Positions 1 through 64,000 of a stretch of 64,000 bases of DNA are shown here, piece after piece. The notes beneath the pieces were generated by a model, which was given only the letters and a program-made list of their open reading frames with translations, had not been told where the DNA came from and ran no database searches. Position numbers and translations under genes: made by a program. Numbering within the stretch: the first letter of the stretch is position 1; every line of letters begins with the position of its first letter. The stretch comes from a virus (lineage: Duplodnaviria > Caudoviricetes): the IMG/VR virus record IMGVR_UViG_3300045996_000612, positions 779-64,778 of that record; one strand, given 5' to 3'.

Positions 1-443
1 TCCCGGTACTGGTCGGCCAGGAAGTCGGGCACCTCATCGCAGTCCTGCGACGGCTTGAGCCACATGCTGATGCGCACGTTTCCCGCTTTTCCGGGAATCA
101 GGCGCATGGTGTTCAGGTCGATCTGGGTCAGGTAGCGCGGCTCACCCTCGACTTCGCCGACGCGCCAGCCCGGTACGTGCTCATCGAGCCACGCCGTGGT
201 CTTGGGCTCGACCTTCTGGCCATCGAAGAACACGCTCTCGATGTCCATCAGCACGGCGCCATACGGGGCGATGATCGCCTCGGCGTCCTGCGCCGACACT
301 TCGAACTCGTCTTCGTGGCGCCACAGGCGTGTTCTCTCGCAGAACTCGATGGCCGCCTGCCGGATGCCGAAGAACGCCGTGGGTTCGGCCAGGCCGGGCG
401 CGTACGGGTTCATGCTCTTGAGGAATTCGCTCAGGTCTTTCAT
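1..443 (-). CDS. Tail tubular / head-tail adaptor protein (3'-truncated by window edge)
   Basis: ATG at 443 coupled to upstream stop; reads MKDLSEFLKSMNPYAPGLAEPTAFFGIRQAAIEFCERTRLWR... open to position 1; neck-gene position. Confidence 0.7.
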   Translation of the reverse strand, partial: MKDLSEFLKSMNPYAPGLAEPTAFFGIRQAAIEFCERTRLWRHEDEFEVSAQDAEAIIAPYGAVLMDIESVFFDGQKVEPKTTAWLDEHVPGWRVGEVEGEPRYLTQIDLNTMRLIPGKAGNVRISMWLKPSQDCDEVPDFLADQYR

Positions 444-1123
444 ACGCTGTTCCCGGTAGCGGAGTTGACTTGCGCGGCCTGCGACGGCGCGCCGATGGCA
501 TCGGTGAATGCCTGGTAGTGGATGGTCGCCACAGCACCGTTGGCCACCTCGTCGTCCTTGGTGTGGCAGCGATACAGCGCCCAGTTGATGATGGCGTTGG
601 TGAATTCTGGGCGGATGTCGAGCGTGTCGGCCGCATTCGCCACCTGCGGCGGGGCTTTGGACACCAGCACCTCCACCTTCGCGCCAGAGACGGCTGGCGG
701 GTAGACGTAGAACGTGGTCGGGCTGCGCTCGTCGATCATGTAGTGCCGGGTTTCGCGCGCCTTGGCGCTGTGCCAGTCCGGGTCCGAGGCGTTCAGCGCC
801 TGCTGGTCGACGATGCTGATGACGCGCCCGCCGGTGCCCGTGGCCTTGATGTTGCGCACCACGTTCAGAAGCTGCGCCGCACCTTCCGAGCACTGCTGAA
901 AGGTGCCGCCCACCAGTTCCATGACTTCGGTGACAGCGCGCGCGGCAGGCCGGCGCAGCACGATCTCAGCCGCGGCGTCGTTGAACCAGCCAATGCGCTC
1001 CTCTTCCGTCCAGCGCGTGCGGTCCTCGTCGTTCATCAGCCGGTCCAGGCGAACCAGCAGATCCTCGACGGGGATGCCCGAGCTCGCAGCGGCATTCGAT
1101 GCGCTGCTGATGATGATGGTCAT
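440..1123 (-). CDS. Head-tail adaptor (neck) protein
   Basis: 227 aa with RWT.EE...W.N.A and FYVYPP motifs typical of N4/Bcep22-like adaptor proteins. Confidence 0.7.
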   Translation of the reverse strand: MTIIISSASNAAASSGIPVEDLLVRLDRLMNDEDRTRWTEEERIGWFNDAAAEIVLRRPAARAVTEVMELVGGTFQQCSEGAAQLLNVVRNIKATGTGGRVISIVDQQALNASDPDWHSAKARETRHYMIDERSPTTFYVYPPAVSGAKVEVLVSKAPPQVANAADTLDIRPEFTNAIINWALYRCHTKDDEVANGAVATIHYQAFTDAIGAPSQAAQVNSATGNSV

Positions 1124-1410
1124 TGCTCGACTCCTTTGGACAGGCGCCCGGCCGGCGGCGAGTGGTAGCGGGTCTTTTCCTTTTCATGGGCCAGCACGCA
1201 GTGGTTCGGGCCTTGGCGCAGGATGCGCTCGAACACCCAGTCGATCACCGCTTTCCAGAATTTGTAGGGGTTGCGATGCCCGAGCCGCCCGCACCGCGCT
1301 GACAGGGTTTCGTCCGGCCAGGTCTCGCTGCTGAACGGGTTCGACAGCACGTTCAGGAGCTGGTCGACCGCCACAAAGATCAGGTACAGCGCGCGAAGAA
1401 TTGGCTTCAC
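1120..1410 (-). CDS. Small fibre-associated conserved phage protein
   Basis: GTG start after AGGAGG; DQLLN...DETLSAR...NHC motif common downstream of fibre genes. Confidence 0.7.
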   Translation of the reverse strand: MKPILRALYLIFVAVDQLLNVLSNPFSSETWPDETLSARCGRLGHRNPYKFWKAVIDWVFERILRQGPNHCVLAHEKEKTRYHSPPAGRLSKGVEQ

Positions 1411-1418
1411 GATTCCTC

Positions 1419-1760
1419 CTACAGTTTGGATGCTGCAATGAACATGGCGTCGATCTCGGCTTCTGTCTTGCCCAGCGCCGGCACCACAGTGGTGAGCAAC
1501 GGGTCGTCCCGCCGCACGGTATTGCTGTATTCGAACTTGGCGAGCGCCTTGGCGCGCACCACCGGATCGTTGATGGCGTTCAGCACCGCATTCACCTGGT
1601 CGAGCAATCCAGCGTCGATCAGGATGGCGCGGGCCTGCCACATCGCCACCTGCTCCGGCACCAACTCCTCGGCAGCCGCAGCGGCGCGCGCGTCGATTTC
1701 AGCCGCTTCCGCTGGAGTGGCGTCGCGCACTACGCCGCTGTCCATGATCTTATGCGTCAT
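1419..1760 (-). CDS. Tail fibre assembly chaperone-like protein
   Basis: 113 aa after the fibre gene; VP.QV...QAR..L and EIDAMF..A..L motifs. Confidence 0.65.
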   Translation of the reverse strand: MTHKIMDSGVVRDATPAEAAEIDARAAAAAEELVPEQVAMWQARAILIDAGLLDQVNAVLNAINDPVVRAKALAKFEYSNTVRRDDPLLTTVVPALGKTEAEIDAMFIAASKL

Positions 1761-3199
1761 GCGTTTCTCATCCCATAGACGCGCACGGTGCCTGCATTGA
1801 TATTCCCAGTACCTGGCGCCAACCTGAAGCCGGACAAAGCACCGCCACCAGCCGAATAAAGCCCCTCGGCGATGTGAGACTGGATGCCCGAACTGGTACT
1901 GAAGCTGCCGCGTACCCCGATGGTTCGCGCATTACCTGCGCTAGTGTCGTTGACGTTGCGAATATCCAGGGTCAAACTTGCTCGATTGGACGCCCCTGCC
2001 GTCATCGAGTTGGTCACGGACAAATACGTGCTGGCAAAAGAGGAAGATGTTGCTGCGTGCGCATTTGCTCCGATGAAGCTGTTGCCAGTCGTCTCCACAA
2101 CGCCATTTTTTGCGAACCAGAATTGGAGCGATGCTGCAGCAGAAACGGAAAGCCCCTGTATCTCTACGATATAGCGGTCGCAGGAGCTCGTAAAAATGCT
2201 CGGGAAGTCGATCGCCGCCACCGGCGTGCTGACGGTCGCACTGCCCAGCAGCACCAGGGCCGGCGAAGGCAGATCCGACATCATCGCCACCGTCCCGTCC
2301 TTATCCGGGAAGGTGTAGGTGCGTGCCGCGGTGGCCGCGCTGACCAGTTGCGAGACGATGGTGCCGGCCGCGTTCTTCAGGTTGATGGCGAAGCCGGTCA
2401 GGCCGGCAAAGCCGCCGCTGGCGTCCTTGGCCGATGCGTTCTGCTTGCTGGTGCCCAGGTCGCTGATCTGGCGCTGCAGTTTGCCGATCGCGGCAAGGAC
2501 AGTGTCCGTCGCCGCCGCTACCGCGCCGCTCGCGGTCGACAGCCCCGTCAGGGCCGTCGCCAGCACGCGCTCGGCGGTGAAGTAGAGGCGACCGCCTTCA
2601 GGCACGTTCGTCGTGTTGATCACCACATCAGCAGATTCGTCCGGCCCAATGCCATTGACCGTTCCGACACTGCCCTGCAGCAGCCCGGTGGCGCGCAGCT
2701 TCCCATCTTCGTCGAGCGCCAGCCCTTCACCGATAACGACAGCGCCTGGCGTGGTGGTGGTTGCCTTCGGCGGGTTCGTCGCCAGTTCCGCAAGCGCGGC
2801 TTGCATAGTGGTGCTGCTGATCGTCGGGGTCGGCAGAAAGCCGATCATCGACGCTCCACTGGGCGAGCGCAGCGATGCCAGCCCGTCGTCCGGGTTCTCG
2901 ATGCGGTGGAACTCCTGCCCCTTGAGGATGCCGCCCATGTAGACCTGCGCCTGGTAGGCGCCGTCCGACACGTACGCGGCGTACCGCCCCAGATTGTCGG
3001 TGCTCAGTGGGTTGGCGAGCGGCGTGCCATCCTCGTCGGCGAACAGGGCCGCCAGCACGCCGGTCTTGTGGTCGACGATCCTCACGTCAGCACCTGCGAT
3101 GCGCGTGCCGCTTTCGTTCTGGACGACGCCTTCGATGCGCTCGACGTACGCCCCTGGTGGGAGCGATGAGCCATCTTCGATGTCGATAAAGATTGGCAT
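1757..3199 (-). CDS. Fibre/spike protein with head-binding-like N-terminal anchor
   Basis: 480 aa Ala/Thr/Gly-rich; N-terminal AGA.V....LA.L..D..TPL.NP...D..G.Y anchor; fibre motifs RTYTFPDKDGT and GTVRVYG. Confidence 0.7.
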   Translation of the reverse strand: MPIFIDIEDGSSLPPGAYVERIEGVVQNESGTRIAGADVRIVDHKTGVLAALFADEDGTPLANPLSTDNLGRYAAYVSDGAYQAQVYMGGILKGQEFHRIENPDDGLASLRSPSGASMIGFLPTPTISSTTMQAALAELATNPPKATTTTPGAVVIGEGLALDEDGKLRATGLLQGSVGTVNGIGPDESADVVINTTNVPEGGRLYFTAERVLATALTGLSTASGAVAAATDTVLAAIGKLQRQISDLGTSKQNASAKDASGGFAGLTGFAINLKNAAGTIVSQLVSAATAARTYTFPDKDGTVAMMSDLPSPALVLLGSATVSTPVAAIDFPSIFTSSCDRYIVEIQGLSVSAAASLQFWFAKNGVVETTGNSFIGANAHAATSSSFASTYLSVTNSMTAGASNRASLTLDIRNVNDTSAGNARTIGVRGSFSTSSGIQSHIAEGLYSAGGGALSGFRLAPGTGNINAGTVRVYGMRNA

Positions 3200-3208
3200 A
3201 GTCGGCCC

Positions 3209-3688
3209 TTAGCGCTGAATTGCTGGCCCGAGCCAGATGATGATGTTGACGGTCTTGCCGGTCCATGCCGGGGTGGCCGCGTCAGCCGCGACACGCAGCA
3301 CCAGGCGTCCGTTGAGCCCGTTCTGCTTCATGCAGCGCCCGGTCGTGTCAACGATCTTGCTGCCGCCGGCGGTGCGCCCCAAGGTGGTGATGTTGTTCTG
3401 CCACATGCGCCCGTCGATATTCACGATGGTGGCATTGTCGACGGTGACGCCAAGATCGAATGCGACGGTCGGCGTGGCGTTCGTGTCGACCTGGCCGTCG
3501 ATGGTCAGCGCCCAATGCAGGATCTGCCACGCCTGGATGGAGCCATTCGGGAACAGTTCGACCAGATCGCCCAGCGTGGGCGTGCCCGTGAACGTGTACT
3601 CTGCATAGACGACAGAATAGAGGTTGGCCTGCCGGGTCAGGTCAAAGTGCGAGGTCTTACCATTGTTGGTGTTGATCAGGAGCGCCAT
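3209..3688 (-). CDS. Capsid decoration protein paralogue
   Basis: 159 aa; DTNATPTVAFDLG resembles DSNGTPLITLDAG of the 5620-6105 protein. Confidence 0.55.
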   Translation of the reverse strand: MALLINTNNGKTSHFDLTRQANLYSVVYAEYTFTGTPTLGDLVELFPNGSIQAWQILHWALTIDGQVDTNATPTVAFDLGVTVDNATIVNIDGRMWQNNITTLGRTAGGSKIVDTTGRCMKQNGLNGRLVLRVAADAATPAWTGKTVNIIIWLGPAIQR

Positions 3689-4926
3689 TTTTTCGCCTCA
3701 AGGCAGGAAAATTCACGGACCAGGATCGAGCGCTCAACAATGCAGCTTGGCACCGTCGAGCATGGCATCCCGGTCGTGGTCAGCGGGCCGCTCACTTCGT
3801 ACAGCCCCAGGCGCGGGATGATGTCGATGTAGCGGCCTGCCGCGTTTCGCGGGTGGCTGGTGGCGCCTTCGACGTGGAACCAGAGTTCTCCGTTGAACGT
3901 GGCTTTGAAGTAGCCCCGACCACCATCGCGGATGCGCCGATCGTCCAGGTAAAAATCCAGCACGATCTCGTTGTAGCTGGTGCCGGACAGAATGCGTCCG
4001 GGCGTGCCACTTCGGAAATGAACGCGGCGCGTGTCGGCGTCGCTCCACTTCATGTAGGAGCTGATCGAATCCGGGTCGTTGCTGGCCATGCCCATGCCCT
4101 CGACCATCGTGTGAAGTTCCGGGTACAGCATCGTCCCATCGAGGTTGAAATACAGAGGCGACGACGCTGTATTGAGCTGGCCAGGGCTGAACACGTTGTC
4201 GCCCTGCGTGTCGCCAGCCTGGGCGAGCGAGAAAATCGACCCGGTGAACTGCTTGATCCCGGCAGTGAGCTTGTCGGCCCAGCCGTTGCTGTTGGGATGG
4301 TTCAAGCGAAACGCCAGGTACATGCGGTAATGCGTCTGGAACTTGAGCGGCTGGCCGTAGGCGAGCGCGCGCGGGCGGTTGATCGTGACCAGGTGCGAAG
4401 GCAGGATCGTGAATTTCCAGGAGCACATATCCGCATCGGGGATGGCGCTGGTGATCACGCCAGATGCGCCCATGCCGGCCTTGTCATTCACGCGAGACAG
4501 GATGCTGCTCACATCCGCAGCGCCAGATCGAATATCGGCGCCCGTGGTCAGTTGACCGTTGCCGTACAACATGGCGAAGGGGAACTGCGACAGGTCACGC
4601 TGGCGCCCGGACAGGAAGTGATCGGACGTTTCCCTGGGGTAGCCAGGATTGATCGGCGCGATCTCGTCAGCCGGGTCGAACAGCACCACACGATACTGCT
4701 TCTTCTGCACACCATCGACCGAAAGGACGACCTCATACTGGCCGTTGGGCGCGCGGAACTCGTAGTAGCCGCTCGCATCAGAGGTAAATGGATTGTCCAG
4801 CGGGGTCGCACCGTCGGCGTAGTAGAGCGACGCCAGGGTGGTCGTGCCGGCCAGGTTGACCCGCACCACGGCGCCGGCTACCGGGCGACTCTTCCTGCTG
4901 ACGATGGTGTGATCGTGGCGATCCAT
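3676..4926 (-). CDS. Spike protein: head-binding-like anchor plus putative polysaccharide-lyase/ConA-like domain
   Basis: 416 aa; same N-terminal anchor as 1757-3199; C-terminal beta-rich GYFKATFNG...PRLGLY. Confidence 0.55.
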   Translation of the reverse strand: MDRHDHTIVSRKSRPVAGAVVRVNLAGTTTLASLYYADGATPLDNPFTSDASGYYEFRAPNGQYEVVLSVDGVQKKQYRVVLFDPADEIAPINPGYPRETSDHFLSGRQRDLSQFPFAMLYGNGQLTTGADIRSGAADVSSILSRVNDKAGMGASGVITSAIPDADMCSWKFTILPSHLVTINRPRALAYGQPLKFQTHYRMYLAFRLNHPNSNGWADKLTAGIKQFTGSIFSLAQAGDTQGDNVFSPGQLNTASSPLYFNLDGTMLYPELHTMVEGMGMASNDPDSISSYMKWSDADTRRVHFRSGTPGRILSGTSYNEIVLDFYLDDRRIRDGGRGYFKATFNGELWFHVEGATSHPRNAAGRYIDIIPRLGLYEVSGPLTTTGMPCSTVPSCIVERSILVREFSCLEAKKWRS

Positions 4927-4944
4927 GCTGCTCCTTCAGGCGAT

Positions 4945-5547
4945 TTATTCGGCCAACTTCTTGCGCAGGTTCTCGACGCTGACGTTGTGGTGCGGCTTGA
5001 CGCCAAATTTGGCGACATGCTGCTCGACCAGAGCGGCGCGCTCATCCTTTCCGTCGACCTTGCCGTCGCCGTTGACGTCAGCCTGCAGGCCGTCCAGCAC
5101 TTCGTCGATCAGGTCTTCACGGGTCGGGCCTTCGAGCTCATTCCACTCCTGCACGTCCAGGCCGGATGCCTTGTGGGCGCGCGCGACGATCTCGCCGAGC
5201 TGGTAGGTCTTGCCGTGGATGGTGAAGTTGGCCGGGTGGCTGTCGCTGCCGAGCAGGATGTCCTGCTGCGCCGGCGACAGGTCAGGCAGTTGTACATCGC
5301 CGACGGCAACGGAGCCATCGGGGTAGTTCTTGACGTAGGCCTTGGTCTCGACTGGCGCGGCAACTGGCTTCTCGCCACCCTTGTAAATGCGGTATCCCTC
5401 GGGGATCGACAGGAAACGGGCGACGTGCTCGTCGTCCTGTACATCGGCGACGTGCGCGCCGTCAGCCAGCGGGGCGAAGTGGTAGTCGATCTTGCCGAGT
5501 TCGACATGGGTGCCGCCCTCGCGCTTCAGTTTGCATTCGATGTCCAT
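4945..5547 (-). CDS. Head-cluster protein with EF-hand-like loop
   Basis: 200 aa, SD GGGAG; DVNGDGKVDGKDE loop; conserved-looking IECKLKREGGT...YHF.P N-terminus. Confidence 0.65.
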   Translation of the reverse strand: MDIECKLKREGGTHVELGKIDYHFAPLADGAHVADVQDDEHVARFLSIPEGYRIYKGGEKPVAAPVETKAYVKNYPDGSVAVGDVQLPDLSPAQQDILLGSDSHPANFTIHGKTYQLGEIVARAHKASGLDVQEWNELEGPTREDLIDEVLDGLQADVNGDGKVDGKDERAALVEQHVAKFGVKPHHNVSVENLRKKLAE

Positions 5548-5578
5548 GCTGCTCTCCCTGATTTTATGGTGGTGATGC

Positions 5579-5604
5579 GAAAACAGGGGCAGCTAAGCCC
5601 CTGT
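5579..5604 (-). terminator. Intrinsic terminator after capsid/decoration genes
   Basis: ACAGGGGC-TTAGCT-GCCCCTGT followed by TTT on the minus strand. Confidence 0.6.
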
Positions 5605-5619
5605 CTTGTCCGGCCTTGC

Positions 5620-6105
5620 TTAGAACTGCAGGCGGTGGTCGGCGGCGTGCATCGTGAGGCGCAGGCGAATACGGCCAGCCTGTGCAGTTGCCGGCGCCGC
5701 CGTCACCTTGACGCCGATCGAGCGGTCAACTTCGGACGGCAAAATGGTGAACGCTTGCAGTTTGGCTGGGCGCACACCCGAAGTGCCGGTGCGAGCGCCC
5801 TGGTCGGCGAAAAACAGTTGGTTCCCGCACGCACGCGCGCTGACGGTATCGCCTGGCGTGCCGGTCAGCAGACCGGCGTCGAGGGTAATCAGCGGGGTAC
5901 CGTTCGAGTCCAGATCATCGACGATCAGAATGGCGTCGGTGATGGTGTGGTTCGCCGGCAGGATGCCGATATCGAACTGGTCATTCAGCAGCAACTGGCC
6001 AGCGGTGACGTCGATGAAGTAGTCGTTGACCACAGGCTGACCGGCTGCAGGCGAGGTGGCGGTCACGTACTGGCCGGTGATGAACTTGGAAGCGTAAGTT
6101 GCCAT
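5620..6105 (-). CDS. Capsid decoration/cement protein
   Basis: ATG at 6105 with AGGAG SD; directly after the capsid gene; beta-rich, 161 aa. Confidence 0.7.
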   Translation of the reverse strand: MATYASKFITGQYVTATSPAAGQPVVNDYFIDVTAGQLLLNDQFDIGILPANHTITDAILIVDDLDSNGTPLITLDAGLLTGTPGDTVSARACGNQLFFADQGARTGTSGVRPAKLQAFTILPSEVDRSIGVKVTAAPATAQAGRIRLRLTMHAADHRLQF

Positions 6106-6180
6106 GTAAAGCTCCTGAGATTGTGTGTGTGAAGTCGTGCCCAGATGGACTGGCCCAGATGTCACTCCGGGCCGTCACGA

Positions 6181-7284
6181 TCAGGCTGCGTTCGGATCTT
6201 TCGCAGCGGTGTCGATCGAGATCACACCGAAGTCCTTGTTGTTGAAACGGGCCTTCTTGATGCCGGCGATGAAGCCCGACGCGATCTGCGGGTTGTTGCC
6301 GAAGTCGTCGACTTCCTCTTCCCAGGTGTAGCGCATGCCACCGCCCGAGTTGCCGTAGGCGACCACGCCAGCCTGGCGGCCCAGGAACAGGGCGCGCGCG
6401 GCGTTCACGTTCGAGCTGGCGCCGTAGTCGCTGAAGCGGATGACCGAGCGGTGCGCATGCAGCACGGTGTTGCCCAGCAGGCCAAGCTGACCCTTGAAGA
6501 TCGGGTTGTTGCGACCTTCGCTGGCAGCGGCTGCCTTCTGGAAGTCCACCCAGCCAGCGGTGTCGGCGGTGCGCAGATCGAATGCCTGGTCTTCCGACAT
6601 CAGCAGCACATACTGATCTTCGGCGCCGTTGCTAACCGGGACCATGTTGGCGGTTTCCGGGTTACGGGCTTGCATCATTTTGCCCTTATTCTGGGCACGC
6701 TCGACAACCAAACGGGTCATCTTGTCGGCGGCGGTCAGGGTCGCCTTGCTGGTCGCCGGGCCGGCGTACAAAATGTGATCGGCGTCCGGTGCCTGCAGGG
6801 CGTTACCGGCGAAGCCAGCGAAGGAGGTGTCTTCGATGAAGTCCTCGTTGATGCCGCGCGCGCCCGACAGGTAGATGAAGAAGAATTCGTCGACCAGCTT
6901 GGCGAAGTAGTCGGACAGGCGGCCCTTACCGATCTTGCGCACGTCGTGGACGATGCGCTTGCGGCTCATCTTGCCGCCCAGATCGATACCGTGACGCACC
7001 TGGTCGATGACCACTTCGTCGGTGAAGAACTTGATGCCTTCGGTCTTGCCCTTCAGCTTGGCGTCGCCGTAGGTCGGCTTGCCACGGAGCTGGACGCACA
7101 GGTCGAACGACACGCGATCGCCGGCGTCGGACTCCAGGTCGTTCTTCTTCTGGATGATGTGGTTGTCCGAGTCGCCGATGAAACGGCCCTCGAAGTAGGA
7201 TTTGCGCGCGTGGTCGATCGCCAGGTTGGTCGACCACTTCTTTTGGGTCTTGACGTCGGAAGTACCGAATACGGTGCCGCTCAT
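6181..7284 (-). CDS. Major capsid protein (N4-gp56/DUF4043-like)
   Basis: 367 aa; LESDAGDRVSFDL.VQL, IDQVRH, RALFLGRQAG and DFGVISIDTA motifs; downstream of portal and scaffold. Confidence 0.9.
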   Translation of the reverse strand: MSGTVFGTSDVKTQKKWSTNLAIDHARKSYFEGRFIGDSDNHIIQKKNDLESDAGDRVSFDLCVQLRGKPTYGDAKLKGKTEGIKFFTDEVVIDQVRHGIDLGGKMSRKRIVHDVRKIGKGRLSDYFAKLVDEFFFIYLSGARGINEDFIEDTSFAGFAGNALQAPDADHILYAGPATSKATLTAADKMTRLVVERAQNKGKMMQARNPETANMVPVSNGAEDQYVLLMSEDQAFDLRTADTAGWVDFQKAAAASEGRNNPIFKGQLGLLGNTVLHAHRSVIRFSDYGASSNVNAARALFLGRQAGVVAYGNSGGGMRYTWEEEVDDFGNNPQIASGFIAGIKKARFNNKDFGVISIDTAAKDPNAA

Positions 7285-7387
7285 GGTGGAGTGCCTTTCA
7301 AAAGAGTTGATGGTTCAACGCTTTTCGGCACGTCCTGCGCGGAAAAACTGGTACGATTATCCGACGGATGGTTAGAAAATGCAACCG
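7285..7387 (-). promoter_or_regulatory. Capsid promoter and structured 5' leader with a GGA hairpin
   Basis: TTGCAT(7384-7379)-17 bp-GATAAT(7361-7356); GCGC-AGGAC-GTGC hairpin at 7340-7328; operator palindrome at 7369-7387. Confidence 0.7.
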
Positions 7388-7388
7388 T

Positions 7389-7874
7389 TTAGGGCATGTC
7401 AGGCCACCACCGATTATATTTTTGAATGTTTTCCCTGCGTCGAAGTATTTGCAGATTTGCCTCGCAATGTAAGCCGGACACAATTGGAGACTTGAGCGGG
7501 ACGATGTGATCCACCGACCATACAGCCGCCCCCTCGGCGCGATTGCGCCGGATAACCTCTGCGTAGAGTGTCTCCATGGCCTCTTGATTGGCCCACTTCG
7601 GAATTACAGCACCATTCCCCGTGCGGAATTGGGCAGCACCCCTTGCTTTGTGGCGAGCATCTTTTCGATCAACGATCTGTGGATTTTCTTGCCGATATTG
7701 CCTGTTGTCAGCAGAGGCTCGCAGGGAGGTCCGCTCAATGTGCTGACATGTGACGCACACCTTGTTTAGTGTGTACCGTTCGCATAGATGCCCATGCTTA
7801 CAAGGTTTGCCGGTGAAGTATTTTTTGAGGCCGTGAGCAAGCGCCTCTCTGCGAGAGATGAGATGCAATTCCAT
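7389..7874 (-). CDS. HNH homing endonuclease
   Basis: YFTGKPCKHGH..RY....CVTC N-terminus; VDHIVPL...VSGLH..ANLQIL...EN..K.N HNH motif; lower GC than flanks. Confidence 0.85.
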   Translation of the reverse strand: MELHLISRREALAHGLKKYFTGKPCKHGHLCERYTLNKVCVTCQHIERTSLRASADNRQYRQENPQIVDRKDARHKARGAAQFRTGNGAVIPKWANQEAMETLYAEVIRRNRAEGAAVWSVDHIVPLKSPIVSGLHCEANLQILRRRENIQKYNRWWPDMP

Positions 7875-7956
7875 ATAACTGTCCCAAGTTATCGCCCCAA
7901 GTAGTAGTGGGGAAATCCGTGGGACAACGGACTTTCGGGTTGCATGCCCTATCCCC
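7875..7956 (-). ncRNA. Structured cis-RNA upstream of HNH gene (c4-like three-way junction)
   Basis: GGGGA/TCCCC closing stem with GGG/CCC and TCCG/CGGA inner helices; loop TTGTCCCA complementary to RBS-loop TGGGACA; TATAAT just upstream. Confidence 0.5.
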
Positions 7957-7971
7957 AAAGGAATTATACAA

Positions 7972-8163
7972 CTAATCCTTGCCTGTGATCCCGTGTGCGG
8001 CTGCAAATTGCACAACCTTACTCCTATCTTGCACTCGGCTGATAGGAACCGACTTGTCCGCCCTGACGGCAAGGCGCGCAATCTGACCCGATTTCGCCTC
8101 CAACGTGACAATGACGTCGCCGATCGAGATAGATTCACCGGGTTTGATGTCGATTTTGAACAA
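7972..8163 (-). CDS. csrA: CsrA/RsmA-like RNA-binding protein
   Basis: 63 aa; KPGESISIGDVIVT....G..ARLAV.A.KSV.I.R aligns to the CsrA consensus; TTG start with GAGAGG SD; same position as in Bcep22-like phages. Confidence 0.7.
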   Translation of the reverse strand: MFKIDIKPGESISIGDVIVTLEAKSGQIARLAVRADKSVPISRVQDRSKVVQFAAAHGITGKD

Positions 8164-8184
8164 GTCGGCCTCTCAGGTAGTGGG

Positions 8185-9132
8185 TTATTCAGCCAGGTAC
8201 GCTTCGCGATCGGCGTCGGACAGCTTGGCCAGCGCCGCCTCGTAGGCACCGGGATTGGTGTCCATCAGGCGGTCCAGGCTGGCAAAGCGACCTTCGCCGG
8301 GGTTGTTCGCCGCAGCGGCCGGCAGGCGCGAGATGTCCGGCGGCAGGTCCGGTTTCGGCGCGCCCTTCTTGGCGGCGGGCGCCGGCGCCGGATCTTTCTT
8401 GGCTGGCGTCTTGGCGATGCCGGCTTCGACCAGGTTGGCATGGGCCTTGGACAGCACCTGCGCATCGGTCAGGTTCGGCTCGGCCTTGGCCACGTCGCGC
8501 ACTTCCATGTCCAGCGCGCGGTACAGGCGCGGGTTGGCGGTGTAGCCGTTCTTCTCGGCGAAGTTGTTGGCATAGGCCACCCATTCGTTCTGGCGGCGCT
8601 GCAATTCCATCTCGGTGGCCAGTTGCGCGCGCTCGACCTGGCGCTCGATGGTGCGTTCCTGCTTGACCAGTTCGTCCTTCTGCGCCTCGTACTCGTCGAA
8701 GGTCAGGTCGCCGTCGTCGTAGTGCTTGCGCAGGTCGGCCTTTTGGGTGCCGATCGCGGCCAGTTTCGCTTCCGCATCGGCCGGCGCCTCGACAACTAGG
8801 ACGGGAGCGCTCGGCGCTGGGCGCGGTTCATCGGCGGCAACTGGCTGCTGTGCATCGGCAGGCGCAGCCGGGTCTGCTGCGGCAGCGGCGGCTGCATCCA
8901 CGTCAGCGGCAGGATCAGCGCCGCTATCCTGGCCGCCTTCAGGCGCTGCCGGTTGCTGGTCATCGTCTTCATCGTCGTCCTTGCTGGTGGAGGCTGCGGC
9001 TGCCTTGGCTGCGTCTTCGAGTTCGCCCTGCGTGGCGTTCGGGTTTTCATCGTCCGGCTCGGCCAGCGCAGCGCGCTCCTCGGGGGTCAGGCCAGCCAGC
9101 ACTTCGTCTGCGGTATTGTGCACTTCGCTCAT
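8185..9132 (-). CDS. Capsid scaffolding protein
   Basis: Acidic, helical, 315 aa between portal and capsid; ends with E.ALAKLS.A.REAYL. Confidence 0.75.
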   Translation of the reverse strand: MSEVHNTADEVLAGLTPEERAALAEPDDENPNATQGELEDAAKAAAASTSKDDDEDDDQQPAAPEGGQDSGADPAADVDAAAAAAADPAAPADAQQPVAADEPRPAPSAPVLVVEAPADAEAKLAAIGTQKADLRKHYDDGDLTFDEYEAQKDELVKQERTIERQVERAQLATEMELQRRQNEWVAYANNFAEKNGYTANPRLYRALDMEVRDVAKAEPNLTDAQVLSKAHANLVEAGIAKTPAKKDPAPAPAAKKGAPKPDLPPDISRLPAAAANNPGEGRFASLDRLMDTNPGAYEAALAKLSDADREAYLAE

Positions 9133-9133
9133 G

Positions 9134-11377
9134 TCATGCTCCAGGTTGTGGTTGTTGTTCCATCGGCGGCATCGGCTCGGGTGCCGGGGCCGGTGGCTGT
9201 TGAGCCGCTTGCGGCGGCAATCCTTGTGCGGCCAGACCGGCCGGGACTGGCTTCCCACCCGTCCAGCCGCCCTGCATCAGCAGATTGTCGCCCACCTTGG
9301 CGATCGTCGGCTGGGTGATGACCAGCGTCGCTGCTTCCATCGCGGCCTTGGCGCCGGCCATGTTGGCGTTGACGGTATCGGCCTTGATCTTGTCGGTGGC
9401 GGCGCGCAGGTTGTCGGCCTTGGCTTCCTTTTCGGCGATCTCGGCCTCGGCGGCGCGCGCCTGCATCTGCTGCTGGGCGGCCTGCGCCTGCATGGCCTGC
9501 TGCTCTTCTGCGGTCAGTTCGGTCGCTTCCGGGTCGCGCATGCCGTTCATCTGGCGCACGCGCTTGGAAATCTCCTCGCCGTTCGGCAGGTCCATCTGCT
9601 CGACGATCAGGTCCAGCATCAGCATGCCCACTTGCGGCGGCATCTTGGACACCATCTCCGTGAGCTGGTCGACGGCAGCCTGGCGCATGGTCGCGCGCCA
9701 GTCGGACTCGGACACCACGAAATCGGCCTTGGAACGGCTGATGTCGTTCTCGGGCAGCCCGTCGTTCATGGTGATGAATTCCGGCGTGCCGCGCTGGTTG
9801 GTGATGCGGAACTGCTTCTGGTCGGTGACGAACTGCTCGATGTTGCACAGCGTGATCTCGCCATGGAGCTGGACGGCGAAGCGCAGGTTGTCGAACAGTT
9901 TATTGGTGGCCAGCGATCCCTGCTCCTGGCGCGCCAGAATGGCCTTGCCCGACGTGGCATTGGTGCTCTTGCCCATCTGCTCGTCGGTGACGCCGCCAAC
10001 CTGCTGGATCATCATGATGTTGCGGCTCATGAGGTCCAGGTGTGCCGGTGCCAGTTCGCGGTCGACGTCCATCCGCACCTTGTTGCCGGACAGCGCGCCG
10101 TTGGCGAACACCATCAGGGCATCCGGCTTTGCCGCCTCTTCGGCCAAGTCGTCCGGCGTCCAGCCGTCAGCCAGTGCGCCGGTCTCCATGGCGATCTTGT
10201 TGGACGACAGGATGTGCAGTGCCTTCGATGCGCGCTTGTTGATGTCGTCCTGGATGTCGCGCAGGCCGCGGATGATCCCGTAGGGCAGCCCATCTCGCCC
10301 GCGGCGGTAGCCCCACACCGGGATGAACTTCAGGCGATTGTGCTTGAACGGGCTGGGGCCGTCGTACAGCGGATGCGTGGTGGTCATGAACATGACGCGT
10401 GCGCGCATGACGACCTTCTTGTGCAGTTGACCGTTGCCAGACTGGACAGCCTCGACGTGGCGCGGGTCGCGCTTATCGAAAATGTCGCCCTTGAAGGAGC
10501 CGCCCTTGATCTTCTCGACTTCTTCCGGCTCCCGATACCACGCCTCGATCAACCGCACGCGCCGGCGCTTGTGGATGTAGATCGGATTGGTGCCACCGAA
10601 GATTTCTCGGCTCGCTTCCGCGCCGTCCATGGCCTCGTCGCCATCTTCCATCGATGCCGATCCGAAGGTGGCGATCTCGTTGGCCGAGTTCTCCAGCAGG
10701 GATTTGCAGTGCGGGAACATGGCAATCGCAATGTCCAGGTCGACCCACTTGGAGCGGAACTGGTAGCGCATGTCGGACGTGTCCATCTCGGTGGCGGCGC
10801 TGTCCCACAGCATATTGCGCCAGCTCTCGTACCGATCGCCGGTCGGCTCGTCCTCTTCATCGTCCGGTACGCTGGTCTCGATCCAGCCCAGGCCGACCTT
10901 CACGGCATCCTCGAAGGCGCGCGAGCGGTTGAATGGGGTGCGCCAGACGTCGCTGATGTACTTCAGGTATTTGGTCTTGGCCTCGGCCGGCTTTGCATCT
11001 TCGGCACCGCGCGGCAGGATCTTGAAATCGGTGCGCCCGCGCTTCTCCGAGCCGATCACCCAGTTCACGGTCTGTGCGATGACGTTGTAGACGATCGGCG
11101 CCTGGCCGCGGTCCTTGAGCACCTGCGCATCTTCTTCCGTCCATTGCAGGTGGTCGTAGTAGTCCTCGTCCTTGGCCATCTCGGCGCGGTTGGCCGACTG
11201 GACTTCGAGCTCATAGCGGTACTTCGCCACCAGCATGGCGTGGCGATCACGGATGGCCGGCTCATCCATCGGGTGCGCGGGCTTTTCTACCGCGGCACGC
11301 TCGCTTGCTGGCAGGCGGTCGAGCGGGGAATCCTTCCTCGTCTTGGTCAGGCTTTCGTCTTGCAGGTCAAAGGACAT
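9134..11377 (-). CDS. Portal protein (P22-like)
   Basis: 747 aa; YYD..QW, N.I...VNW..G, PYG.IR.LRD.Q...NKR.SK and SG.AI..RQ.QG motifs; Gln-rich barrel. Confidence 0.9.
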   Translation of the reverse strand: MSFDLQDESLTKTRKDSPLDRLPASERAAVEKPAHPMDEPAIRDRHAMLVAKYRYELEVQSANRAEMAKDEDYYDHLQWTEEDAQVLKDRGQAPIVYNVIAQTVNWVIGSEKRGRTDFKILPRGAEDAKPAEAKTKYLKYISDVWRTPFNRSRAFEDAVKVGLGWIETSVPDDEEDEPTGDRYESWRNMLWDSAATEMDTSDMRYQFRSKWVDLDIAIAMFPHCKSLLENSANEIATFGSASMEDGDEAMDGAEASREIFGGTNPIYIHKRRRVRLIEAWYREPEEVEKIKGGSFKGDIFDKRDPRHVEAVQSGNGQLHKKVVMRARVMFMTTTHPLYDGPSPFKHNRLKFIPVWGYRRGRDGLPYGIIRGLRDIQDDINKRASKALHILSSNKIAMETGALADGWTPDDLAEEAAKPDALMVFANGALSGNKVRMDVDRELAPAHLDLMSRNIMMIQQVGGVTDEQMGKSTNATSGKAILARQEQGSLATNKLFDNLRFAVQLHGEITLCNIEQFVTDQKQFRITNQRGTPEFITMNDGLPENDISRSKADFVVSESDWRATMRQAAVDQLTEMVSKMPPQVGMLMLDLIVEQMDLPNGEEISKRVRQMNGMRDPEATELTAEEQQAMQAQAAQQQMQARAAEAEIAEKEAKADNLRAATDKIKADTVNANMAGAKAAMEAATLVITQPTIAKVGDNLLMQGGWTGGKPVPAGLAAQGLPPQAAQQPPAPAPEPMPPMEQQPQPGA

Positions 11378-11398
11378 GGCTTCCCCGGTCGGTGATGG

Positions 11399-11827
11399 TT
11401 AAACTTGCTGCTGCGGCACGTAATCGACGATCTCCAGCGAGCGCTTGCGCCCATCGGCAGCCACGGTCGCATCGGCCACGACAACGGCGTCCACCGGGTT
11501 GGGCGGCATGTTCAGCAGGTCGTTCAGGCTGTCTTCGATCAGCAGCGCGATCTTGTGCGCGGTCTGCATGCTGTCGCTGCCGGTCAGGCCAGCCAAAGCG
11601 CCGGCGACCTGCGCACAGTAACGGGCGTCATCATACTTGTAGGCAGCGGATAATGCTACAACGCATGGCTTGAATGCTCGCGGGTTCAGGGCATTGATGA
11701 TCACCAGGGCCGGCTCATGGGTTTCCTGATCCTCATTCCACAGCCAGGTGCCGATGACGGCGAGGTCGCCGCTGGTGCGACTGAACTGCTGGCGGGATAG
11801 GTCGATGGCGGGTTGTCGTTCGGTCAT
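11399..11827 (-). CDS. Conserved hypothetical protein between terL and portal
   Basis: 142 aa, ATGA-coupled to terL, GGAG SD. Confidence 0.7.
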   Translation of the reverse strand: MTERQPAIDLSRQQFSRTSGDLAVIGTWLWNEDQETHEPALVIINALNPRAFKPCVVALSAAYKYDDARYCAQVAGALAGLTGSDSMQTAHKIALLIEDSLNDLLNMPPNPVDAVVVADATVAADGRKRSLEIVDYVPQQQV

Positions 11828-13200
11828 GCGGTTCTCCAGTTAGATTTGCTTCTCTTCCACGGCCCGGCGCCTGCGATGTTGTCGACCTGGCCCCACTGCC
11901 TGAAGGCGTCGGCATAGTTGGAGTAACGGTCATGCAGCGGCACTTCGGTGTAGACGTCCAGTTTCTCGTTGTACTTCTTCCGGTAGTTGTCGAGCGCGGC
12001 GATACCGTCGGCGCAACCCTCCTCGTCGATGTAGACGTTCCCGCCCATCTTCATGCGGGTTTGCTGGATGCCGGTCAGCACGGCTTCGATGCGCGGCACG
12101 ACTGCGAAGCGGTGCCCGCGCAGCAATCCTTCCAGTATCTCGCGTGCGCACTTGCCAGTCTGCAGGCTCTTGTTGTCAGCATCGTGTGGCAGGTGGTGCG
12201 TGCCAAACACGTAGCCGCGCGACAGCAGGTATTCTGCGTAGTGATCCAGGCTCTCGCCCGAGTTCTCGTAGGCGTGGATGAACCGGGTTTCGCCGGCCAC
12301 GTACTGGACGAACCAGATCGCGGTGGTGTCGTTGAACCCGAGATCCCAGAAGGTGTGCACCGGCACGCCGGGCTGATATGGCACGCGCCTGATGCGGCCT
12401 TGGGCGCGCATCTTCTGCATCTCGTTGAGGTAGTAGGCGCCCTTGACCTTGCTGCCCTTCCACAGCCCTTTCAGTAGCGCCTCGCGCTCCTCCGGTTCGA
12501 GCTGCAGCAGCGCCTCGCGGTAGCCGGTGCTCGACAGGTGCGGGTTGTCCGACAGGCGGGCCGGGATGAAGCGCCGGCGCAGCGTCGTGACCGTGCTCAT
12601 CTCCTCATCGACAATATCGACCGGCAGATTGGTCTCTTTGCCGTCGGCCTGGATACCCCAGCGCTGCATGACCCACTTCTGGCCAGGGCCATCGGGGTTG
12701 GTGGTGGCGCGGATGTAGCGCGGCAGGCTCTTGTCGGTCGATCGGCAGCGCGAGAACAGGTAGAGGAAGCAGACGTTGGTGGCCCACAGCGTGAGCTCGT
12801 CGAACCCGATGTAGTTCCAGGCGCGCCCGCGGTACTTGAGTCGGTCGGCATCATTCTGCAGGTATCCGAACTCGACCTTGGCGCCACTAGGGAATGTCCA
12901 GACCTTTTCCGTCTTGTTGTAGTCGGCACCCTCGATGATCTGGGGGTAGACCTCCAGCGAGCGGTCGATCAGGTCGCGCAGCTCGGGGAACGAGCGTCGG
13001 AACAGCACTGCGCGGTGGTGCCCGTTGTCCGGTCCGCCATGCTGGAGGCACAAGGCATCGATCAGGAGCGCATCGGACTTGCCGCCGCCGGCCGCACCGC
13101 CATACAGCACCTCGAAGTCGTCGCAGGAGAGGAATGCCGACTGGCGCTCGGTTGGCGCCCAAATCACGTCTTCCTGTGCGAATTCAGCTACTGCGCCCAT
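11824..13200 (-). CDS. terL: Terminase large subunit
   Basis: YGGAAGGGKS Walker A, FDEL Walker B, ATTNP, WDLGFND nuclease motif, HD..S.YADAFR. Confidence 0.95.
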   Translation of the reverse strand: MGAVAEFAQEDVIWAPTERQSAFLSCDDFEVLYGGAAGGGKSDALLIDALCLQHGGPDNGHHRAVLFRRSFPELRDLIDRSLEVYPQIIEGADYNKTEKVWTFPSGAKVEFGYLQNDADRLKYRGRAWNYIGFDELTLWATNVCFLYLFSRCRSTDKSLPRYIRATTNPDGPGQKWVMQRWGIQADGKETNLPVDIVDEEMSTVTTLRRRFIPARLSDNPHLSSTGYREALLQLEPEEREALLKGLWKGSKVKGAYYLNEMQKMRAQGRIRRVPYQPGVPVHTFWDLGFNDTTAIWFVQYVAGETRFIHAYENSGESLDHYAEYLLSRGYVFGTHHLPHDADNKSLQTGKCAREILEGLLRGHRFAVVPRIEAVLTGIQQTRMKMGGNVYIDEEGCADGIAALDNYRKKYNEKLDVYTEVPLHDRYSNYADAFRQWGQVDNIAGAGPWKRSKSNWRTA

Positions 13201-13201
13201 G

Positions 13202-13777
13202 TCAGTCCTGCGGCTTCTCGACCGGCTTAATGCTCACCTCAGCCTTTTGCTTTGGCGGAACCAGCACCACCCTCGTCCTCACCTCTACCGGTGCCTCTGG
13301 GTCGCCCTGCAGCTTCATCTTGTCGTTGAGCATGCCAAGGTGTCGCATCGCCAGGCCGAGCGCCGCCACTTTGTCGGAGACCTTGACCTTCTTGGTGTAT
13401 CCGATGAACTTGCGGTCTTCGCCGTGCCCCTCGTACTCCTCGGTGATGTCCATCCCCGACAAAACAGCGGCCGTGTCGTCGTCGAGCTCGTTAATGGGCT
13501 TGGGCGAGCCATCCGGGTTCAGCAGCTTGCGTGGGTCGAAGAAAGCCACGCGAGCCAGCTCCTTGAGCACCCGGTCTTGCGTGATCTCGGTGCGCTGCTG
13601 GCGAGCCTGTTGGCGCTCCGCAATCAATTGCTGAATTTCAGGTTTTTTGAGGAGGTCGAACGCCTGCTGCCCGGCTGTACGAGTGCTGTATCCCGCGCGA
13701 ATTGCTGCCTGAGTGGCGTTCAGGTCGATCAGGTACTCGTCGACGAATGCCCTCTGCTTGTCGTTTAGATTAGCCAT
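13202..13777 (-). CDS. terS: Terminase small subunit
   Basis: LNDKQRAFVDEYLIDLNATQAAIRAGYS..TA, the Terminase_2 signature. Confidence 0.93.
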   Translation of the reverse strand: MANLNDKQRAFVDEYLIDLNATQAAIRAGYSTRTAGQQAFDLLKKPEIQQLIAERQQARQQRTEITQDRVLKELARVAFFDPRKLLNPDGSPKPINELDDDTAAVLSGMDITEEYEGHGEDRKFIGYTKKVKVSDKVAALGLAMRHLGMLNDKMKLQGDPEAPVEVRTRVVLVPPKQKAEVSIKPVEKPQD

Positions 13778-14312
13778 GGGCAGCCCCGCCGACGACCTGA
13801 TTGACAGCATCACGGTATGCGATGTGCTCCTTGATGCTGCCCCATGGGAGCGGCACCACGTTAGCCTTGAGGCAGGTTGTCTCGATCACCGCGTCCAGAT
13901 CGACATTGCCTGTCGACGTCCACAGCAGGCACCGGCGGATTTTTGTAATGCCGCCTTTACTCATCCCGAGCTGAGCGGCATAAAGCCCGGCTTGGCCGAT
14001 GCCCGCAACCACATGGGTGTAGCCACGAGACCCATCCTTCGCCTCAATGACACTGGCCGACCCGTCGATATGGAAAACAACAATGTCTGCCCGACCGAAC
14101 TTAAACGCCATTTCGCACACCACGGTGTCGAGGTGGCTCATGGGGATGCGATCCTCTTGTAGTTCGGGGTTCTCCGTCTTGGCGGTGAGCACAAACAGGC
14201 GCACGATGTCAGCCTCGACACCAGTTACTTTGTCGATCAGTTCGTCATGGATGCGCTCGATGGCCTCCCAGTCGGTCGGGCGCTTCTGATCACCTGAATT
14301 TGCGTCCGTCAT
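13770..14312 (-). CDS. PD-(D/E)XK nuclease
   Basis: GRADIV...VIEAK...GIGQ...Y motif. Confidence 0.7.
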   Translation of the reverse strand: MTDANSGDQKRPTDWEAIERIHDELIDKVTGVEADIVRLFVLTAKTENPELQEDRIPMSHLDTVVCEMAFKFGRADIVVFHIDGSASVIEAKDGSRGYTHVVAGIGQAGLYAAQLGMSKGGITKIRRCLLWTSTGNVDLDAVIETTCLKANVVPLPWGSIKEHIAYRDAVNQVVGGAAHG

Positions 14313-14434
14313 CTCGGTTTTACGCTCTATAGTTGGCAATTGATTCACCGTCGTAACGGTGGTTGTATAACGGAACCAATGGTATCACAACCAGACCGCC
14401 TGGAAAGTGGCTGGTTGCATAGGAAGGAAGTCTG

Positions 14435-14854
14435 TTGCCATCCCGGATCAAGCTGGCGAAGCAGCGCCACGTCATCGCGCGGCTGATACTCGACCTGATG
14501 AAGCTCCCCGTTGAAACGCACATGGGGACCAACCACTACGCATCCAGGTGCGACGACATGATCCTGATGTGTGCCATCACCATCGGGCAGATCGAGGGGC
14601 GGCTGATGACCGCTGCGAAGCTGTCCGACTATGCCGGGTTGCCGCGGCCTACCGTCGTGCGGAAGCTCAAGCAGTTCGAGAAGGCTGGGATGGTGGAGAT
14701 GAAGGACGGGGCGCCGGTGGGCATCATCGACCACCTGAACATGGAAGGGCTCGCGCCAATGATCAATGCGATGATCCAGGCCATTCACAGGGCTTCAGCC
14801 GAACTGTCCAAAATGGACAGCAAAGGTATTGCCGCCGATTCCGTGCCCAAATAA
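14435..14854 (+). CDS. Winged-helix transcriptional regulator (moron-like)
   Basis: MTAAKLSDYAGLPRPTVVRKLKQFEKAGMV HTH; opposite strand to flanking operons; start uncertain. Confidence 0.7.
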   Translation: MPSRIKLAKQRHVIARLILDLMKLPVETHMGTNHYASRCDDMILMCAITIGQIEGRLMTAAKLSDYAGLPRPTVVRKLKQFEKAGMVEMKDGAPVGIIDHLNMEGLAPMINAMIQAIHRASAELSKMDSKGIAADSVPK

Positions 14855-14923
14855 ATTGCAATGCGTCGAAGCATCGCCTGATACTATTGCGCAATTATGA
14901 CGCGGTGACGGGCTAGTGGGGCA

Positions 14924-15286
14924 ATGATGACCAGTTCATTTGTTTATGAAGAAGGCAATATTGGTGGCGGGCGGCAGGCTGTTCCTCCTGCATTGGAAGT
15001 GGCCGCGGTGTCGTTCATCTTGATGGACATGGGCAATGGGGTGATGCGTGCTGCAGCACCTGTCCTGATGATCCCGGAAGAAGCGCGGGTGAAGGCGGCA
15101 GGGCCGGGCTATACCCGGATCGAGATGATGGAGGCGCCGGCAGTCGAGGATGTCACTACCACGGTGCTGAAGGTGCTGGGCGTCGATGGCCATCAGCGGA
15201 TGCAGGATGCCAAGATCAGCGCGTTCGCCAGACCGATCGATGAACGCACCTTCGATGTCGTGGCCTTGGTGCTGGGCTTGATCTGA
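14924..15286 (+). CDS. Hypothetical protein
   Basis: 120 aa ORF filling the gap before the tRNA. Confidence 0.55.
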   Translation: MMTSSFVYEEGNIGGGRQAVPPALEVAAVSFILMDMGNGVMRAAAPVLMIPEEARVKAAGPGYTRIEMMEAPAVEDVTTTVLKVLGVDGHQRMQDAKISAFARPIDERTFDVVALVLGLI

Positions 15287-15291
15287 GGGTT

Positions 15292-15387
15292 TGGCGGAGA
15301 TGGTCAGATTCGAACTGACGGGGCGACCTGCTACAGTTGCCCTCCTGCATTCAAGGCAGGCGCTTTAAGCCGCTCAGCCACATCTCC
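15292..15387 (-). tRNA. tRNA-Ser (anticodon TGA)
   Basis: GGAGATG/CATCTCC acceptor stem plus GCCA; CCTGC-CTTGAAT-GCAGG anticodon arm; long variable arm; GTCAG-TTCGAAT-CTGAC T arm. Confidence 0.93.
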
Positions 15388-15396
15388 TGTGTATCG

Positions 15397-15423
15397 CCCG
15401 GCCAGTTCGCCGGGTTTTTCTTT
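15397..15423 (+). terminator. Intrinsic terminator (plus strand)
   Basis: CCCGGC-CAGTTC-GCCGGG-TTTTTCTTT. Confidence 0.65.
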
Positions 15424-15433
15424 GTCCGCTCGC

Positions 15434-15715
15434 CTACGGCTTCAGGAACTTGCGGATGCTTTCCATGAGGTCGGTGTCGAGCAGGCTGTCGGCATACACC
15501 CGCGTGAGCAGGGCGCGCGCCTCGTCGAGCTGGCTGGCGCTCTTGGCCTTGCCCATGCCGTAGCCCACCCATGCAGCCTCGGAACCGTCGCGGCGCAGAT
15601 CCTGGCTGTAGATGGCCAGGTCCAGGTCACGGCGCTCCTCGGCGGCGCCGCAGTGATAGCAGTCGAGAGATCCTGGTGTGATCGAGCCGGTGTCGTTGCA
15701 GTAAATGCAGTTCAT
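15434..15715 (-). CDS. Hypothetical zinc-finger protein
   Basis: CIYC...CYHC; ATGA coupling and GGAGG SD. Confidence 0.65.
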   Translation of the reverse strand: MNCIYCNDTGSITPGSLDCYHCGAAEERRDLDLAIYSQDLRRDGSEAAWVGYGMGKAKSASQLDEARALLTRVYADSLLDTDLMESIRKFLKP

Positions 15716-15927
15716 GCTTCCTCCTTGCCGCGCGTGAGCGGGTTGTGAAACTCGTTATGGTCCGCAATGAAGTGCGGCTGGTTCAGAATTGCCGCCCAAT
15801 GGGTCGGGCCGCCGCCCTCTTCGCAGTCGCATGGGAGCGCGACCTTGTACTTGTCGAAGTTCTCGCGCGTGGTCTTGTGGTATGCGCAATACGATACGAT
15901 GAATTCCTCGGCTGTTTCGTGCGTCAT
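15712..15927 (-). CDS. Hypothetical phage protein
   Basis: ATGA-coupled, GGAGG SD, LPCDC motif. Confidence 0.65.
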   Translation of the reverse strand: MTHETAEEFIVSYCAYHKTTRENFDKYKVALPCDCEEGGGPTHWAAILNQPHFIADHNEFHNPLTRGKEEA

Positions 15928-16163
15928 GCTTCCTCCCTCCCGCTCTCTGCGCTTTGTGCAGCGGCCAAAGCTTTTCGCTTGATCGATTTTCGGCGTTGAG
16001 CAGTCGCGCGGCTGTTGCGGCGCGCGGCAATTCCTATTGGCTTGCCGTCCTCGCTGACAAAAACAAAGTCGTGAATGAGTCCACAGTCACAGCAGGCTAG
16101 CCGATAAATCTGTCCGCTCGGTACTTCAAAGCCTTCGTTGTCGCTCCTTTGGTGGTACTTCAT
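15924..16163 (-). CDS. Hypothetical phage protein
   Basis: ACCDCGL.H motif; coupled start and stop. Confidence 0.65.
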   Translation of the reverse strand: MKYHQRSDNEGFEVPSGQIYRLACCDCGLIHDFVFVSEDGKPIGIAARRNSRATAQRRKSIKRKALAAAQSAESGREEA

Positions 16164-17314
16164 TTTTGCCCCTTGGTTGCCGCGCCAACCATCGCGCTAT
16201 AGATAGCCTCATAGCTTGCGTACTCATCATTTTGTTCAGTAAGCACAGCTGCCAAGCTCATCTCTTTCGTTGGCTCCTTCGGCACGACCACATACCCATC
16301 CGGCACGCTGCTGGCCGCCGTTGCGGCTGCAGCCTCCGCATCGCGGCAGGCGCGGCAAAATCCCTCTGCCGGGTCGCAGCCGTTGCATTGAGCCGCCGTT
16401 GCCGGTGCGAGCGTCACTTCGGCAGCGGCCTCTCGGGCTTCGTCGATCCGTTCGCGCGCCGTTCCGCCGCCATGGCGCGACTTCGCAAAGAACACCCACA
16501 TCGTCGTGTCCTCGCCGTACAAGCTCCGGTCGAAGTCATCCATTTCACGGCAGTAGATATTCTGGTCCAGCCAATCCAGCCGTTCTTTATCAGCCACCGC
16601 ACCGGCAGGCGCTGCGTCAGCCGTGGCGGCGACAGCCTTGCATGCAGCGACAACTTTGGCGGCAAGCCAGCCGTTCCACGCGCTGACGTGCGCCATGGCG
16701 GCTGGGTGAAACGTGTCGAGCCATTCACAGTATTCCGCGTGCTCAGCGTTAAGGTCCACGCCCAGCGTAAGCGCCTGCTCAGCCTGCGCCACTGGCTTGT
16801 CAGCCGCCCCGGCGCGCTGGGCGAGTGCGGCGCGGAGGTCGGCAATCTCAGTGAGCATGAAAGCTTGATCGCTACCTGGGCCTTCAGGAACGTCCGGTCG
16901 ATTCTCGATCCACGTAGCGCGGCGCTCCTGCCAAGTCGGAATCTCCCCGCTCGGCACCTGTACCTGCTCGGTGGCGGCGAGAGCGGCCCGCTTGGCCTTG
17001 TGGAGTGGCTTGTCGACCACGATGAACGAGTTGGCCGATACGCCGTCGCGCCCGGCGGGGTGCTCGTCTTGCCATGCTTCATCAGCCTTTTGCCAGCGCT
17101 CCCACGCTTCGATGGTGTCATCCTGCTCTGGCATGGTCGGTCGAGTGCGCTCGTAAGCGACGCAATCGGCGCGGCAAGCATCAGCCTCGCCCTTGTCTTC
17201 AAACACAGCGATGAGGTAATCGGCCGAGTAGTCGAAGACCGCCATAACGGCGTATGCTGTGGTCAATGCTTCGCCCGACGTGATCGGTGCGGCAGGGGTG
17301 GTGTGGTCTTTCAT
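16160..17314 (-). CDS. Mosaic nin/ea-type hypothetical protein
   Basis: 384 aa with D.ERLDWL and VPDGYVVVP.EPT.EM modules. Confidence 0.7.
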   Translation of the reverse strand: MKDHTTPAAPITSGEALTTAYAVMAVFDYSADYLIAVFEDKGEADACRADCVAYERTRPTMPEQDDTIEAWERWQKADEAWQDEHPAGRDGVSANSFIVVDKPLHKAKRAALAATEQVQVPSGEIPTWQERRATWIENRPDVPEGPGSDQAFMLTEIADLRAALAQRAGAADKPVAQAEQALTLGVDLNAEHAEYCEWLDTFHPAAMAHVSAWNGWLAAKVVAACKAVAATADAAPAGAVADKERLDWLDQNIYCREMDDFDRSLYGEDTTMWVFFAKSRHGGGTARERIDEAREAAAEVTLAPATAAQCNGCDPAEGFCRACRDAEAAAATAASSVPDGYVVVPKEPTKEMSLAAVLTEQNDEYASYEAIYSAMVGAATKGQK

Positions 17315-17323
17315 GGCTCTGCC

Positions 17324-17704
17324 TTATGGTCGGTTGTCGGTGCCGCAGTGCACGCAGTTGTTCAGGTATCGCTCGGTGCCGCCCATGAATCGGCCGCATC
17401 CGGCGCAGTTGATCACGTCGGGCTGCTTCGGCGGTGGCTTGCGCAGCTCGATACCGGTCCCGGCCAGCGCCTCGGCGCGCTTCACGTACTGCATGTCCAC
17501 CGCCGGACGCGTCTTGGCGTCGATGTACTCTTTCGGCCACGGGATGTCGCTGATGCGCGATTCGTGCTGCGCGACAGCTTCGGCCTTGGTGTACACATGC
17601 GCCAGACGCAGATCGGTCGTGTAGCCTTTCCCCTCCTTCGCCCAAAACAGCATGTCGTTGCCGACATAGCTGCGGCTGTCCTGCAAGTAGAATTGGTCGC
17701 TCAT
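17324..17704 (-). CDS. Conserved phage protein with C-terminal Zn ribbon
   Basis: FYLQDSRSYVGN...FW....GYTTDL..AH motif; CAGC...CVHC. Confidence 0.75.
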   Translation of the reverse strand: MSDQFYLQDSRSYVGNDMLFWAKEGKGYTTDLRLAHVYTKAEAVAQHESRISDIPWPKEYIDAKTRPAVDMQYVKRAEALAGTGIELRKPPPKQPDVINCAGCGRFMGGTERYLNNCVHCGTDNRP

Positions 17705-18000
17705 TTGGTCTGCTCCTGTCCCTTGGGCTGGCGGTGCTTCTTCACGTATGCCATCGCCTCTGCTTTGGCCGTTGCCTCGTCTGGTGCAGGCTCATCGCAG
17801 GTGGTCTTGTACGGGATGCCGCTACCCGTCCAGCCAGCCACCCAGTACCAACCGCTGTAACGCGGGCCATCGCCCCAGTTGCGCTTTGCCGACACCGTGG
17901 CATATTTCACTGCGCCGTCGCTGAGGGCGCTGCCACGCGGCCCGCTGACCACGCCGGCCAACCCGCGTGGGCGTTCGTCCTTCTTCCATCGCAGAGCCAT
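17701..18000 (-). CDS. Hypothetical phage protein
   Basis: 99 aa, coupled ends, GAGGGG SD. Confidence 0.65.
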   Translation of the reverse strand: MALRWKKDERPRGLAGVVSGPRGSALSDGAVKYATVSAKRNWGDGPRYSGWYWVAGWTGSGIPYKTTCDEPAPDEATAKAEAMAYVKKHRQPKGQEQTK

Positions 18001-18641
18001 TATTTCCCCTCCCCGCCATCTTGCTGTCCTTGGGGATGGGCTGCGGCGATAGCTGCGGTAGGTGTTGGTCCGAAGCCTTTGGCAACTGGCTCTGCGCTGT
18101 CGCCGTAGATCGCGGCATGGAAACCGCCTTCGTATTCCGGCGTGATGGCAATGCGTTGCTCAATGATCTGTTGCTCAAGGCTCGCCCTCTCCAGCTTCGT
18201 CACAACGACGGCCAGCACGCGGTCGGTGATCGCCTTGTCGTAGCCAAACACCGCGCCGCTGCCGTCGTTGTGCAAGTACTGGCGCAGCGCTTTCGTCATT
18301 TCCTGAATCGACCAGTCCCACATCGCACCCGGTGCGCTTGGCACTTGCGCTGGCGGATGGGTGGCAGCGTCGAACAGTTCCGCCATGCTGCGCAGCGCTT
18401 CGTTCCTTTCGACGTTGGTCGTCGCCTGAAGGATCGTGTCGGCCAAGCGCTTGAACTCCACGTCCACCTCTGCCGCACTGGCTTGCGCTGGCACTGCGCT
18501 GCGGGCGAGAAGCCAGCCTTCCCATTTGCAGCGCGTTTCGGTGTAGGTGTAGTCCTTGCCGTTCACGCGTAGCAGGTCCACCGACTTATCGACCGATGCT
18601 TCAAAAAGCGCGCGCTCGGCTTCAATGTTCAGGTCAGCCAT
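18000..18641 (-). CDS. Mosaic hypothetical phage protein
   Basis: ATG at 18641 after GGAGG; ERALFEA...WEGWLLAR module. Confidence 0.65.
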   Translation of the reverse strand: MADLNIEAERALFEASVDKSVDLLRVNGKDYTYTETRCKWEGWLLARSAVPAQASAAEVDVEFKRLADTILQATTNVERNEALRSMAELFDAATHPPAQVPSAPGAMWDWSIQEMTKALRQYLHNDGSGAVFGYDKAITDRVLAVVVTKLERASLEQQIIEQRIAITPEYEGGFHAAIYGDSAEPVAKGFGPTPTAAIAAAHPQGQQDGGEGK

Positions 18642-18643
18642 GG

Positions 18644-19318
18644 CTAGCCCTCCTTTCCAGTTGGTGCAGCAGGGGCAGCGGCGAGCATGCCGTCCCATGC
18701 CGTATGGGCGTCGGCCTCGACCTCAGCACGTATCCCCAAGTTGTCGATGACTTCATCAACGTCGAGGCCTCCTTTCAGGTCATAGTCCGTCACCCCGCCA
18801 GCAGGACGGCTATCGGCGCACTCGCTGCACTTGAAGGCGCCGATGGCACGGATAGCGTCTTGCACGGTCGGGTAGGCCGCCGTGTCCCAGCAGCCGGGGT
18901 AGTGGATGCCGGCGGCCGTCAGGCTATCGGCGCACTGCTGGCCGTAGGCGCGCATCTGCTCGGCGGTATAAATCCAGCCTTTCTGTATCGGCTTGGGCAA
19001 CGGCGGCAGTTCTCCCGCCGCTACAGGCTGGGCGCGGCTGTCGAGGGCGGCGTCTGCTTTGGCGATTTGCTCGGCCCAGCACTGAACGCTGTAATCCCAT
19101 TCATCGACCGGGCTGTGGCCGCAATCCATTGGGTTGCCGTGCCGCTGCATGTCGTCGCCGCAGCAGCAAACGCCCGATGAAACCGGCGCGCTCTGCATGA
19201 ACGCCAGCAAATCGTCACGCTGCTTCTTGTACTGCGCTGCCCGCTCGGCTTCGACACTCCCAGCCACCTGCTGGTCGGCGGTAGGGTGCGCACCCTTCTT
19301 GTCGTTATTGGTTTCCAT
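18644..19318 (-). CDS. Mosaic hypothetical phage protein
   Basis: AGGAG SD; LPPLP...YTAEQMRAYG module. Confidence 0.65.
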   Translation of the reverse strand: METNNDKKGAHPTADQQVAGSVEAERAAQYKKQRDDLLAFMQSAPVSSGVCCCGDDMQRHGNPMDCGHSPVDEWDYSVQCWAEQIAKADAALDSRAQPVAAGELPPLPKPIQKGWIYTAEQMRAYGQQCADSLTAAGIHYPGCWDTAAYPTVQDAIRAIGAFKCSECADSRPAGGVTDYDLKGGLDVDEVIDNLGIRAEVEADAHTAWDGMLAAAPAAPTGKEG

Positions 19319-19553
19319 ACACTCCTTTCAGTTTGGGAAATTTGCGCCGTACCCGATCAGGGCCAGCACCAGTTCGGTCATGCCCATCATGGCGTAGAGC
19401 GCGAAGATGACAGCGCATGCTTGTGCAGATGGGTTGTCGGCGAATTTGCGAAGGCGGGCGATCATACAGCACCTGTGACGACCAGGCCGATGCCGGCCAG
19501 CACCAGGATGGCGGCCAGGCACAGCGCCGCGGCGATGTTGGTGAGCAGGGTTT

Positions 19554-19751
19554 TCATGCTGCACCTGCAGCGCGCTGCTGCGCCTGCGCCACCAGGTTGA
19601 CGGCTGCCACGATCTGATCGACCACCTCATCGCTTCCCAGCTTAAAGATGGCCACGATGGAATTGTTGGCGTCGAAGATGGCCGGGTGGATCTTCTTGTC
19701 GCCGCCACGCTCCAGCTTGCGCCACGGCGTTGGGTAGTTGGTATTTTGCAT
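19554..19751 (-). CDS. Hypothetical protein
   Basis: GGAGAGG SD; PTPW motif; followed by two small hydrophobic ORFs (about 19328-19557). Confidence 0.6.
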   Translation of the reverse strand: MQNTNYPTPWRKLERGGDKKIHPAIFDANNSIVAIFKLGSDEVVDQIVAAVNLVAQAQQRAAGAA

Positions 19752-19869
19752 TTTCCTCTCCGTTTTTATTTCTTCATCATCGTCTTGATGATGTTGTTAT
19801 TATCTTCGAACGGATTGCGGCTGGCGATTTGATTGTCTCTATCGCCAGCGAGCAACAAATAGGTGCGGA

Positions 19870-20556
19870 CTATCCTTGCTGATCTGGCTCGGGACGCGGC
19901 TTGATGGCCTCGCGCAATCGGGCCAGCATCTCCAGCGCCCTCTCCCGGCTTGTCTCCGTGCCGCCACCATCGTGTTCCAGTAGCGGCGTATTGGCCGCAC
20001 CGAAGGCGATGGCTGCAATTGGGCTTCGGGTCATGTCCGGTGCCGGCAGCAGCGTGGGCAAGCTCGACTCCAGTAGATAGCCTTTGCGCACCGCCTCACG
20101 CAAAGCGGACTCCCGACCATGCGGATCGAGGCCCAAGGAGGCCTCCCAGCGGGGCGCCACGCCATTTTCGCGGGCCTGCTCGACAATCCGGTCGTATGCT
20201 TCGCAGAAAGCCCTCCTGGCCCCGAATTTGTCGCCCATGTCCATCAGTGGCGACGCGACACCCCATGCCTGCTGCATCTCGTTCGTCCACACCACCGTCT
20301 GGCTCTCGTCGCGCGGCAGCATGGCCCAAGCAGTGTCAGCACCAGGCCGCCCGTCGTTCTGGTCGATTTCCTCGATGATCAGCCCCAGTGAGAAGCGCTT
20401 GCCGGACTTGCGCACGCGATTCAGCGCCACCATCACGGCGCGCTCCGGGTATGCGGACAGATCCTGTACCAGCATGTCGGCAGCCGCTTCCGACAGCTTC
20501 GCGCCGCACAGCTCCGCCGTGGCGGCCACAGCCTTGATGAGTTCAATACTTGCCAT
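19870..20556 (-). CDS. Replication partner / helicase-loader-like protein
   Basis: Directly after the initiator; AGGAG SD; RPGAD.AWA...DE..TVVWT motif. Confidence 0.65.
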   Translation of the reverse strand: MASIELIKAVAATAELCGAKLSEAAADMLVQDLSAYPERAVMVALNRVRKSGKRFSLGLIIEEIDQNDGRPGADTAWAMLPRDESQTVVWTNEMQQAWGVASPLMDMGDKFGARRAFCEAYDRIVEQARENGVAPRWEASLGLDPHGRESALREAVRKGYLLESSLPTLLPAPDMTRSPIAAIAFGAANTPLLEHDGGGTETSRERALEMLARLREAIKPRPEPDQQG

Positions 20557-20565
20557 GTTGATCTC

Positions 20566-21459
20566 CTAGTTCGGTCCTGCGTGTTTCTGGGCAATGCGCG
20601 CCCACATGTCCCCGGTATCCTGGAGGCGATCGACTTCCTGCGCCGCGGTGGCGGTCACGCGCCGGCCTGTTGCCCATTCGGTGCGCAGCTTCTCGGCATC
20701 GGCCAGCAAACAGTCGACCGAATGCATTTTCTGGACGTAGTAGCGGTTGTTGTGCCCGACGAAGAAGGCCGCCACATCCGGCGCCTCGGCCGCGCCCAGT
20801 CGAGTCAAGAGATGCGCCAGTTGCCCATTGACCTTCGCGTTGCGCACTGGTTCCGCATGGTAGCGGTTCATGTACGCGTTGGCGTAGGCTGACCAGATTG
20901 CTGTCGTGGGAGCTGGTTCTTTTTCGGTCTTCTGTCGGACAATCGGCAAGCTGGCGGCGGGCGTCGGCGGCGCAGCCCCGTCGCAACCTCCTTCCCCTTC
21001 CTCTTCCCTTCCTTTCCCTTCCTTTCCCTTCCCTTCCCCTTGAGTGAGATTAATACGCGTCCTCGTCGCGTGGTCCACGCGTTGATCTGGTATGTAACTC
21101 ACTGATTCAAAAGAGTTTTCATCTGGCTCAGGCAATCCAGAGCGGCTTTCCTTGTTATTTATGACTTGGTGTCTCCCAAAGCTCGGAATTACCCCGTACT
21201 CCACGCCATCCACCGTGTACTTCCGAATGAAACCACACGATGCCAACGCGTCGAGCACGCGTGAAAAGTCGAGGCTGTCGTGTGGAAGCACGTCGGTCTT
21301 GAGCGTACGTGGGCGCCAGACAAACCGGCCCTCGCGATCGCATACCGTGAACATCCCGATGAATGCGAGGCGTAGCGGCAGGCCGGTGGCCATCTCTAGG
21401 TCGAACAGATCTTCATGCTTGAAGAGATCAGGCTTTACGGTGCGAATGCGGGCCATCAC
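20566..21459 (-). CDS. Phage replication initiator (replisome organiser)
   Basis: MARIRT.KP..F N-terminus, D.EGR, F..HQ.IN, GKG.EG linker. Confidence 0.85.
   Translation of the reverse strand: MMARIRTVKPDLFKHEDLFDLEMATGLPLRLAFIGMFTVCDREGRFVWRPRTLKTDVLPHDSLDFSRVLDALASCGFIRKYTVDGVEYGVIPSFGRHQVINNKESRSGLPEPDENSFESVSYIPDQRVDHATRTRINLTQGEGKGKEGKGREEEGEGGCDGAAPPTPAASLPIVRQKTEKEPAPTTAIWSAYANAYMNRYHAEPVRNAKVNGQLAHLLTRLGAAEAPDVAAFFVGHNNRYYVQKMHSVDCLLADAEKLRTEWATGRRVTATAAQEVDRLQDTGDMWARIAQKHAGPN
20988..21041. repeat. Polypyrimidine CCCTT/CCTT repeats inside the initiator gene (possible origin region)
   Basis: cttccccttcctcttcccttcctttcccttcctttcccttcccttcccctt. Confidence 0.45.
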
Positions 21460-22100
21460 TGCTCCTTGGCGAAGTAAAGCGCGAACTCGTCGCGTGACAT
21501 CGGGCCGGTGTCGTTGCCCTCGTTGCGACGGGTGAACACTGGCCAGCCGTCATCAGGGAAGACGTCGCGGCGCGTACGTACCAGGCCGCGCAGCGCCAGG
21601 TCATAGGCGTCCAGAGCGCAGGCGAACGGCTGCTCGACGATCTCATCGCCGGCGAACCGGGCCACGACATATCCTTCACGCTGCATGTAGCGGTCGCGCG
21701 CGCGGTCCCGGCACGCTTGGTCGCGGGTCTTGTCATGGTAGTTGAAGCCGTCGCACTCGATCACCACGGACGGCAGCGTGAACGCATCGCCCTTTATGTC
21801 GGCGGTCATCACCAGGTCAGCGCGATAGGTGCCGATTGGAACTGCTGCGGCCAGTTCAATATCCAGCAGTCGCTGCTCGCGCATCTGGCGCACCATCGCT
21901 GCAGCACCAGCATCTATCCAGACTAGATGCGCATCGGCCGCCTTGATGGCGCTGAGCATGATCAGCTCCAGCGGTGATTCCAGGCGCTGGGCGATGGCGA
22001 CAACTTCATGCTGCTGCAGCCATGTCATGTTGGCGAACTTGAAGCAGGCGCGCATGAATGCGTTCGCGTCGGTCCAGTTACAGAAATTGATCTCGTTCAT
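21456..22100 (-). CDS. DUF559/Vsr-like endonuclease
   Basis: ESPLE, YRAD, VIECDG..YH, RDR.RDR......V.RF.G.EI. Confidence 0.8.
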   Translation of the reverse strand: MNEINFCNWTDANAFMRACFKFANMTWLQQHEVVAIAQRLESPLELIMLSAIKAADAHLVWIDAGAAAMVRQMREQRLLDIELAAAVPIGTYRADLVMTADIKGDAFTLPSVVIECDGFNYHDKTRDQACRDRARDRYMQREGYVVARFAGDEIVEQPFACALDAYDLALRGLVRTRRDVFPDDGWPVFTRRNEGNDTGPMSRDEFALYFAKEQ

Positions 22101-22117
22101 ATGTTTTCCAGAAATGT

Positions 22118-22177
22118 TTATTGATGTGCCGCGTTGACCGGGCAGGCGCGGATGAATTTGACGATGTAGCGGTTCAT
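22118..22177 (-). pseudogene. Truncated gene remnant (MNRYIVKFIRACPVN...)
   Basis: Coupled ATG and GAGG SD but stops after 19 codons at an AT-rich junction. Confidence 0.4.
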
Positions 22178-22524
22178 GCTATCGCCTCGTCGGCGGCGCG
22201 CGTCGGTGCGGCCAGCGGCTCGGTGATGTCGCTGACTTCGAACACCTGCAGCCCCAAGTCTCTGGCCAGGCGGTGCTCGATCCGGGCTCCACGCGATACC
22301 CACCACTTCGGCAGCATGGCAATCGCATCGCACGTCACCAGCTCGCGGATGTCCCGGCGCATGCAGGCTTTCCAGCTCATGTCGGTGCCGTTGAGCTCAG
22401 CCGGGTTCACGACGTCGTAGCCCAGCGCTCGCAGGCGGGCGGCTTCGGCGTTGAAAAGGGGCGCATTCAAATCCTTGATGCCACTCATGGGGCCGCTGAC
22501 GTACAGGCGTATTTTTCTGGTCAT
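22174..22524 (-). CDS. DUF4406 (nucleoside 2-deoxyribosyltransferase-like) protein
   Basis: YVSGPMSG...N...F......LR..G..VVNPA...CD.I..LP.W..S.GA..E. Confidence 0.85.
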   Translation of the reverse strand: MTRKIRLYVSGPMSGIKDLNAPLFNAEAARLRALGYDVVNPAELNGTDMSWKACMRRDIRELVTCDAIAMLPKWWVSRGARIEHRLARDLGLQVFEVSDITEPLAAPTRAADEAIA

Positions 22525-22566
22525 TTTGTCACTCTTGTGGTTTGGAAATCGAACCAAGCCGGAGAT

Positions 22567-22671
22567 AAAAAAAGGGAAGTGGTCTGCGCACTCACATCAG
22601 GGGCTCGCCCCATCCGAGTTGGCCGGACCAGCCGGGAATACCCAGCCAGCCAGTGCGCAGATCACTTCCCT
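22567..22671. ncRNA. Multibranch structured RNA / terminator
   Basis: 20-bp closing stem 22573-22592/22652-22671 enclosing three hairpins; T7 tail on the minus strand. Confidence 0.5.
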
Positions 22672-22774
22672 ATTTTCGATTGTGTTCTCGCCGGCCAAGG
22701 CAAGGACTCCATTCTACTGCTTTCCTCAGAACATTTGTTCCGCATCAAGCCATTGATTTTCGCTACTGCTACAG

Positions 22775-23479
22775 TCAGGCCGATAGCTTGCGTGACGCCT
22801 TCAGTTCCTTGAGCCTGGCGCGGTATTCGTCACGAATGGCGATCAGGTCTTGAATAGAAAAGTGACGCGGCGTCACGTCAGCTTCCAGCGCCAGCAGTGC
22901 CTCGATGCCTATGCGCTCTTCCATGCCTCGCCGGAACGATGCGCGCGTGGTGCCGCCTGGACGGTTGTGGCCCTTGAGCTGGCGATGCACATTGCGCTCA
23001 TCAAATCTGAGATGAGGGGCATGACCGCGGCTGAGGTAGTGGCCAGCATCCCATTGCCCACCAGTCGCCAGATCCTTGGCGTCGAAATACTTGCCGCAGC
23101 AGATGCAGGGCTTGTCGGCGTCGCGCTCGCGAACCCAGGCGTTAAACGCCTTCTGGGCATCGGCGATGTAATCGGCCTTTCGCTTTGCACGCTCGCGAAC
23201 TTCATGCAGTTGCTTCCTGTCGGCGGCCCGTACTGCCTTTTCCTTGGCCGCCTTCTGCTTCGCCAACCTGTCGAGCGCGATTGCCGTGCCGCAGTCGTCC
23301 GAACACCACACCTTGAACGGCTGGCGCGCATCAGGCACATACGGCTCGCGGCAGGCGCGGTTCGCGCACTTCTTTGGCCGCGGCCCCTTTGCTGGCTTGG
23401 GTTCGGTCTTGATCGACGTGCGTGTCATCGGCTTCCTATTCACCAGCGGGGTCTTCCGTTTTAATGGAGTGGCTTTCAT
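22775..23479 (-). CDS. ninG: NinG/Rap recombination endonuclease
   Basis: WCS..C; AQ.AFN.WVR.RD...PCI.CG; WDAGHY.SRG..P.LRF.E.N.H.Q. Confidence 0.9.
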   Translation of the reverse strand: MKATPLKRKTPLVNRKPMTRTSIKTEPKPAKGPRPKKCANRACREPYVPDARQPFKVWCSDDCGTAIALDRLAKQKAAKEKAVRAADRKQLHEVRERAKRKADYIADAQKAFNAWVRERDADKPCICCGKYFDAKDLATGGQWDAGHYLSRGHAPHLRFDERNVHRQLKGHNRPGGTTRASFRRGMEERIGIEALLALEADVTPRHFSIQDLIAIRDEYRARLKELKASRKLSA

Positions 23480-24090
23480 TCCGCATTCTCATGCAGATGT
23501 TTCCGCGCTCGACCGTGCCGGATATGGCTGATCAGTGAAGCGTCTACGCCAAGCATTTTCGCCAGGTCGCTCGCCCTAGACCCGGACTGAATGATCATCA
23601 AAGCCTGTTCGTCGGTAAGCTTCCCGTGCCCCTTCTTGAATGTGGAGTAGTTCTTATGCCGCCCCTTCTTGAGCATATCGTCGATGTTGTCCTCGCGCGT
23701 CCCAAGGAAAAGATGATCAGGGTTCACGCAGGTCGGGTTGTCGCATCGATGGCAAACAAACATGCCTTCTGGGATGGGGCCAACGTACAAGATGTAGGAG
23801 TGCCGATGAGCCCCCAGCTTCTTCCCATCGTGCTTAGAGAACCCGTAGCCACGCTTGTCTAGTTTCGCAGTCCACAGCCAGCAGCCTGGCGTGACGCGGA
23901 ACTTTCTTTCGAAGTGCCCTCTTGGAGTCGTGCGTGGAAGCGCCACGCCGATATAGAGCGCGCGGCATATTATCGAACTTCTAGTGCGTTGACGTAGAAG
24001 CTCGCAGCACTGGTCGACGCCTGATGTGTTGTAGTGCTCGCGAATGATTGAATCCTCTGCCTCAGTCCAGCGGAACCACGTTTTCTTCAT
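23476..24090 (-). CDS. HNH endonuclease with Myb-like N-terminus
   Basis: WTEAED..I; CWLWT; AHR.SY; VCHRCDNPTCVNPDHLFLGT..DN..D. Confidence 0.88.
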   Translation of the reverse strand: MKKTWFRWTEAEDSIIREHYNTSGVDQCCELLRQRTRSSIICRALYIGVALPRTTPRGHFERKFRVTPGCWLWTAKLDKRGYGFSKHDGKKLGAHRHSYILYVGPIPEGMFVCHRCDNPTCVNPDHLFLGTREDNIDDMLKKGRHKNYSTFKKGHGKLTDEQALMIIQSGSRASDLAKMLGVDASLISHIRHGRARKHLHENAE

Positions 24091-25109
24091 GGCGCCTCCA
24101 GCGTCGGCGCGCGGCCGAACAGGGCATCCATCAGTGGGTCGCGCGGCCTGGCGTGGGCGGCTGGCTCGATCGACACGCTCACCCCGTCGGAGACGCGGAT
24201 GGCGCCGGTGTAGCGCTGCGGCTTGGCAACCGGCGGGCGCTTGGATGGCAGGGTCTGGTCGATCTCGTCCAGGTGCGCCTTTGCCTTTGCTGCGTCCACC
24301 AGCATGAACACCGTCCGCTCCGATGGCGACTCGCGCGGCAGCGCCCTGGCGGCGCCGACGTGGATCAGCTCGCCCATGTATTTCCGCACCGCCGCCGCCG
24401 AGCATTTTAGAAGGTGCTCGATCTCCAGCGCGTCGAGCGGGCCGAGTTCCAGCGTCCGCGCCACCATGCGCATGTTGGCGACACGCTGGACGGTTGCTCT
24501 GGTGACGCGCACCCGGCGCTCGGTGTTGATGGGATTTTTGTTCTCCATGGCTTTCCTTCTGTAGTTATGAGATTGACATCCGCACGACTTCGACTTCCCC
24601 ACCAGCAGCCGAACGCGGCGCACTGGTCGCTCGACGCCGCATTCGCACTTGCACACGCAGTCCCTCGGGTCTTCGGCATCCAGGCGGGCAACCGTCCAGG
24701 CGCCGAAGGTGTCGCCGACCGTGACCGGATTGGTAGTGCGCGCCAGGTCCGCGCGCAGGCACCCGCACGACTTCGAATCTCCACTTTTCAGGTTGCCGCC
24801 CTTGATAAGCTGCACCGTGCCACATTGGCATTTGCACATGTACATGGTCGGCGTACCCTTCTGCGCGGACAGAACAGTCCAGCGGGTGAACACCGTGCCA
24901 ATCGCAATCCTGTTTGGGTAACGGATCTCGCGCGGTTTGGCGCGATGGGCTTCTCGGCGAATGGCTGTGATAAGTGATCCACTGACCGCGTACCGCTCGA
25001 CCAGTGCTTTCGTCTTCTCGGTCGAGGCGCGGATTGCAGCGACATCATCATCGGAAAGCTTGCGCTCCCATACTCCGAAGAAGGAGTTGATTGGCAGGTC
25101 GTTATTCAT
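24087..25109 (-). CDS. Homing-endonuclease-derived Cys repeats fused in frame to a winged-helix protein (internal start at 24548)
   Basis: Two G..F..WTV...CKC.CG...SKSCGC repeats, no nuclease motif; AAGGA SD before MENKNP at 24548. Confidence 0.6.
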   Translation of the reverse strand: MNNDLPINSFFGVWERKLSDDDVAAIRASTEKTKALVERYAVSGSLITAIRREAHRAKPREIRYPNRIAIGTVFTRWTVLSAQKGTPTMYMCKCQCGTVQLIKGGNLKSGDSKSCGCLRADLARTTNPVTVGDTFGAWTVARLDAEDPRDCVCKCECGVERPVRRVRLLVGKSKSCGCQSHNYRRKAMENKNPINTERRVRVTRATVQRVANMRMVARTLELGPLDALEIEHLLKCSAAAVRKYMGELIHVGAARALPRESPSERTVFMLVDAAKAKAHLDEIDQTLPSKRPPVAKPQRYTGAIRVSDGVSVSIEPAAHARPRDPLMDALFGRAPTLEAP

Positions 25110-25450
25110 AGGTGCTTGATCTCTGCTCGTCGGGACGACTCGATCGTCCTGAGCACTTCGATTTTTGTTTGCGCCGCAATCAGCCGCCAGCGCTCGGTCT
25201 CTTCCATCTCCACCGCCGCGCGCAGGCCGTCGAGGATCTGGATGTATTCGGGGTCGGCGTAGGCTTCGCGCTCCTGCGCCGTGACAGCGCTGGTGCCCGA
25301 TGCTTCCGCCGCTTTCATGCACAGCGCCTTCTTGGTCTTGCGAAACTCTTCCAGGTAGATGCGGTCGGCCTTGGCCTTGGCGTAGATCGGCGCGTGATCC
25401 CGGATGTAGTCCAGGCAGCGCAGCATGCTCTGTTCGGCGTCGGCATTCAC
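25106..25450 (-). CDS. Conserved coiled-coil phage protein (UvsY-like)
   Basis: YAKAKA.R.YLEEFRK.KKA and AQEREAYA..EY motifs. Confidence 0.7.
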   Translation of the reverse strand: MNADAEQSMLRCLDYIRDHAPIYAKAKADRIYLEEFRKTKKALCMKAAEASGTSAVTAQEREAYADPEYIQILDGLRAAVEMEETERWRLIAAQTKIEVLRTIESSRRAEIKHL

Positions 25451-25586
25451 AGCATCCGCCCGTTCAGAAGTCGGTCGTGGTGCACGATCCCCTCGGCTTG
25501 GCAGAGCAGGCGCTGGTGCGGAAACTTCTCACCCATCCGGTAGAAGTCGGCCAGCGTGTTGAGGGCGATCATGACGATGCGCAGGT

Positions 25587-25958
25587 TCATGGACTGGCCC
25601 TCCCGATCTCGGCAGCAGCGCGCACGATGGCGCGGCGAGTGGCAGCGGCAAGGTCTTCACCATCAACCTCGGCTGCGCCCTGCTGGTTCTTGCTGGCCGC
25701 CAACTCGTAGTTGATCGCGGTGACAGCGTTGCCTATGCGGTCGGAATGGAACTCGATGTCCAGGCGCAACTTCACCGCCAGCCGCAGCGCGTCCCCGTCG
25801 TCGGTCAGCGGGTTCCAGACGCCATGACCCATCGCCTCAATCCCGGTTGCCAGATCAAAACCACACTCGGTCACGTTGATCCACGCGTCGACGACGTACT
25901 TGCCCGATATGCCAGCAGCTTTCGCCGCCAGCTCCAGCAGTTCACGGTCGCCGCTCAT
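25587..25958 (-). CDS. Conserved phage protein
   Basis: DRELLELAAKAAG, WNPL.DDGDALRLAV.L and TRRAIVRAAAEIG motifs. Confidence 0.8.
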   Translation of the reverse strand: MSGDRELLELAAKAAGISGKYVVDAWINVTECGFDLATGIEAMGHGVWNPLTDDGDALRLAVKLRLDIEFHSDRIGNAVTAINYELAASKNQQGAAEVDGEDLAAATRRAIVRAAAEIGRASP

Positions 25959-26272
25959 GGCTGCACCTCACTCAGTGCTTCAACCATCTTCTGCGCGTAG
26001 TAGCGGCGCCACTGGAAGTACGCGATCTCAGCGATTGCTGCTTGATGGATCAGCCGCGCGGCAGGCAGATCGTATCTCCAGTACTGCGCCACATCGGACA
26101 GTTCCGCTGGCACTTGGTTGCGAGCCGCCTTGAAAAACGCATGCGCGCGCTCTTGGTCGAACTTTTCAGTGATGCTTATCGGTTCTGGCGGCAAGTCACC
26201 GCTCGGTTTGAACCACTCTGGTACTGCCGGCGCGTTGTTGGCGAAGTAGTCGAGGCGGGATTCGGCGCTCAT
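25955..26272 (-). CDS. Hypothetical phage protein
   Basis: LDYFA..AP...QWR.YYA..M motif; coupled ends. Confidence 0.7.
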   Translation of the reverse strand: MSAESRLDYFANNAPAVPEWFKPSGDLPPEPISITEKFDQERAHAFFKAARNQVPAELSDVAQYWRYDLPAARLIHQAAIAEIAYFQWRRYYAQKMVEALSEVQP

Positions 26273-26502
26273 GCGCGCCCCGCACGTTTCTGCTGGCGCT
26301 GGCGCAGCTCATGGTCTTCCCTGCAATCGATCGAGCAGTACCGGGAGCGCTCGCGCGGCTTTTCCCCACAGTCGTTCAGGCAGAACTCTGGCATCGGCGC
26401 CGGTTCCACATTGGCCGCCCGGCGCGCCGCCGCAATCTGGCGCTCGGTGAATTCTTCGGTGACGCGGCTGGCCACGTCCAAGGTGTCGCTTTTATCGCTC
26501 AT
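26269..26502 (-). CDS. TraR/DksA-like C4 zinc-finger protein
   Basis: D.LD.A N-terminal helix; CLNDCG...YCS.DC. Confidence 0.65.
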   Translation of the reverse strand: MSDKSDTLDVASRVTEEFTERQIAAARRAANVEPAPMPEFCLNDCGEKPRERSRYCSIDCREDHELRQRQQKRAGRA

Positions 26503-26530
26503 GGCGATTTTCCCTATTTCTTTGTGTAAT

Positions 26531-26558
26531 AATAAAAAGCCCGGTCAGTTGGCCGGGG
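26531..26558 (-). terminator. tR1-like terminator after the cro-like gene
   Basis: CCCGGCCAACTGACCGGG-CTTTTTATT on the minus strand. Confidence 0.6.
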
Positions 26559-26859
26559 TCGAGAGCTGCGCCAGCGCCTGTTTGTTGAGCTGGTCTTTCT
26601 GGCGGGCCGGGGCGCTCTGGCGCATCACTTCCGCTGCACCTTTGTCGGTCGAGACATCGAATTCGATGCCGGCCACGTAGCGCAGGAAGATCACCGTGCG
26701 CGCGGCTTTGGGGATCTCGGTGGTGCCCGCTTCGTACTTGCAGCCGCCGGACTGGGTGAAGCCCACGCGCTCCCAGAACGTGCGTTGCGATTCGCCGGCA
26801 GCGGTGCGCAGGTGGCGCGCCACTTCTCCTGTAATTTTCGTTTCGTTGCTGATTTCCAT
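26545..26859 (-). CDS. Cro-like XRE HTH regulator
   Basis: LR...G.SQ..FW..VG.TQSGG.KYE.G; divergent from cI. Confidence 0.8.
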   Translation of the reverse strand: MEISNETKITGEVARHLRTAAGESQRTFWERVGFTQSGGCKYEAGTTEIPKAARTVIFLRYVAGIEFDVSTDKGAAEVMRQSAPARQKDQLNKQALAQLSTPAN

Positions 26860-26994
26860 GTTCGCCCTTGATCGATTCGTGCGGTTTGAAATTAGAACCA
26901 ATGGTAAGATAATTTCGGAATCATAGCAAGTATGATGGTTGCATTTTACCGTCACTGGTGCGAATGTGGGACGAATGTAATAAAGGACATAGGA
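26860..26994. promoter_or_regulatory. Divergent cro/cI control region
   Basis: AT-rich; TTGAAA-16-GATAAT; operator palindrome at 26882-26900. Confidence 0.65.
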
Positions 26995-27585
26995 ATGACT
27001 GAACTGAATAGGCGGTACTTCGATGGGCTGATGGCCGACCGGCAGATGTCGCTGCGCGCGCTGGCCAAGGAAATGGGGATGGGGCACTCGCAGCTTAGCC
27101 TGGCCTTCTCCGGCGCACGCAAACTTCAGGCCGACGAGATCGCCAAGATCAGCAACATCTTCGGAGAACCTGTCCATCGGGTGCTGGAGAACGCCGGCAT
27201 TTCGGTGCGGCCGATGAGCGGGCGGCGCGTGGCGGTGATCGGCGCCGGGCGCGGCGACGGCACGGTCGAAATCTACGGCACCGACGTCATCGAGCGCACC
27301 AGTGCGCCGGACGATTTGCCCGACAACGTGCAGGCTGTGCAGCACCGCACCGCCGGCACGCCGATGGAATGGGTGGACGGCGCGGTGACGTTCTTCCGCG
27401 AGCCGCGCGGCGTCGATCCGGCGGCGCTCGGGCGCCTGTCGCTGTGCAAGGTCAAAGGCGGACCGGCGGTAATCACCGGTGTGCGGCGTGGCTACAAGGA
27501 TGGCACCTACAACCTGTTCGGCCCGTACAACGCTGAGAGCGTCACGCTGGAATACGCCACCCCGATCCTGGTGACGCGCCACTAG
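26995..27585 (+). CDS. CI-like repressor
   Basis: N-terminal HTH (MSLRALAKEMGMGHSQLSLAFSG.RKL) plus S24-like beta C-terminal domain without an obvious catalytic Ser. Confidence 0.75.
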   Translation: MTELNRRYFDGLMADRQMSLRALAKEMGMGHSQLSLAFSGARKLQADEIAKISNIFGEPVHRVLENAGISVRPMSGRRVAVIGAGRGDGTVEIYGTDVIERTSAPDDLPDNVQAVQHRTAGTPMEWVDGAVTFFREPRGVDPAALGRLSLCKVKGGPAVITGVRRGYKDGTYNLFGPYNAESVTLEYATPILVTRH

Positions 27586-27654
27586 CTGCGCGCCGCACGC
27601 TATAATCCCAATGTCGTTCGCAGCCGTCGCCAAATAACCACGACTATCCAAATC

Positions 27655-27693
27655 TGTTTGCATTTCCGCACCGTTGGTCTATAATTAGAACCA
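27655..27693 (+). promoter_or_regulatory. Early (PL-like) promoter with operator
   Basis: TTGCAT-16-TATAAT; TGGT-N11-ACCA at 27675-27693. Confidence 0.7.
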
Positions 27694-27734
27694 GTGCAGC
27701 ACTTCATAGCTGCGCGTCACCAACGGAGAGCACC

Positions 27735-28484
27735 ATGTCAGAAATTGTCCCAGCGCCGGGCGATATGCCCGCGCCAGCGCCAGCGCGCTCGATGGCCACG
27801 CCGGCCGAAATGATCCAGTACGTGATGGCCAACAACGGGTCCATCGACCAGCTCGAAAAGTTCTACGCGCTGCAGCAGCGCTGGGAAGCCGACCAGGCGC
27901 GCAAGGCGTTCGTGGCCGCCAAGGCTGCCTTCAAGGCCGAGAACGTGGTCGTGGCTCGGGACAAGGAAAACAAGCAGTACAACTCGACCTACACCTCGCT
28001 TGGCAATCTGGTCGGCACCGTATCGCCGATCTTGAGCAAGCACGGCCTGTCCGCTGACTGGGACATCGACCAGTCCGACGGCATCGTCGTCACCTGCATC
28101 CTCTCGCACTCGATGGGTCACTCGGATCGCGTGAGCCTCAAAGTCCCGCCGGACACCGCAGGGGCGAAAAACCCGATCCAGCAGATCAAGAGCGCGATCA
28201 CCTACGCCAAGGCTGTGACCTTCGAATCGGTCTGCGGCCTGGCGTCGACCGACGCCAACCATGACGATGACGGCACAGCTGCCGGAACCGGCGGCGTCAG
28301 CTACTCCCAGGATTGGGTTGAGGCGGCACGCATGGCCGCAGATGCAGCGACGCTGGAGAAAGTCTGGACTGATGGCGTGGCCGAAATCCAAAAGGCCAAG
28401 GACCAAATCCTGTACGACCAGTTCAAGACCGCGGTTGTCGCCCGCAAAAAGAAGATTGCCGAGGGAGGTAGCTATGTCGCGTGA
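27735..28484 (+). CDS. erf: ERF-family single-strand annealing protein
   Basis: P.L.KHGLS, VTC.L.H..GHS, Q...SAITYAK, DDDG motifs. Confidence 0.88.
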   Translation: MSEIVPAPGDMPAPAPARSMATPAEMIQYVMANNGSIDQLEKFYALQQRWEADQARKAFVAAKAAFKAENVVVARDKENKQYNSTYTSLGNLVGTVSPILSKHGLSADWDIDQSDGIVVTCILSHSMGHSDRVSLKVPPDTAGAKNPIQQIKSAITYAKAVTFESVCGLASTDANHDDDGTAAGTGGVSYSQDWVEAARMAADAATLEKVWTDGVAEIQKAKDQILYDQFKTAVVARKKKIAEGGSYVA

Positions 28485-29127
28485 CTTCACAATTGTCGAA
28501 GCGCCCCAGCGCTCGCCCGAATGGTTCGCCGCCCGGCTGGGCCGCGTTACCGGCAGCAAGGCATCCTGCGTCCTGATGGGCGAGAAGACCGCCGGCCGCG
28601 CGGACTACATCATGCAGTTGGCGCTGGAGCGCATGACCGGCGCAGCTCTCGATGCAGGGTATGTGTCGACCGAGATGCAGCGCGGCACCGACCTGGAGCC
28701 GTTCGCCCGCATGCGCGCCGAGCGCAGCGGCGCCATCATCCGTGAAACCGGGTTCCTTCGCCACGACAGGCTGATGATCGGCGCCTCGCTCGATGGCGAT
28801 GAGGATGACTTCGAGCGCGTGTGGGAATTCAAGTGTCCGAAGTCCACCACGCACATCAAGTACGTCGAGACACGCGGCAAGGCGCTCATCAAGGACTATG
28901 AGCCACAGATCATGCACAACCTGCTGCTGACCGGCGCCAAGGCAGCAGCCATCGGCAGCTTCGACGACCGCATGCCGGAAGGGCTGGAGTGGGTGCAATA
29001 CGAAGTGCGCGCCACCGATCTGCCGATCGTCGAATACGAGAAGGCGCTGGCCAAGTTCCTGGTCGAAGTGGAAGCGATGCACGAACGCCTGCGCATGCTG
29101 CAGAAGGGGTGGAAGGTATGCCAGTGA
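28474..29127 (+). CDS. YqaJ/lambda-exonuclease family protein
   Basis: QRSPEWFAARLG.VT.S, M.RG..LEP.AR, GAS.DG, EFKCP. Confidence 0.92.
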   Translation: MSRDFTIVEAPQRSPEWFAARLGRVTGSKASCVLMGEKTAGRADYIMQLALERMTGAALDAGYVSTEMQRGTDLEPFARMRAERSGAIIRETGFLRHDRLMIGASLDGDEDDFERVWEFKCPKSTTHIKYVETRGKALIKDYEPQIMHNLLLTGAKAAAIGSFDDRMPEGLEWVQYEVRATDLPIVEYEKALAKFLVEVEAMHERLRMLQKGWKVCQ

Positions 29128-29750
29128 TTGATCTCGCTGGCCGCCGCTTCGGGCGACTACTCGCCTTGAGCTACTGCGGGTCTCAGGATGGGCGGAAAGC
29201 TTGGAAGTGCCAGTGTGATTGCGGCGCTGTGATTGAGGTGCCCGGAGCTAACCTGCGAGCTGGAAAGGCGCAGTCGTGCGGATGCCTGAAACGGGAAAAC
29301 CTGGCCGCTGGAATTAACACAAAGCACGGGATGTACAAATCCCGCACACATAAGACCTGGGAATCCATGGTGTCACGCTGCACCAACGAAAATGATCCCA
29401 GCTACAGCGCGTACGGCGGCAGAGGTATCACGGTCTGCGCCCGGTGGATGCAGTTCGAGTTCTTCCATATAGACATGGGTGATCGCCCTGCTGGGATGAC
29501 GATCGATCGTATTGATGTCGCGGGCAATTACGAGCCAGCAAACTGCAGGTGGGCCACTGCAGTGACACAGGCGAACAATCGGAGAGTCAACCGTCGGGTC
29601 TCATATCGAGGGGTAGCATATACGGTGCGAGAACTGTCCACCCTCACCGGTGCGCCATACGCAACATTGCGCGAACGCATCTTGAAAGCAGGGTGGGATG
29701 CGGAGAAGGCCGTTTCGACGCCAGTGGCGCACAAGAGAAAGGCAGCATGA
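29118..29750 (+). CDS. HNH-type homing endonuclease
   Basis: DL.G.RFGRL, C.CDCG, W.SM..RC, YGGRGI.VC.RW, IDRID..GNYEP.NCRWAT...Q..N. Confidence 0.88.
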   Translation: MPVIDLAGRRFGRLLALSYCGSQDGRKAWKCQCDCGAVIEVPGANLRAGKAQSCGCLKRENLAAGINTKHGMYKSRTHKTWESMVSRCTNENDPSYSAYGGRGITVCARWMQFEFFHIDMGDRPAGMTIDRIDVAGNYEPANCRWATAVTQANNRRVNRRVSYRGVAYTVRELSTLTGAPYATLRERILKAGWDAEKAVSTPVAHKRKAA

Positions 29751-29751
29751 C

Positions 29752-29964
29752 ATGGATGAGAAGACCTACCTGACGATCCGCGAGCTGTGCACGCGTTGGA
29801 AAGTCAACCGCAACACCTTGTGGAACTACCGCCAGAAAGGGATCGGCCCAGCGCCGGTCCAGCTTCTGCCCGGCATCCACGGCCTGCGCTACAAGCTGGC
29901 CGAAGTGGTGGCCTACGAAAAAGAACGGGACCGCGCGCGCGGCCTGGCAACTGGAGGAACATGA
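29752..29964 (+). CDS. Excisionase-like HTH_17 protein
   Basis: YLT..EL..RW.V...TL.N.R..G.GP. Confidence 0.8.
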   Translation: MDEKTYLTIRELCTRWKVNRNTLWNYRQKGIGPAPVQLLPGIHGLRYKLAEVVAYEKERDRARGLATGGT

Positions 29965-30167
29965 TGGACCAAGCAATTCGCAGGATGACCGACGACGAGC
30001 AGGAAGCCGAGATTTACCGGCGCCTGCACGACGCGGAAGTCGAGCGCCGGCGCGCCGACTATGAAGCCGAGTTCGGGCCGGAGTTCAGGCTGACACACCC
30101 GTTTCAGCCAACCGGCGTGCACGAAGCAGTGATGGAGCAGATCGAAGCGATGAAGCAGTACGACTGA
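29961..30167 (+). CDS. Hypothetical protein
   Basis: GGAGG SD, ATGA coupling. Confidence 0.6.
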   Translation: MMDQAIRRMTDDEQEAEIYRRLHDAEVERRRADYEAEFGPEFRLTHPFQPTGVHEAVMEQIEAMKQYD

Positions 30168-30189
30168 CCACAACAACATGGAGAGCAGC

Positions 30190-30753
30190 ATGAAAGAACA
30201 GATCATGAACGCCAGCATCGCCGCCCAGCCGATGCGCCAGGTGGCGGGGTTGGTAGCCGGGTCGGCAGGAATCGTCAGCGCCGGGCACGCCGCCGCACAC
30301 CTCGATGACCGAGAGGAGCAGGCGCAGGCCGAGTGCAACCGCATCGCCGCCCAGCAGGCCCGGCAAATCGTCGAGCGCCGTGCCGCCGAGCGCGCCGCGC
30401 AGGCCAAGCTGGACGAACAGGCCGCCGAGCATGAGCGTCGCAAGGCATCGCTGGCCGACCAGCCGGCGCCGGGAGTGCGCTTCAGCGTCGCCGCCGACGA
30501 CCACGACGAACCGGAAGAGGACGAAGTGCCCGGCGAGCAGGCGCTGTTCGAAGCATGGGCGGCGCGCCAGGAGCGCCCCTACTTCCTCGACATGCACGAT
30601 GGTCGCTACATGAACCCGCGCACGCAGCATGCATTCGAGGGCTTCTGCGGCGCGCTGGAGATCGCCAGGGAAATCGGCAAGGAAACCTACGCCCCCATGA
30701 TCGAAGCCAAGGCTGTGCTGGCGAAGGCGCCGGCAATCGGAGGTGCCGTATGA
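30190..30753 (+). CDS. Hypothetical protein
   Basis: GGAGAG SD; coiled coil plus FEAW...Y...TQ.AF module. Confidence 0.6.
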   Translation: MKEQIMNASIAAQPMRQVAGLVAGSAGIVSAGHAAAHLDDREEQAQAECNRIAAQQARQIVERRAAERAAQAKLDEQAAEHERRKASLADQPAPGVRFSVAADDHDEPEEDEVPGEQALFEAWAARQERPYFLDMHDGRYMNPRTQHAFEGFCGALEIAREIGKETYAPMIEAKAVLAKAPAIGGAV

Positions 30754-30965
30754 TCAGGACCAAGACTGGCGGCCCGGCGTTTCCGAACAACCTGACGCCC
30801 GGCATGGACCTGCGCGACTACTTCGCGGCCAAGGCTCTGCCGGCTGCGATGCACGAAGCTAGCGCCCTCTATGTCAAAGGCCCGACGCCCGAGTATGTCG
30901 CTGAACTGTGCTACTCGATCGCTGACGCTATGCTCGCCGAGCGTGCCAAGGGCGGAGGTGCATGA
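30750..30965 (+). CDS. Conserved small phage protein
   Basis: GGPAFP...GM.LRDYFAAKA...Y..ADAML.ER. Confidence 0.85.
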   Translation: MIRTKTGGPAFPNNLTPGMDLRDYFAAKALPAAMHEASALYVKGPTPEYVAELCYSIADAMLAERAKGGGA

Positions 30966-31384
30966 TGCCAATGCCAGGATACAGAAAGCTGGTCGAGGCG
31001 GCCATGCCGGGAAGCGCGCGCGACTTACAGGACAAGGTGCCCATCCACCCGCGCACCATCAGCCGGATCATCATGACCCTCCGGCGAGAAGGTGCCACCG
31101 ACGACCCGAAGATCAACAGTGCCTGCCACATCATCAAGTGGAAGCGCTCGGCCAACGGCGGCGCATTTCAGCCGGTGTATGCGCTGGGGCCGGGGCGCGA
31201 CGCTCCCTGCCTGTTGAAGCCGCTTACGGAAAAGCAGGTGCGCCAGCGCTACCTCGCGCGCATCAAGGGCACAGAAAAGATGGAGCAGATCCAGGCGCGC
31301 CAGCGCACCCGGCTGCAGGTGATGAAAATGGCCAAGCGCGGCGACCCGCTGGTCAATGCATTTTTTGGGAGGGCTGCTGCATGA
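30962..31384 (+). CDS. Winged-helix-like phage protein
   Basis: HI..W...P.Y..G.G.DAP; C-terminal DPLVNAFFG. Confidence 0.7.
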   Translation: MMPMPGYRKLVEAAMPGSARDLQDKVPIHPRTISRIIMTLRREGATDDPKINSACHIIKWKRSANGGAFQPVYALGPGRDAPCLLKPLTEKQVRQRYLARIKGTEKMEQIQARQRTRLQVMKMAKRGDPLVNAFFGRAAA

Positions 31385-31809
31385 AAGGAAAAGTAGGACT
31401 GCACCCGATGGCGCTGCTGGGCGCCAAGCAGAAGATTGGCCAGGTGGATGCTGATCGGCTGGTGCTTCCTCCCCTGCTGTACCTGGACGCGGCCAAGCGC
31501 GGGCGCGCCGAGATCGCGCAGGAGAACGGCCTGGTGTTCTGGGCCGTGCTCTGCCAGTGCCTCGGCAGCCAGGTCGGCAGCAAGTTCTTCTATGATCTGG
31601 GCTGCAAGGCGGCGCTGGCGCTGGCCAAGGCGTGCCGGCGGCAGACCCAGTACCTGGCGCTCACCACCGGCGAATATGTGGTGCTCAAGCAGATGATGTC
31701 CACCTACCTGCGCGCGCTGCCGAACATCGAAGTCGGCGCCTTCGCGGTGAGCTGCCAGCGCGCGGAGGATGCGATCGAAAAGCTGAAGCGGGAAGCGGGC
31801 GATGCCTGA
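31381..31809 (+). CDS. Hypothetical phage protein
   Basis: 142 aa, coupled start; LTTGEY motif. Confidence 0.65.
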   Translation: MKGKVGLHPMALLGAKQKIGQVDADRLVLPPLLYLDAAKRGRAEIAQENGLVFWAVLCQCLGSQVGSKFFYDLGCKAALALAKACRRQTQYLALTTGEYVVLKQMMSTYLRALPNIEVGAFAVSCQRAEDAIEKLKREAGDA

Positions 31810-32056
31810 TCCGCTCAAGACCATCTTCGCCGTGGCGCACGTCACGCCGGACGACCCGATCGAGGATGCGTGCCGCGGCTGCATCTTCGAGCGCGACCGG
31901 CCAGAGGTGTGCACGGTGGCGCAGGAACAAGCCAAGCTGCGCGGCTTGGATGTATGCGAGCACCCCGACGACGACGGGCGCAGCGTCATCTATGTGCGCG
32001 TGGCGGTAGACCCGCGCCAATGTGATCTATTCAACGAACAACAGGGAGGGATATGA
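31802..32056 (+). CDS. Hypothetical Cys-rich protein
   Basis: CRGCIF...C; ends with Q.DLF, a clamp-binding-like motif. Confidence 0.6.
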   Translation: MPDPLKTIFAVAHVTPDDPIEDACRGCIFERDRPEVCTVAQEQAKLRGLDVCEHPDDDGRSVIYVRVAVDPRQCDLFNEQQGGI

Positions 32057-32460
32057 GCAATAAACTTGATCTCGTAGTGGAAGCCAATCGGGCACTGCTG
32101 CTCCAGCGCAGCCAGCTCGGCATCCAGAAGTACGGCACCACGCTGCACGGCGGCGGTTACAGCCGGCGCGAACTGCTCCAGCATGCGCTTGAGGAAGCGC
32201 TTGATCTGGCGAACTACCTGCAGGCCGAACTGATGCGCGACCAAGCCGATCTGAAGCCGTACGCCTATGCGCCGAACTACTGCGACTGCCACACGGAAAC
32301 CTGTGCGTGCGACCCCTGGAAAGTGCTGAACCCTGACGGCTCGCGGCTGTGCACGATGTTCAGCAAGCAAAGCGCGGATGCGCTGGCGAAGCGGCTGAAC
32401 CGCGACAGCGGCAGGCCTACTGCCAATGGTGCAGCAGGTCAGGAAGGCGGTGCCGCATGA
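32053..32460 (+). CDS. All-alpha NTP pyrophosphohydrolase-like (MazG superfamily) protein
   Basis: G..KYGTTL...LQHALEEALDLANYL. Confidence 0.7.
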   Translation: MSNKLDLVVEANRALLLQRSQLGIQKYGTTLHGGGYSRRELLQHALEEALDLANYLQAELMRDQADLKPYAYAPNYCDCHTETCACDPWKVLNPDGSRLCTMFSKQSADALAKRLNRDSGRPTANGAAGQEGGAA

Positions 32461-32741
32461 ACCCGGCCCACCCGCTGGCCGCCCGGCGCATCGAGCGCAT
32501 CAGGAAACTGCTGGAGCAGAAGTCGATGACCACGCACGAAACGGCAGCGGCCATCCACCTCTGCCTGCGCTGGACCATCAGCTACCTCAAGCACCTGCAC
32601 ACCAGCCGGGAAATCTTCGTCGAGCGCTGGGTGCCGAAGTGCGACGAGTTCCAGCGCCTGATCCCGTCGTACCGGCTGGGCAACAAGCCAGACGCACCGC
32701 GCTCTGTCGCGGCCCAACAACAAGAACTGGAGGCTGCATGA
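32457..32741 (+). CDS. Winged-helix-like phage protein
   Basis: I..LL....MT..E.A..IHL......YL.HL...P.YRLG..PDA. Confidence 0.7.
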   Translation: MNPAHPLAARRIERIRKLLEQKSMTTHETAAAIHLCLRWTISYLKHLHTSREIFVERWVPKCDEFQRLIPSYRLGNKPDAPRSVAAQQQELEAA

Positions 32742-33001
32742 TCACCGCCGAAAGTACGACCGTCTACAAGGCAGGGCGTCGCCGCTTCTTGACACTGCGC
32801 TCGGCGGTCAAGAGTGCCATTCGTCAGAAATTCCGAGACAACTGCGAGTGCGATTACTGCGACCACGATGAAATGCCAGGGTGCCCGACTGAGCATTTAC
32901 CTTGTCGGCTACACGACGGCAGTAAGCGAGCGGAGAAGATCGCGCGCCGGCTTGGCCGCATCTACGTTACCGCCTTCCGCGCTTCAAAGGAGGCAGCATG
33001 A
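32738..33001 (+). CDS. Hypothetical protein
   Basis: GGAGG SD; RRFLTL.SA motif. Confidence 0.65.
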   Translation: MITAESTTVYKAGRRRFLTLRSAVKSAIRQKFRDNCECDYCDHDEMPGCPTEHLPCRLHDGSKRAEKIARRLGRIYVTAFRASKEAA

Positions 33002-33501
33002 TCCCCATCACCCTCATCGCCTGCACCGACAACAAGGGCGGCATCGGCAAGGACGGCAAGATGCCCTGGAATCTGCCGGAAGACCTGGCGCGCTTCAAAC
33101 GCCTGACCATGGGCTACCCGGTGATCATGGGGCGCAAGACGTTCGAGTCGATCGGGCGCCCGCTGCCGGGCCGGGTCAACATCGTCCTGACGCACGATCT
33201 GGGCTGGACGCAGGAGTTCGTCGAGACCGCCAACTCGCTCAAGGAAGCGCTAGCCATTGCCGAAGCCACTATCGCCGGCCGCGCCTTCGTCATCGGCGGC
33301 GCCGAGATTTACAAGCAGGCGCTGCCGCTGGCGTCGATCATCGAGCTCACCGTGATCGACCGCGACTTCGATTGTGACACGTTCTTCCCGGATGAGGACG
33401 AGCGCGGCGCCGAGTGGATCGATGCGCAATACAAGCGCGGCAGGTCGACGACAGGGCTGGTGTACTGCTTTGCGACCTACCGGAAGCGGAGGCAGTCATG
33501 A
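32998..33501 (+). CDS. folA: Dihydrofolate reductase
   Basis: IG.DG.MPW.LPEDL.RFK.LT.G.PVIMGRKTFESIGRPLPGR.NIVLT, IGGAEIY, DTFFP. Confidence 0.95.
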   Translation: MIPITLIACTDNKGGIGKDGKMPWNLPEDLARFKRLTMGYPVIMGRKTFESIGRPLPGRVNIVLTHDLGWTQEFVETANSLKEALAIAEATIAGRAFVIGGAEIYKQALPLASIIELTVIDRDFDCDTFFPDEDERGAEWIDAQYKRGRSTTGLVYCFATYRKRRQS

Positions 33502-33689
33502 GCAAGCCAAGCGGCCCGCCGGCAAAATTTATCATCGTAGTGATGGTGGCCGGATTTGCACTGATCCACTACTTCGAAGGTCAACTGAAAGCGTCACTCG
33601 AAGAGTGCGAAAAGCGCGGTGGCACGTTCCTGATGCGTGAGCAGGCATGCATCAAGGCTGAAGGCATCGACTTGCGCACGAAAAAGTAA
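33498..33689 (+). CDS. Small membrane protein
   Basis: One TM segment plus C..RGG...C motif. Confidence 0.6.
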   Translation: MSKPSGPPAKFIIVVMVAGFALIHYFEGQLKASLEECEKRGGTFLMREQACIKAEGIDLRTKK

Positions 33690-33908
33690 CCGGGCAGCCG
33701 CCCACCGATCCGGGCGGCACCACAATGACAGATCATGAGCGACAAATCTCCCGATCTCCAGCGTTTCGCCAGAGAAGCCTTCGGCGCCCTGCGCGGCAAG
33801 CTACCTGATGGCGTCGAATTCGAGCGCGCCATGCGTGCCGAGTGGGACCGACAGGATGATCAACCGGAAGCCGCGCCCGGACTCGCGCGGCACATAACGA
33901 AAGAAACT

Positions 33909-34310
33909 ATGAGCAAACCCAACCTCTTGAACGACATGGCGATCCTGACCGCCGCAACGGTTCTGACCGAAGGCTGCCACGGCGCCGCGCGTGCTTCCGG
34001 CTGGTGGAACGATGCCGACCCGAATACCAGCATCGCGAACCCGCTGCACTTCTCGAACAAGCTGTGCCTGATCCATTCGGAGATCAGCGAGGCGATGGAG
34101 GGCGACCGCAAGAAGCTGATGGACGACAAGCTGCCCCACCGCCCAATGCGCGAGGTGGAACTGGCCGACGCCGTGATCCGCATTTTTGACCTGGCCGGTG
34201 GCTACGGCATGGACCTGGCCGGCGCCATTGCCGAGAAGCTGGCCTACAACGCCCAGCGCGCGGACCATAAGCCCGAGAACCGCGCGGCAGAAGGCGGCAA
34301 GGCATACTGA
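33909..34310 (+). CDS. MazG-like NTP pyrophosphohydrolase (possible longer start at 33735)
   Basis: KL.LIHSEISEAMEG.RK...EVELADAVIRIFDLAG...EK..YN..R.DH. Confidence 0.85.
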   Translation: MSKPNLLNDMAILTAATVLTEGCHGAARASGWWNDADPNTSIANPLHFSNKLCLIHSEISEAMEGDRKKLMDDKLPHRPMREVELADAVIRIFDLAGGYGMDLAGAIAEKLAYNAQRADHKPENRAAEGGKAY

Positions 34311-34366
34311 ACGATTCGGCCAAGCGCCCCGGCCTGTTGGGGCGTAACTACAACAAGGAAATCACC

Positions 34367-34867
34367 ATGGATAAAGACACCATCATCGGCCTGCTGCTGG
34401 CGGCCGTCCTGCTGATCGCGGTCATCCTCTGGGGCCATGCGCAGGCACGCCAAAAGCGAGAACTGCGTGCCGCAGCAGAGCGCCGGGCCAAGTCGGCAGA
34501 AGCCCTCAACGAACTGCACCGCATGGCCAGGCAAGCAACCCCTCACTGGCCGTCGCCGAGCACCAGTCGGCCATCACCAGTCAGCCGCACCAGCACCACG
34601 ACCACCAGCCGCGACGATGCTGCCGATCGCCGGCGCCGTCAGGATGAAGAAGACGAGGCCCGCCGGCGCCGTCAGTCGGATGACGCATTCCACCAGCAGC
34701 AGGTCCAGCACCAAACCCTGATGGCTCAGTCGAACTTCAGTGCGCCGGAGCCGTCCTGCTCGCGCCGTTACGACAGCGACTACGGCAGCTCGTCCCACAG
34801 TAGCAGTTGCGATAGTTCGAGCTCGTCGAGTTCCGACAGTGGTTCCTGCTCGTCTAGCTGCGACTGA
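34367..34867 (+). CDS. Membrane-anchored protein with Ser/Asp/Cys-rich tail
   Basis: AAGGA SD; N-terminal TM; ends SSSCDSSSSSSSDSGSCSSSCD. Confidence 0.7.
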   Translation: MDKDTIIGLLLAAVLLIAVILWGHAQARQKRELRAAAERRAKSAEALNELHRMARQATPHWPSPSTSRPSPVSRTSTTTTSRDDAADRRRRQDEEDEARRRRQSDDAFHQQQVQHQTLMAQSNFSAPEPSCSRRYDSDYGSSSHSSSCDSSSSSSSDSGSCSSSCD

Positions 34868-34868
34868 G

Positions 34869-34906
34869 CGGTTGCTTTTGCCACCACTGGTGCGATAATC
34901 AAACCA
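34869..34906 (+). promoter_or_regulatory. Promoter with operator
   Basis: TTGCTT-16-GATAAT; TGGT-N11-ACCA at 34888-34906. Confidence 0.65.
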
Positions 34907-34927
34907 CTGACCTGATTCGGAGACCAC

Positions 34928-35077
34928 ATGCACATCCTGCCCGCCATGCTGATCGGAATAGCCGTTTGGATCATCCTGTTGTGCGTTATCCACTCTGCCG
35001 TGCTGTTCGCCTGCGGGCCGTTTGTGGTGTCGGGAGTGGCGCTGGCTTTGACCTTGTTGCCGGTGCCGCGCCTCTGA
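34928..35077 (+). CDS. 49-aa hydrophobic membrane peptide
   Basis: GGAG SD; MHILPAMLIGIAVWIILLCVIHSAVLFACGPFVVSGVALALTLLPVPRL; below the ORF-track cutoff. Confidence 0.55.
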   Translation: MHILPAMLIGIAVWIILLCVIHSAVLFACGPFVVSGVALALTLLPVPRL

Positions 35078-35147
35078 ATCAGGTCGGTGGTTCCTCCCTG
35101 AACTTGGTGCTTTCGAGCGCCATCTTTTTTGCGCCGGAGAAGTATTG

Positions 35148-35354
35148 ATGGACAGCCCCAGCGAGCGCCTGCTGCGCCTGCGCCAAGTCATGGACCGCAC
35201 CGGCATGGGCAAGTCGACCATCTACCGCAAGATCGCGCAGGCCGGCTTCCCCTCCCCTGTGTCCGTCGGCGGCCAGGCGGTGCGCTGGCGCGAGTCGCAG
35301 GTCGATCAGTGGATCGCCGCGCTCGCACCCACCATCACGCGACCTGCAGCTTGA
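35148..35354 (+). CDS. alpA: AlpA-family excisionase/RDF
   Basis: RLLRL.QV..RTG.GKSTIY..I....FP.P...G...V.W.ES.V..WI. Confidence 0.9.
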   Translation: MDSPSERLLRLRQVMDRTGMGKSTIYRKIAQAGFPSPVSVGGQAVRWRESQVDQWIAALAPTITRPAA

Positions 35355-36519
35355 TCTGCTGCCGGTCCAGGTAGTTCGACCACCACGTCATCATCTCGCG
35401 CCGGCCGGCCATCCACTCGGCTGCATTGTAGGCGGCGCGCACGTCACTGCCCTCCACATGCGCGAGCTGCCGTTCGATCCAGTCGGAATTGAACCCCTGC
35501 TCGTTGAGGATCGTCGACGCCGTGCCGCGGAACCCGTGCACCGTCAGCCGGGAGTGGTAGCCCAGGCGGTACAGCCCGAAGATCATCGTGTTCTGGGATA
35601 GGCACCCTTCCTTGCCGCGCGACGGGAAGACGAACGGGCCGCCGCCGGCGAGCACGCGCAGCCGGCGCAGGATCGCCACCACCTGCCGGGTCAGCGGCAC
35701 CAGATGCTCGCGGCCCATTTTCATGCGCTCGGCCGGGATGCGCCAGAGCGGCGCCGTGCCGTCCAGATCCTCGAATTCAGCCCAGGCAGCGAACCGTGTC
35801 TCGTTGGTGCGCACGAAGGTGTGCAGCGTGAACAGGATGGCCAGCCGGGTCTGCTCCTCGCCGTCGTAGGCGGCCAGCCGCTCCAGAAAGTCCGGCAGAT
35901 CGGCGGCGCGCAGCGAGGCGAAGTGCTGCACCTTCGGCTTGGGCTTGAGCGCTGCGCCCAGGTCGGCGGCCGGGTTGCCCGATGCCTTGCCGCTGGCGAT
36001 GGCGAAGCGGAACACGGCGCCGATGGACTGGCGCAGGCGCTTGGAGATGTCGAGCGCGCCACGCTCCTCCACCCGGCGCAGCACCTCCAAGATCTCGGGC
36101 GCGTCGAGTTCGGTGATGGGCCGGCTGCCGATGAACGGGAACACGTCACGCTCGATCCGTGACAGCACGCGCTCGGCGTGCGCCGGCACCCAGCTCGCCT
36201 TGAAGGTGTCGTGCCACTCGCGCGCGATGGTTTCGAAGGTGGCGGCGGTCTGGCGCTCGCGCCGCCTCTCGACGCCCGGATCGGCGCCGGCGGCCAGCAG
36301 GGTCTTGGCGGCGGCGCGGCGCTCGCGCGCGGCGGTCAGCGAGACGTGCGGATAGACCCCAAAGGCCAGCGTCTTCTGCTTGCCGCCGAAGCGGTAGGCC
36401 ATGCGCCAGGCGCGCGTGCCGTTCGGGGCGACCAGCAGGAACAGCCCCTCCCCGTCGGTCAGCTTGTAGGGTTTGTCCCGGCCCTTGGCGGCGCGGCAGG
36501 CGGCATCGGAAAGCGGCAT
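35335..36519 (-). CDS. int: P4-like tyrosine integrase
   Basis: Arm-binding YKL.DG.GL.L.V...G...WR..YR; R..E, HGFR.TAST.L.E, IE.QLAH, AYN catalytic motifs. Confidence 0.95.
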   Translation of the reverse strand: MPLSDAACRAAKGRDKPYKLTDGEGLFLLVAPNGTRAWRMAYRFGGKQKTLAFGVYPHVSLTAARERRAAAKTLLAAGADPGVERRRERQTAATFETIAREWHDTFKASWVPAHAERVLSRIERDVFPFIGSRPITELDAPEILEVLRRVEERGALDISKRLRQSIGAVFRFAIASGKASGNPAADLGAALKPKPKVQHFASLRAADLPDFLERLAAYDGEEQTRLAILFTLHTFVRTNETRFAAWAEFEDLDGTAPLWRIPAERMKMGREHLVPLTRQVVAILRRLRVLAGGGPFVFPSRGKEGCLSQNTMIFGLYRLGYHSRLTVHGFRGTASTILNEQGFNSDWIERQLAHVEGSDVRAAYNAAEWMAGRREMMTWWSNYLDRQQIKLQVA

Positions 36520-36811
36520 GTTGGTATCGGTCCTTGCTGGTAGCGAACGCCAGCGACAATACCAACAGATTGACCAACAACAAGCCGCGACGGGCCGGGA
36601 CTGCGCGGCACCGCGCGGGACGCTGAAACCGTTGTTTTCCTTGGATTTCCTGGCTGGCTGGGTCTGGCCGGGACCGGGTAGTGGTAGCGGAGGAGAGGTT
36701 CACATTGGCGCATCAAGTGCCTGAGAACACTGCGCTTTCACCTGCTACCACGGTTCCGATACCAACGCCGATACCAACACACCGGCGGGACGCGCCGGGA
36801 CGTCGTGGGAC
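36520..36811. other. attP region with arm-type repeats
   Basis: (CCG)ATACCAAC at 36520-36530 (inverted), 36559, 36571, 36756 and 36768; GGGAC repeats at 10-bp period on both flanks; central tRNA-3'-like CTCCGCTACCA on the minus strand. Confidence 0.7.
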
Positions 36812-36835
36812 TGGTTTGCTGTGGAAAGGTCCGGC

Positions 36836-36970
36836 TCAGCGGTTATACCGCGTCATCAGCGGCCAGCCAAGCTGGCGCCGGATTTCGTCGATCGATGGTG
36901 GTGGGGTTCTGTCGCGCTGGCGCTGCTGCATGTAGGCGCGGGCGGCTTCTTTGGAAGGCTTCTGCTGCAT
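36836..36970 (-). CDS. 44-aa conserved small protein
   Basis: GGGAG SD; MQQKPSKEAARAYMQQRQRDRTPPPSIDEIRRQLGWPLMTRYNR; recalled as a family common in Oxalobacteraceae. Confidence 0.6.
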   Translation of the reverse strand: MQQKPSKEAARAYMQQRQRDRTPPPSIDEIRRQLGWPLMTRYNR

Positions 36971-37058
36971 GACGTGCTCCCGGTGGGACAACGATCAAAA
37001 CAACTGGTGTGGTGGCCGGGCTGTCCCGGCTAGACGCATTTCCCGAAGTTACGCGGTT

Positions 37059-37137
37059 CACCACAAGAAGCCACCGTCGGTTTCCCCCGAAACACCGACT
37101 GATCTGAATTTGTCGGAGACGGTGGCTTCTTGTAGTG
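37059..37137 (-). ncRNA. Three-way-junction structured RNA
   Basis: 20-bp stem 37059-37078/37118-37137 (one G-U pair on minus strand) with CCGAC/GTCGG and GTTTC/GAAAC inner helices. Confidence 0.5.
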
Positions 37138-37303
37138 CCTGTCTTCCCAGGCTGCCAGATGCCACCTCCACCCGCGCATCACAGGTCACTCGTCCGTCCA
37201 TTTGACCGTGGACAGCACCCGAAGGCTGGGTGTTCGCTCGGCTCCCCAAACGCGACCATTATGCCAGTGGCACGCGGCAAGGGTTATTGATTTTCGCTAT
37301 TGT

Positions 37304-37585
37304 TTACGCGGCAGCGGTAGCGTCCTCGCCGGCCACGTACTGCTTCAGGCCGTCCACGCCTAGTTCGCGCTTCATGGCGCCGATGCCCCAGCCGGTCACT
37401 TCGTGGAAGCGGATCAGTAGGTCGTTGCCGAACGGCAGGCGGCCATGGCGGGTTTTCGAGATCACCGGCGGCTGGACTTTCAGCACGCGGCACAGCGCGG
37501 CGTCGTTCTTCAGCCCCAATTCGGTCAGCGCGCGGTCGAGCAGATCATTGGCTGCGCCAGCGTTGGTTTGGACGGCAGATGGCAT
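37304..37585 (-). CDS. XRE-like HTH protein
   Basis: LLD.....L.LKNDAAL.R.L.V.PPVISK.RHGRLP....LLIR.HE; recalled as an Oxalobacteraceae-type family. Confidence 0.8.
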   Translation of the reverse strand: MPSAVQTNAGAANDLLDRALTELGLKNDAALCRVLKVQPPVISKTRHGRLPFGNDLLIRFHEVTGWGIGAMKRELGVDGLKQYVAGEDATAAA

Positions 37586-37673
37586 TTTTCACCCCTTATT
37601 TTTGATTGGCCAGAACGTCTCCGGCAGGAAACGTTACTGTACATCAAATTAGGGATGATGGGAAAGTTTTCTG

Positions 37674-37844
37674 TCAGGATTTGGCAACAGCCGTCAGAAC
37701 GGACCCGGCGAACATCCCGGCCAGGCCGTAGGCGATCGGCATGCCGCCGAGATAAATGCCTACCGCGCCGGCGACGGCGGCGGCACACGACAGCAGGCCG
37801 CACTTGCTGGTCACGGCTTCATAGGCGAGTTTGGCATAGTACAT
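37674..37844 (-). CDS. 56-aa small membrane protein
   Basis: GGGAGG SD; two Gly/Ala-rich hydrophobic segments. Confidence 0.6.
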   Translation of the reverse strand: MYYAKLAYEAVTSKCGLLSCAAAVAGAVGIYLGGMPIAYGLAGMFAGSVLTAVAKS

Positions 37845-37990
37845 GATGTACCTCCCAGGAAATTGGTTCGATTGCCATAGCATAGCAAAGCTACGCCGCG
37901 GCGGTTCGATTTTCGCCAACATGGCTTAATCGTTTTTTGGCCTCGCGCCCGGTTTCTATAAGAAATCGTGGTGGTCTATGCGTTTTGGCG

Positions 37991-38066
37991 AAAAAAAAGC
38001 CCTCGTTTATAAGCGAGGGCAAAGGCCGCGCGCAGGAGCGCGGCTGGAGAGACTGTCGCTATTATC
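37991..38066 (-). ncRNA. Terminator of late operon, possibly also a stand-alone anti-SD sRNA
   Basis: TG-n-GATAAT, then GTCTCTCC, hairpin GCCGCG-CTCCTG-CGCGCGGC, then GCCCTCG-CTTATAAA-CGAGGGC-T8. Confidence 0.5.
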
Positions 38067-38072
38067 CCACGC

Positions 38073-39545
38073 TTACCGCTTCCTGCGCCGAACGCTGATG
38101 CAGCGCCACGGCGGCGCCGGCAGGGTGCTGAAGATGCGGGACACGCTGGCGGTCGAGTTGACGGTGATCTGGTCCAGCGTGACGGCCAGGTCGGCCAGCA
38201 CCGGTGCCTGCACTGCCGCTTCTCCTTGCGAGGCCAGCGTGACTGCGCCCAGGGTGACATTGAGCTCGCCGGAACTGGATGGCACGGGCTCATCGCCTTC
38301 CATCGCCGCGGCCGGCTCGCCGCTGATCCCGATGACGCTGAACGGCTGCGTGCCTGACACCACCGCCGAGCCGCCCGAGTTGAACAGCGTGATGGTGAAG
38401 GTGTAATTACCCGGCTCGATGTCGACCAGCGAGTAGGTGCCAGCGCCAGCAGCGAAGGTGGCCGTGCCGTTATTGATCTGGGCGCCGCTGGTTGTGTCTG
38501 CCGGCGCCGCGACGACGGTGATACTGTCCACCACGCCCACATAGGTGAACGACCCGTCCATGGTTTGCCCATCCGGCGCGGGCTGGCTGGTGATCGATCC
38601 AGTAGGCAGCGGGACGGCCGGGACGAGCTGCACGGCGCCGACGTCGGGATCCAGGCCGCGGTTGTTCCCGCGCGCGTCGTTGATGGACTTGGCCGAGTCG
38701 GTGGCGTTGCCCAGCAGCGGGCTGCCGGCGGCGGGTCGGAAATCCGATGTGTCCGACACCACGAAGGGGTTGACCGTATCGACCGTGAAGCCGGCACGCG
38801 CGGTCGCCATGGCGATGTTGGTGTAGTTGCCGGAGATCGTGCCGCTGGTGCCGACATACGGCGTGTCGCCCACATTGACGAAGGCGTTGTTCTCGATCCT
38901 GGCCGAGCTGGTGGTGTTGAGGATCGCGCCCACCGCGTCATTCAGGGCGACGAACGTGTTTCGGGAAAACGTCGTCGAGGTGTTCGACCCCACGGTGGAC
39001 ACGCCCGACACGCGCACCACCAGGTTGTCGGTGAACACATTGCCGATGTTGTACTCGCCCATGGCGACGCAACTGGCGTTCGACGTGTCTGCGACGATCC
39101 GGCTGCGACGGATGCCGCAAATGGCGGCCGGGAGCGATGCCCCGTTGGGGTTCGGGCCGCCAAAGCTCATCACGCCGGAGCCGATGACGTTGACGCGGAA
39201 CCCCTCGATCACCACGCCGCGCTGGATCTTCAGGTTCGAGCTCACGGTGATCGCAAGCCCTTCCGTGCCGACATCGAACGGGCCGTCAGGGTGAAAGTCG
39301 TTTTCGGCCAGGCCAGGCACCGGCCGGATAATACAGTAGAAGGCCGTGCTGGACGTGCCGACCCGAAGGTTGGCGGTGAGCGCGAACCCTTCGTAGCACT
39401 CGATGATCAGCATCTCCTGCGCCGCGACGAGATTCTGCGCGGCGGTGTAAGAGGCCAGTTGCGCGACCGTCTGGAGCGTCTGGCCGGCGCCGTACGGGAC
39501 GACACGGATGCCGGGCGATGACGGGGTTGGGGTGATGGTCGGCAT
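38073..39545 (-). CDS. Putative fibre/adhesin with beta-helix-like region
   Basis: 490 aa; Asn-ladder repeats, DFRP.AGSPLL..A...D..G..R...PD.GA motif; C-terminal L.VTL....L.S.G repeats. Confidence 0.65.
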   Translation of the reverse strand: MPTITPTPSSPGIRVVPYGAGQTLQTVAQLASYTAAQNLVAAQEMLIIECYEGFALTANLRVGTSSTAFYCIIRPVPGLAENDFHPDGPFDVGTEGLAITVSSNLKIQRGVVIEGFRVNVIGSGVMSFGGPNPNGASLPAAICGIRRSRIVADTSNASCVAMGEYNIGNVFTDNLVVRVSGVSTVGSNTSTTFSRNTFVALNDAVGAILNTTSSARIENNAFVNVGDTPYVGTSGTISGNYTNIAMATARAGFTVDTVNPFVVSDTSDFRPAAGSPLLGNATDSAKSINDARGNNRGLDPDVGAVQLVPAVPLPTGSITSQPAPDGQTMDGSFTYVGVVDSITVVAAPADTTSGAQINNGTATFAAGAGTYSLVDIEPGNYTFTITLFNSGGSAVVSGTQPFSVIGISGEPAAAMEGDEPVPSSSGELNVTLGAVTLASQGEAAVQAPVLADLAVTLDQITVNSTASVSRIFSTLPAPPWRCISVRRRKR

Positions 39546-39566
39546 GGTGTGCGGGGTGCTTGTCGG

Positions 39567-42161
39567 TTAAGCGGCCAGGACCGGCGGGCCGACGTAGGCC
39601 GGCGGGTTGAAGAAGCCGAACGATGCGATGCGATATGACCAGGCGTGCGTTGTCGATGCGGCGATCTCGTCGTAATACCCTTGCATCACCGCGATGGCTT
39701 GATCCAGGCGAGGCACATTCATCTCCGGGAAGTAGTCCCGCAGGATGTACAGGAACTGGGCACGCATGTGCTTGGTGTTGTAGTTGTCCGGCGTGAACGT
39801 TTCATAGCCGCTGACACGCCCGCCGATCTCGCCGGTCGGCTTGCGAATCCAGTCCAGCAGATTGTTGGGCGGGCAAATCTGGCCCCAGTGCTGAGGATGA
39901 ACGAACGCATCGGCAGGCGAGGAGTAGTCAGGAACGTAGGCAGCGTTGTTGTCCCAGCGGCCGTTGCAATCCACAAAGATGCCGACCGCCTGCTTTGCCA
40001 GGCACTCCATCATGAAGTCCAAGATCCACGCGCACTTGGCGGACTTGGCTTTCATCGCGGCCAGGAAACCGGTCTGCTTCATGAACATGAACAGCGCGCC
40101 ATGGTAGTAGGTCTTGTGATCGCTGTTCGGGCGCAGGTAGATCAGGTCACCGACACGTTCAGGCTCGAACACCATGCCGAGATTGCGCAGCGCATGGCCC
40201 CGGATACTGTCCTCCAGGGACAGCGGCTGCATCACGTCATACATCTGCTCCAGCCACTTCTTCATGGAGTTCTCATACTCCGATGCGGAGATGAGCTTGG
40301 GATGGCTGCTGCTCGCCACCCAGCATTTGGCGTGCGTGGCGATATACCAGGCCGACTGCCGGGTCAGGAAAACACTGCGCTGAAACCCCTCGTTGATGTC
40401 GTACGTCACCATTTTGAGAAAGTGGAACGAGTGAGGCGCTTCCAGAATGCCGTGCGCGCTGCGGAGCATATAGGCGCTGTCGGCGCCCGACATCATGCTG
40501 TGGTGGACGTCCTTGCTCCATTCATTGGTGAACGGGCGGCCGTACTTATCCTTGAAGCCATAGCCATTGTCGTATGACTTGCCATTGGTGGCGATGAGCT
40601 GACGGAATGAGTTGTTGGCGGCATCCGGCTTGTTGGGATCGCCATAATACGCATCCGTGACGAAGTAGTCGGAATTGAACGACTTCTGCTTGTTGATGCC
40701 AATGCCCTGTTCGACATCGGTAAAGAAGTGCACACCCTCGTTGGCGGCGCCGCGCAGGAAGTCACGGTGCATCTCTTCCCATGGCACCGCGCCGTGGATG
40801 CGCACGCCATTCGGCTCGCTGGCGTGCATGGTCGTGATGTGCGACCACAGGGCGCGATCCTGCCGCGGCCCGCCATCACCGTTGTACCAGGTGCGCAAGC
40901 AGGTCGAGCCCGGCTCGAAGCCCCAGCCGATGAACTGGGTGCGGTAGTTCTCGCGGATCACCTGCGCGAATGCCATGTTCGGGTCGACGATGTTGGTGTC
41001 CAGGCCGCCGGCGTGCTTTCGCGCCCACTTGGGAGCGTACTTCACATGGCCCAAGCCACTCCAGTTCGCCTGGTTCCGGGTGAGCAGCGGCCAGCGATCG
41101 CTGAAGGAGCCGAACGCCGACAGGTTCTTCGGGTTGCGGCTTTCCAGGGTGACGCCAGGGCACACATGCCGGAAGAATTCATTTTCCTTGGGCTTGTGCG
41201 ACTCCCAGGTCAATTCCATCGCACAGGTCCAGAATGGCTGGCATCCCTGGTTCCAGTGCTCTGCCTTCTGGCCGGCATGGTTGATCGGCTTGCCTGTGCC
41301 GGGAACGCCGTTGACGCGCGTGGACGTCAACTCGAACCATTCCAGCGTCGTCCCGTCCACGGCGAACAGCTCGCCCTTGAAGGCAAGCGGGGCCATCGTG
41401 TCGACGAGCCTGTTCAGGTCTTTTCGGAACGGCCACGATGCCCAGCGCCCGTGCGGCATGGCGCGGACGCGCACCGCGTGCATCGGCTCGGATGCGTCGT
41501 TGTTGACCTCCGAATTCATCGAGGCCACCGCCATGCCGAATAGGTACGCGTCGCCACCCGTGCCCAGAACCACGCCACCGCCAACCGGGGTATGCATCAG
41601 TTTGATGTCGCCGAACTGCGCCGCCATCCAGGGCACATCCAGCACGATGTCGTCGTCCCGCACACTGGCGTAGCAGGTGCCGGTCAGGACCGGATTGGCC
41701 TCATCGGCATAGTCCCAGATGCGGACCCCGGCCGGGGTCTTCGGGTGCTGCGATGGCGTCAGGAAGCCGGTGCCCGACGGCAGCCACTTGGGCGCCTTGA
41801 TGCGGATGCCCGACACGAACCCGACCCCACTGTTGGCTGTCAGGTTGCCACTGAGGATGAAGTCGCAGCCGGAGCCGGGCAGGCCCAGCGTGCCCTCGAC
41901 GACTTTGCCATTTCCCTCGATGCGCAGCACGCCAGTGCCGGTGGAAAGATCCACCACGTTCTTGGTAGTGATGCCCTTCACCTTGCCGATGCTGGTGATG
42001 TTGCCGCCGAGAGTGGTTATTGGCCCAGTCAGCCCGACGTTCAGGAATTCGACCCCATCAAGCAGGCAGCGCACCCGGCGCGAATTGCCGAGCGCGGCGA
42101 TCACATTGTTCGCCCACTGCAGCTTGGTGGTGGCGGGATTGGGGAAATTCAGGGTCAGCAT
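39567..42161 (-). CDS. Large putative virion-attached carbohydrate-active protein
   Basis: 864 aa; N-terminal ~120 aa resembles the 44282-44686 subunit; aromatic-rich helical C-terminus. Confidence 0.55.
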   Translation of the reverse strand: MLTLNFPNPATTKLQWANNVIAALGNSRRVRCLLDGVEFLNVGLTGPITTLGGNITSIGKVKGITTKNVVDLSTGTGVLRIEGNGKVVEGTLGLPGSGCDFILSGNLTANSGVGFVSGIRIKAPKWLPSGTGFLTPSQHPKTPAGVRIWDYADEANPVLTGTCYASVRDDDIVLDVPWMAAQFGDIKLMHTPVGGGVVLGTGGDAYLFGMAVASMNSEVNNDASEPMHAVRVRAMPHGRWASWPFRKDLNRLVDTMAPLAFKGELFAVDGTTLEWFELTSTRVNGVPGTGKPINHAGQKAEHWNQGCQPFWTCAMELTWESHKPKENEFFRHVCPGVTLESRNPKNLSAFGSFSDRWPLLTRNQANWSGLGHVKYAPKWARKHAGGLDTNIVDPNMAFAQVIRENYRTQFIGWGFEPGSTCLRTWYNGDGGPRQDRALWSHITTMHASEPNGVRIHGAVPWEEMHRDFLRGAANEGVHFFTDVEQGIGINKQKSFNSDYFVTDAYYGDPNKPDAANNSFRQLIATNGKSYDNGYGFKDKYGRPFTNEWSKDVHHSMMSGADSAYMLRSAHGILEAPHSFHFLKMVTYDINEGFQRSVFLTRQSAWYIATHAKCWVASSSHPKLISASEYENSMKKWLEQMYDVMQPLSLEDSIRGHALRNLGMVFEPERVGDLIYLRPNSDHKTYYHGALFMFMKQTGFLAAMKAKSAKCAWILDFMMECLAKQAVGIFVDCNGRWDNNAAYVPDYSSPADAFVHPQHWGQICPPNNLLDWIRKPTGEIGGRVSGYETFTPDNYNTKHMRAQFLYILRDYFPEMNVPRLDQAIAVMQGYYDEIAASTTHAWSYRIASFGFFNPPAYVGPPVLAA

Positions 42162-42179
42162 GGTGGGTGTCCAGTGGCG

Positions 42180-43460
42180 TCACGCCTCGCGGCGCACACG
42201 GATGAGGCGATCGTCTTTCGGGATGCGGATGGTCCGGGCCTGCGCCAATCGACTATCGAAGAAGATCAGGCGCGCCCGGCTGGTGAGGGACATGGCGCCC
42301 AGCGTGGCGGCCAGGGTGGCGCTGATTGGGAGCGAGCCGGAGGATACCGTCTGTGCAGCGCCCAGTGTGATGTTGGCCGTGCCGCGGATGGACACGGTGC
42401 CTGCCGACGCCAGCGACACGGCGCCGAGTGATCGGCTTAGCGTCGCGGTGATCGTCGTGTTGGCAGTCGATCCCGCTGCATTCAGACTGATCGCGCCGAG
42501 GCTCTTGGCGAGCGCGCCGGACACCGCAACTGCGCCGGCACTGGATGCGGTAGTTGCGCCCAGCGCCGCATTGAGCGCTGCGTTGACACCGGGCGTAGAC
42601 GCCGTTGCCGTGGATGACAAGGTTGCCGCACCGAGCGACTTGCTGAGCGCGCCGGCGATTCCGACCGAGCCGGAGCTGGCGACCGTCGTGGCGCCGAGCG
42701 TGATATTCAGGTTGGCGCCACCATTCGGAGCGACATACGCAAAGTCATCGCTCTCTTCGGGGTCTTGAAAGACCTGCCAGAAATTTGCACCAAGCGATTC
42801 AAGCTCGTCGAGACTGAGGGCGCGCATAACAACGCCACCTGGCCCCATCCGCCCGTTCCAGGTATTGTTCGGTGCTTGCTGGCGTCCGCCGTGGTAGAAA
42901 TTGCCATCACCAGCAAGCCACGCCCCAGTGTGGGTGGCAGTCCCAGTTGACACAATGTTGGTGGTTAGATTGCGCAGGTAAAATTGAACCGCCCCGGTGG
43001 CGTGCACGTAGCTGGCAGCAAAAAAATACGGCGTGTCGTTCACGGGGTTGAACGGCGAAGATACGTCAATGACGCCGGGCTTACTAAAAATCAGGCGCGA
43101 CAGCGGGCTGGAGAAGCCAAGCGCAGCGCCGCCGCTGACGGTGTTCGCCGTCCCCATCAGGATGCGGCTGGTGCCGGTGCCGAACTTCTTGAAAACGCAC
43201 CAGAGCGTGATGTCGACTCCGGTGCCGGCATAGCCTGTACCGTCGGTCGCCGCCCACGCATCATTGGTGCCGTCAACGGCGAGCGCAATTCCGCCCAACG
43301 TCGCGTCTGCCAGCTTCACAATGTTGCCGTAAGCCGTCAGCACTCGCCCGTTGACGACGTTCGTTTGCGATGCTGGGTTGACCAGAAATGCGTGATCTTT
43401 CGCCAGCGACGTGCCGGCAAGTCGCTGCAACCCTTGCGGCTGAATCCGCATGCCGCTCAC
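42180..43460 (-). CDS. Fibre protein: LamG/ConA-like domain plus Ala/Ser/Gly repeats
   Basis: GTG start; WNG.......RALS.DE..SL..N.WQ.F; about seven A.L...LGA..L...G repeats. Confidence 0.7.
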   Translation of the reverse strand: MSGMRIQPQGLQRLAGTSLAKDHAFLVNPASQTNVVNGRVLTAYGNIVKLADATLGGIALAVDGTNDAWAATDGTGYAGTGVDITLWCVFKKFGTGTSRILMGTANTVSGGAALGFSSPLSRLIFSKPGVIDVSSPFNPVNDTPYFFAASYVHATGAVQFYLRNLTTNIVSTGTATHTGAWLAGDGNFYHGGRQQAPNNTWNGRMGPGGVVMRALSLDELESLGANFWQVFQDPEESDDFAYVAPNGGANLNITLGATTVASSGSVGIAGALSKSLGAATLSSTATASTPGVNAALNAALGATTASSAGAVAVSGALAKSLGAISLNAAGSTANTTITATLSRSLGAVSLASAGTVSIRGTANITLGAAQTVSSGSLPISATLAATLGAMSLTSRARLIFFDSRLAQARTIRIPKDDRLIRVRREA

Positions 43461-43829
43461 TTACAGCCCCGTTTCGGCTTGCAGGTAGGCTTCGACCGTT
43501 ACGGGATTGGTCGCGTTTCCGTAAGCAATAGCGCGCAGATACATCACACCGCGGCCTAACGGGACAGTCCCGCTCGATACACTGGCGCTGATAAGATCAG
43601 ACGCGACGACGGTTTGATGGTCGTACCAGTTGGTGCCGTCGTGCGACGCCTGGAAGACCATGACGCACGGCGCCGTGACCGTTCCAACGTTCGTCATTTT
43701 CCAGGTCAGTGTGCCGCTGTAATACGCGCGCACATCGACGCTGCTTCCTGCTTGCGGCGATGCCTTGGTCGTGCCTGCCGCGCATGAGACTGGGGCCAGG
43801 ATTGTGACCGATGATTTTGTGCTTGGCAT
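43461..43829 (-). CDS. Small beta-rich virion-associated protein
   Basis: 122 aa; Q.S.DG.NW.D...YLR motif. Confidence 0.65.
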   Translation of the reverse strand: MPSTKSSVTILAPVSCAAGTTKASPQAGSSVDVRAYYSGTLTWKMTNVGTVTAPCVMVFQASHDGTNWYDHQTVVASDLISASVSSGTVPLGRGVMYLRAIAYGNATNPVTVEAYLQAETGL

Positions 43830-43832
43830 GAA

Positions 43833-44255
43833 TTATCTTTCCGAGCCGTCGGCATTAAACAGCGCGTCGGCCACGTCGATGAAGAAGTAGGTTGCCGGGC
43901 TTTTGCCGAGCGCGCAGAGGGCATCCGCCTGCGCCTGCGTCAGCAGGGAGCCGACGAACGACTGTACGGTTGCTTGCGCCAGCGGGCTGCCAATCCTGAA
44001 CCGGCCTTCCGCAATCAGCGGCTTGACGTACCGAAATGCAGCGGTCTGGTTGATGGCGTCCAGGAAGGAGTTGGCCGCCTCGATGCCAAGCACCTCGATG
44101 ATCGTGCCGTTGCCGATCTCGCGATCATTCGGCGTAGTGCGACCTACCGACATGATCGCTGCGATGGCATGGCAGTCGCGCGCGGCATAAGCAGCAGCGC
44201 ATGCCGGGTTCGCCTTAACGGCGGCACGGAATGCCGCCTGCTCTTGTGGGGTCAT
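43833..44255 (-). CDS. Conserved fibre-module protein
   Basis: 140 aa helical; MTP.....I...LT...ADAL.AL. Confidence 0.65.
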   Translation of the reverse strand: MTPQEQAAFRAAVKANPACAAAYAARDCHAIAAIMSVGRTTPNDREIGNGTIIEVLGIEAANSFLDAINQTAAFRYVKPLIAEGRFRIGSPLAQATVQSFVGSLLTQAQADALCALGKSPATYFFIDVADALFNADGSER

Positions 44256-44281
44256 GCTCGCCCTTTCGTGGAAAGCGCCGA

Positions 44282-44686
44282 TCAGGCGTTGGCGGCCGTC
44301 AGTGCGAACGTGTTCACTGTAACGGCCTGGCTGACCGCGATGCTGGTGTTATCCAGGGTCATGTCGCCGCCGCCGCCGGTCGCGGTCACGGTGCCCTGCA
44401 TGTGGCAGGTGGTGCCGGCGTTATCGACGATGCGGAAGTGTCCTGCGGTGCCGGCGGCGGCGCCGGTGCCAGACCAGGTGCCAGCCTTGGCTTTCGATCC
44501 AGCCGAAGCGGCGGCCATCCAGTCGGCGGGGAGAGTGATTTCGGTAAGCAGGGTGCCGGCAGCGGCGGCAGCGCAATCGGTGGGAGGTGGGCCGGTGCGG
44601 ATCTGTGCTTTGACACTGGGGCCGGCGACGGTTTCGAATGAGTCCAGGCTGGCGTTGCGCGCAGCGACGGAAAGCTGAATTGCCAT
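44282..44686 (-). CDS. Virion fibre subunit-like structural protein
   Basis: AAGGAG SD; RNA.LD...I.TG..P.....A..GTLL, GTA..FRI, QG.V...G...D..L.N.SI...Q.V. Confidence 0.75.
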   Translation of the reverse strand: MAIQLSVAARNASLDSFETVAGPSVKAQIRTGPPPTDCAAAAAGTLLTEITLPADWMAAASAGSKAKAGTWSGTGAAAGTAGHFRIVDNAGTTCHMQGTVTATGGGGDMTLDNTSIAVSQAVTVNTFALTAANA

Positions 44687-45261
44687 TATTGCTCCTTGGT
44701 AGTGGATGAGTTGCAGACCGCGCGCATGCGGTTGTATTCGTCGATCAGTCGGTTCGTTTTTCGCACAAGTCTTGCACTGTCTGCGGCGACGACGAGAACA
44801 GCATCAGCAGCTTGCGGCAGGAGTGCGGTTCCTCCTTGATCGACAGGCTGACCGGCAGCGGCGGAACCTGCGGGCGCGCCGCCTCCACCAGCTTGACCTG
44901 CGGTTCGGGTTTCTGCGGTTGGGCAGCGCATCCCGCTAGTGCCAGCAAGAGCGGCAAGGCGGTGGGAATCCAATTTCGCTTCATACTTTTTCTCCAGGTC
45001 TTGGGCTTTCAGTTCGGCGGCGCGCACCTGATCGCGCAGCTCGTCCTCCTTCTTGCGTGCCACGTCATCCCGGCGCTTCTGCTCGACCAGCGCGGCCTCG
45101 TTGTTGGCGCGGTCCTGGCGGTCGCGCGCGGCGGTGACTTCATCGCGTCCCTGCTGGATCAGGTCAGCGCGCAGGTCGGCCAACCAGAAGCCCAGCGCCA
45201 CCACAGCCAGCGCCAGCGCGATCTCTTTCCACCAGCTCTTGAGAATGCCGAGCCCGATCAT
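44686..45261 (-). CDS. i-spanin (Rz-like)
   Basis: N-terminal TM plus coiled coil; contains an embedded lipoprotein gene. Confidence 0.8.
   Translation of the reverse strand: MIGLGILKSWWKEIALALAVVALGFWLADLRADLIQQGRDEVTAARDRQDRANNEAALVEQKRRDDVARKKEDELRDQVRAAELKAQDLEKKYEAKLDSHRLAALAGTSGMRCPTAETRTAGQAGGGGAPAGSAAAGQPVDQGGTALLPQAADAVLVVAADSARLVRKTNRLIDEYNRMRAVCNSSTTKEQ
44745..44984 (-). CDS. o-spanin (Rz1-like lipoprotein)
   Basis: GGAG SD; LAGC lipobox; Pro-rich; embedded out of frame in the i-spanin gene. Confidence 0.85.
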   Translation of the reverse strand: MKRNWIPTALPLLLALAGCAAQPQKPEPQVKLVEAARPQVPPLPVSLSIKEEPHSCRKLLMLFSSSPQTVQDLCEKRTD

Positions 45262-45473
45262 TTTTGCGCCAGGTCCGAATTGGTACGGAAACGCAGGCCC
45301 AGATTGACCACCACGACGGCGACACCGACCCACTTGTAGACGTTATCCGGCAGGTACTGCTGCGCCTCGGGCAGCGAGTCTTTGACGGCCTCATAGATCG
45401 GCAGCGCGGCCAGGAACACGCCGTTCAGCCACACCGTCAGCGAGCGCCACGCGCCCCGAAGTTTCTCTTTCAT
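45258..45473 (-). CDS. Second holin/antiholin-like membrane protein
   Basis: 71 aa, two TM segments, AW.S.TVW motif, between endolysin and spanin. Confidence 0.65.
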   Translation of the reverse strand: MKEKLRGAWRSLTVWLNGVFLAALPIYEAVKDSLPEAQQYLPDNVYKWVGVAVVVVNLGLRFRTNSDLAQK

Positions 45474-45994
45474 GCCAGCACCTTCTCGGCAGCGCGCGCC
45501 AGCGACAGGCGATCCTCGATGCCGTTCAGGCCGCCGTTGATGCGCTTGGTGATCTTGATGTGGTCGCCCTCGTCGGCGAGCCAGTTCAGGTGGTGGGTCG
45601 ACCAATACCAGCCGGCCGAGCGGCAGGCGTTGATCGGCTCCTCCAGGAGTTCAGGATGGCTCAGCAGATCCAGCCCGAGCTCTTTACCGCAAGCATCGTA
45701 GTTCGCGCGGCCGGTGATCTGGATCAGGCCGCGGCCCTTGAAACGCACGCCATCGCCCGGCTTGACGTTGCCCAGGTCACGGCGCCCTTCGTAGGCAGCA
45801 CCGCTGGCGATCTCGCGCACGTAGCGGAGCTGGCCGGATTCGTGACCGATCTGTGCGAGGAAGGCTGCGCGACGCTTCGGGGTGTTGATCTCGAACTCGC
45901 GCATGGCCGCGTTCAGGCCGGCGATGAAACGATCCGCCTTGCGCCGCGCGTACGGCATGATCCTCACAAGCTGCTCGACGGTCAGATCGTCCAT
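45470..45994 (-). CDS. Endolysin, glycoside hydrolase family 19
   Basis: AAFLAQIGHES..L.Y..E, DG.RFKGRGLIQITGR.NY, T.RINGG.NG..DR. Confidence 0.93.
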   Translation of the reverse strand: MDDLTVEQLVRIMPYARRKADRFIAGLNAAMREFEINTPKRRAAFLAQIGHESGQLRYVREIASGAAYEGRRDLGNVKPGDGVRFKGRGLIQITGRANYDACGKELGLDLLSHPELLEEPINACRSAGWYWSTHHLNWLADEGDHIKITKRINGGLNGIEDRLSLARAAEKVLA

Positions 45995-45995
45995 G

Positions 45996-46361
45996 TCACT
46001 CGCCCTTCTGGTGGAAACTCGCCTTGTAGATCGCCTCCAGCACCACCAGCACCTTGCCGCCCATGAAGGAGCCGATGCTGACCAGTGTTGCCGTCTTCCA
46101 GGGAGAAAACCCGGCGTCCTGGCACAAGAAGAAGGTGATCATCCCGACAAACAGGGAGATCATCAGTTCCCCGAAGAAGACCGTGACGACCTGTTTTCTT
46201 GTCTTGTTACCTAAATTGACTTCCCTGATTACTCTCACGACTCCTCCGATGATCGAAACACCCAGCAGCAATAGGTAAGTGGCTACTGAGACGGAGGCGG
46301 GGTCTCTTGCAACGTCGCTTGCCTGGCGGAGTTCGTCATTCATGCGGGTCGCTGCACTCAT
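45996..46361 (-). CDS. Holin (second ATG at 46343)
   Basis: Three hydrophobic segments; GG.VR motif; directly upstream of endolysin. Confidence 0.8.
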   Translation of the reverse strand: MSAATRMNDELRQASDVARDPASVSVATYLLLLGVSIIGGVVRVIREVNLGNKTRKQVVTVFFGELMISLFVGMITFFLCQDAGFSPWKTATLVSIGSFMGGKVLVVLEAIYKASFHQKGE

Positions 46362-46489
46362 CAGTTTGGAATTGGTCAGATTTTACCCCGGACGGTTCTG
46401 GAATCAAACCAGTATTTTGCCGCTTGTTACGCCTCATTTCCTGAAGTTAAGCCCAAGATCATGAAAGTTATGACCTTGGGCGTGCTCCG

Positions 46490-49400
46490 CTATTCCTCGT
46501 CGTCTTCGATGCCCAGTTGCTCATCCACGGAATCAGCCATCCGTCGGTTCAGGATGATGCCGTGGTCGGACTGCGCATCCCGGCGCATGCGCGCGCGGAT
46601 CGAGTTGGCGATGGTGTTGCCCTTGATGCCGGCTTCCGGGTGCTTCTCGGCGAACTTCATCAGCTTGTCGGATGCGTCCTTGAAGGCGTCGTCGTCGCCG
46701 GTCTTGTGCGCCATGTACGCCTTGTTGAGCAAGGTCGATTTCTCGCGCTGGATGGCCGCCTGCAGGTTCATCTTGGCGCCGTTGATGTCGTACTGCTTGT
46801 CGACACGGTGCGGGGTGAAGCCGGTGGCCTGGCCGATCAGTTCCCAGGTGCTGAGCTGGTCAATGACCGGGTTGCCGCGCATGTTCAGCACGCCCTCGCG
46901 CGCGTAGCGGTTGGTCTTGACCAGATCGGTGATGGCCTTGGGCAGCAGCTTCTCCATGCCGCGCTCGAAGTGGCCCTGACGGATCAGGTCCAAGCCGCCC
47001 GCCCACTTGAAGCCCAGGCCGACGCCGGCGCCCAGGATCTGCTCGGCGTAGTACATCGCGGCGTCCTTGCCCTCCAGTTCCTTGTCCGGGGAGCGGAAGA
47101 ACAAGTCAGGGAAGCCGATGCGCGAGGTGAGCGCCAGCTTGGTGCCGGTCGACGGCGCGCCATAGATCAGGGTGTCGGCCAGCCAGCGCGGCAGGCTTTC
47201 GTAGAGGGCTTTGCGCAGACGGTCTTCCGGGGTCAGCTTGTCGTCGTCATCGCCCGGCAGGAAGCCGGCGGCGATCATCGCGATCCCGTAGAACGGCAAC
47301 CCCTTGATACCAGCCATCAGCCCGTGCATGCCCATGACGCCCACGAACTGCCGGCGCGCCTCGGCCTTCACTTCCGCGCTTTCGCCCTTAAACGAGTCGT
47401 GCAGGTCGCGGAACAGGCGGTAGGTCATGTTGATCGAGTGCTGCCGGTGGATCAGGAAGATCTTGGCCGCGTCGTTCTGGATGATGCGCGCGCGGTTGCT
47501 GTTCGAGTAATCAAAATGGGTTTTCCAGGTCAGGTCGGCTGCCGTCTCCAGCGCCTGGTCGTGCTTCTGCCCGGACTGGCGCGCCATGCGGTAGGCGGCC
47601 AGCGCCGTCACCTCGCGGTTGATGCGCTCGGCGTGGTGGTACATGAACGAGATCTTGCGCATCACCTTGGAGCGGGTGGCGTTGTACTCCACACCGGTCT
47701 CCCCTACCCCGGCCAGGTCGTGCGCTTGCGTGCGGTCGATCAGGCCGAGCTGGTAGAAGTCGCGTAGCGCCTCCTGTTCGTTGGCGGTCAGGCGCGGGTT
47801 GTTCTCGATGCTCCACTTCTTCGACGTCACCAGTTGTAGAGACGCCTTGCCCAGTTCCTTGGTGGCGCGCGCCAGGCTGCCGAACCTGGAGCCCAGCACC
47901 GGCACGCCCATCATGAAGGTCTGCGAGGTGTTGATGATGGCCGCCGCCGGCGTCAATGCGAGATTCCAGGTGAAGGCGATGCTGGACATGTTCTGCGCCA
48001 GCGCGCCGCCCTTCGGGTTCATCACCCACTGGTGGCGGTGTTCGAACTCGTTGACCAGCATGGTGGCGTCGATCGGCTTGTCGGCCTGCTTGGCCTGCTC
48101 GCGCATCTCGTCCAGCACGCCCTCCATCTGCTGGCCGAATTTCAGGCGTGCCATCTGGTGGGCGCCGTGGAACATGGTCGAGGCGTAGGCGCGCAACGCG
48201 TCGCCGGAATAGCCGGCGGTGCCCTTGCGGTGGATGAAGCGCTTGCGCATCGACAGGTCGGGCATGCTGGTCAAGTAGCGCTGCCACACCTCGTCCTGCA
48301 CGTCCTCCGGCACGCCGGATTCGGCCAGGATGCCCTCGATGTCGGCGAGGAAGCGCGGGTCGACCGCGCCGCGCACCTGGTCGCGGTTGCCAGCCAGGCC
48401 GGTGGTGATCTCGTAGTTCGGGTGCTGCTTGCGCAGATCCTGCTCGAACTGGCGCGCGTCCTTCAGCCCCTCGAATTTCGAGAACGACACGATCTCGCCC
48501 TTGTCGTCGCGCACCGAGACGAAATAGTCGCCGAAGCGCGCCAGCGGGAAGTACGGCCCGGCCAGCCGGTTCGACTCGAACACCTGCCGCAGCGCCGTGA
48601 TGCGCGCGCGGTCGCGGTACTTGGCCAGACCGGTGCTCTTAGCATACTCGGCCTGCGCCACCTTCAGTTCGGTGTCCAGTTCCTTGCCGGACAGCGAGCG
48701 CTTGGCCTTCGCCACGCGGGCGTCGAAGCGCTCGCGGGCGCGCGCCCGGCTCGCTTCCATCGTCTTCTCGACGTTGGCCAGGATGATCGAATCGAGCTCC
48801 TTGGCCTGCCCCATGTACTGGTCGCGGGTGCTGGTGTAGATATCCTTGGCGTCGTCGCTCAGCGCCTCGTAGACCTTGGAAAGCCGTTCGTGCGCCTCCT
48901 TGCGCGCCGGCTCGGCTTCCAGCTTCTCGCGCACGCGCGCCGCGGCCTCGCTCTTGGGCTGGCGCTTGAGGATGGTTTGCTCCTCCTTCGACACGTCCGG
49001 CTCGTAGGGTTTCGTTGGGTCGACCTGTGCGATGGTCGATTCGTGCATCAGATCGGCCAGCGCCTTGGCCTCCTTGCCGGCCGTGGCATTGAACTTCAGC
49101 CAGCGCTGGGCGTGCTCGTCGTACTGGCTGTGCTTCTCGTTGCGGTAGGTGTCCATGGCGCGCTTGACGCGCATGTAGTCCTTGACCGCCGTCATGCCGG
49201 GCCGGGCGAAGTCGGCCAGGTAGTTCATCGGGGTCGAAGGCAGGATGCCGTCTTTCTTCAGGCGCGCCAGCCCTCCCTCGACGGCCATGGACAGCGGGGT
49301 GCGGTCGATGTGCTGGGCGTTCGGCGCCGGGCCTTCGTCGTCGGCGATGGAGTAGCGCGGCTTTTCGACGATCGGGCGGCCCTTGTCATCGACCGGGCCT

Positions 49401-52400
49401 TTGTAATTACGCCAGAACTCAACTTGCCCGGCGAAGTCCGGCGCCACCAGATCTCCATTGCTGTCGACGATGGGGCGCCGTGCGCCGTCCACCTCGACGG
49501 TGCGATTATCGTTGACCGAGAACAGTTCTCCGATCGGCCCGAACATCTCCCCGCGCTTGGCCGCCGCCACATCCATGATGGCCAGCTTGGCGAAGCCCGC
49601 GAGCTGCGCCGGCGTCACTTCACCGATCTGCTTGCCGTAGCGCGCCACCATGTACGCCTTGACCACGCCGATCACGTCTTCGACCCACTTGCGAATCACG
49701 GCCGGCAGGCTGTCGCGGTTGGTTTCGTACTCCTCGATGGCGTAGGCGGCGAACTCCTCCACCTCCATCTTGGTCGTCACTGCACCCTTGCCCTTGGCGG
49801 CGGCCACGCGGGCGCGCGCACGGTCGTAGAACTCGCGCGCCTTGCCACTCGACTCTTCGGACTGGCGGTACAGAGACCCCATCCGCCCCATCAGGTCGGC
49901 CCACTGCTTGGAGCCGATCAGGTTCTCGGCGCCCTTGTGGAACATCTCATGCAGCAGGACGGCGCGGGCGTTGTCCTTGTTCAGCGAGCCGGAGACGAAG
50001 TGGATGGACCCGTCCGGCATGGTGATGGCCTGCACGCCGCGCGGCACCTTGCCCGCTTCCTTCGGCAGCGTCTTAGCCGACTTGTGGATCTGGATGATGC
50101 CGCTCTCGATCATGCGCGCGATGACCGATCCCACCGGGCCGACAGTGATGACCTTCTTGACCTGCTCCGGCGTCATGGGCGTGAACGGCGCGGCCACCGA
50201 TGCCGCCGCATCCTTCGCGCTGGCCGTGGCCGGCACCAGGTCCGGGTGCTTCTCGTAGGCCGACAGCAGCCACTTCTCATCCTTGCCGTCGCGGTCCAGG
50301 CGGATCACCGCCTCGTCGCGCTCGTTGCCGATGAAGATGCGCCCCACCTGGCCCGGCTTCTCGTAGACCTTGCCGTCGCGCAGCAGTTCTGGCAGGCGGT
50401 CCATGAACCCGGCGCCGCGGCGGCGCGCGATGTGCGCCAGCCCGTGCTTCTCGTCGCCGTAGGTGATGGTGATGTCGCCCACACCCTCGCGGGTGATGGT
50501 GGTCTCGCCCTGCTTGTCGGCCATGACCTGTCGGATGCCGTCGGCATCGACCGAGTATTTCGGCTCAGCCTTGGCGCGCGGCTTGCGCGGCTTCTTCGCC
50601 GGCGCTTCCTCTGCCGGTGCCGGCTGCGCTTCCTCCTTCTTGGTCGCGCGCTGCACCGGCCCTGTCTTCAGGTCGCGCTCGCCCGGCTCGGTCTGGTGCA
50701 CGCGCTCGCGGCCATCCACGCCTTCCGCCGGCACCCACTCGTCGCCCTTCTTGATGACTGCCTGCACCTTGACGCTGAACCCGCCGTCCTCGCGCGGCTC
50801 GTAGGCCAGCACGCGGTCGTGGCCACGGTAGGATTTGACCACGTTGCCGGGCGTGAAGTAGTCGGCGCGCGCCTTCTCGCGCTCGGCTGGCTTGGCCTTC
50901 TTGCGACGGGGTTCCTGCTTGGGCTTGGGTGCTGGCGCCTCGGCGCGCGCTGCCTTGCCGGCGGCGCTCTCCGGGTCGTTCAGTTCGCCCAGGTGCTGCG
51001 CGGCAGGCACGGCCTCGTACTTCGCGGTATTGAGCGCGTCGACCTTGCGCTGGTCGAATGTCTCGGCAATCACCTTGCCAGTGCCCTTTTCGCGGATGAT
51101 CCAGCTTGCCGGGCTGTCCAGCATCGGGTTCCCGGTGGGCGCGGCCTTAGTGCCCTTGCGCTTGGCGATGCTCTCGGCTGCCTGGCGCACCGCCTCATCC
51201 TGCTTGGCATGCTTCTGGCGCGCGGCTTCCAGGCTGGTCAGTGCAGGCTGGGCGTCGGCGGCGCGGTCTGCAGCAGGAACATCAATTCCAGCGCTGGGTG
51301 CAGCTTCGGCGGGAACGGCTGGTCCGTTTCCGACAGGCTCCTGATCAGCTTGGCGTCCTGCCGGCTCACCAGCCCGTTGCGGCGCAGGATCTTCAGCGCC
51401 TGCCAGCACGACATCTCGCACTCCAGCATCAGCGGTATCGCTTCGTCCATCGCTTTTCTCCTCGATCGGTTGGATGGTGAATTTGCCCTTGGCCTCGACC
51501 ACTTCGTGCGGCTGGCCGGTTTCTTCAGCGTGGCGCAGCATCATCTTGTTGGCTTGCGCGCGGTCATCGAACGGGCCGGTGGTCAGTGGCTCGACGGATG
51601 GTTTCGACTCGGCCTTCGCATCGGCGGTCTTCTGGCGAATTGCCGCCTCGACCTCCTTGCGCGCCGTCAGGAACATCTTGTTCCAGCCGCCCGATGCCTT
51701 GGCCTGGCCGGCGATGTACTGCAGCCGCTCGCGCAGTTGCGGAAGTTCCATCGTGTTGTAGTCCGGCTCGGCGGGCTTGGCCGGTGGCGCGGGCGGTGGC
51801 GGCGCCGGGTTCTCGGCGTGGCGCTCGGCCGCCTCCTCGACGGCGGCGGTCAGTGGGCCAGCAGGTGGTGCCGGCACATCGACCGGCTCGATCGTCACGC
51901 CATCCTTGTCGTTGAAGGCGTAGACCTGGCCGTCGTCGTCGACGATCTCGGTGGTGGTGGTGCCGTCTTCTTCCGGCGTAACGGCGATCACGGTGCCGGC
52001 GACTTGCCCCTCGGGTGCGGTGACGATGACGCGCGCCTCGGGCGTCTGGTCGGCGGCCTGCTCGACGGCGCCGGACAGCGGGCCGGATGGCGCCGGGCTG
52101 GCCGGAACCGACTCTGTCGCCGGGGTGGGCTGCTCTACAGGTGCTGGCGGCGTAGGTTCTGCGGGCGCTGGCTCGGGCTGCGGCGCGGGCACCTCTTCCA
52201 GTGTCGGCTCGACGCGCGGCGGCTCGGCTGGTGCTGGCGCAGGCTCGGCCGGCGCTGGCTGCGCTGCTGGGCGCGCGACGGATGCCGCCACGCTGCCGAT
52301 CGCACCACCTTGCAGGCCACCCTGCACCATGCCGCCCAGCGCCTGGTTGGCAACGTCCTCGGTCAATTCCTGCTTCGGGTTTGCCTGCTGCAGCGCTTCA

Positions 52401-53953
52401 TTCTGCGCCAGCTTCTGCGCGGCGCTCTGCGGCAGTTCCTCGAATACGCCTTCGGCCAGGGAGCCTTTCGCAAAGCCCTTGGCGGCATTCTTGATCGTGG
52501 CCTGCCCCACCTGCTCGGTGAACAGCTTGGCGATCGTTCGATCTCCCATGCCGCCGAACATGCCCGTGACCACGCCGGACGTGACGAATGCGCGGGTGGA
52601 CAAGTCGCCCGCCAGCGCGGCGCGCGCTTCGGTCGGGTTCATGCCGGAGGCGATCAGGGACTGGTATGCCTCGGAAGTGTTCAGCACCTCTTGCGGCAGC
52701 TCCTGCACTGCCAGCCGGACCTCGCGCGCACTGCCTGCGCCGCCCAGCGACCCTTCGGAGATTGCCCCGGCGACGGTCGCGGTTCGGGCTGCAGCCTGCG
52801 ATGCTGCGGCAGTTCCTGCGCCGGCGGCGATCTTCGCGCCATAGGCGGCTTTGGCCAACCTCATGGCCGGCAGCATGGACAGCGCCTGCTCTGGAAGCGA
52901 TTGCACCACGCCGCCCAGGTAGCTGCGCGGGTCGGACCACGCCGAACCGAAGCTGCCTTTGTCGCTATCCCACCACTTCTTGTCGATCGCCGCCTGCATC
53001 TCCGGGGTCATGCCCTTGACCATCTGCTGGGTGTCGCGGCGCAGCAGCTCTTCGGAATTCTTGACCTCCGGGTGAAAGTAGCGATCAACCGCATCAGCGC
53101 CTTCGACAATCGACTCGCCCACGCCGGGAATGCGACTGACCAGTTCGCGCACGTTCGCCGCAGTGCTGTTCAGGCCGGCCTTGAAGTTCTTGCCGATGTC
53201 GGTCAGCAGATTGCCGTCACCAGCCGGCGCCGCGCCGGACAGCGCCGCCACCTCTTCCTCGGACATCTCGACATAGCGCGACTCATCCACCTTGCCGGTC
53301 TTCTGGTAGGCCAGCACTTCCTCTTCGCTCATCGGCTCGAACCGGCCTTCCACCGCCGCGCCGCTGTCGGAGCGAACTTTCCCGCCTGCGCCACCAGCCA
53401 CCTTGCGCGCATAGTCGGCGGTGCTCGACAGCCCGTCGTGCGTGTTCGGGATCTGGCCTCGCTTCAGTTCCTCACGTCCGTAGCCAGCGTGATAGCCGGC
53501 GGCCAGCAGCGCAGGATCGTCGGTGCCGAGCATCTTGCGCCCGTGCGCCAGGTAGCGCAGGCCGGCTTCCATGTTTTTCCATGGATCGCGCATGCCGTCC
53601 TCGGTGCCCATCATCTGCTTGTAGGTGCCAGGCATCACCTGGAACCCGCCGACGGCGCCCTTGGGGCTGTCCTTGCTCTTGAAATTGCCCGACGATTCGG
53701 CACGGAAGATCGACAGCGGCAACGCCGGGTCCAGCCCGAGCTCGACCGCACGCTTGATAATGTCGGCGCGCGTCGGCATGCTCGATACCGGGGCTGTTGC
53801 TGGGGCCGGCGTGGTGACTGCCTTCGCTGGCGTCGCCTTCACCTCGGGCATGGTCTGCGGCTTGGTCGCCTGCTGGCCCGGCAGCAGCCCCGATTTCGTG
53901 ATCTCGTCGGTGATGTCTTCGAACGGGGAATCCAGGAAGGAGTTGTTTGCCAC
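46490..53953 (-). CDS. Giant polyvalent internal virion (ejection) protein
   Basis: 2487 aa; SLT motif (ESS...GA.G.FQVMP.T), barnase/RelE-like GDI...YG...HGLAHI, HEMFH zincin motif, YFPLARFG (PLxRFG). Confidence 0.85.
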   Translation of the reverse strand: MANNSFLDSPFEDITDEITKSGLLPGQQATKPQTMPEVKATPAKAVTTPAPATAPVSSMPTRADIIKRAVELGLDPALPLSIFRAESSGNFKSKDSPKGAVGGFQVMPGTYKQMMGTEDGMRDPWKNMEAGLRYLAHGRKMLGTDDPALLAAGYHAGYGREELKRGQIPNTHDGLSSTADYARKVAGGAGGKVRSDSGAAVEGRFEPMSEEEVLAYQKTGKVDESRYVEMSEEEVAALSGAAPAGDGNLLTDIGKNFKAGLNSTAANVRELVSRIPGVGESIVEGADAVDRYFHPEVKNSEELLRRDTQQMVKGMTPEMQAAIDKKWWDSDKGSFGSAWSDPRSYLGGVVQSLPEQALSMLPAMRLAKAAYGAKIAAGAGTAAASQAAARTATVAGAISEGSLGGAGSAREVRLAVQELPQEVLNTSEAYQSLIASGMNPTEARAALAGDLSTRAFVTSGVVTGMFGGMGDRTIAKLFTEQVGQATIKNAAKGFAKGSLAEGVFEELPQSAAQKLAQNEALQQANPKQELTEDVANQALGGMVQGGLQGGAIGSVAASVARPAAQPAPAEPAPAPAEPPRVEPTLEEVPAPQPEPAPAEPTPPAPVEQPTPATESVPASPAPSGPLSGAVEQAADQTPEARVIVTAPEGQVAGTVIAVTPEEDGTTTTEIVDDDGQVYAFNDKDGVTIEPVDVPAPPAGPLTAAVEEAAERHAENPAPPPPAPPAKPAEPDYNTMELPQLRERLQYIAGQAKASGGWNKMFLTARKEVEAAIRQKTADAKAESKPSVEPLTTGPFDDRAQANKMMLRHAEETGQPHEVVEAKGKFTIQPIEEKSDGRSDTADAGVRDVVLAGAEDPAPQRAGEPAGRQADQEPVGNGPAVPAEAAPSAGIDVPAADRAADAQPALTSLEAARQKHAKQDEAVRQAAESIAKRKGTKAAPTGNPMLDSPASWIIREKGTGKVIAETFDQRKVDALNTAKYEAVPAAQHLGELNDPESAAGKAARAEAPAPKPKQEPRRKKAKPAEREKARADYFTPGNVVKSYRGHDRVLAYEPREDGGFSVKVQAVIKKGDEWVPAEGVDGRERVHQTEPGERDLKTGPVQRATKKEEAQPAPAEEAPAKKPRKPRAKAEPKYSVDADGIRQVMADKQGETTITREGVGDITITYGDEKHGLAHIARRRGAGFMDRLPELLRDGKVYEKPGQVGRIFIGNERDEAVIRLDRDGKDEKWLLSAYEKHPDLVPATASAKDAAASVAAPFTPMTPEQVKKVITVGPVGSVIARMIESGIIQIHKSAKTLPKEAGKVPRGVQAITMPDGSIHFVSGSLNKDNARAVLLHEMFHKGAENLIGSKQWADLMGRMGSLYRQSEESSGKAREFYDRARARVAAAKGKGAVTTKMEVEEFAAYAIEEYETNRDSLPAVIRKWVEDVIGVVKAYMVARYGKQIGEVTPAQLAGFAKLAIMDVAAAKRGEMFGPIGELFSVNDNRTVEVDGARRPIVDSNGDLVAPDFAGQVEFWRNYKGPVDDKGRPIVEKPRYSIADDEGPAPNAQHIDRTPLSMAVEGGLARLKKDGILPSTPMNYLADFARPGMTAVKDYMRVKRAMDTYRNEKHSQYDEHAQRWLKFNATAGKEAKALADLMHESTIAQVDPTKPYEPDVSKEEQTILKRQPKSEAAARVREKLEAEPARKEAHERLSKVYEALSDDAKDIYTSTRDQYMGQAKELDSIILANVEKTMEASRARARERFDARVAKAKRSLSGKELDTELKVAQAEYAKSTGLAKYRDRARITALRQVFESNRLAGPYFPLARFGDYFVSVRDDKGEIVSFSKFEGLKDARQFEQDLRKQHPNYEITTGLAGNRDQVRGAVDPRFLADIEGILAESGVPEDVQDEVWQRYLTSMPDLSMRKRFIHRKGTAGYSGDALRAYASTMFHGAHQMARLKFGQQMEGVLDEMREQAKQADKPIDATMLVNEFEHRHQWVMNPKGGALAQNMSSIAFTWNLALTPAAAIINTSQTFMMGVPVLGSRFGSLARATKELGKASLQLVTSKKWSIENNPRLTANEQEALRDFYQLGLIDRTQAHDLAGVGETGVEYNATRSKVMRKISFMYHHAERINREVTALAAYRMARQSGQKHDQALETAADLTWKTHFDYSNSNRARIIQNDAAKIFLIHRQHSINMTYRLFRDLHDSFKGESAEVKAEARRQFVGVMGMHGLMAGIKGLPFYGIAMIAAGFLPGDDDDKLTPEDRLRKALYESLPRWLADTLIYGAPSTGTKLALTSRIGFPDLFFRSPDKELEGKDAAMYYAEQILGAGVGLGFKWAGGLDLIRQGHFERGMEKLLPKAITDLVKTNRYAREGVLNMRGNPVIDQLSTWELIGQATGFTPHRVDKQYDINGAKMNLQAAIQREKSTLLNKAYMAHKTGDDDAFKDASDKLMKFAEKHPEAGIKGNTIANSIRARMRRDAQSDHGIILNRRMADSVDEQLGIEDDEE
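51238..51450 (-). CDS. Overprinted 70-aa ORF nested in the giant gene
   Basis: GAGGAG SD 7 nt before ATG; amphipathic sequence in an alternative frame of a linker. Confidence 0.5.
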   Translation of the reverse strand: MDEAIPLMLECEMSCWQALKILRRNGLVSRQDAKLIRSLSETDQPFPPKLHPALELMFLLQTAPPTPSLH

Positions 53954-54031
53954 AAGGCGCCTCGGTTGGTGGTGATGAATGTTTCGATTTTAGCCCATGT
54001 GGTGCTATATCCAAACCACCCAATGGTTAAT

Positions 54032-54055
54032 AAAAAAACCGCCCGAAGGCGGTTT
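54032..54055 (-). terminator. Intrinsic terminator
   Basis: AAACCGCC-TTCG-GGCGGTTTTTTT on the minus strand. Confidence 0.8.
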
Positions 54056-54058
54056 CTG

Positions 54059-55555
54059 TCAGCGCGCGGGTGGCGTGAACGGCGTCAGCTTGCCATCCTT
54101 GAACACGTACACCTTGTCGCCCTGCTTGTAGTAGCGCCCCTCCTGGAACTGCTGGGCGCCGCCACCGGCAGCCGCTGGCGCACCGCCGGCGCCGTCGATC
54201 TGGCGCATGGCGTCGTCGATCTTGCGCTGCTGGACTTCCGGCGGGTCGGTCGGGAACTTCATGTCGTTTTTCATCAGGTCCGAGCGCACCAGCGCGCGGC
54301 GCTCCTCCGGCGCGGTGGTCTTCTTGTGCTGGTCGCCGCCCAGGCGGCGCCGCACCAGCGCGCGGATCTCGTCGTCGGGCACGCCGTTCTCGCGCGCCAG
54401 TTCGATCTCGCCCTGCAGTTCTGCCTTCTTGGCCTTGCCCAGCCCCTGCAGCTTCAGCCCTTCCTGCTTGGCCAGTTCCTCGATCTTGTATTCGTGCTGG
54501 CGCTTGGCATTGTCGGCCTCACGCTTGGCGCGCCGCTCCTCGCGGGTATCCTCGCGGTCGGCAAGGCGATTGTCGCGCGCCTCTTCGCGCGCGGCGGTGC
54601 GCGCATCGTTCGCCGCGTCGATCGCCGCCTTGGCGCGGAGCTGGTCAGCGGCGTTCTTGTTCTTGTAGACCTGCTCGAACAGCGCCGGCGGCGACAGTGC
54701 CGACAGGCCCATCTCGGTCAGCGAGCCCTTGTCGATGAACTGGCTGCGCTCTTCTCCGGTGGCGTCGGTTTTCAGGCGCACGTTGAAGCCGGTAATGTTG
54801 CCTTCCTTGTCCTTGACCGCTTCGTGCGACAGCGGGGTCACGCCATCGTCGTAGTCCTGGTAAAGCTTGAAAAAGTGCTTGGCAGCGGTGTCGACGTCGC
54901 CCACCTGCATGGCCTTGTAGGCTTTGCCCCAGGTCTCCATGCGCTGCTGGTTTTCCTTGTCCTTGGCCCACTTGCCCCAGGCCTCGGCCTTCTCGATGTC
55001 ACCCTGCGCCACCAGTTCTTCCTGCATCTTCGGCACCAGCGTCTTGCTCATGAAATCCATGATCGTCGGGGTGCTCTTGCGTGCGTGCGCCATCGCCTCG
55101 TCGCGGGTATCGAACCCCATGTTGCCGACGCTGAAGCGCTTGGCCGGCGCGGGCAGGCCGGCGGCGGGGCCGACTGGAGGCGCGGGCGGCTCCATCGAGG
55201 CGGTCGTGACGGCCTTGACGTCCATTGCATTCGGCGCGGCGGCGGGTGCCGGCGCGGCAGGTTGCGCTGGCTGATCCGGGGCCGGCGCTGGCGCTGCTGG
55301 CGCACTGGGTTCTGCCGTCTGCGGTGCCGTGTTCAGCGCGGTCGGCGCGGTGGCCGGCGTGCCGGGCTGCGACGGCTCATTCTCGCGCACCGAGTCGGCA
55401 ACCGCCTTTTCCTGCATGGCTTTCGCCTCAGCGATGCCCTGCGCGCGAATGTCCTCCAGCCGCTTTTCCTTGATGGCGGCATTGATCGTCTTGCCGATCT
55501 GGATGCCGTTGTTAAAACCTTGCGACAGCCCGCCAGCGAATCCGCCCCAGTTCAT
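54059..55555 (-). CDS. Internal virion (ejection) protein
   Basis: 498 aa; GFAGGL.QG N-terminus; coiled coils; AAGGAG SD. Confidence 0.7.
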   Translation of the reverse strand: MNWGGFAGGLSQGFNNGIQIGKTINAAIKEKRLEDIRAQGIAEAKAMQEKAVADSVRENEPSQPGTPATAPTALNTAPQTAEPSAPAAPAPAPDQPAQPAAPAPAAAPNAMDVKAVTTASMEPPAPPVGPAAGLPAPAKRFSVGNMGFDTRDEAMAHARKSTPTIMDFMSKTLVPKMQEELVAQGDIEKAEAWGKWAKDKENQQRMETWGKAYKAMQVGDVDTAAKHFFKLYQDYDDGVTPLSHEAVKDKEGNITGFNVRLKTDATGEERSQFIDKGSLTEMGLSALSPPALFEQVYKNKNAADQLRAKAAIDAANDARTAAREEARDNRLADREDTREERRAKREADNAKRQHEYKIEELAKQEGLKLQGLGKAKKAELQGEIELARENGVPDDEIRALVRRRLGGDQHKKTTAPEERRALVRSDLMKNDMKFPTDPPEVQQRKIDDAMRQIDGAGGAPAAAGGGAQQFQEGRYYKQGDKVYVFKDGKLTPFTPPAR

Positions 55556-55568
55556 AGCCTACTCCTTA

Positions 55569-56198
55569 TCAAAAAATCTTCTTGAGTGCCTTGCCCAGAA
55601 TGCCGCCCTGAGCTGCCAGTTTCGCTGCGGTGGTCCAGGTCTCCTTGCGGAACAGGTCGGCAGGAGAACTTCCCATCGCCGCCAGCCGCATTTCGTCGCC
55701 CATGCCGTCGAGCTTTTCGTTGCCCTTGGTCTGGTAGTATTCCGAGTCCTTGTACAGCGCGCGCCCGGTCAGGGCGTCCTGGTTGGTGTGCAGCCCCTTC
55801 TTGCGCGCCCAGTTGTGGTGGGCGGCGATGCCGACGGCCACCGCCACCGGCCAGGCCGCCGCCAGACCACTGCCGGCCGAACCACTGGCCGCAGCACCGG
55901 TGCCACCCGCTGCCGTCCCGCCCGCCGCAGCGCCACCGGATGTCGCCCCGCCGGCTGCCGCACCAGAACCGCCGCCACCGAACGACTGCATCATCGACAT
56001 CATCGAGCCGGGATTCATGCCGCCCAGGCCGTTCTCGGCCGGATGCGGCTGGGACTGCGCCTGCTGCATGCGCGCCTGCTGCTGGGCGATGAATTCCTGC
56101 TGGCGGCGCTGCTCTTCTTCCTGCTCGCGCTGCAGGCGCTCCTGCTCAAGTCTCGCCTTTTGCTCGGGCGTCATTGGCGCATCGTAGACAGAATTCAT
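55569..56198 (-). CDS. Gly/Ala-rich ejection-like protein
   Basis: Gln-rich coil, Gly-Ala tract, hydrophobic WPVAVAVGIAA. Confidence 0.6.
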   Translation of the reverse strand: MNSVYDAPMTPEQKARLEQERLQREQEEEQRRQQEFIAQQQARMQQAQSQPHPAENGLGGMNPGSMMSMMQSFGGGGSGAAAGGATSGGAAAGGTAAGGTGAAASGSAGSGLAAAWPVAVAVGIAAHHNWARKKGLHTNQDALTGRALYKDSEYYQTKGNEKLDGMGDEMRLAAMGSSPADLFRKETWTTAAKLAAQGGILGKALKKIF

Positions 56199-56929
56199 GA
56201 GATTTCCCGGTTGAAGTGCGCGATGCTCGGCGCCACTGCTGCGTTGATGATGTCCAGCCGGCGCTGCACCTCGACATGGTGCTCGGGGTGGTAGCGTTTC
56301 AGGTACTTGGCCGCGCCGTTCTCCCAGTAGGCCGAGCACGTCATGCAGTCGGGCGCGCCGTCCAGCATCTCGTAAAAGCGCAGGATCGGCGCATCCTGCT
56401 CGCGCAGGTAGTCCATCACCTGCTGGGTGCTCCAGTCCTCGATCGGGAACAGGTACTCGATGCCCAGGTCGACCGCGCCGGAGCGCACTGGCGCCTTGAG
56501 CTGGTCGGCCTGCTTCTGTCCCCGGATGACCAGCGTGATGCCATCAAGCACCATGCGTTCGTGCATCGGGACAATGTAGGTGCGCGCGCAACACGAATAG
56601 CGGTCCTGGATCAACTGGCCGCCGCCGTTGGCGACCACCCCGATGGTCGTGCTGTCGGCCGGCACGATGTCCGACGGCAGGCCGAACCCGGCCACCACGC
56701 CCGGCTGGTTGCCGGCGATCTCGACGAACTGCGGGACGATGGCGCGCACGCCGCGCATGATCGCCTCGGTTTCGGGGAATGGGTCTCCGGTGTTGCACCA
56801 GTAGACAGTCAGTTTGGACCAGTGCGGGCGCAGCAGGTACAGGCAGGCCAGCGAATCCCGGCCGCCCGATACCTGCAGGGCGATGCGCTCATGGCGCGCG
56901 ATGGCGTCGTCGATCGCGTTCATCACCAT
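56195..56929 (-). CDS. PAPS-reductase-family PP-loop protein
   Basis: SGGRDS, NTG...PET, CC, G....D, PI.DWS...V..YL, CMTC. Confidence 0.85.
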   Translation of the reverse strand: MVMNAIDDAIARHERIALQVSGGRDSLACLYLLRPHWSKLTVYWCNTGDPFPETEAIMRGVRAIVPQFVEIAGNQPGVVAGFGLPSDIVPADSTTIGVVANGGGQLIQDRYSCCARTYIVPMHERMVLDGITLVIRGQKQADQLKAPVRSGAVDLGIEYLFPIEDWSTQQVMDYLREQDAPILRFYEMLDGAPDCMTCSAYWENGAAKYLKRYHPEHHVEVQRRLDIINAAVAPSIAHFNREIS

Positions 56930-58098
56930 GCCGCAATCGCCGCGCCGCCGAGCGTGCCCAGCATCGAGCCGAAGCCGGCCGACGCTTGCCCGCTGGCCTG
57001 CTGCTGTATGCCCCAGGCGTTGAGCTGGTTGCCGTACAGGTTGTTGAGCAGGTTGCCGCCGGCGGTGTTGCCCTGGATTGCACCGCCATAGCCGGTGTTC
57101 ATGATGCCGGTGTTGGCAATAAAGCTGTTGTTGCCGGCGCCGTTCGCACCCACAGCGGCATTGCCTGCCGTGATGCCCAGGCCCAGCCCGGTGTATCCGC
57201 CACCCTGATTGCCGATGCCCAGCGAAGCCGCGGTGTTGCCGATGCCTGCTGCCGCCAGCCCCATGTTCTTGGCCTGCATGGCAGTCGCATCGCCAGCCTG
57301 GCGCGCGGTGTGCGCAGCGCCGGTGGCCTGCATGCCCAGTTGGCTGGCCTGTGTGCCGTTGCCGAGTACCTGCTGGCCAAGCTGGGTGGCCTGGCCGCGC
57401 ATTTGCTGCGCCTGCCCGCGCACGTTGTCTCGGGTGGCGTTCTGCGCGCCGGCGGCGGCCAGCGCGGTGGTCAGCCCTGCAGACCGGTCGATCGCGGCGT
57501 AGCGCCCGGAGCGCGGGTCAATGCCCATGCTGGCCATCTGGCGCTGCTGGACCTGCTGCTGTTGGGCGGCATTGCCGACGACATCGGCCTTGGCCTTGGC
57601 CGCTTCCGAGTCGAGCCTGGCATCGCTGTCCCAGGACATCGCATCGCTGACCACCTTGTCCTGCACCGGGCGGAACAGGGTCTTGTAGCGGTCGCGCTCC
57701 TCGCCGCCGAAAGCGTTGTGCTCGGCGGCCTGGCGCATGAACTCGGCTTCGTAGCGCTGGCCGGCAGCCGACGCATCGGCGCCGTACTTGTCCAGCGAGG
57801 CCATCGTGTCGCGCCCGAGCTGGCGGTCCTGGTTGGCCCAGCCGTCGTATTTTTGGCGGTAGTCGGCCTGGACCTTGCGGTCTTCCTGCGCCCAGGCGTC
57901 AGCCTGCTGCTGGGTTGCCAGCCCGGACTCGACCACGCGCTTGACCAGCGCATCGGTGTCTTGCTGGCGGCCCTCGCTGTCCTTGTACTGCTCCTTGGAG
58001 AAGTCGAGCCACTGGCGGCCCAGTTCGACGTTCTGCGCGGCGGCCTGGCCGATCGCCGGGTCCGGCGCTGGTGGTGGACTGCTGCTCTTTTTTCCCAT
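56923..58098 (-). CDS. Internal virion (ejection/pilot) protein
   Basis: MGKKSSSPPPAPDP start; MGI.P.SGR motif; Gly/Asn-rich C-terminus. Confidence 0.75.
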   Translation of the reverse strand: MGKKSSSPPPAPDPAIGQAAAQNVELGRQWLDFSKEQYKDSEGRQQDTDALVKRVVESGLATQQQADAWAQEDRKVQADYRQKYDGWANQDRQLGRDTMASLDKYGADASAAGQRYEAEFMRQAAEHNAFGGEERDRYKTLFRPVQDKVVSDAMSWDSDARLDSEAAKAKADVVGNAAQQQQVQQRQMASMGIDPRSGRYAAIDRSAGLTTALAAAGAQNATRDNVRGQAQQMRGQATQLGQQVLGNGTQASQLGMQATGAAHTARQAGDATAMQAKNMGLAAAGIGNTAASLGIGNQGGGYTGLGLGITAGNAAVGANGAGNNSFIANTGIMNTGYGGAIQGNTAGGNLLNNLYGNQLNAWGIQQQASGQASAGFGSMLGTLGGAAIAAW

Positions 58099-58107
58099 GT
58101 CACATCC

Positions 58108-58524
58108 TTAAATGAAACGGCACCGGCTTTTTGTGAGGCCCAGTGAAATCATCGCCACGCCCGGCCCGCCGGCTTCCGGGTGATACCCCTCCCGCACGAA
58201 GCCCAGGTGCTCGTCGAAGGCCAGCGCCTGCGCATTGGTCTCGTCGACCATTCCGGTCAGCCGCAGCAGGCCGGCTTGCGTGAAGGCGAACGCGAATGTG
58301 GCCAGCAGCAACTCCTTGCTCATCCAGCGCCGGGTGCCATCGCTGGCAATGTGAATGTGCGCGTCGACGTCGGACCAGTTATCGAAGACGACCACAGCTA
58401 CCAGCTCGCCGCCCCGCTCCAGGCCAATCGCGCGCGCATCCGGGCGGAATGCCTCGATGCCGATGCGTTCACGCGCCCACGGCAGCAGTCGTTCCTCCTC
58501 GCCATAGACCAATCTTGCCGTCAT
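58108..58524 (-). CDS. GNAT-family acetyltransferase
   Basis: F..AF.Q.G..RLTG.V...N..AL.F..HLGF..EG. Confidence 0.85.
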   Translation of the reverse strand: MTARLVYGEEERLLPWARERIGIEAFRPDARAIGLERGGELVAVVVFDNWSDVDAHIHIASDGTRRWMSKELLLATFAFAFTQAGLLRLTGMVDETNAQALAFDEHLGFVREGYHPEAGGPGVAMISLGLTKSRCRFI

Positions 58525-58594
58525 CGTTCGAAACGCTGGTTAGAAATCACCACCATGATACAGAAAACGCACCAGCGCCGATACCAAAATAGGC

Positions 58595-58873
58595 TCACCG
58601 CCACGTGATCTTCGCGCCGACCAGGTTGAGTATGGCAGCGATCGAGCGCAGGTCTTCCACCAGCGCGTTGAACTCTGCCGCCGTAGGCGCGGCTGTAACG
58701 GGCGCGGCCGTGAACGTCACCTTCCCGAAATTAGCCAGGTCGGCATGGACAATTGCACGCTGGCCGGCGGCGCCGCGCGAACGGTCTCCGATGAGCGACT
58801 GCAATTTCTCCATCTGGGCAGGGGTAAGCAACGGGGTTGGCCCGCGCGAGCCGGGGCTGGATGGGTAAGCCAT
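58595..58873 (-). CDS. Small tail-associated protein
   Basis: AAPTAAEFNAL..DL motif; directly after the nozzle gene. Confidence 0.65.
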   Translation of the reverse strand: MAYPSSPGSRGPTPLLTPAQMEKLQSLIGDRSRGAAGQRAIVHADLANFGKVTFTAAPVTAAPTAAEFNALVEDLRSIAAILNLVGAKITWR

Positions 58874-60618
58874 TAGACACTCCTCAGTTCTTGGGCAGTT
58901 CGGGCCATGACGACCTCCTGAATATCAATGTTGCCGGTCACTTCGACTTCCCACTGGCGGCACAGGCGCCCGCCGGGCAGTCGGACGATTTTGCCGCCAC
59001 GCGAGACGGATGCGACCAGATCGCCGTCGGCGTAGATGTTGACACTGACCTGCGGGCCGGGCGGCGCCGGCACCAGAATATCTCCGTTGACCGGGTATTC
59101 GCCGAGCATCGAGCCGTTGATGTCGCCAAAGATCGACGGGGCAGCGAACAGCGCCGCATTGATCGTCTGCACCGCGGCATTGGCCGCCTCGGCTGCCGAG
59201 ATGGCGGCCAGATCCTCGCGGTCGTCCACCTCGAACATCAGTGCCCCGAAGCTGGTTGGCGCTGGCAGCATGAACGGCTTGGAGCGCCAGGTCTGGATGT
59301 CGTTGGTCGACTGCTTCGAGTCCCATTCGAAGATCGTTGTTCCCATGACCATGTAGAGCGCGCCGCTGGTCACTTCGTAGAAGAAGGCATCCGACTTGTG
59401 CTGGCTGCGGATCAGGAACGGCGCCTCGCCGGACAGGTCCAGGATCAGCGAGCCCTTCACCAGCAAGCCGTCGGTCTCGATGTAGTCGTAGGAGCCGAAG
59501 AAGCGCCCATAGAACTGGCCGCAGACCATCGAGGACGGGCCGAGCTTGAGCCACTGGTCGCGCGTGAGCAGGCTGCCGGTGACGACGCGTGCGGCGCCGC
59601 CCTGCACCACCACCAGGCCGTCGTGGGACGGGTAGGCGACGGCATAGCCCAGGTCGACCATGCCCTGCGGGTTCAGGCATGGCATGTTGAGCTCCAGCCG
59701 CTCCATCACCATCGACTCCGGCGCGGTGCCGGCGGCCAGGTACGGGTTGCCCTTGGTGCCCACCACCAGCGTGGTGCCATAGACGGCCAGCGCCACGATG
59801 TCGTAGTCGGTGGTGAGGACGTATTTCTGGGGCCAGGCGTGCGGGCGGTACGGCTCGCAAAAGTACAGGTCTTTACCCACAAACCCGGCCATCATCCCGT
59901 TGGGCATCGACACTAGACCGGTCAGGCCATCGGGCGGGGCATTCCAGTCGAGCGATGGCAGCGGTTCCGAGAAATCGTTCAGCGCCAGGCTGTCGACATA
60001 GTTGGCCGTACTCGCCGCGCGCTCATGAATGAAATACAGGTTGGTGCCGCCGGACGTGCCGGTCTGGGAGCGGTAGATCCTTTGCTTGGTGATGGCGCGC
60101 CCCGACGGCGGCGCCGTGAAGCCCGACAGTGTGACGCTGTTTCCGGGCGAGACTAGCAGGTCGGCCGTGACCGGAGAGGGTTCCGACTCCTCCTCGAAGC
60201 TCGTCACCCAGGTGTAGACGTAGAGCACCGTGCTGGTGACGCTGCCGGTGGTGCCGGTGCGCGCCGCGGTCAGGGCAGTGCTGGGCGCCTGAACGGCCAG
60301 GTCATAGACGGCGCCGGCCACGCGCATCTTCGGCTTGCCGTCGCCGGTGTAGTACAGCCGGTCCTGCGCCACCGGGCCGGGCACGGCGTGTACCACCGTC
60401 GGCCAGTGCAGCCAGTCGGTTAGGTGGCGGTAGATCGTCTTGACCGCCCCTTCGGTCGCGCCATTCAGGATGTGGACCGGGAACGGCTTGCGGAACGGCG
60501 ACAGTTTGCCGTCTTCCAGGCGGGTGGACTGCGCGATCTGCGCGCCCGTATCAGGCAGCAGCCTTGGTGTGACCCGCGGCGCCTCACCTGTAAATCCTGC
60601 CAGCTTGATGACGGGCAT
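58873..60618 (-). CDS. Tail nozzle / tail tubular protein B
   Basis: F.GE.PR..PRLLP, YVYT.V....EES.PS, PNG.MAGF.G..L.FCEPY.PHAWP, WRSK.F. Confidence 0.8.
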   Translation of the reverse strand: MPVIKLAGFTGEAPRVTPRLLPDTGAQIAQSTRLEDGKLSPFRKPFPVHILNGATEGAVKTIYRHLTDWLHWPTVVHAVPGPVAQDRLYYTGDGKPKMRVAGAVYDLAVQAPSTALTAARTGTTGSVTSTVLYVYTWVTSFEEESEPSPVTADLLVSPGNSVTLSGFTAPPSGRAITKQRIYRSQTGTSGGTNLYFIHERAASTANYVDSLALNDFSEPLPSLDWNAPPDGLTGLVSMPNGMMAGFVGKDLYFCEPYRPHAWPQKYVLTTDYDIVALAVYGTTLVVGTKGNPYLAAGTAPESMVMERLELNMPCLNPQGMVDLGYAVAYPSHDGLVVVQGGAARVVTGSLLTRDQWLKLGPSSMVCGQFYGRFFGSYDYIETDGLLVKGSLILDLSGEAPFLIRSQHKSDAFFYEVTSGALYMVMGTTIFEWDSKQSTNDIQTWRSKPFMLPAPTSFGALMFEVDDREDLAAISAAEAANAAVQTINAALFAAPSIFGDINGSMLGEYPVNGDILVPAPPGPQVSVNIYADGDLVASVSRGGKIVRLPGGRLCRQWEVEVTGNIDIQEVVMARTAQELRSV

Positions 60619-60628
60619 GTGCGCTCCT

Positions 60629-61744
60629 TCAGGTCTTCAAAATAAAATTGCAAACCAGCGTCGGCTGCACGTTGTTGTGCGCCTGGCCGGAACCGGTGTT
60701 CTGCGTCGAGATGCCGGTCGTCGTGGCGCTCAGGGATATGCCGGTGCCGGCCCCGTAGATGCCGATGCTGGTCACGGCGGCGGCGATGCTGATGCCGGTC
60801 GTCTTCGTATTGGTCGTGCGCGAGTCCGTGATTTCGGCTACACCGTTACCTGCGATCATGCCGGAACCACCATTGCCGGTGACGTTCGTGTCGCTGACGG
60901 TATGGTTGTGGCCGGGGTCCGAAACACCGTGTGCGTGGCCAGGATCGTAGACACTGTGCGCGTGAGTCGGATCGTTGACCGTGTGGTTGTGACCGGGATC
61001 GGTGACGGCGTGGCTGTGCGCTGGCAGTTGTGCCGTGGTCAGCGCGTGCGTCTCGGCGCCCAGTGCTGCGCCCAGCGTCGCCCCGGTCAGGCGGCTGGCA
61101 GCGGTGCCGCCCATGTTATCCACGCCGGCGGCGGTGCGCCCGCGCATGTCCGGCAGTTTCGGGTTGCCCGAACCATCCTGACCAAATGGGAACCCCTCGG
61201 CGATGTAGAGCGCGCGCAACGCATCCAAGCCAGAGTTCGAGAACAGCGTGCGGCCGTCGGCGAACGTCCAGCCGATCGGAGAAGAGGTGCGGGACCACGG
61301 GATCGGGCCAAAGCCCGTTGGGATCAGGGCGGTCAGCGCCACGGCCAGGTTCGAGGCGGTTTCGTCCCGCAGCGCGCCGATGGCCGTCTCGATGTCGGTT
61401 TCGGTCTGGTCGGCCAACGCCTCCACGGCGGCCAGCGCATCCGCCTGGAGCTGGGTGACGACGCCAGCGGTCATGCGGATCTCGGCGCGGTCGCCGGTAT
61501 CCCACGCCAGTGCGGAGGTTCCCTCCTGCGCGCGCACCGCGGTTAGGAGGTTCGAACTGCAGTTCGTGACCCTCACGATCTCAATGTGCCCTTCGGCATC
61601 CGAAAGCGTCATCGGGAAGAACTCGCCGGCAGCGAGAGGTGGGAAATTGCCGGATTCGCCTGCTACCAGCACGATGGTGGTCCCATCGGCAGCCAGCGGC
61701 GCGGCGAGGTGCGCGCTGGCGTTGTTGGCCATTCTAATCGACAT
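60629..61744 (-). CDS. Tail fibre with collar domain
   Basis: Shared ANNAS...RAQEGT anchor; P.GW...DG, LPD.RGR; V.DPGH.H repeats; HNNVQP. Confidence 0.85.
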   Translation of the reverse strand: MSIRMANNASAHLAAPLAADGTTIVLVAGESGNFPPLAAGEFFPMTLSDAEGHIEIVRVTNCSSNLLTAVRAQEGTSALAWDTGDRAEIRMTAGVVTQLQADALAAVEALADQTETDIETAIGALRDETASNLAVALTALIPTGFGPIPWSRTSSPIGWTFADGRTLFSNSGLDALRALYIAEGFPFGQDGSGNPKLPDMRGRTAAGVDNMGGTAASRLTGATLGAALGAETHALTTAQLPAHSHAVTDPGHNHTVNDPTHAHSVYDPGHAHGVSDPGHNHTVSDTNVTGNGGSGMIAGNGVAEITDSRTTNTKTTGISIAAAVTSIGIYGAGTGISLSATTTGISTQNTGSGQAHNNVQPTLVCNFILKT

Positions 61745-61859
61745 GCCAAAATCTCCTTGTCAGTGTTCACGGGAATGCAGGGCAAAGCCCGTGATGACAG
61801 AGGTTCTGGCTTGATCAGGTAGGCGGTGGTGGACATGGCCGGATTCTACCGTAGACGGG

Positions 61860-62390
61860 TCATTTCAGGTACGTGATGGTGATCGAACCGCCCGACGGCA
61901 CGACGATCGAATAGCTGGACCCTGGCGTGACCGGGATGTCCGAAAAGGACACGGGCGTTTGCGCGACATTGCCGGTGCTGCCGGGGAAGGTCTTGCCGAA
62001 GCCGGTTGCCGACGCGCCGGTCTTGATCGGCGTGTTCGTGGTGTAGGAGGTATCCGTGAAGGCGTAGCACTGCTGGAAATAGTCGTAGGTCGGGTCGTTC
62101 GGGGTCGACTGCTGCGCATCGCAGTAGTCGGCTGGCTTGGCGCCTGGCAGTCCCGTGCTGGTGCCCAGCGATTCCGTGTCAAACCCGCCGGCGCGCTTGT
62201 GCTTGTACAGGGTGGTCGTCCGGCTGTACTGCGTCACGGTCGTGGAACTGGCATTGGTGCCGCGCGCGCCATAGCCGGATGCCGTGGCAAGCACGTACAC
62301 GGCCGCAGGAGCCGGCCACGTTGTGTTGGCGGTGAACGTCTCTGTGACCAGTTTGCGCGATCCCAGCGCGGCCAGCATCATGAGGCTCAT
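61860..62390 (-). CDS. Fibre tip partner protein
   Basis: TFT.N.TW.AP...V.PG.SY.IVV motifs; follows the fibre gene. Confidence 0.6.
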   Translation of the reverse strand: MSLMMLAALGSRKLVTETFTANTTWPAPAAVYVLATASGYGARGTNASSTTVTQYSRTTTLYKHKRAGGFDTESLGTSTGLPGAKPADYCDAQQSTPNDPTYDYFQQCYAFTDTSYTTNTPIKTGASATGFGKTFPGSTGNVAQTPVSFSDIPVTPGSSYSIVVPSGGSITITYLK

Positions 62391-63127
62391 CGGATCACCT
62401 TGCCGTAGAGCGTTGCGCCGGCGTCGCGGGTCCACAGCAGGATGAAGTCGATGCCGGCCGCTTGCAGCGCGATGCCGTGATTGGCGTTCCAGTCCGACGT
62501 GACGGTGAACTTGCCGTCGGTCTTGATCCAGTTGACAGCCGGGCCGGCGATGGCCGCCGCGCCCAGGTTGACGCCCTCGACCAGCATCTCGCCGCGCACG
62601 CCGGCGGGCGGCCAGTTCGTGATGTTCAGCGCCTGCGGACCGGTGCCTGGTGCAAAGCGGTGGTGCGGCCCTTCGGTGTAGTCCAGGATGGTGCCACCGG
62701 CATCGTCCTTGAAGGCATAGCCGGTGTCCTTAAGCACCGCGCGAGCCAGCGCCGTGTCGGCCATCGTGATGGTGCTGGTGGTCGACACTGGCCCGGTGAA
62801 GTCGGCGCCGGCGCGGTCGGCTTTCGCATCGATGCCGCCGGCGGTCAGGCGCAGGTCGATCTTGTCGCCAGCGGAAAACGTCACTGCGATCGTTCCCTCC
62901 TGTGCGCGCGACATGGTGAGAATGTCGCCGTTGCGCGCCGTGACCCTGACGATCTCGAATACCGGGTTGGGTCCGACCATCTTGACCATCGTGGCCATGA
63001 AGTGGTCGCCGTTGGCCAGGATAGGGAACTTTACCCCTTCACCCGATGCGACCGAGACGGTGGTGGACGATGCCGAGATTGCCCCGGCCAGCAATGATGA
63101 AGCGTTGTTTGCATAGCGAGCAACCAT
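62387..63127 (-). CDS. Short tail fibre
   Basis: ANNASS.LA..I...GEG..FP...EIVRVTAR.GD.LT..RAQEGT.A..F.AGD anchor; C-terminal D....T.D.G.T.YG. Confidence 0.75.
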   Translation of the reverse strand: MVARYANNASSLLAGAISASSTTVSVASGEGVKFPILANGDHFMATMVKMVGPNPVFEIVRVTARNGDILTMSRAQEGTIAVTFSAGDKIDLRLTAGGIDAKADRAGADFTGPVSTTSTITMADTALARAVLKDTGYAFKDDAGGTILDYTEGPHHRFAPGTGPQALNITNWPPAGVRGEMLVEGVNLGAAAIAGPAVNWIKTDGKFTVTSDWNANHGIALQAAGIDFILLWTRDAGATLYGKVIR

Positions 63128-63128
63128 C

Positions 63129-63416
63129 TTAGAGATCCTTTACGCGCAACTTGAATTCGGTTTCCTTGATCCGGCCGCCGGCCGTCGACGTGACCACGGT
63201 GATGGTGTAGGTCTTGCCGTCCGCGCCGCCCGACAGCCACACTTTCACCACCGCCTTGCTGGCGCTGACCGACACGCTTTCAACGATCAGGTCGAACTCA
63301 CCTGTTCCGGTGACTGCCGTGGCGCTGGTGATCGTGTCGCCCTCGGATAGCCACTGCTCGAAGTCGATGTCGTAGTCGAGCTGGTCGGCTGGCTGCTTGC
63401 TGAAGGTTTGAGGCAT
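63129..63416 (-). CDS. Fibre adaptor protein
   Basis: KQP...LDYD.DF..WL..GD.I.S...VWLSGG..G..Y...T..GR..E. Confidence 0.75.
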   Translation of the reverse strand: MPQTFSKQPADQLDYDIDFEQWLSEGDTITSATAVTGTGEFDLIVESVSVSASKAVVKVWLSGGADGKTYTITVVTSTAGGRIKETEFKLRVKDL

Positions 63417-64000
63417 TAGCGATCCCTTTCCGGTGCAACGTGAACGATCCGCATTTCCGGCGGGACGGCGATGGCACGCTCCTGAAACTGGCGGATGACC
63501 TTGGGCGCGCTGGCCACCATCAGGATGCGCGACGGATGCGCGGCGGCGAACGTCTGCGGGACCAGCTTCGGCCAGGGGATTCCTGCCGAGCCGGACAGGC
63601 GCAATTTTGCCACGCCACTGCCGAGTTGGGCGATGGAATTTGCGGAGGCATCCACGGCGCCCAGCACCATGCGCGCGGCGCCGGTGGCAATCGCTGCGAT
63701 GGTGCCGATGCCCGAGCCGGTCATGCTCATGCGTGCGGCACCGCCCAGGAACGGGATCACGACACCTTCGCCGATGGCGGCCAGGTGCGCACGCGCGGAC
63801 TGTGCGATGCCGTGCATGATCAGTTTGGCCTTGCCGTGCGCGGCCAGCGCCATCGCCGCGGCGCCGCTGCCAATGATCGCCACCACTCCGCCGCCGGAAG
63901 CTGCCGCCTGCATGGCGGCCACGCCACCCGAGTGCATGACCAGGTGCCCGGCAGCCGATGCGCTCATGGCCTGCTGCGCGGCACCGAACCCGAAGTGCGT
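63416..64000 (-). CDS. Ala/Gly-repeat fibre protein (5'-truncated by window edge)
   Basis: Open frame to the window end; G.A.M...A.G repeats; C-terminal R.I.V repeats. Confidence 0.6.
   Translation of the reverse strand, partial: THFGFGAAQQAMSASAAGHLVMHSGGVAAMQAAASGGGVVAIIGSGAAAMALAAHGKAKLIMHGIAQSARAHLAAIGEGVVIPFLGGAARMSMTGSGIGTIAAIATGAARMVLGAVDASANSIAQLGSGVAKLRLSGSAGIPWPKLVPQTFAAAHPSRILMVASAPKVIRQFQERAIAVPPEMRIVHVAPERDR

What the first reader, a model, noticed from the sequence alone, without database searches (positions are those of the whole stretch)
7282..8163. Candidate phage CsrA-operated RNA switch that activates capsid translation
Seen: the capsid mRNA leader reads GCGCAGGACGUGCCGAAAAGCGUUGAACCAUCAACUCUUUUGAAAGGCACUCCACC-AUG. 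Fold A is one long hairpin, GGA(C)GUGCC/GGCACUCC plus AAAAG/CUUUU plus GUUGA/UCAAC, which buries both the GGA and the weak SD (AAAGG). Fold B is a short GCGC-AGGAC-GUGC hairpin presenting AGGA in its loop; it uses the same GUGC and so frees the RBS. Established: CsrA/RsmA binds GGA in hairpin loops and usually represses. A CsrA-like gene lies two genes upstream, right after the scaffold gene. Inference: the phage CsrA acts as an activator that couples capsid synthesis to portal/scaffold operon expression. I know of no described function for these phage CsrA genes.
Basis: partly seen in the sequence, partly recalled or inferred. Interest (0 to 1): 0.8.

Follow-up and report, generated by a model that had tools for sequence, protein, structure and literature searches.

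The report
Two-state RNA leader before phage capsid
The messenger RNA leader of this phage's major capsid gene can fold in two mutually exclusive ways, one hiding the ribosome site, and this design is conserved in many related phages that mostly also carry a small CsrA-like RNA-binding protein, which may be the switch's operator.

Summary
On the minus strand lie portal, scaffold, a CsrA-like gene (8163..7972), an inserted HNH-type ORF (7874..7389), a promoter-like site, a leader of about 65 nt, and the capsid gene (7284..6181).

The leader's best fold (-25.3 kcal/mol, z -3.07) pairs GGA-GUGCC with GGCACUCC. That buries the GG of the weak SD and part of the AUG. A 4-bp hairpin, GCGC-AGGAC-GUGC, competes for the same GUGC.

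Both folds are kept in relatives:
- 141 of 166 unique leaders of the first 197 loci carry the strict motif.
- 132 of those 141 predict the long fold.
- Both folds show compensatory changes.

The CsrA link is only partly supported. The gene sits upstream of the capsid in 141 loci. It was found elsewhere in 7 of 7 near-complete records that lacked it there, and in 0 of 10 hairpin-less records. Phylogenetic contrasts are too few to test this.

Only 82 of 166 hairpin loops hold GGA. The G/U variation is explained by pairing in the long fold: U pairs with the A of the AUG. The same protein family occurs in phages with no capsid leader.

Activation by the CsrA-like protein is the most coherent reading for this window, but it is unproven. 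No Rfam family matches, and I found no paper describing the element.

The parts
7972..8163 (-). CsrA-like gene: 63 aa, TTG start, PHROG 8397. It keeps I4 and R43, which align with CsrA L4 and R44.
7389..7874 (-). HNH/endonuclease-VII-like ORF of 161 aa. It is an insertion between the CsrA-like gene and the capsid promoter, in a low-G+C stretch. It is not part of the switch.
   Evidence: Relatives have only 47-191 nt here.
7356..7384 (-). Promoter-like site: TTGCAT (7384..7379), 17-nt spacer, GATAAT (7361..7356). The inferred start is near A7349.
   Evidence: Read. The consensus scan did not list it (3 of 6 in the first hexamer). The same layout is seen in L001-L004. A loose pattern is found in 62 of 141 leaders against 58 of 2820 shuffles. 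The transcription start is inferred.
7328..7340 (-). Fold B mini-hairpin: GCGC, loop AGGAC, GUGC.
7277..7342 (-). Fold A: a long interrupted hairpin. The 5' arm is 7335..7327 and the 3' arm 7295..7288. The outer pairs reach the start codon and codons 2-3.
7294..7298 (-). Weak Shine-Dalgarno AAAGG. Its GG is paired in Fold A.
6181..7284 (-). Major capsid gene (PF13252, 367 aa). Start codon at 7284..7282.
8185..9138 (-). Scaffold-like gene (PHROG 8246), upstream of the CsrA-like gene. Start taken at the ATG at 9138..9136; one search lists the frame from a GTG at 9258.
9134..11377 (-). Portal gene (P22_portal PF16510).

Best explanation
The capsid mRNA starts at its own promoter-like site and carries a conserved two-state leader.

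State A is the thermodynamic default. It is a long hairpin in which the 3' half of a near-invariant 5' motif (GCGC-AKGA-GUGC) pairs with the stretch between the Shine-Dalgarno and the AUG. In many relatives it pairs with the AUG itself. Initiation is blocked.

State B is a 4-bp mini-hairpin formed by the motif alone. It forms first during transcription, shows a purine-rich tetra- or pentaloop, and leaves the ribosome site open.

The most likely operator is the phage's own CsrA-like protein, made from the portal-scaffold operon. By binding hairpin B it would hold the leader open and switch capsid translation on.

What is shown: both folds, their conservation and covariation, and the synteny.
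What is inferred: the transcription start, binding by the CsrA-like protein, and activation rather than repression.
For: Fold A in the window:
- -25.3 kcal/mol, z -3.07, 1 of 200 shuffles.

Conservation:
- The strict motif is in 141 of 166 unique leaders from the first 197 loci plus the window.
- In 132 of those 141 the minimum-energy fold pairs the motif's 3' half with the pre-AUG region. In 2 it forms hairpin B, and in 7 neither.
- Mean z is -2.96, and 109 of 141 fall below -2.
- Positions -13..+3 are 75% paired in the best fold and 49% paired when B is forced. B costs 8.1 kcal/mol on average.

Covariation:
- Fold B, on 50 aligned leaders: 200 of 200 cells paired, with 4 G-C to A-U double changes. 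None of 500 shuffles reach the covariation score.
- Fold A: 80.7% of 399 cells paired, against 35-55% when the partners are slid. 26 cells carry double changes; 0 of 500 shuffles reach that.
- A leader's own motif against its own pre-AUG stretch gives -13.15 kcal/mol, against -9.54 for foreign partners. 0 of 2000 permutations reach this.
- Distant relatives keep the AGGA or AAGA loop on other stems: GGCC/GGCC, GGCUC/GGGCC, AGCUC/GAGCU.

Link to the CsrA-like gene:
- It lies on the same strand upstream of the capsid in 141 loci, mostly 47-191 nt away.
- It was found elsewhere in 7 of 7 near-complete virus records that lacked it upstream.
- It was found in 0 of 10 hairpin-less records.
- The hairpin is present in 135 of 167 leaders with the gene and 4 of 11 tested without it. 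The chance rate is 89 of 4460 shuffles.
- The covariance model finds only this one copy in the window.

Precedent, from passages of PMC7652899:
- CsrA prefers GGA in the loop of short hairpins.
- CsrA opens the SD-sequestering ymdA hairpin.
- GGA that is base-paired binds poorly.
Against: - Only 82 of 166 loops hold GGA.
- The G/U choice tracks Fold A pairing, not a protein code.
- Enteric-host relatives have AAGAC and AUGAC loops.
- The R44-equivalent Arg is present in 54 of 100 proteins. Its raw link with GGA loops (43 of 53 against 11 of 47) does not survive independent contrasts.
- Co-occurrence of gene and hairpin rests on 4 independent contrasts: about 2.2 go the same way and none the other, p at least 0.25.
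- L171 has the hairpin, but no CsrA-like gene was found in its genome. The near-palindromic variant of L176/L178 also lacks one.
- The same protein family lies four genes downstream of the capsid in an F116-like Pseudomonas phage and in a Bacillus phage. Their capsid genes follow the scaffold after 11-12 nt, with no leader.
- The three-way pairing constraint could by itself explain why the motif is invariant.
- There are no binding, expression or transcript-end data.
Confidence: 0.4

Rival explanations
1. Protein-free control by delayed folding. Hairpin B is a kinetic trap that keeps the ribosome site open only on nascent transcripts. Once Fold A forms, the mRNA is silent. No trans factor is needed, and the CsrA-like gene is a bystander.
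For: - Fold A is the predicted default in 132 of 141 leaders, and B is 8 kcal/mol less stable.
- B lies 5' and would form first.
- The shared GUGC segment has two partners, which alone can explain the invariance.
- Loops without GGA are common.
- The design resembles the MS2 maturation-gene leader. I recall that from memory and did not read it here.
Against: - The loop sequence A-K-G-A stays while the stems change in distant relatives. That points to recognition of the loop.
- A capsid protein needed in hundreds of copies per particle is an odd target for translation limited to nascent RNA.
- CsrA-less relatives have open, A-rich leaders with strong SD sites instead.
Confidence: 0.2
2. The CsrA-like protein binds the leader but represses. 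One face of the dimer holds the 5' hairpin loop and the other an SD-proximal GGA, as CsrA does on Bacillus hag mRNA. This limits or balances capsid synthesis.
For: - Many relatives have AGGAG or GGAG as SD, 35-45 nt after the loop. That is within the 10-63 nt bridging range given in PMC7652899.
- Repression is CsrA's usual mode, according to the same review.
Against: - The window's SD (AAAGG) has no GGA, and its leader has a single GGA.
- A repressor added to an already closed ribosome site seems redundant.
Confidence: 0.13
3. The leader is operated or processed by something else: a host factor, another phage protein, RNase III cutting the long hairpin, or a 5' hairpin that protects against RNase E. 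The CsrA-like protein has another job, such as reprogramming the host or a role in the virion or its assembly.
For: - PHROG 8397 genes sit inside structural modules of phages that have no capsid leader.
- One CsrA peptide was found in JC1 virions (PMC9144972, passages).
- The literature proposes host or CRISPR manipulation (PMC8450108, passages).
- GGA and Arg are not conserved.
Against: - The gene and the hairpin go together wherever both could be scored.
- Hairpin B has the form of the SELEX CsrA ligands described in the review.
- The Burkholderia hosts are reported to lack chromosomal csrA (PMC7366521, passages), so a host-network role is less obvious there.
Confidence: 0.22
4. Chance complementarity with no function.
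For: One of 200 shuffles folds as well as the window's leader.
Against: The element is conserved and covaries across 141 strict-motif leaders, with capsid identity down to about 45%.
Confidence: 0.01

Closest known systems
CsrA activation of E. coli ymdA translation (Renda et al. 2020, as described in PMC7652899; passages read)
   Same: A leader hairpin sequesters the SD. A CsrA-family protein would bind at or in the 5' arm and open it.
   Different: ymdA has two CsrA sites, while this window has one GGA. Here the binding site would be an alternative hairpin, not single-stranded RNA. The protein is a divergent phage paralogue, and half of the related loops lack GGA. Nothing is tested.
Bacillus subtilis CsrA-FliW-Hag control of flagellin (as described in PMC7652899; passages read)
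   Same: A CsrA-family gene is embedded in an assembly gene cluster. Its likely target is the leader of the most abundant structural subunit: a 5' hairpin site plus an SD site in some relatives.
   Different: The Bacillus system represses and needs FliW. No FliW-like partner was sought or found here. The window's SD has no GGA.
MS2 maturation-gene leader, translational control by delayed RNA folding
   Same: A 5' sequence pairs at long range with the ribosome site, and a small 5' hairpin competes for it.
   Different: MS2 is an RNA phage and needs no protein. Here a loop sequence is conserved on changing stems, and an RNA-binding protein gene travels with the element.
Phage CsrA/RsmA homologues listed as 'moron' or anti-defence candidates (PMC7366521, PMC8450108, PMC9144972, PMC11879866; passages read)
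   Same: The same genes are listed (DC1, GP4, JC1). Their function is stated as unknown. Knockdown of a csrA homologue in coliphage PTXU04 reduced plaque size.
   Different: In the passages I read, and among the titles and abstract openings that searches listed, none mentions the capsid leader, a phage-encoded target, or the fixed place of the gene in the head module. PTXU04 did not appear among the 49 records that match the window's protein.

Membership tests
CsrA/RsmA protein family (PF02599) | Sequence match to the family model | tested here: met
   The Pfam match is borderline: 28 bits against a cutoff of 27, E 2e-6. A profile of 19 phage members matches RsmE 2jpp at E 5e-12 and eight further CsrA-family sequences (CsrA or carbon storage regulator homologues) at E 1e-8 to 7e-7. 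Three relatives (LKA5_047, Dartukuta_46, LASTA) and L198's protein get no Pfam hit at E 0.01. Three of those four do match PHROG 8397.
CsrA/RsmA protein family (PF02599) | The RNA-binding residues L4 and R44, named critical in PMC7652899 | tested here: inconclusive
   The window has I4 and R43 at the aligned positions. Across 100 distinct relatives Arg is at that column in 54. Many others have Arg one position earlier.
CsrA/RsmA protein family (PF02599) | Interleaved homodimer with two RNA-binding faces | not tested
I ran no structure prediction.
CsrA/RsmA protein family (PF02599) | Binds GGA in hairpin loops | not testable with these tools
   Needs EMSA or footprinting. Only 82 of 166 candidate loops contain GGA.
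CsrA-opened SD-sequestering leader (ymdA type) | [quoted passage not shown] | tested here: met
   This is a prediction only. It is backed by covariation.
CsrA-opened SD-sequestering leader (ymdA type) | Two CsrA sites, one in the hairpin and one just upstream | tested here: not met
   The window's leader has one GGA, at 7335..7333.
CsrA repression by SD occlusion (hag/glgC type) | A GGA site overlapping the SD | tested here: not met
   The window's SD is AAAGG. Some relatives do have AGGAG.
Any Rfam family | A match to a curated covariance model | tested here: not met
   No match at E up to 5 in 7100..8300, on either strand.

The most novel reading that the evidence does not exclude
PHROG 8397 proteins are not accessory 'morons'. 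They are core regulators of head morphogenesis. In Bcep22-like phages the CsrA-like protein and the two-state capsid leader would form an assembly-coupled feedback loop, like flagellin homeostasis (Hag-FliW-CsrA). The conserved C-terminal tail (A.IA..GITGKP) would bind unassembled capsid or scaffold protein, so that capsid translation is matched to procapsid assembly. The protein's loop preference (GGA, UGA, AGA) would have drifted away from canonical CsrA.
Probability: 0.12. Interest if true: 0.9.

Novelty: new variant of a known kind. Interest (0 to 1): 0.68.

Why it matters
Phage-encoded CsrA homologues are widespread, and the passages I read state that their role in the phage life cycle was untested until recently (PMC11879866). 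Proposals so far concern manipulation of the host.

This work gives them a concrete, testable phage target. It is a single conserved RNA hairpin next to the gene, in the leader of the most abundant virion protein.

It also defines a structured 5' leader that is absent from Rfam and found in well over a hundred phages and prophages of Proteobacteria. Covariation supports two competing folds.

If the link holds, it would be a translational timer that couples capsid synthesis to the portal-scaffold operon, and a natural case of a CsrA-family protein whose loop preference has diverged. If it fails, the leader still stands as a conserved two-state translational operator whose trigger is unknown.

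Tried and rejected
**Checks that led nowhere**
- Rfam scan of 7100..8300: nothing.
- The sigma-70 and terminator scan did not list the promoter-like site, and no minus-strand terminator lies near the leader.
- Search for further copies in the window:
  - A loose pattern gave 18 matches against 9.7 expected. Only the capsid leader has the GUGC arm.
  - The covariance model R1 gave one real hit. The next hit (40746..40786, 16 bits) lies antisense inside an 864-aa ORF and was dropped.
- R1 on 100 further loci recovered only 15 at E 0.01. The model is tuned to one clade's spacing, so I relied on anchored scripts instead.
- A strict regex for the motif misclassified variant hairpins (44 CsrA-positive leaders came out 'motif-less'). 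I replaced it with a hairpin definition.
- L253 was scored CsrA-negative, but only 355 nt lie upstream of its capsid gene. I left it out of the strict tree test.

**Tests with no clear result**
- Independent contrasts for gene against hairpin, and for GGA loop against Arg, were too few to be significant.
- No RNA holder was listed for the window stretch.
- A test of whether the CsrA-like protein binds the capsid protein could not be run.
- Supplementary tables of the phage-CsrA surveys (PMC7366521, PMC8450108) were not opened. They may list more phages, but by their titles they would not bear on the leader.
- The Bcep22 paper (PMC3187461) is not held.
- For L158 and L149 I took the CsrA-like hit to lie on the locus's own contig, from contig numbering and coordinates. 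I did not verify this.
Full report
**1. What is in the window**

All the genes concerned are on the minus strand:
- portal, 11377..9134 (P22_portal)
- a scaffold-like gene ending at 8185 (PHROG 8246)
- a 63-aa CsrA-like gene, 8163..7972
- a 161-aa HNH/endonuclease-VII-like ORF, 7874..7389
- about 104 nt of non-coding DNA
- the major capsid gene, 7284..6181 (PF13252)

G+C falls to 0.47-0.56 over about 7200..8200, against 0.585-0.72 in the flanking windows. In most relatives only 47-191 nt separate the CsrA-like gene from the capsid gene. I therefore read the HNH ORF as a mobile insertion. Its stop codon lies 4 nt before a promoter-like TTGCAT-17-GATAAT site at 7384..7356. The generic scan did not list that site, because its first hexamer matches only 3 of 6. 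The window is nearly a whole virus record of 64,778 bases.

**2. The observation**

- Fold A is the minimum-energy structure: -25.3 kcal/mol, z -3.07, and 1 of 200 shuffles does as well. In 151 nt of context z is -3.50.
- Fold B (GCGC-AGGAC-GUGC, 7340..7328) uses the same GUGC. The best structure that keeps it is 9.2 kcal/mol less stable.

**3. Relatives**

The locus belongs to the Bcep22-like podophages (Lessievirus, Gervaisevirus, Cimandefvirus, Ittyvirus and others). A blastn search matched 66 phage records.

I collected these sets:
- four annotated phage loci
- 45 IMG/VR loci from the first search, 80 from the second (12 already held) and 80 from the third
- 80 loci from bacterial genomes

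One of these, L118, is identical to the window in its capsid.

In the first 197 loci plus the window there are 166 distinct leaders, and 141 carry a strict GCGC-loop-GUGC type motif 30-95 nt before the AUG. Most of the others carry variants. Examples are GCGU-AGGAC-GUGC, GGGC-AUGGAU-GUCC and GAGC-GCCAUGGAUGG-GCUC.

**4. Evidence for Fold A**

- In 132 of the 141 leaders the minimum-energy fold pairs the motif's 3' half with the stretch just before the AUG. Two leaders fold as B and seven as neither.
- Mean energy is -22.8 kcal/mol for a mean of 64 nt. Mean z is -2.96, and 109 of 141 fall below -2. The shuffles here were mononucleotide.
- Positions -13..+3 are 75% paired.
- On a MAFFT alignment of 50 leaders, 80.7% of 399 cells pair, against 35-55% when the partners are slid. 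26 cells carry changes on both sides, and 0 of 500 shuffles reach this.
- Examples of matched changes are GGAGCGCC/GGCGCUCC, GGAUGUGCC/GGCACAUCC and GGAAGUGC/GCACUUCC.
- A leader's own motif binds its own pre-AUG stretch at -13.15 kcal/mol, against -9.54 for foreign partners. 0 of 2000 permutations reach that. Relatedness inflates such tests. The variant-specific matches are the stronger argument.

**5. Evidence for Fold B**

- The four core pairs form in 200 of 200 cells. The outer pair switches from G-C to A-U in four leaders and to G-U in four.
- Across the 141 leaders the core is G-C (127), C-G (140), G-U (135) and C-G (141). 63 of them have further flanking pairs of varying type.
- In distant relatives the stem changes outright while the loop stays. 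Examples are GGCC-AGGA-GGCC, GGCUC-AGGA-GGGCC, AGCUC-AGGA-GAGCU and GGCUC-AAGA-GGGCU. Several leaders carry two such hairpins in tandem.
- A hairpin of at least 4 pairs with loop A[G/U/A]GA plus 0-1 nt occurs in 166 of 223 distinct leaders. It occurs in 89 of 4460 shuffles.

**6. The loop and GGA**

Loops read AGGA in 82 hairpins, AUGA in 64 and AAGA in 20.

In the predicted folds the variable second loop base pairs as G-C in 50 leaders and U-A in 49. Of the 50 paired U (the 49 U-A pairs and one U-G), 45 pair with a base of the start codon. An AUGA loop is therefore the complement of the AUG.

GGA is thus not required by the family, and its presence or absence is explained by Fold A. Klebsiella phage LASTA and Erwinia phage Pavtok have AAGAC and AUGAC loops.

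**7. The CsrA-like protein**

- At profile level it is a true, if divergent, CsrA relative.
- The window's protein keeps I4 and R43, which align with the L4 and R44 that the review calls critical.
- In 100 distinct relatives Arg is at that column in 54.
- It goes with GGA loops (43 of 53 against 11 of 47, Fisher 7e-9). On the capsid tree, however, only about 2-3 independent contrasts are informative (p at least 0.25). Many proteins have Arg one position earlier.
- A C-terminal tail, A.IA..GITGKP, is conserved in the Bcep22-like clade.

**8. Does the gene travel with the hairpin?**

- An iterated HMM finds the gene on the same strand upstream of the capsid in 141 loci, and 46 loci lack it there.
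- Whole-record searches found it elsewhere in 7 of 7 virus records that are at least 90% complete.
- In one of these the gene follows portal and scaffold on the other strand. In a related provirus of the same type the capsid gene, with its own promoter and the hairpin, sits next to lysis genes and the integrase.
- Divergent copies turned up directly upstream in L167 and L152, and 1.1 kb upstream in L168.
- Ten records whose capsid leaders are A-rich with a strong SD have no such gene (0 of 10; the records are 52-95% complete). By the hairpin definition, nine of these ten lack the hairpin (five scored directly, four through a near-identical leader), two of them with an unrelated CCCG-AUGAC-CGGG stem. 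The tenth, L253, has a GGCC-AGGAC-GGCC hairpin, but its record ends 355 nt upstream of the capsid gene.
- Raw table: 135 of 167 leaders with the gene have the hairpin, against 4 of 11 tested without it (Fisher 0.0025).
- On the capsid tree only 4 independent contrasts exist. About 2.2 go the same way and none the other, which is not significant.
- Exceptions are L171 (hairpin, no gene found) and L176/L178.

**9. A caution from farther relatives**

The same PHROG family is LKA5_047 in an F116-like Pseudomonas phage (E 3e-34) and gene 46 of Bacillus phage Dartukuta (E 8e-21). In both it lies four genes after the capsid. The capsid follows the scaffold after 11-12 nt, with no leader.

The family is therefore a fixture of the morphogenesis module, and not everywhere tied to a capsid leader.

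**10. Reading**

- The leader is a conserved two-state translational operator. I put this at about 0.85.
- Because Fold A is the stable state and the product is the most abundant virion protein, something must open it.
- The CsrA-like protein is the best candidate for three reasons: the form of hairpin B, the synteny, and the distribution. I put this at about 0.5.
- For this window opening is more coherent than bridging repression, because it has one GGA, none of them in the SD, and paired GGA binds poorly according to the review.
- The rivals are protein-free delayed folding, repression, and another factor or processing. None of them is excluded.

**11. Literature**

I read passages only.
- PMC7366521 lists the DC1 and GP4 CsrA genes and notes that the Burkholderia hosts lack chromosomal csrA.
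- PMC9144972 calls the JC1 gene a moron and reports one peptide in virions.
- PMC8450108 proposes suppression of CRISPR.
- PMC11879866 says the role had not been tested, and that knockdown in PTXU04 shrinks plaques.
- Searches listed no paper whose title or abstract opening concerns a capsid leader or a phage RNA target.

Noticed in passing
window 7389..7874 (-): An HNH/endonuclease-VII-like ORF in a low-G+C stretch is inserted between the CsrA-like gene and the capsid promoter. Other loci carry unrelated insertions at the same place, with gaps of 325-2002 nt in 15 loci.
   Followed up: partly
L300 7256..7462; L303 6363..6557: PHROG 8397 CsrA-like genes in the F116-like phage LKA5 and in Bacillus phage Dartukuta lie four genes downstream of the capsid. 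There the capsid follows the scaffold after 11-12 nt, with no leader hairpin.
   Followed up: partly
L018 1..3100; L198 1474..3153: In prophages of the kind found in Rhizobium, Agrobacterium and Sinorhizobium genomes, the capsid gene sits beside divergent lysis genes and the integrase. It keeps the hairpin and has a conserved TTGCAACAATCC...TATTTAGA site upstream. Portal, scaffold and the CsrA-like gene lie about 30 kb away on the other strand.
   Followed up: partly
L179-L184, L195, L044, L045, L189, L194, L256, L258, L263 (capsid leaders): These leaders have two tandem mini-hairpins of the same type. An example is a 7-bp stem with an AGCA or AGUA loop followed by GGCGC-AGAA-GUGCC.
   Followed up: no
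window 7972..8010 (-), and alignment A5: The CsrA-like proteins of the Bcep22-like clade share a conserved C-terminal tail (A.IA..GITGKP) beyond the CsrA core. It could be a partner-binding segment.
   Followed up: no
L300 2675..2700; L303 1940..1965: A run of about 23 nt, near-identical between the two, at or just before the scaffold start is shared by a Pseudomonas phage and a Bacillus phage. It probably encodes a conserved N-terminus, which would mean the Bacillus phage's annotated start is too far downstream.
   Followed up: no
L118: A contig binned into an alphaproteobacterial metagenome-assembled genome carries a capsid locus identical to the window's. The phage was probably binned along with a bacterial genome.
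   Followed up: no
L001 2340..2400; L003 3120..3150: In Ralstonia phages UAM5 and Heva, a GC-rich hairpin with a T-run (terminator-like) lies just before the capsid promoter-like site. This fits the capsid gene being a transcription unit of its own.
   Followed up: no
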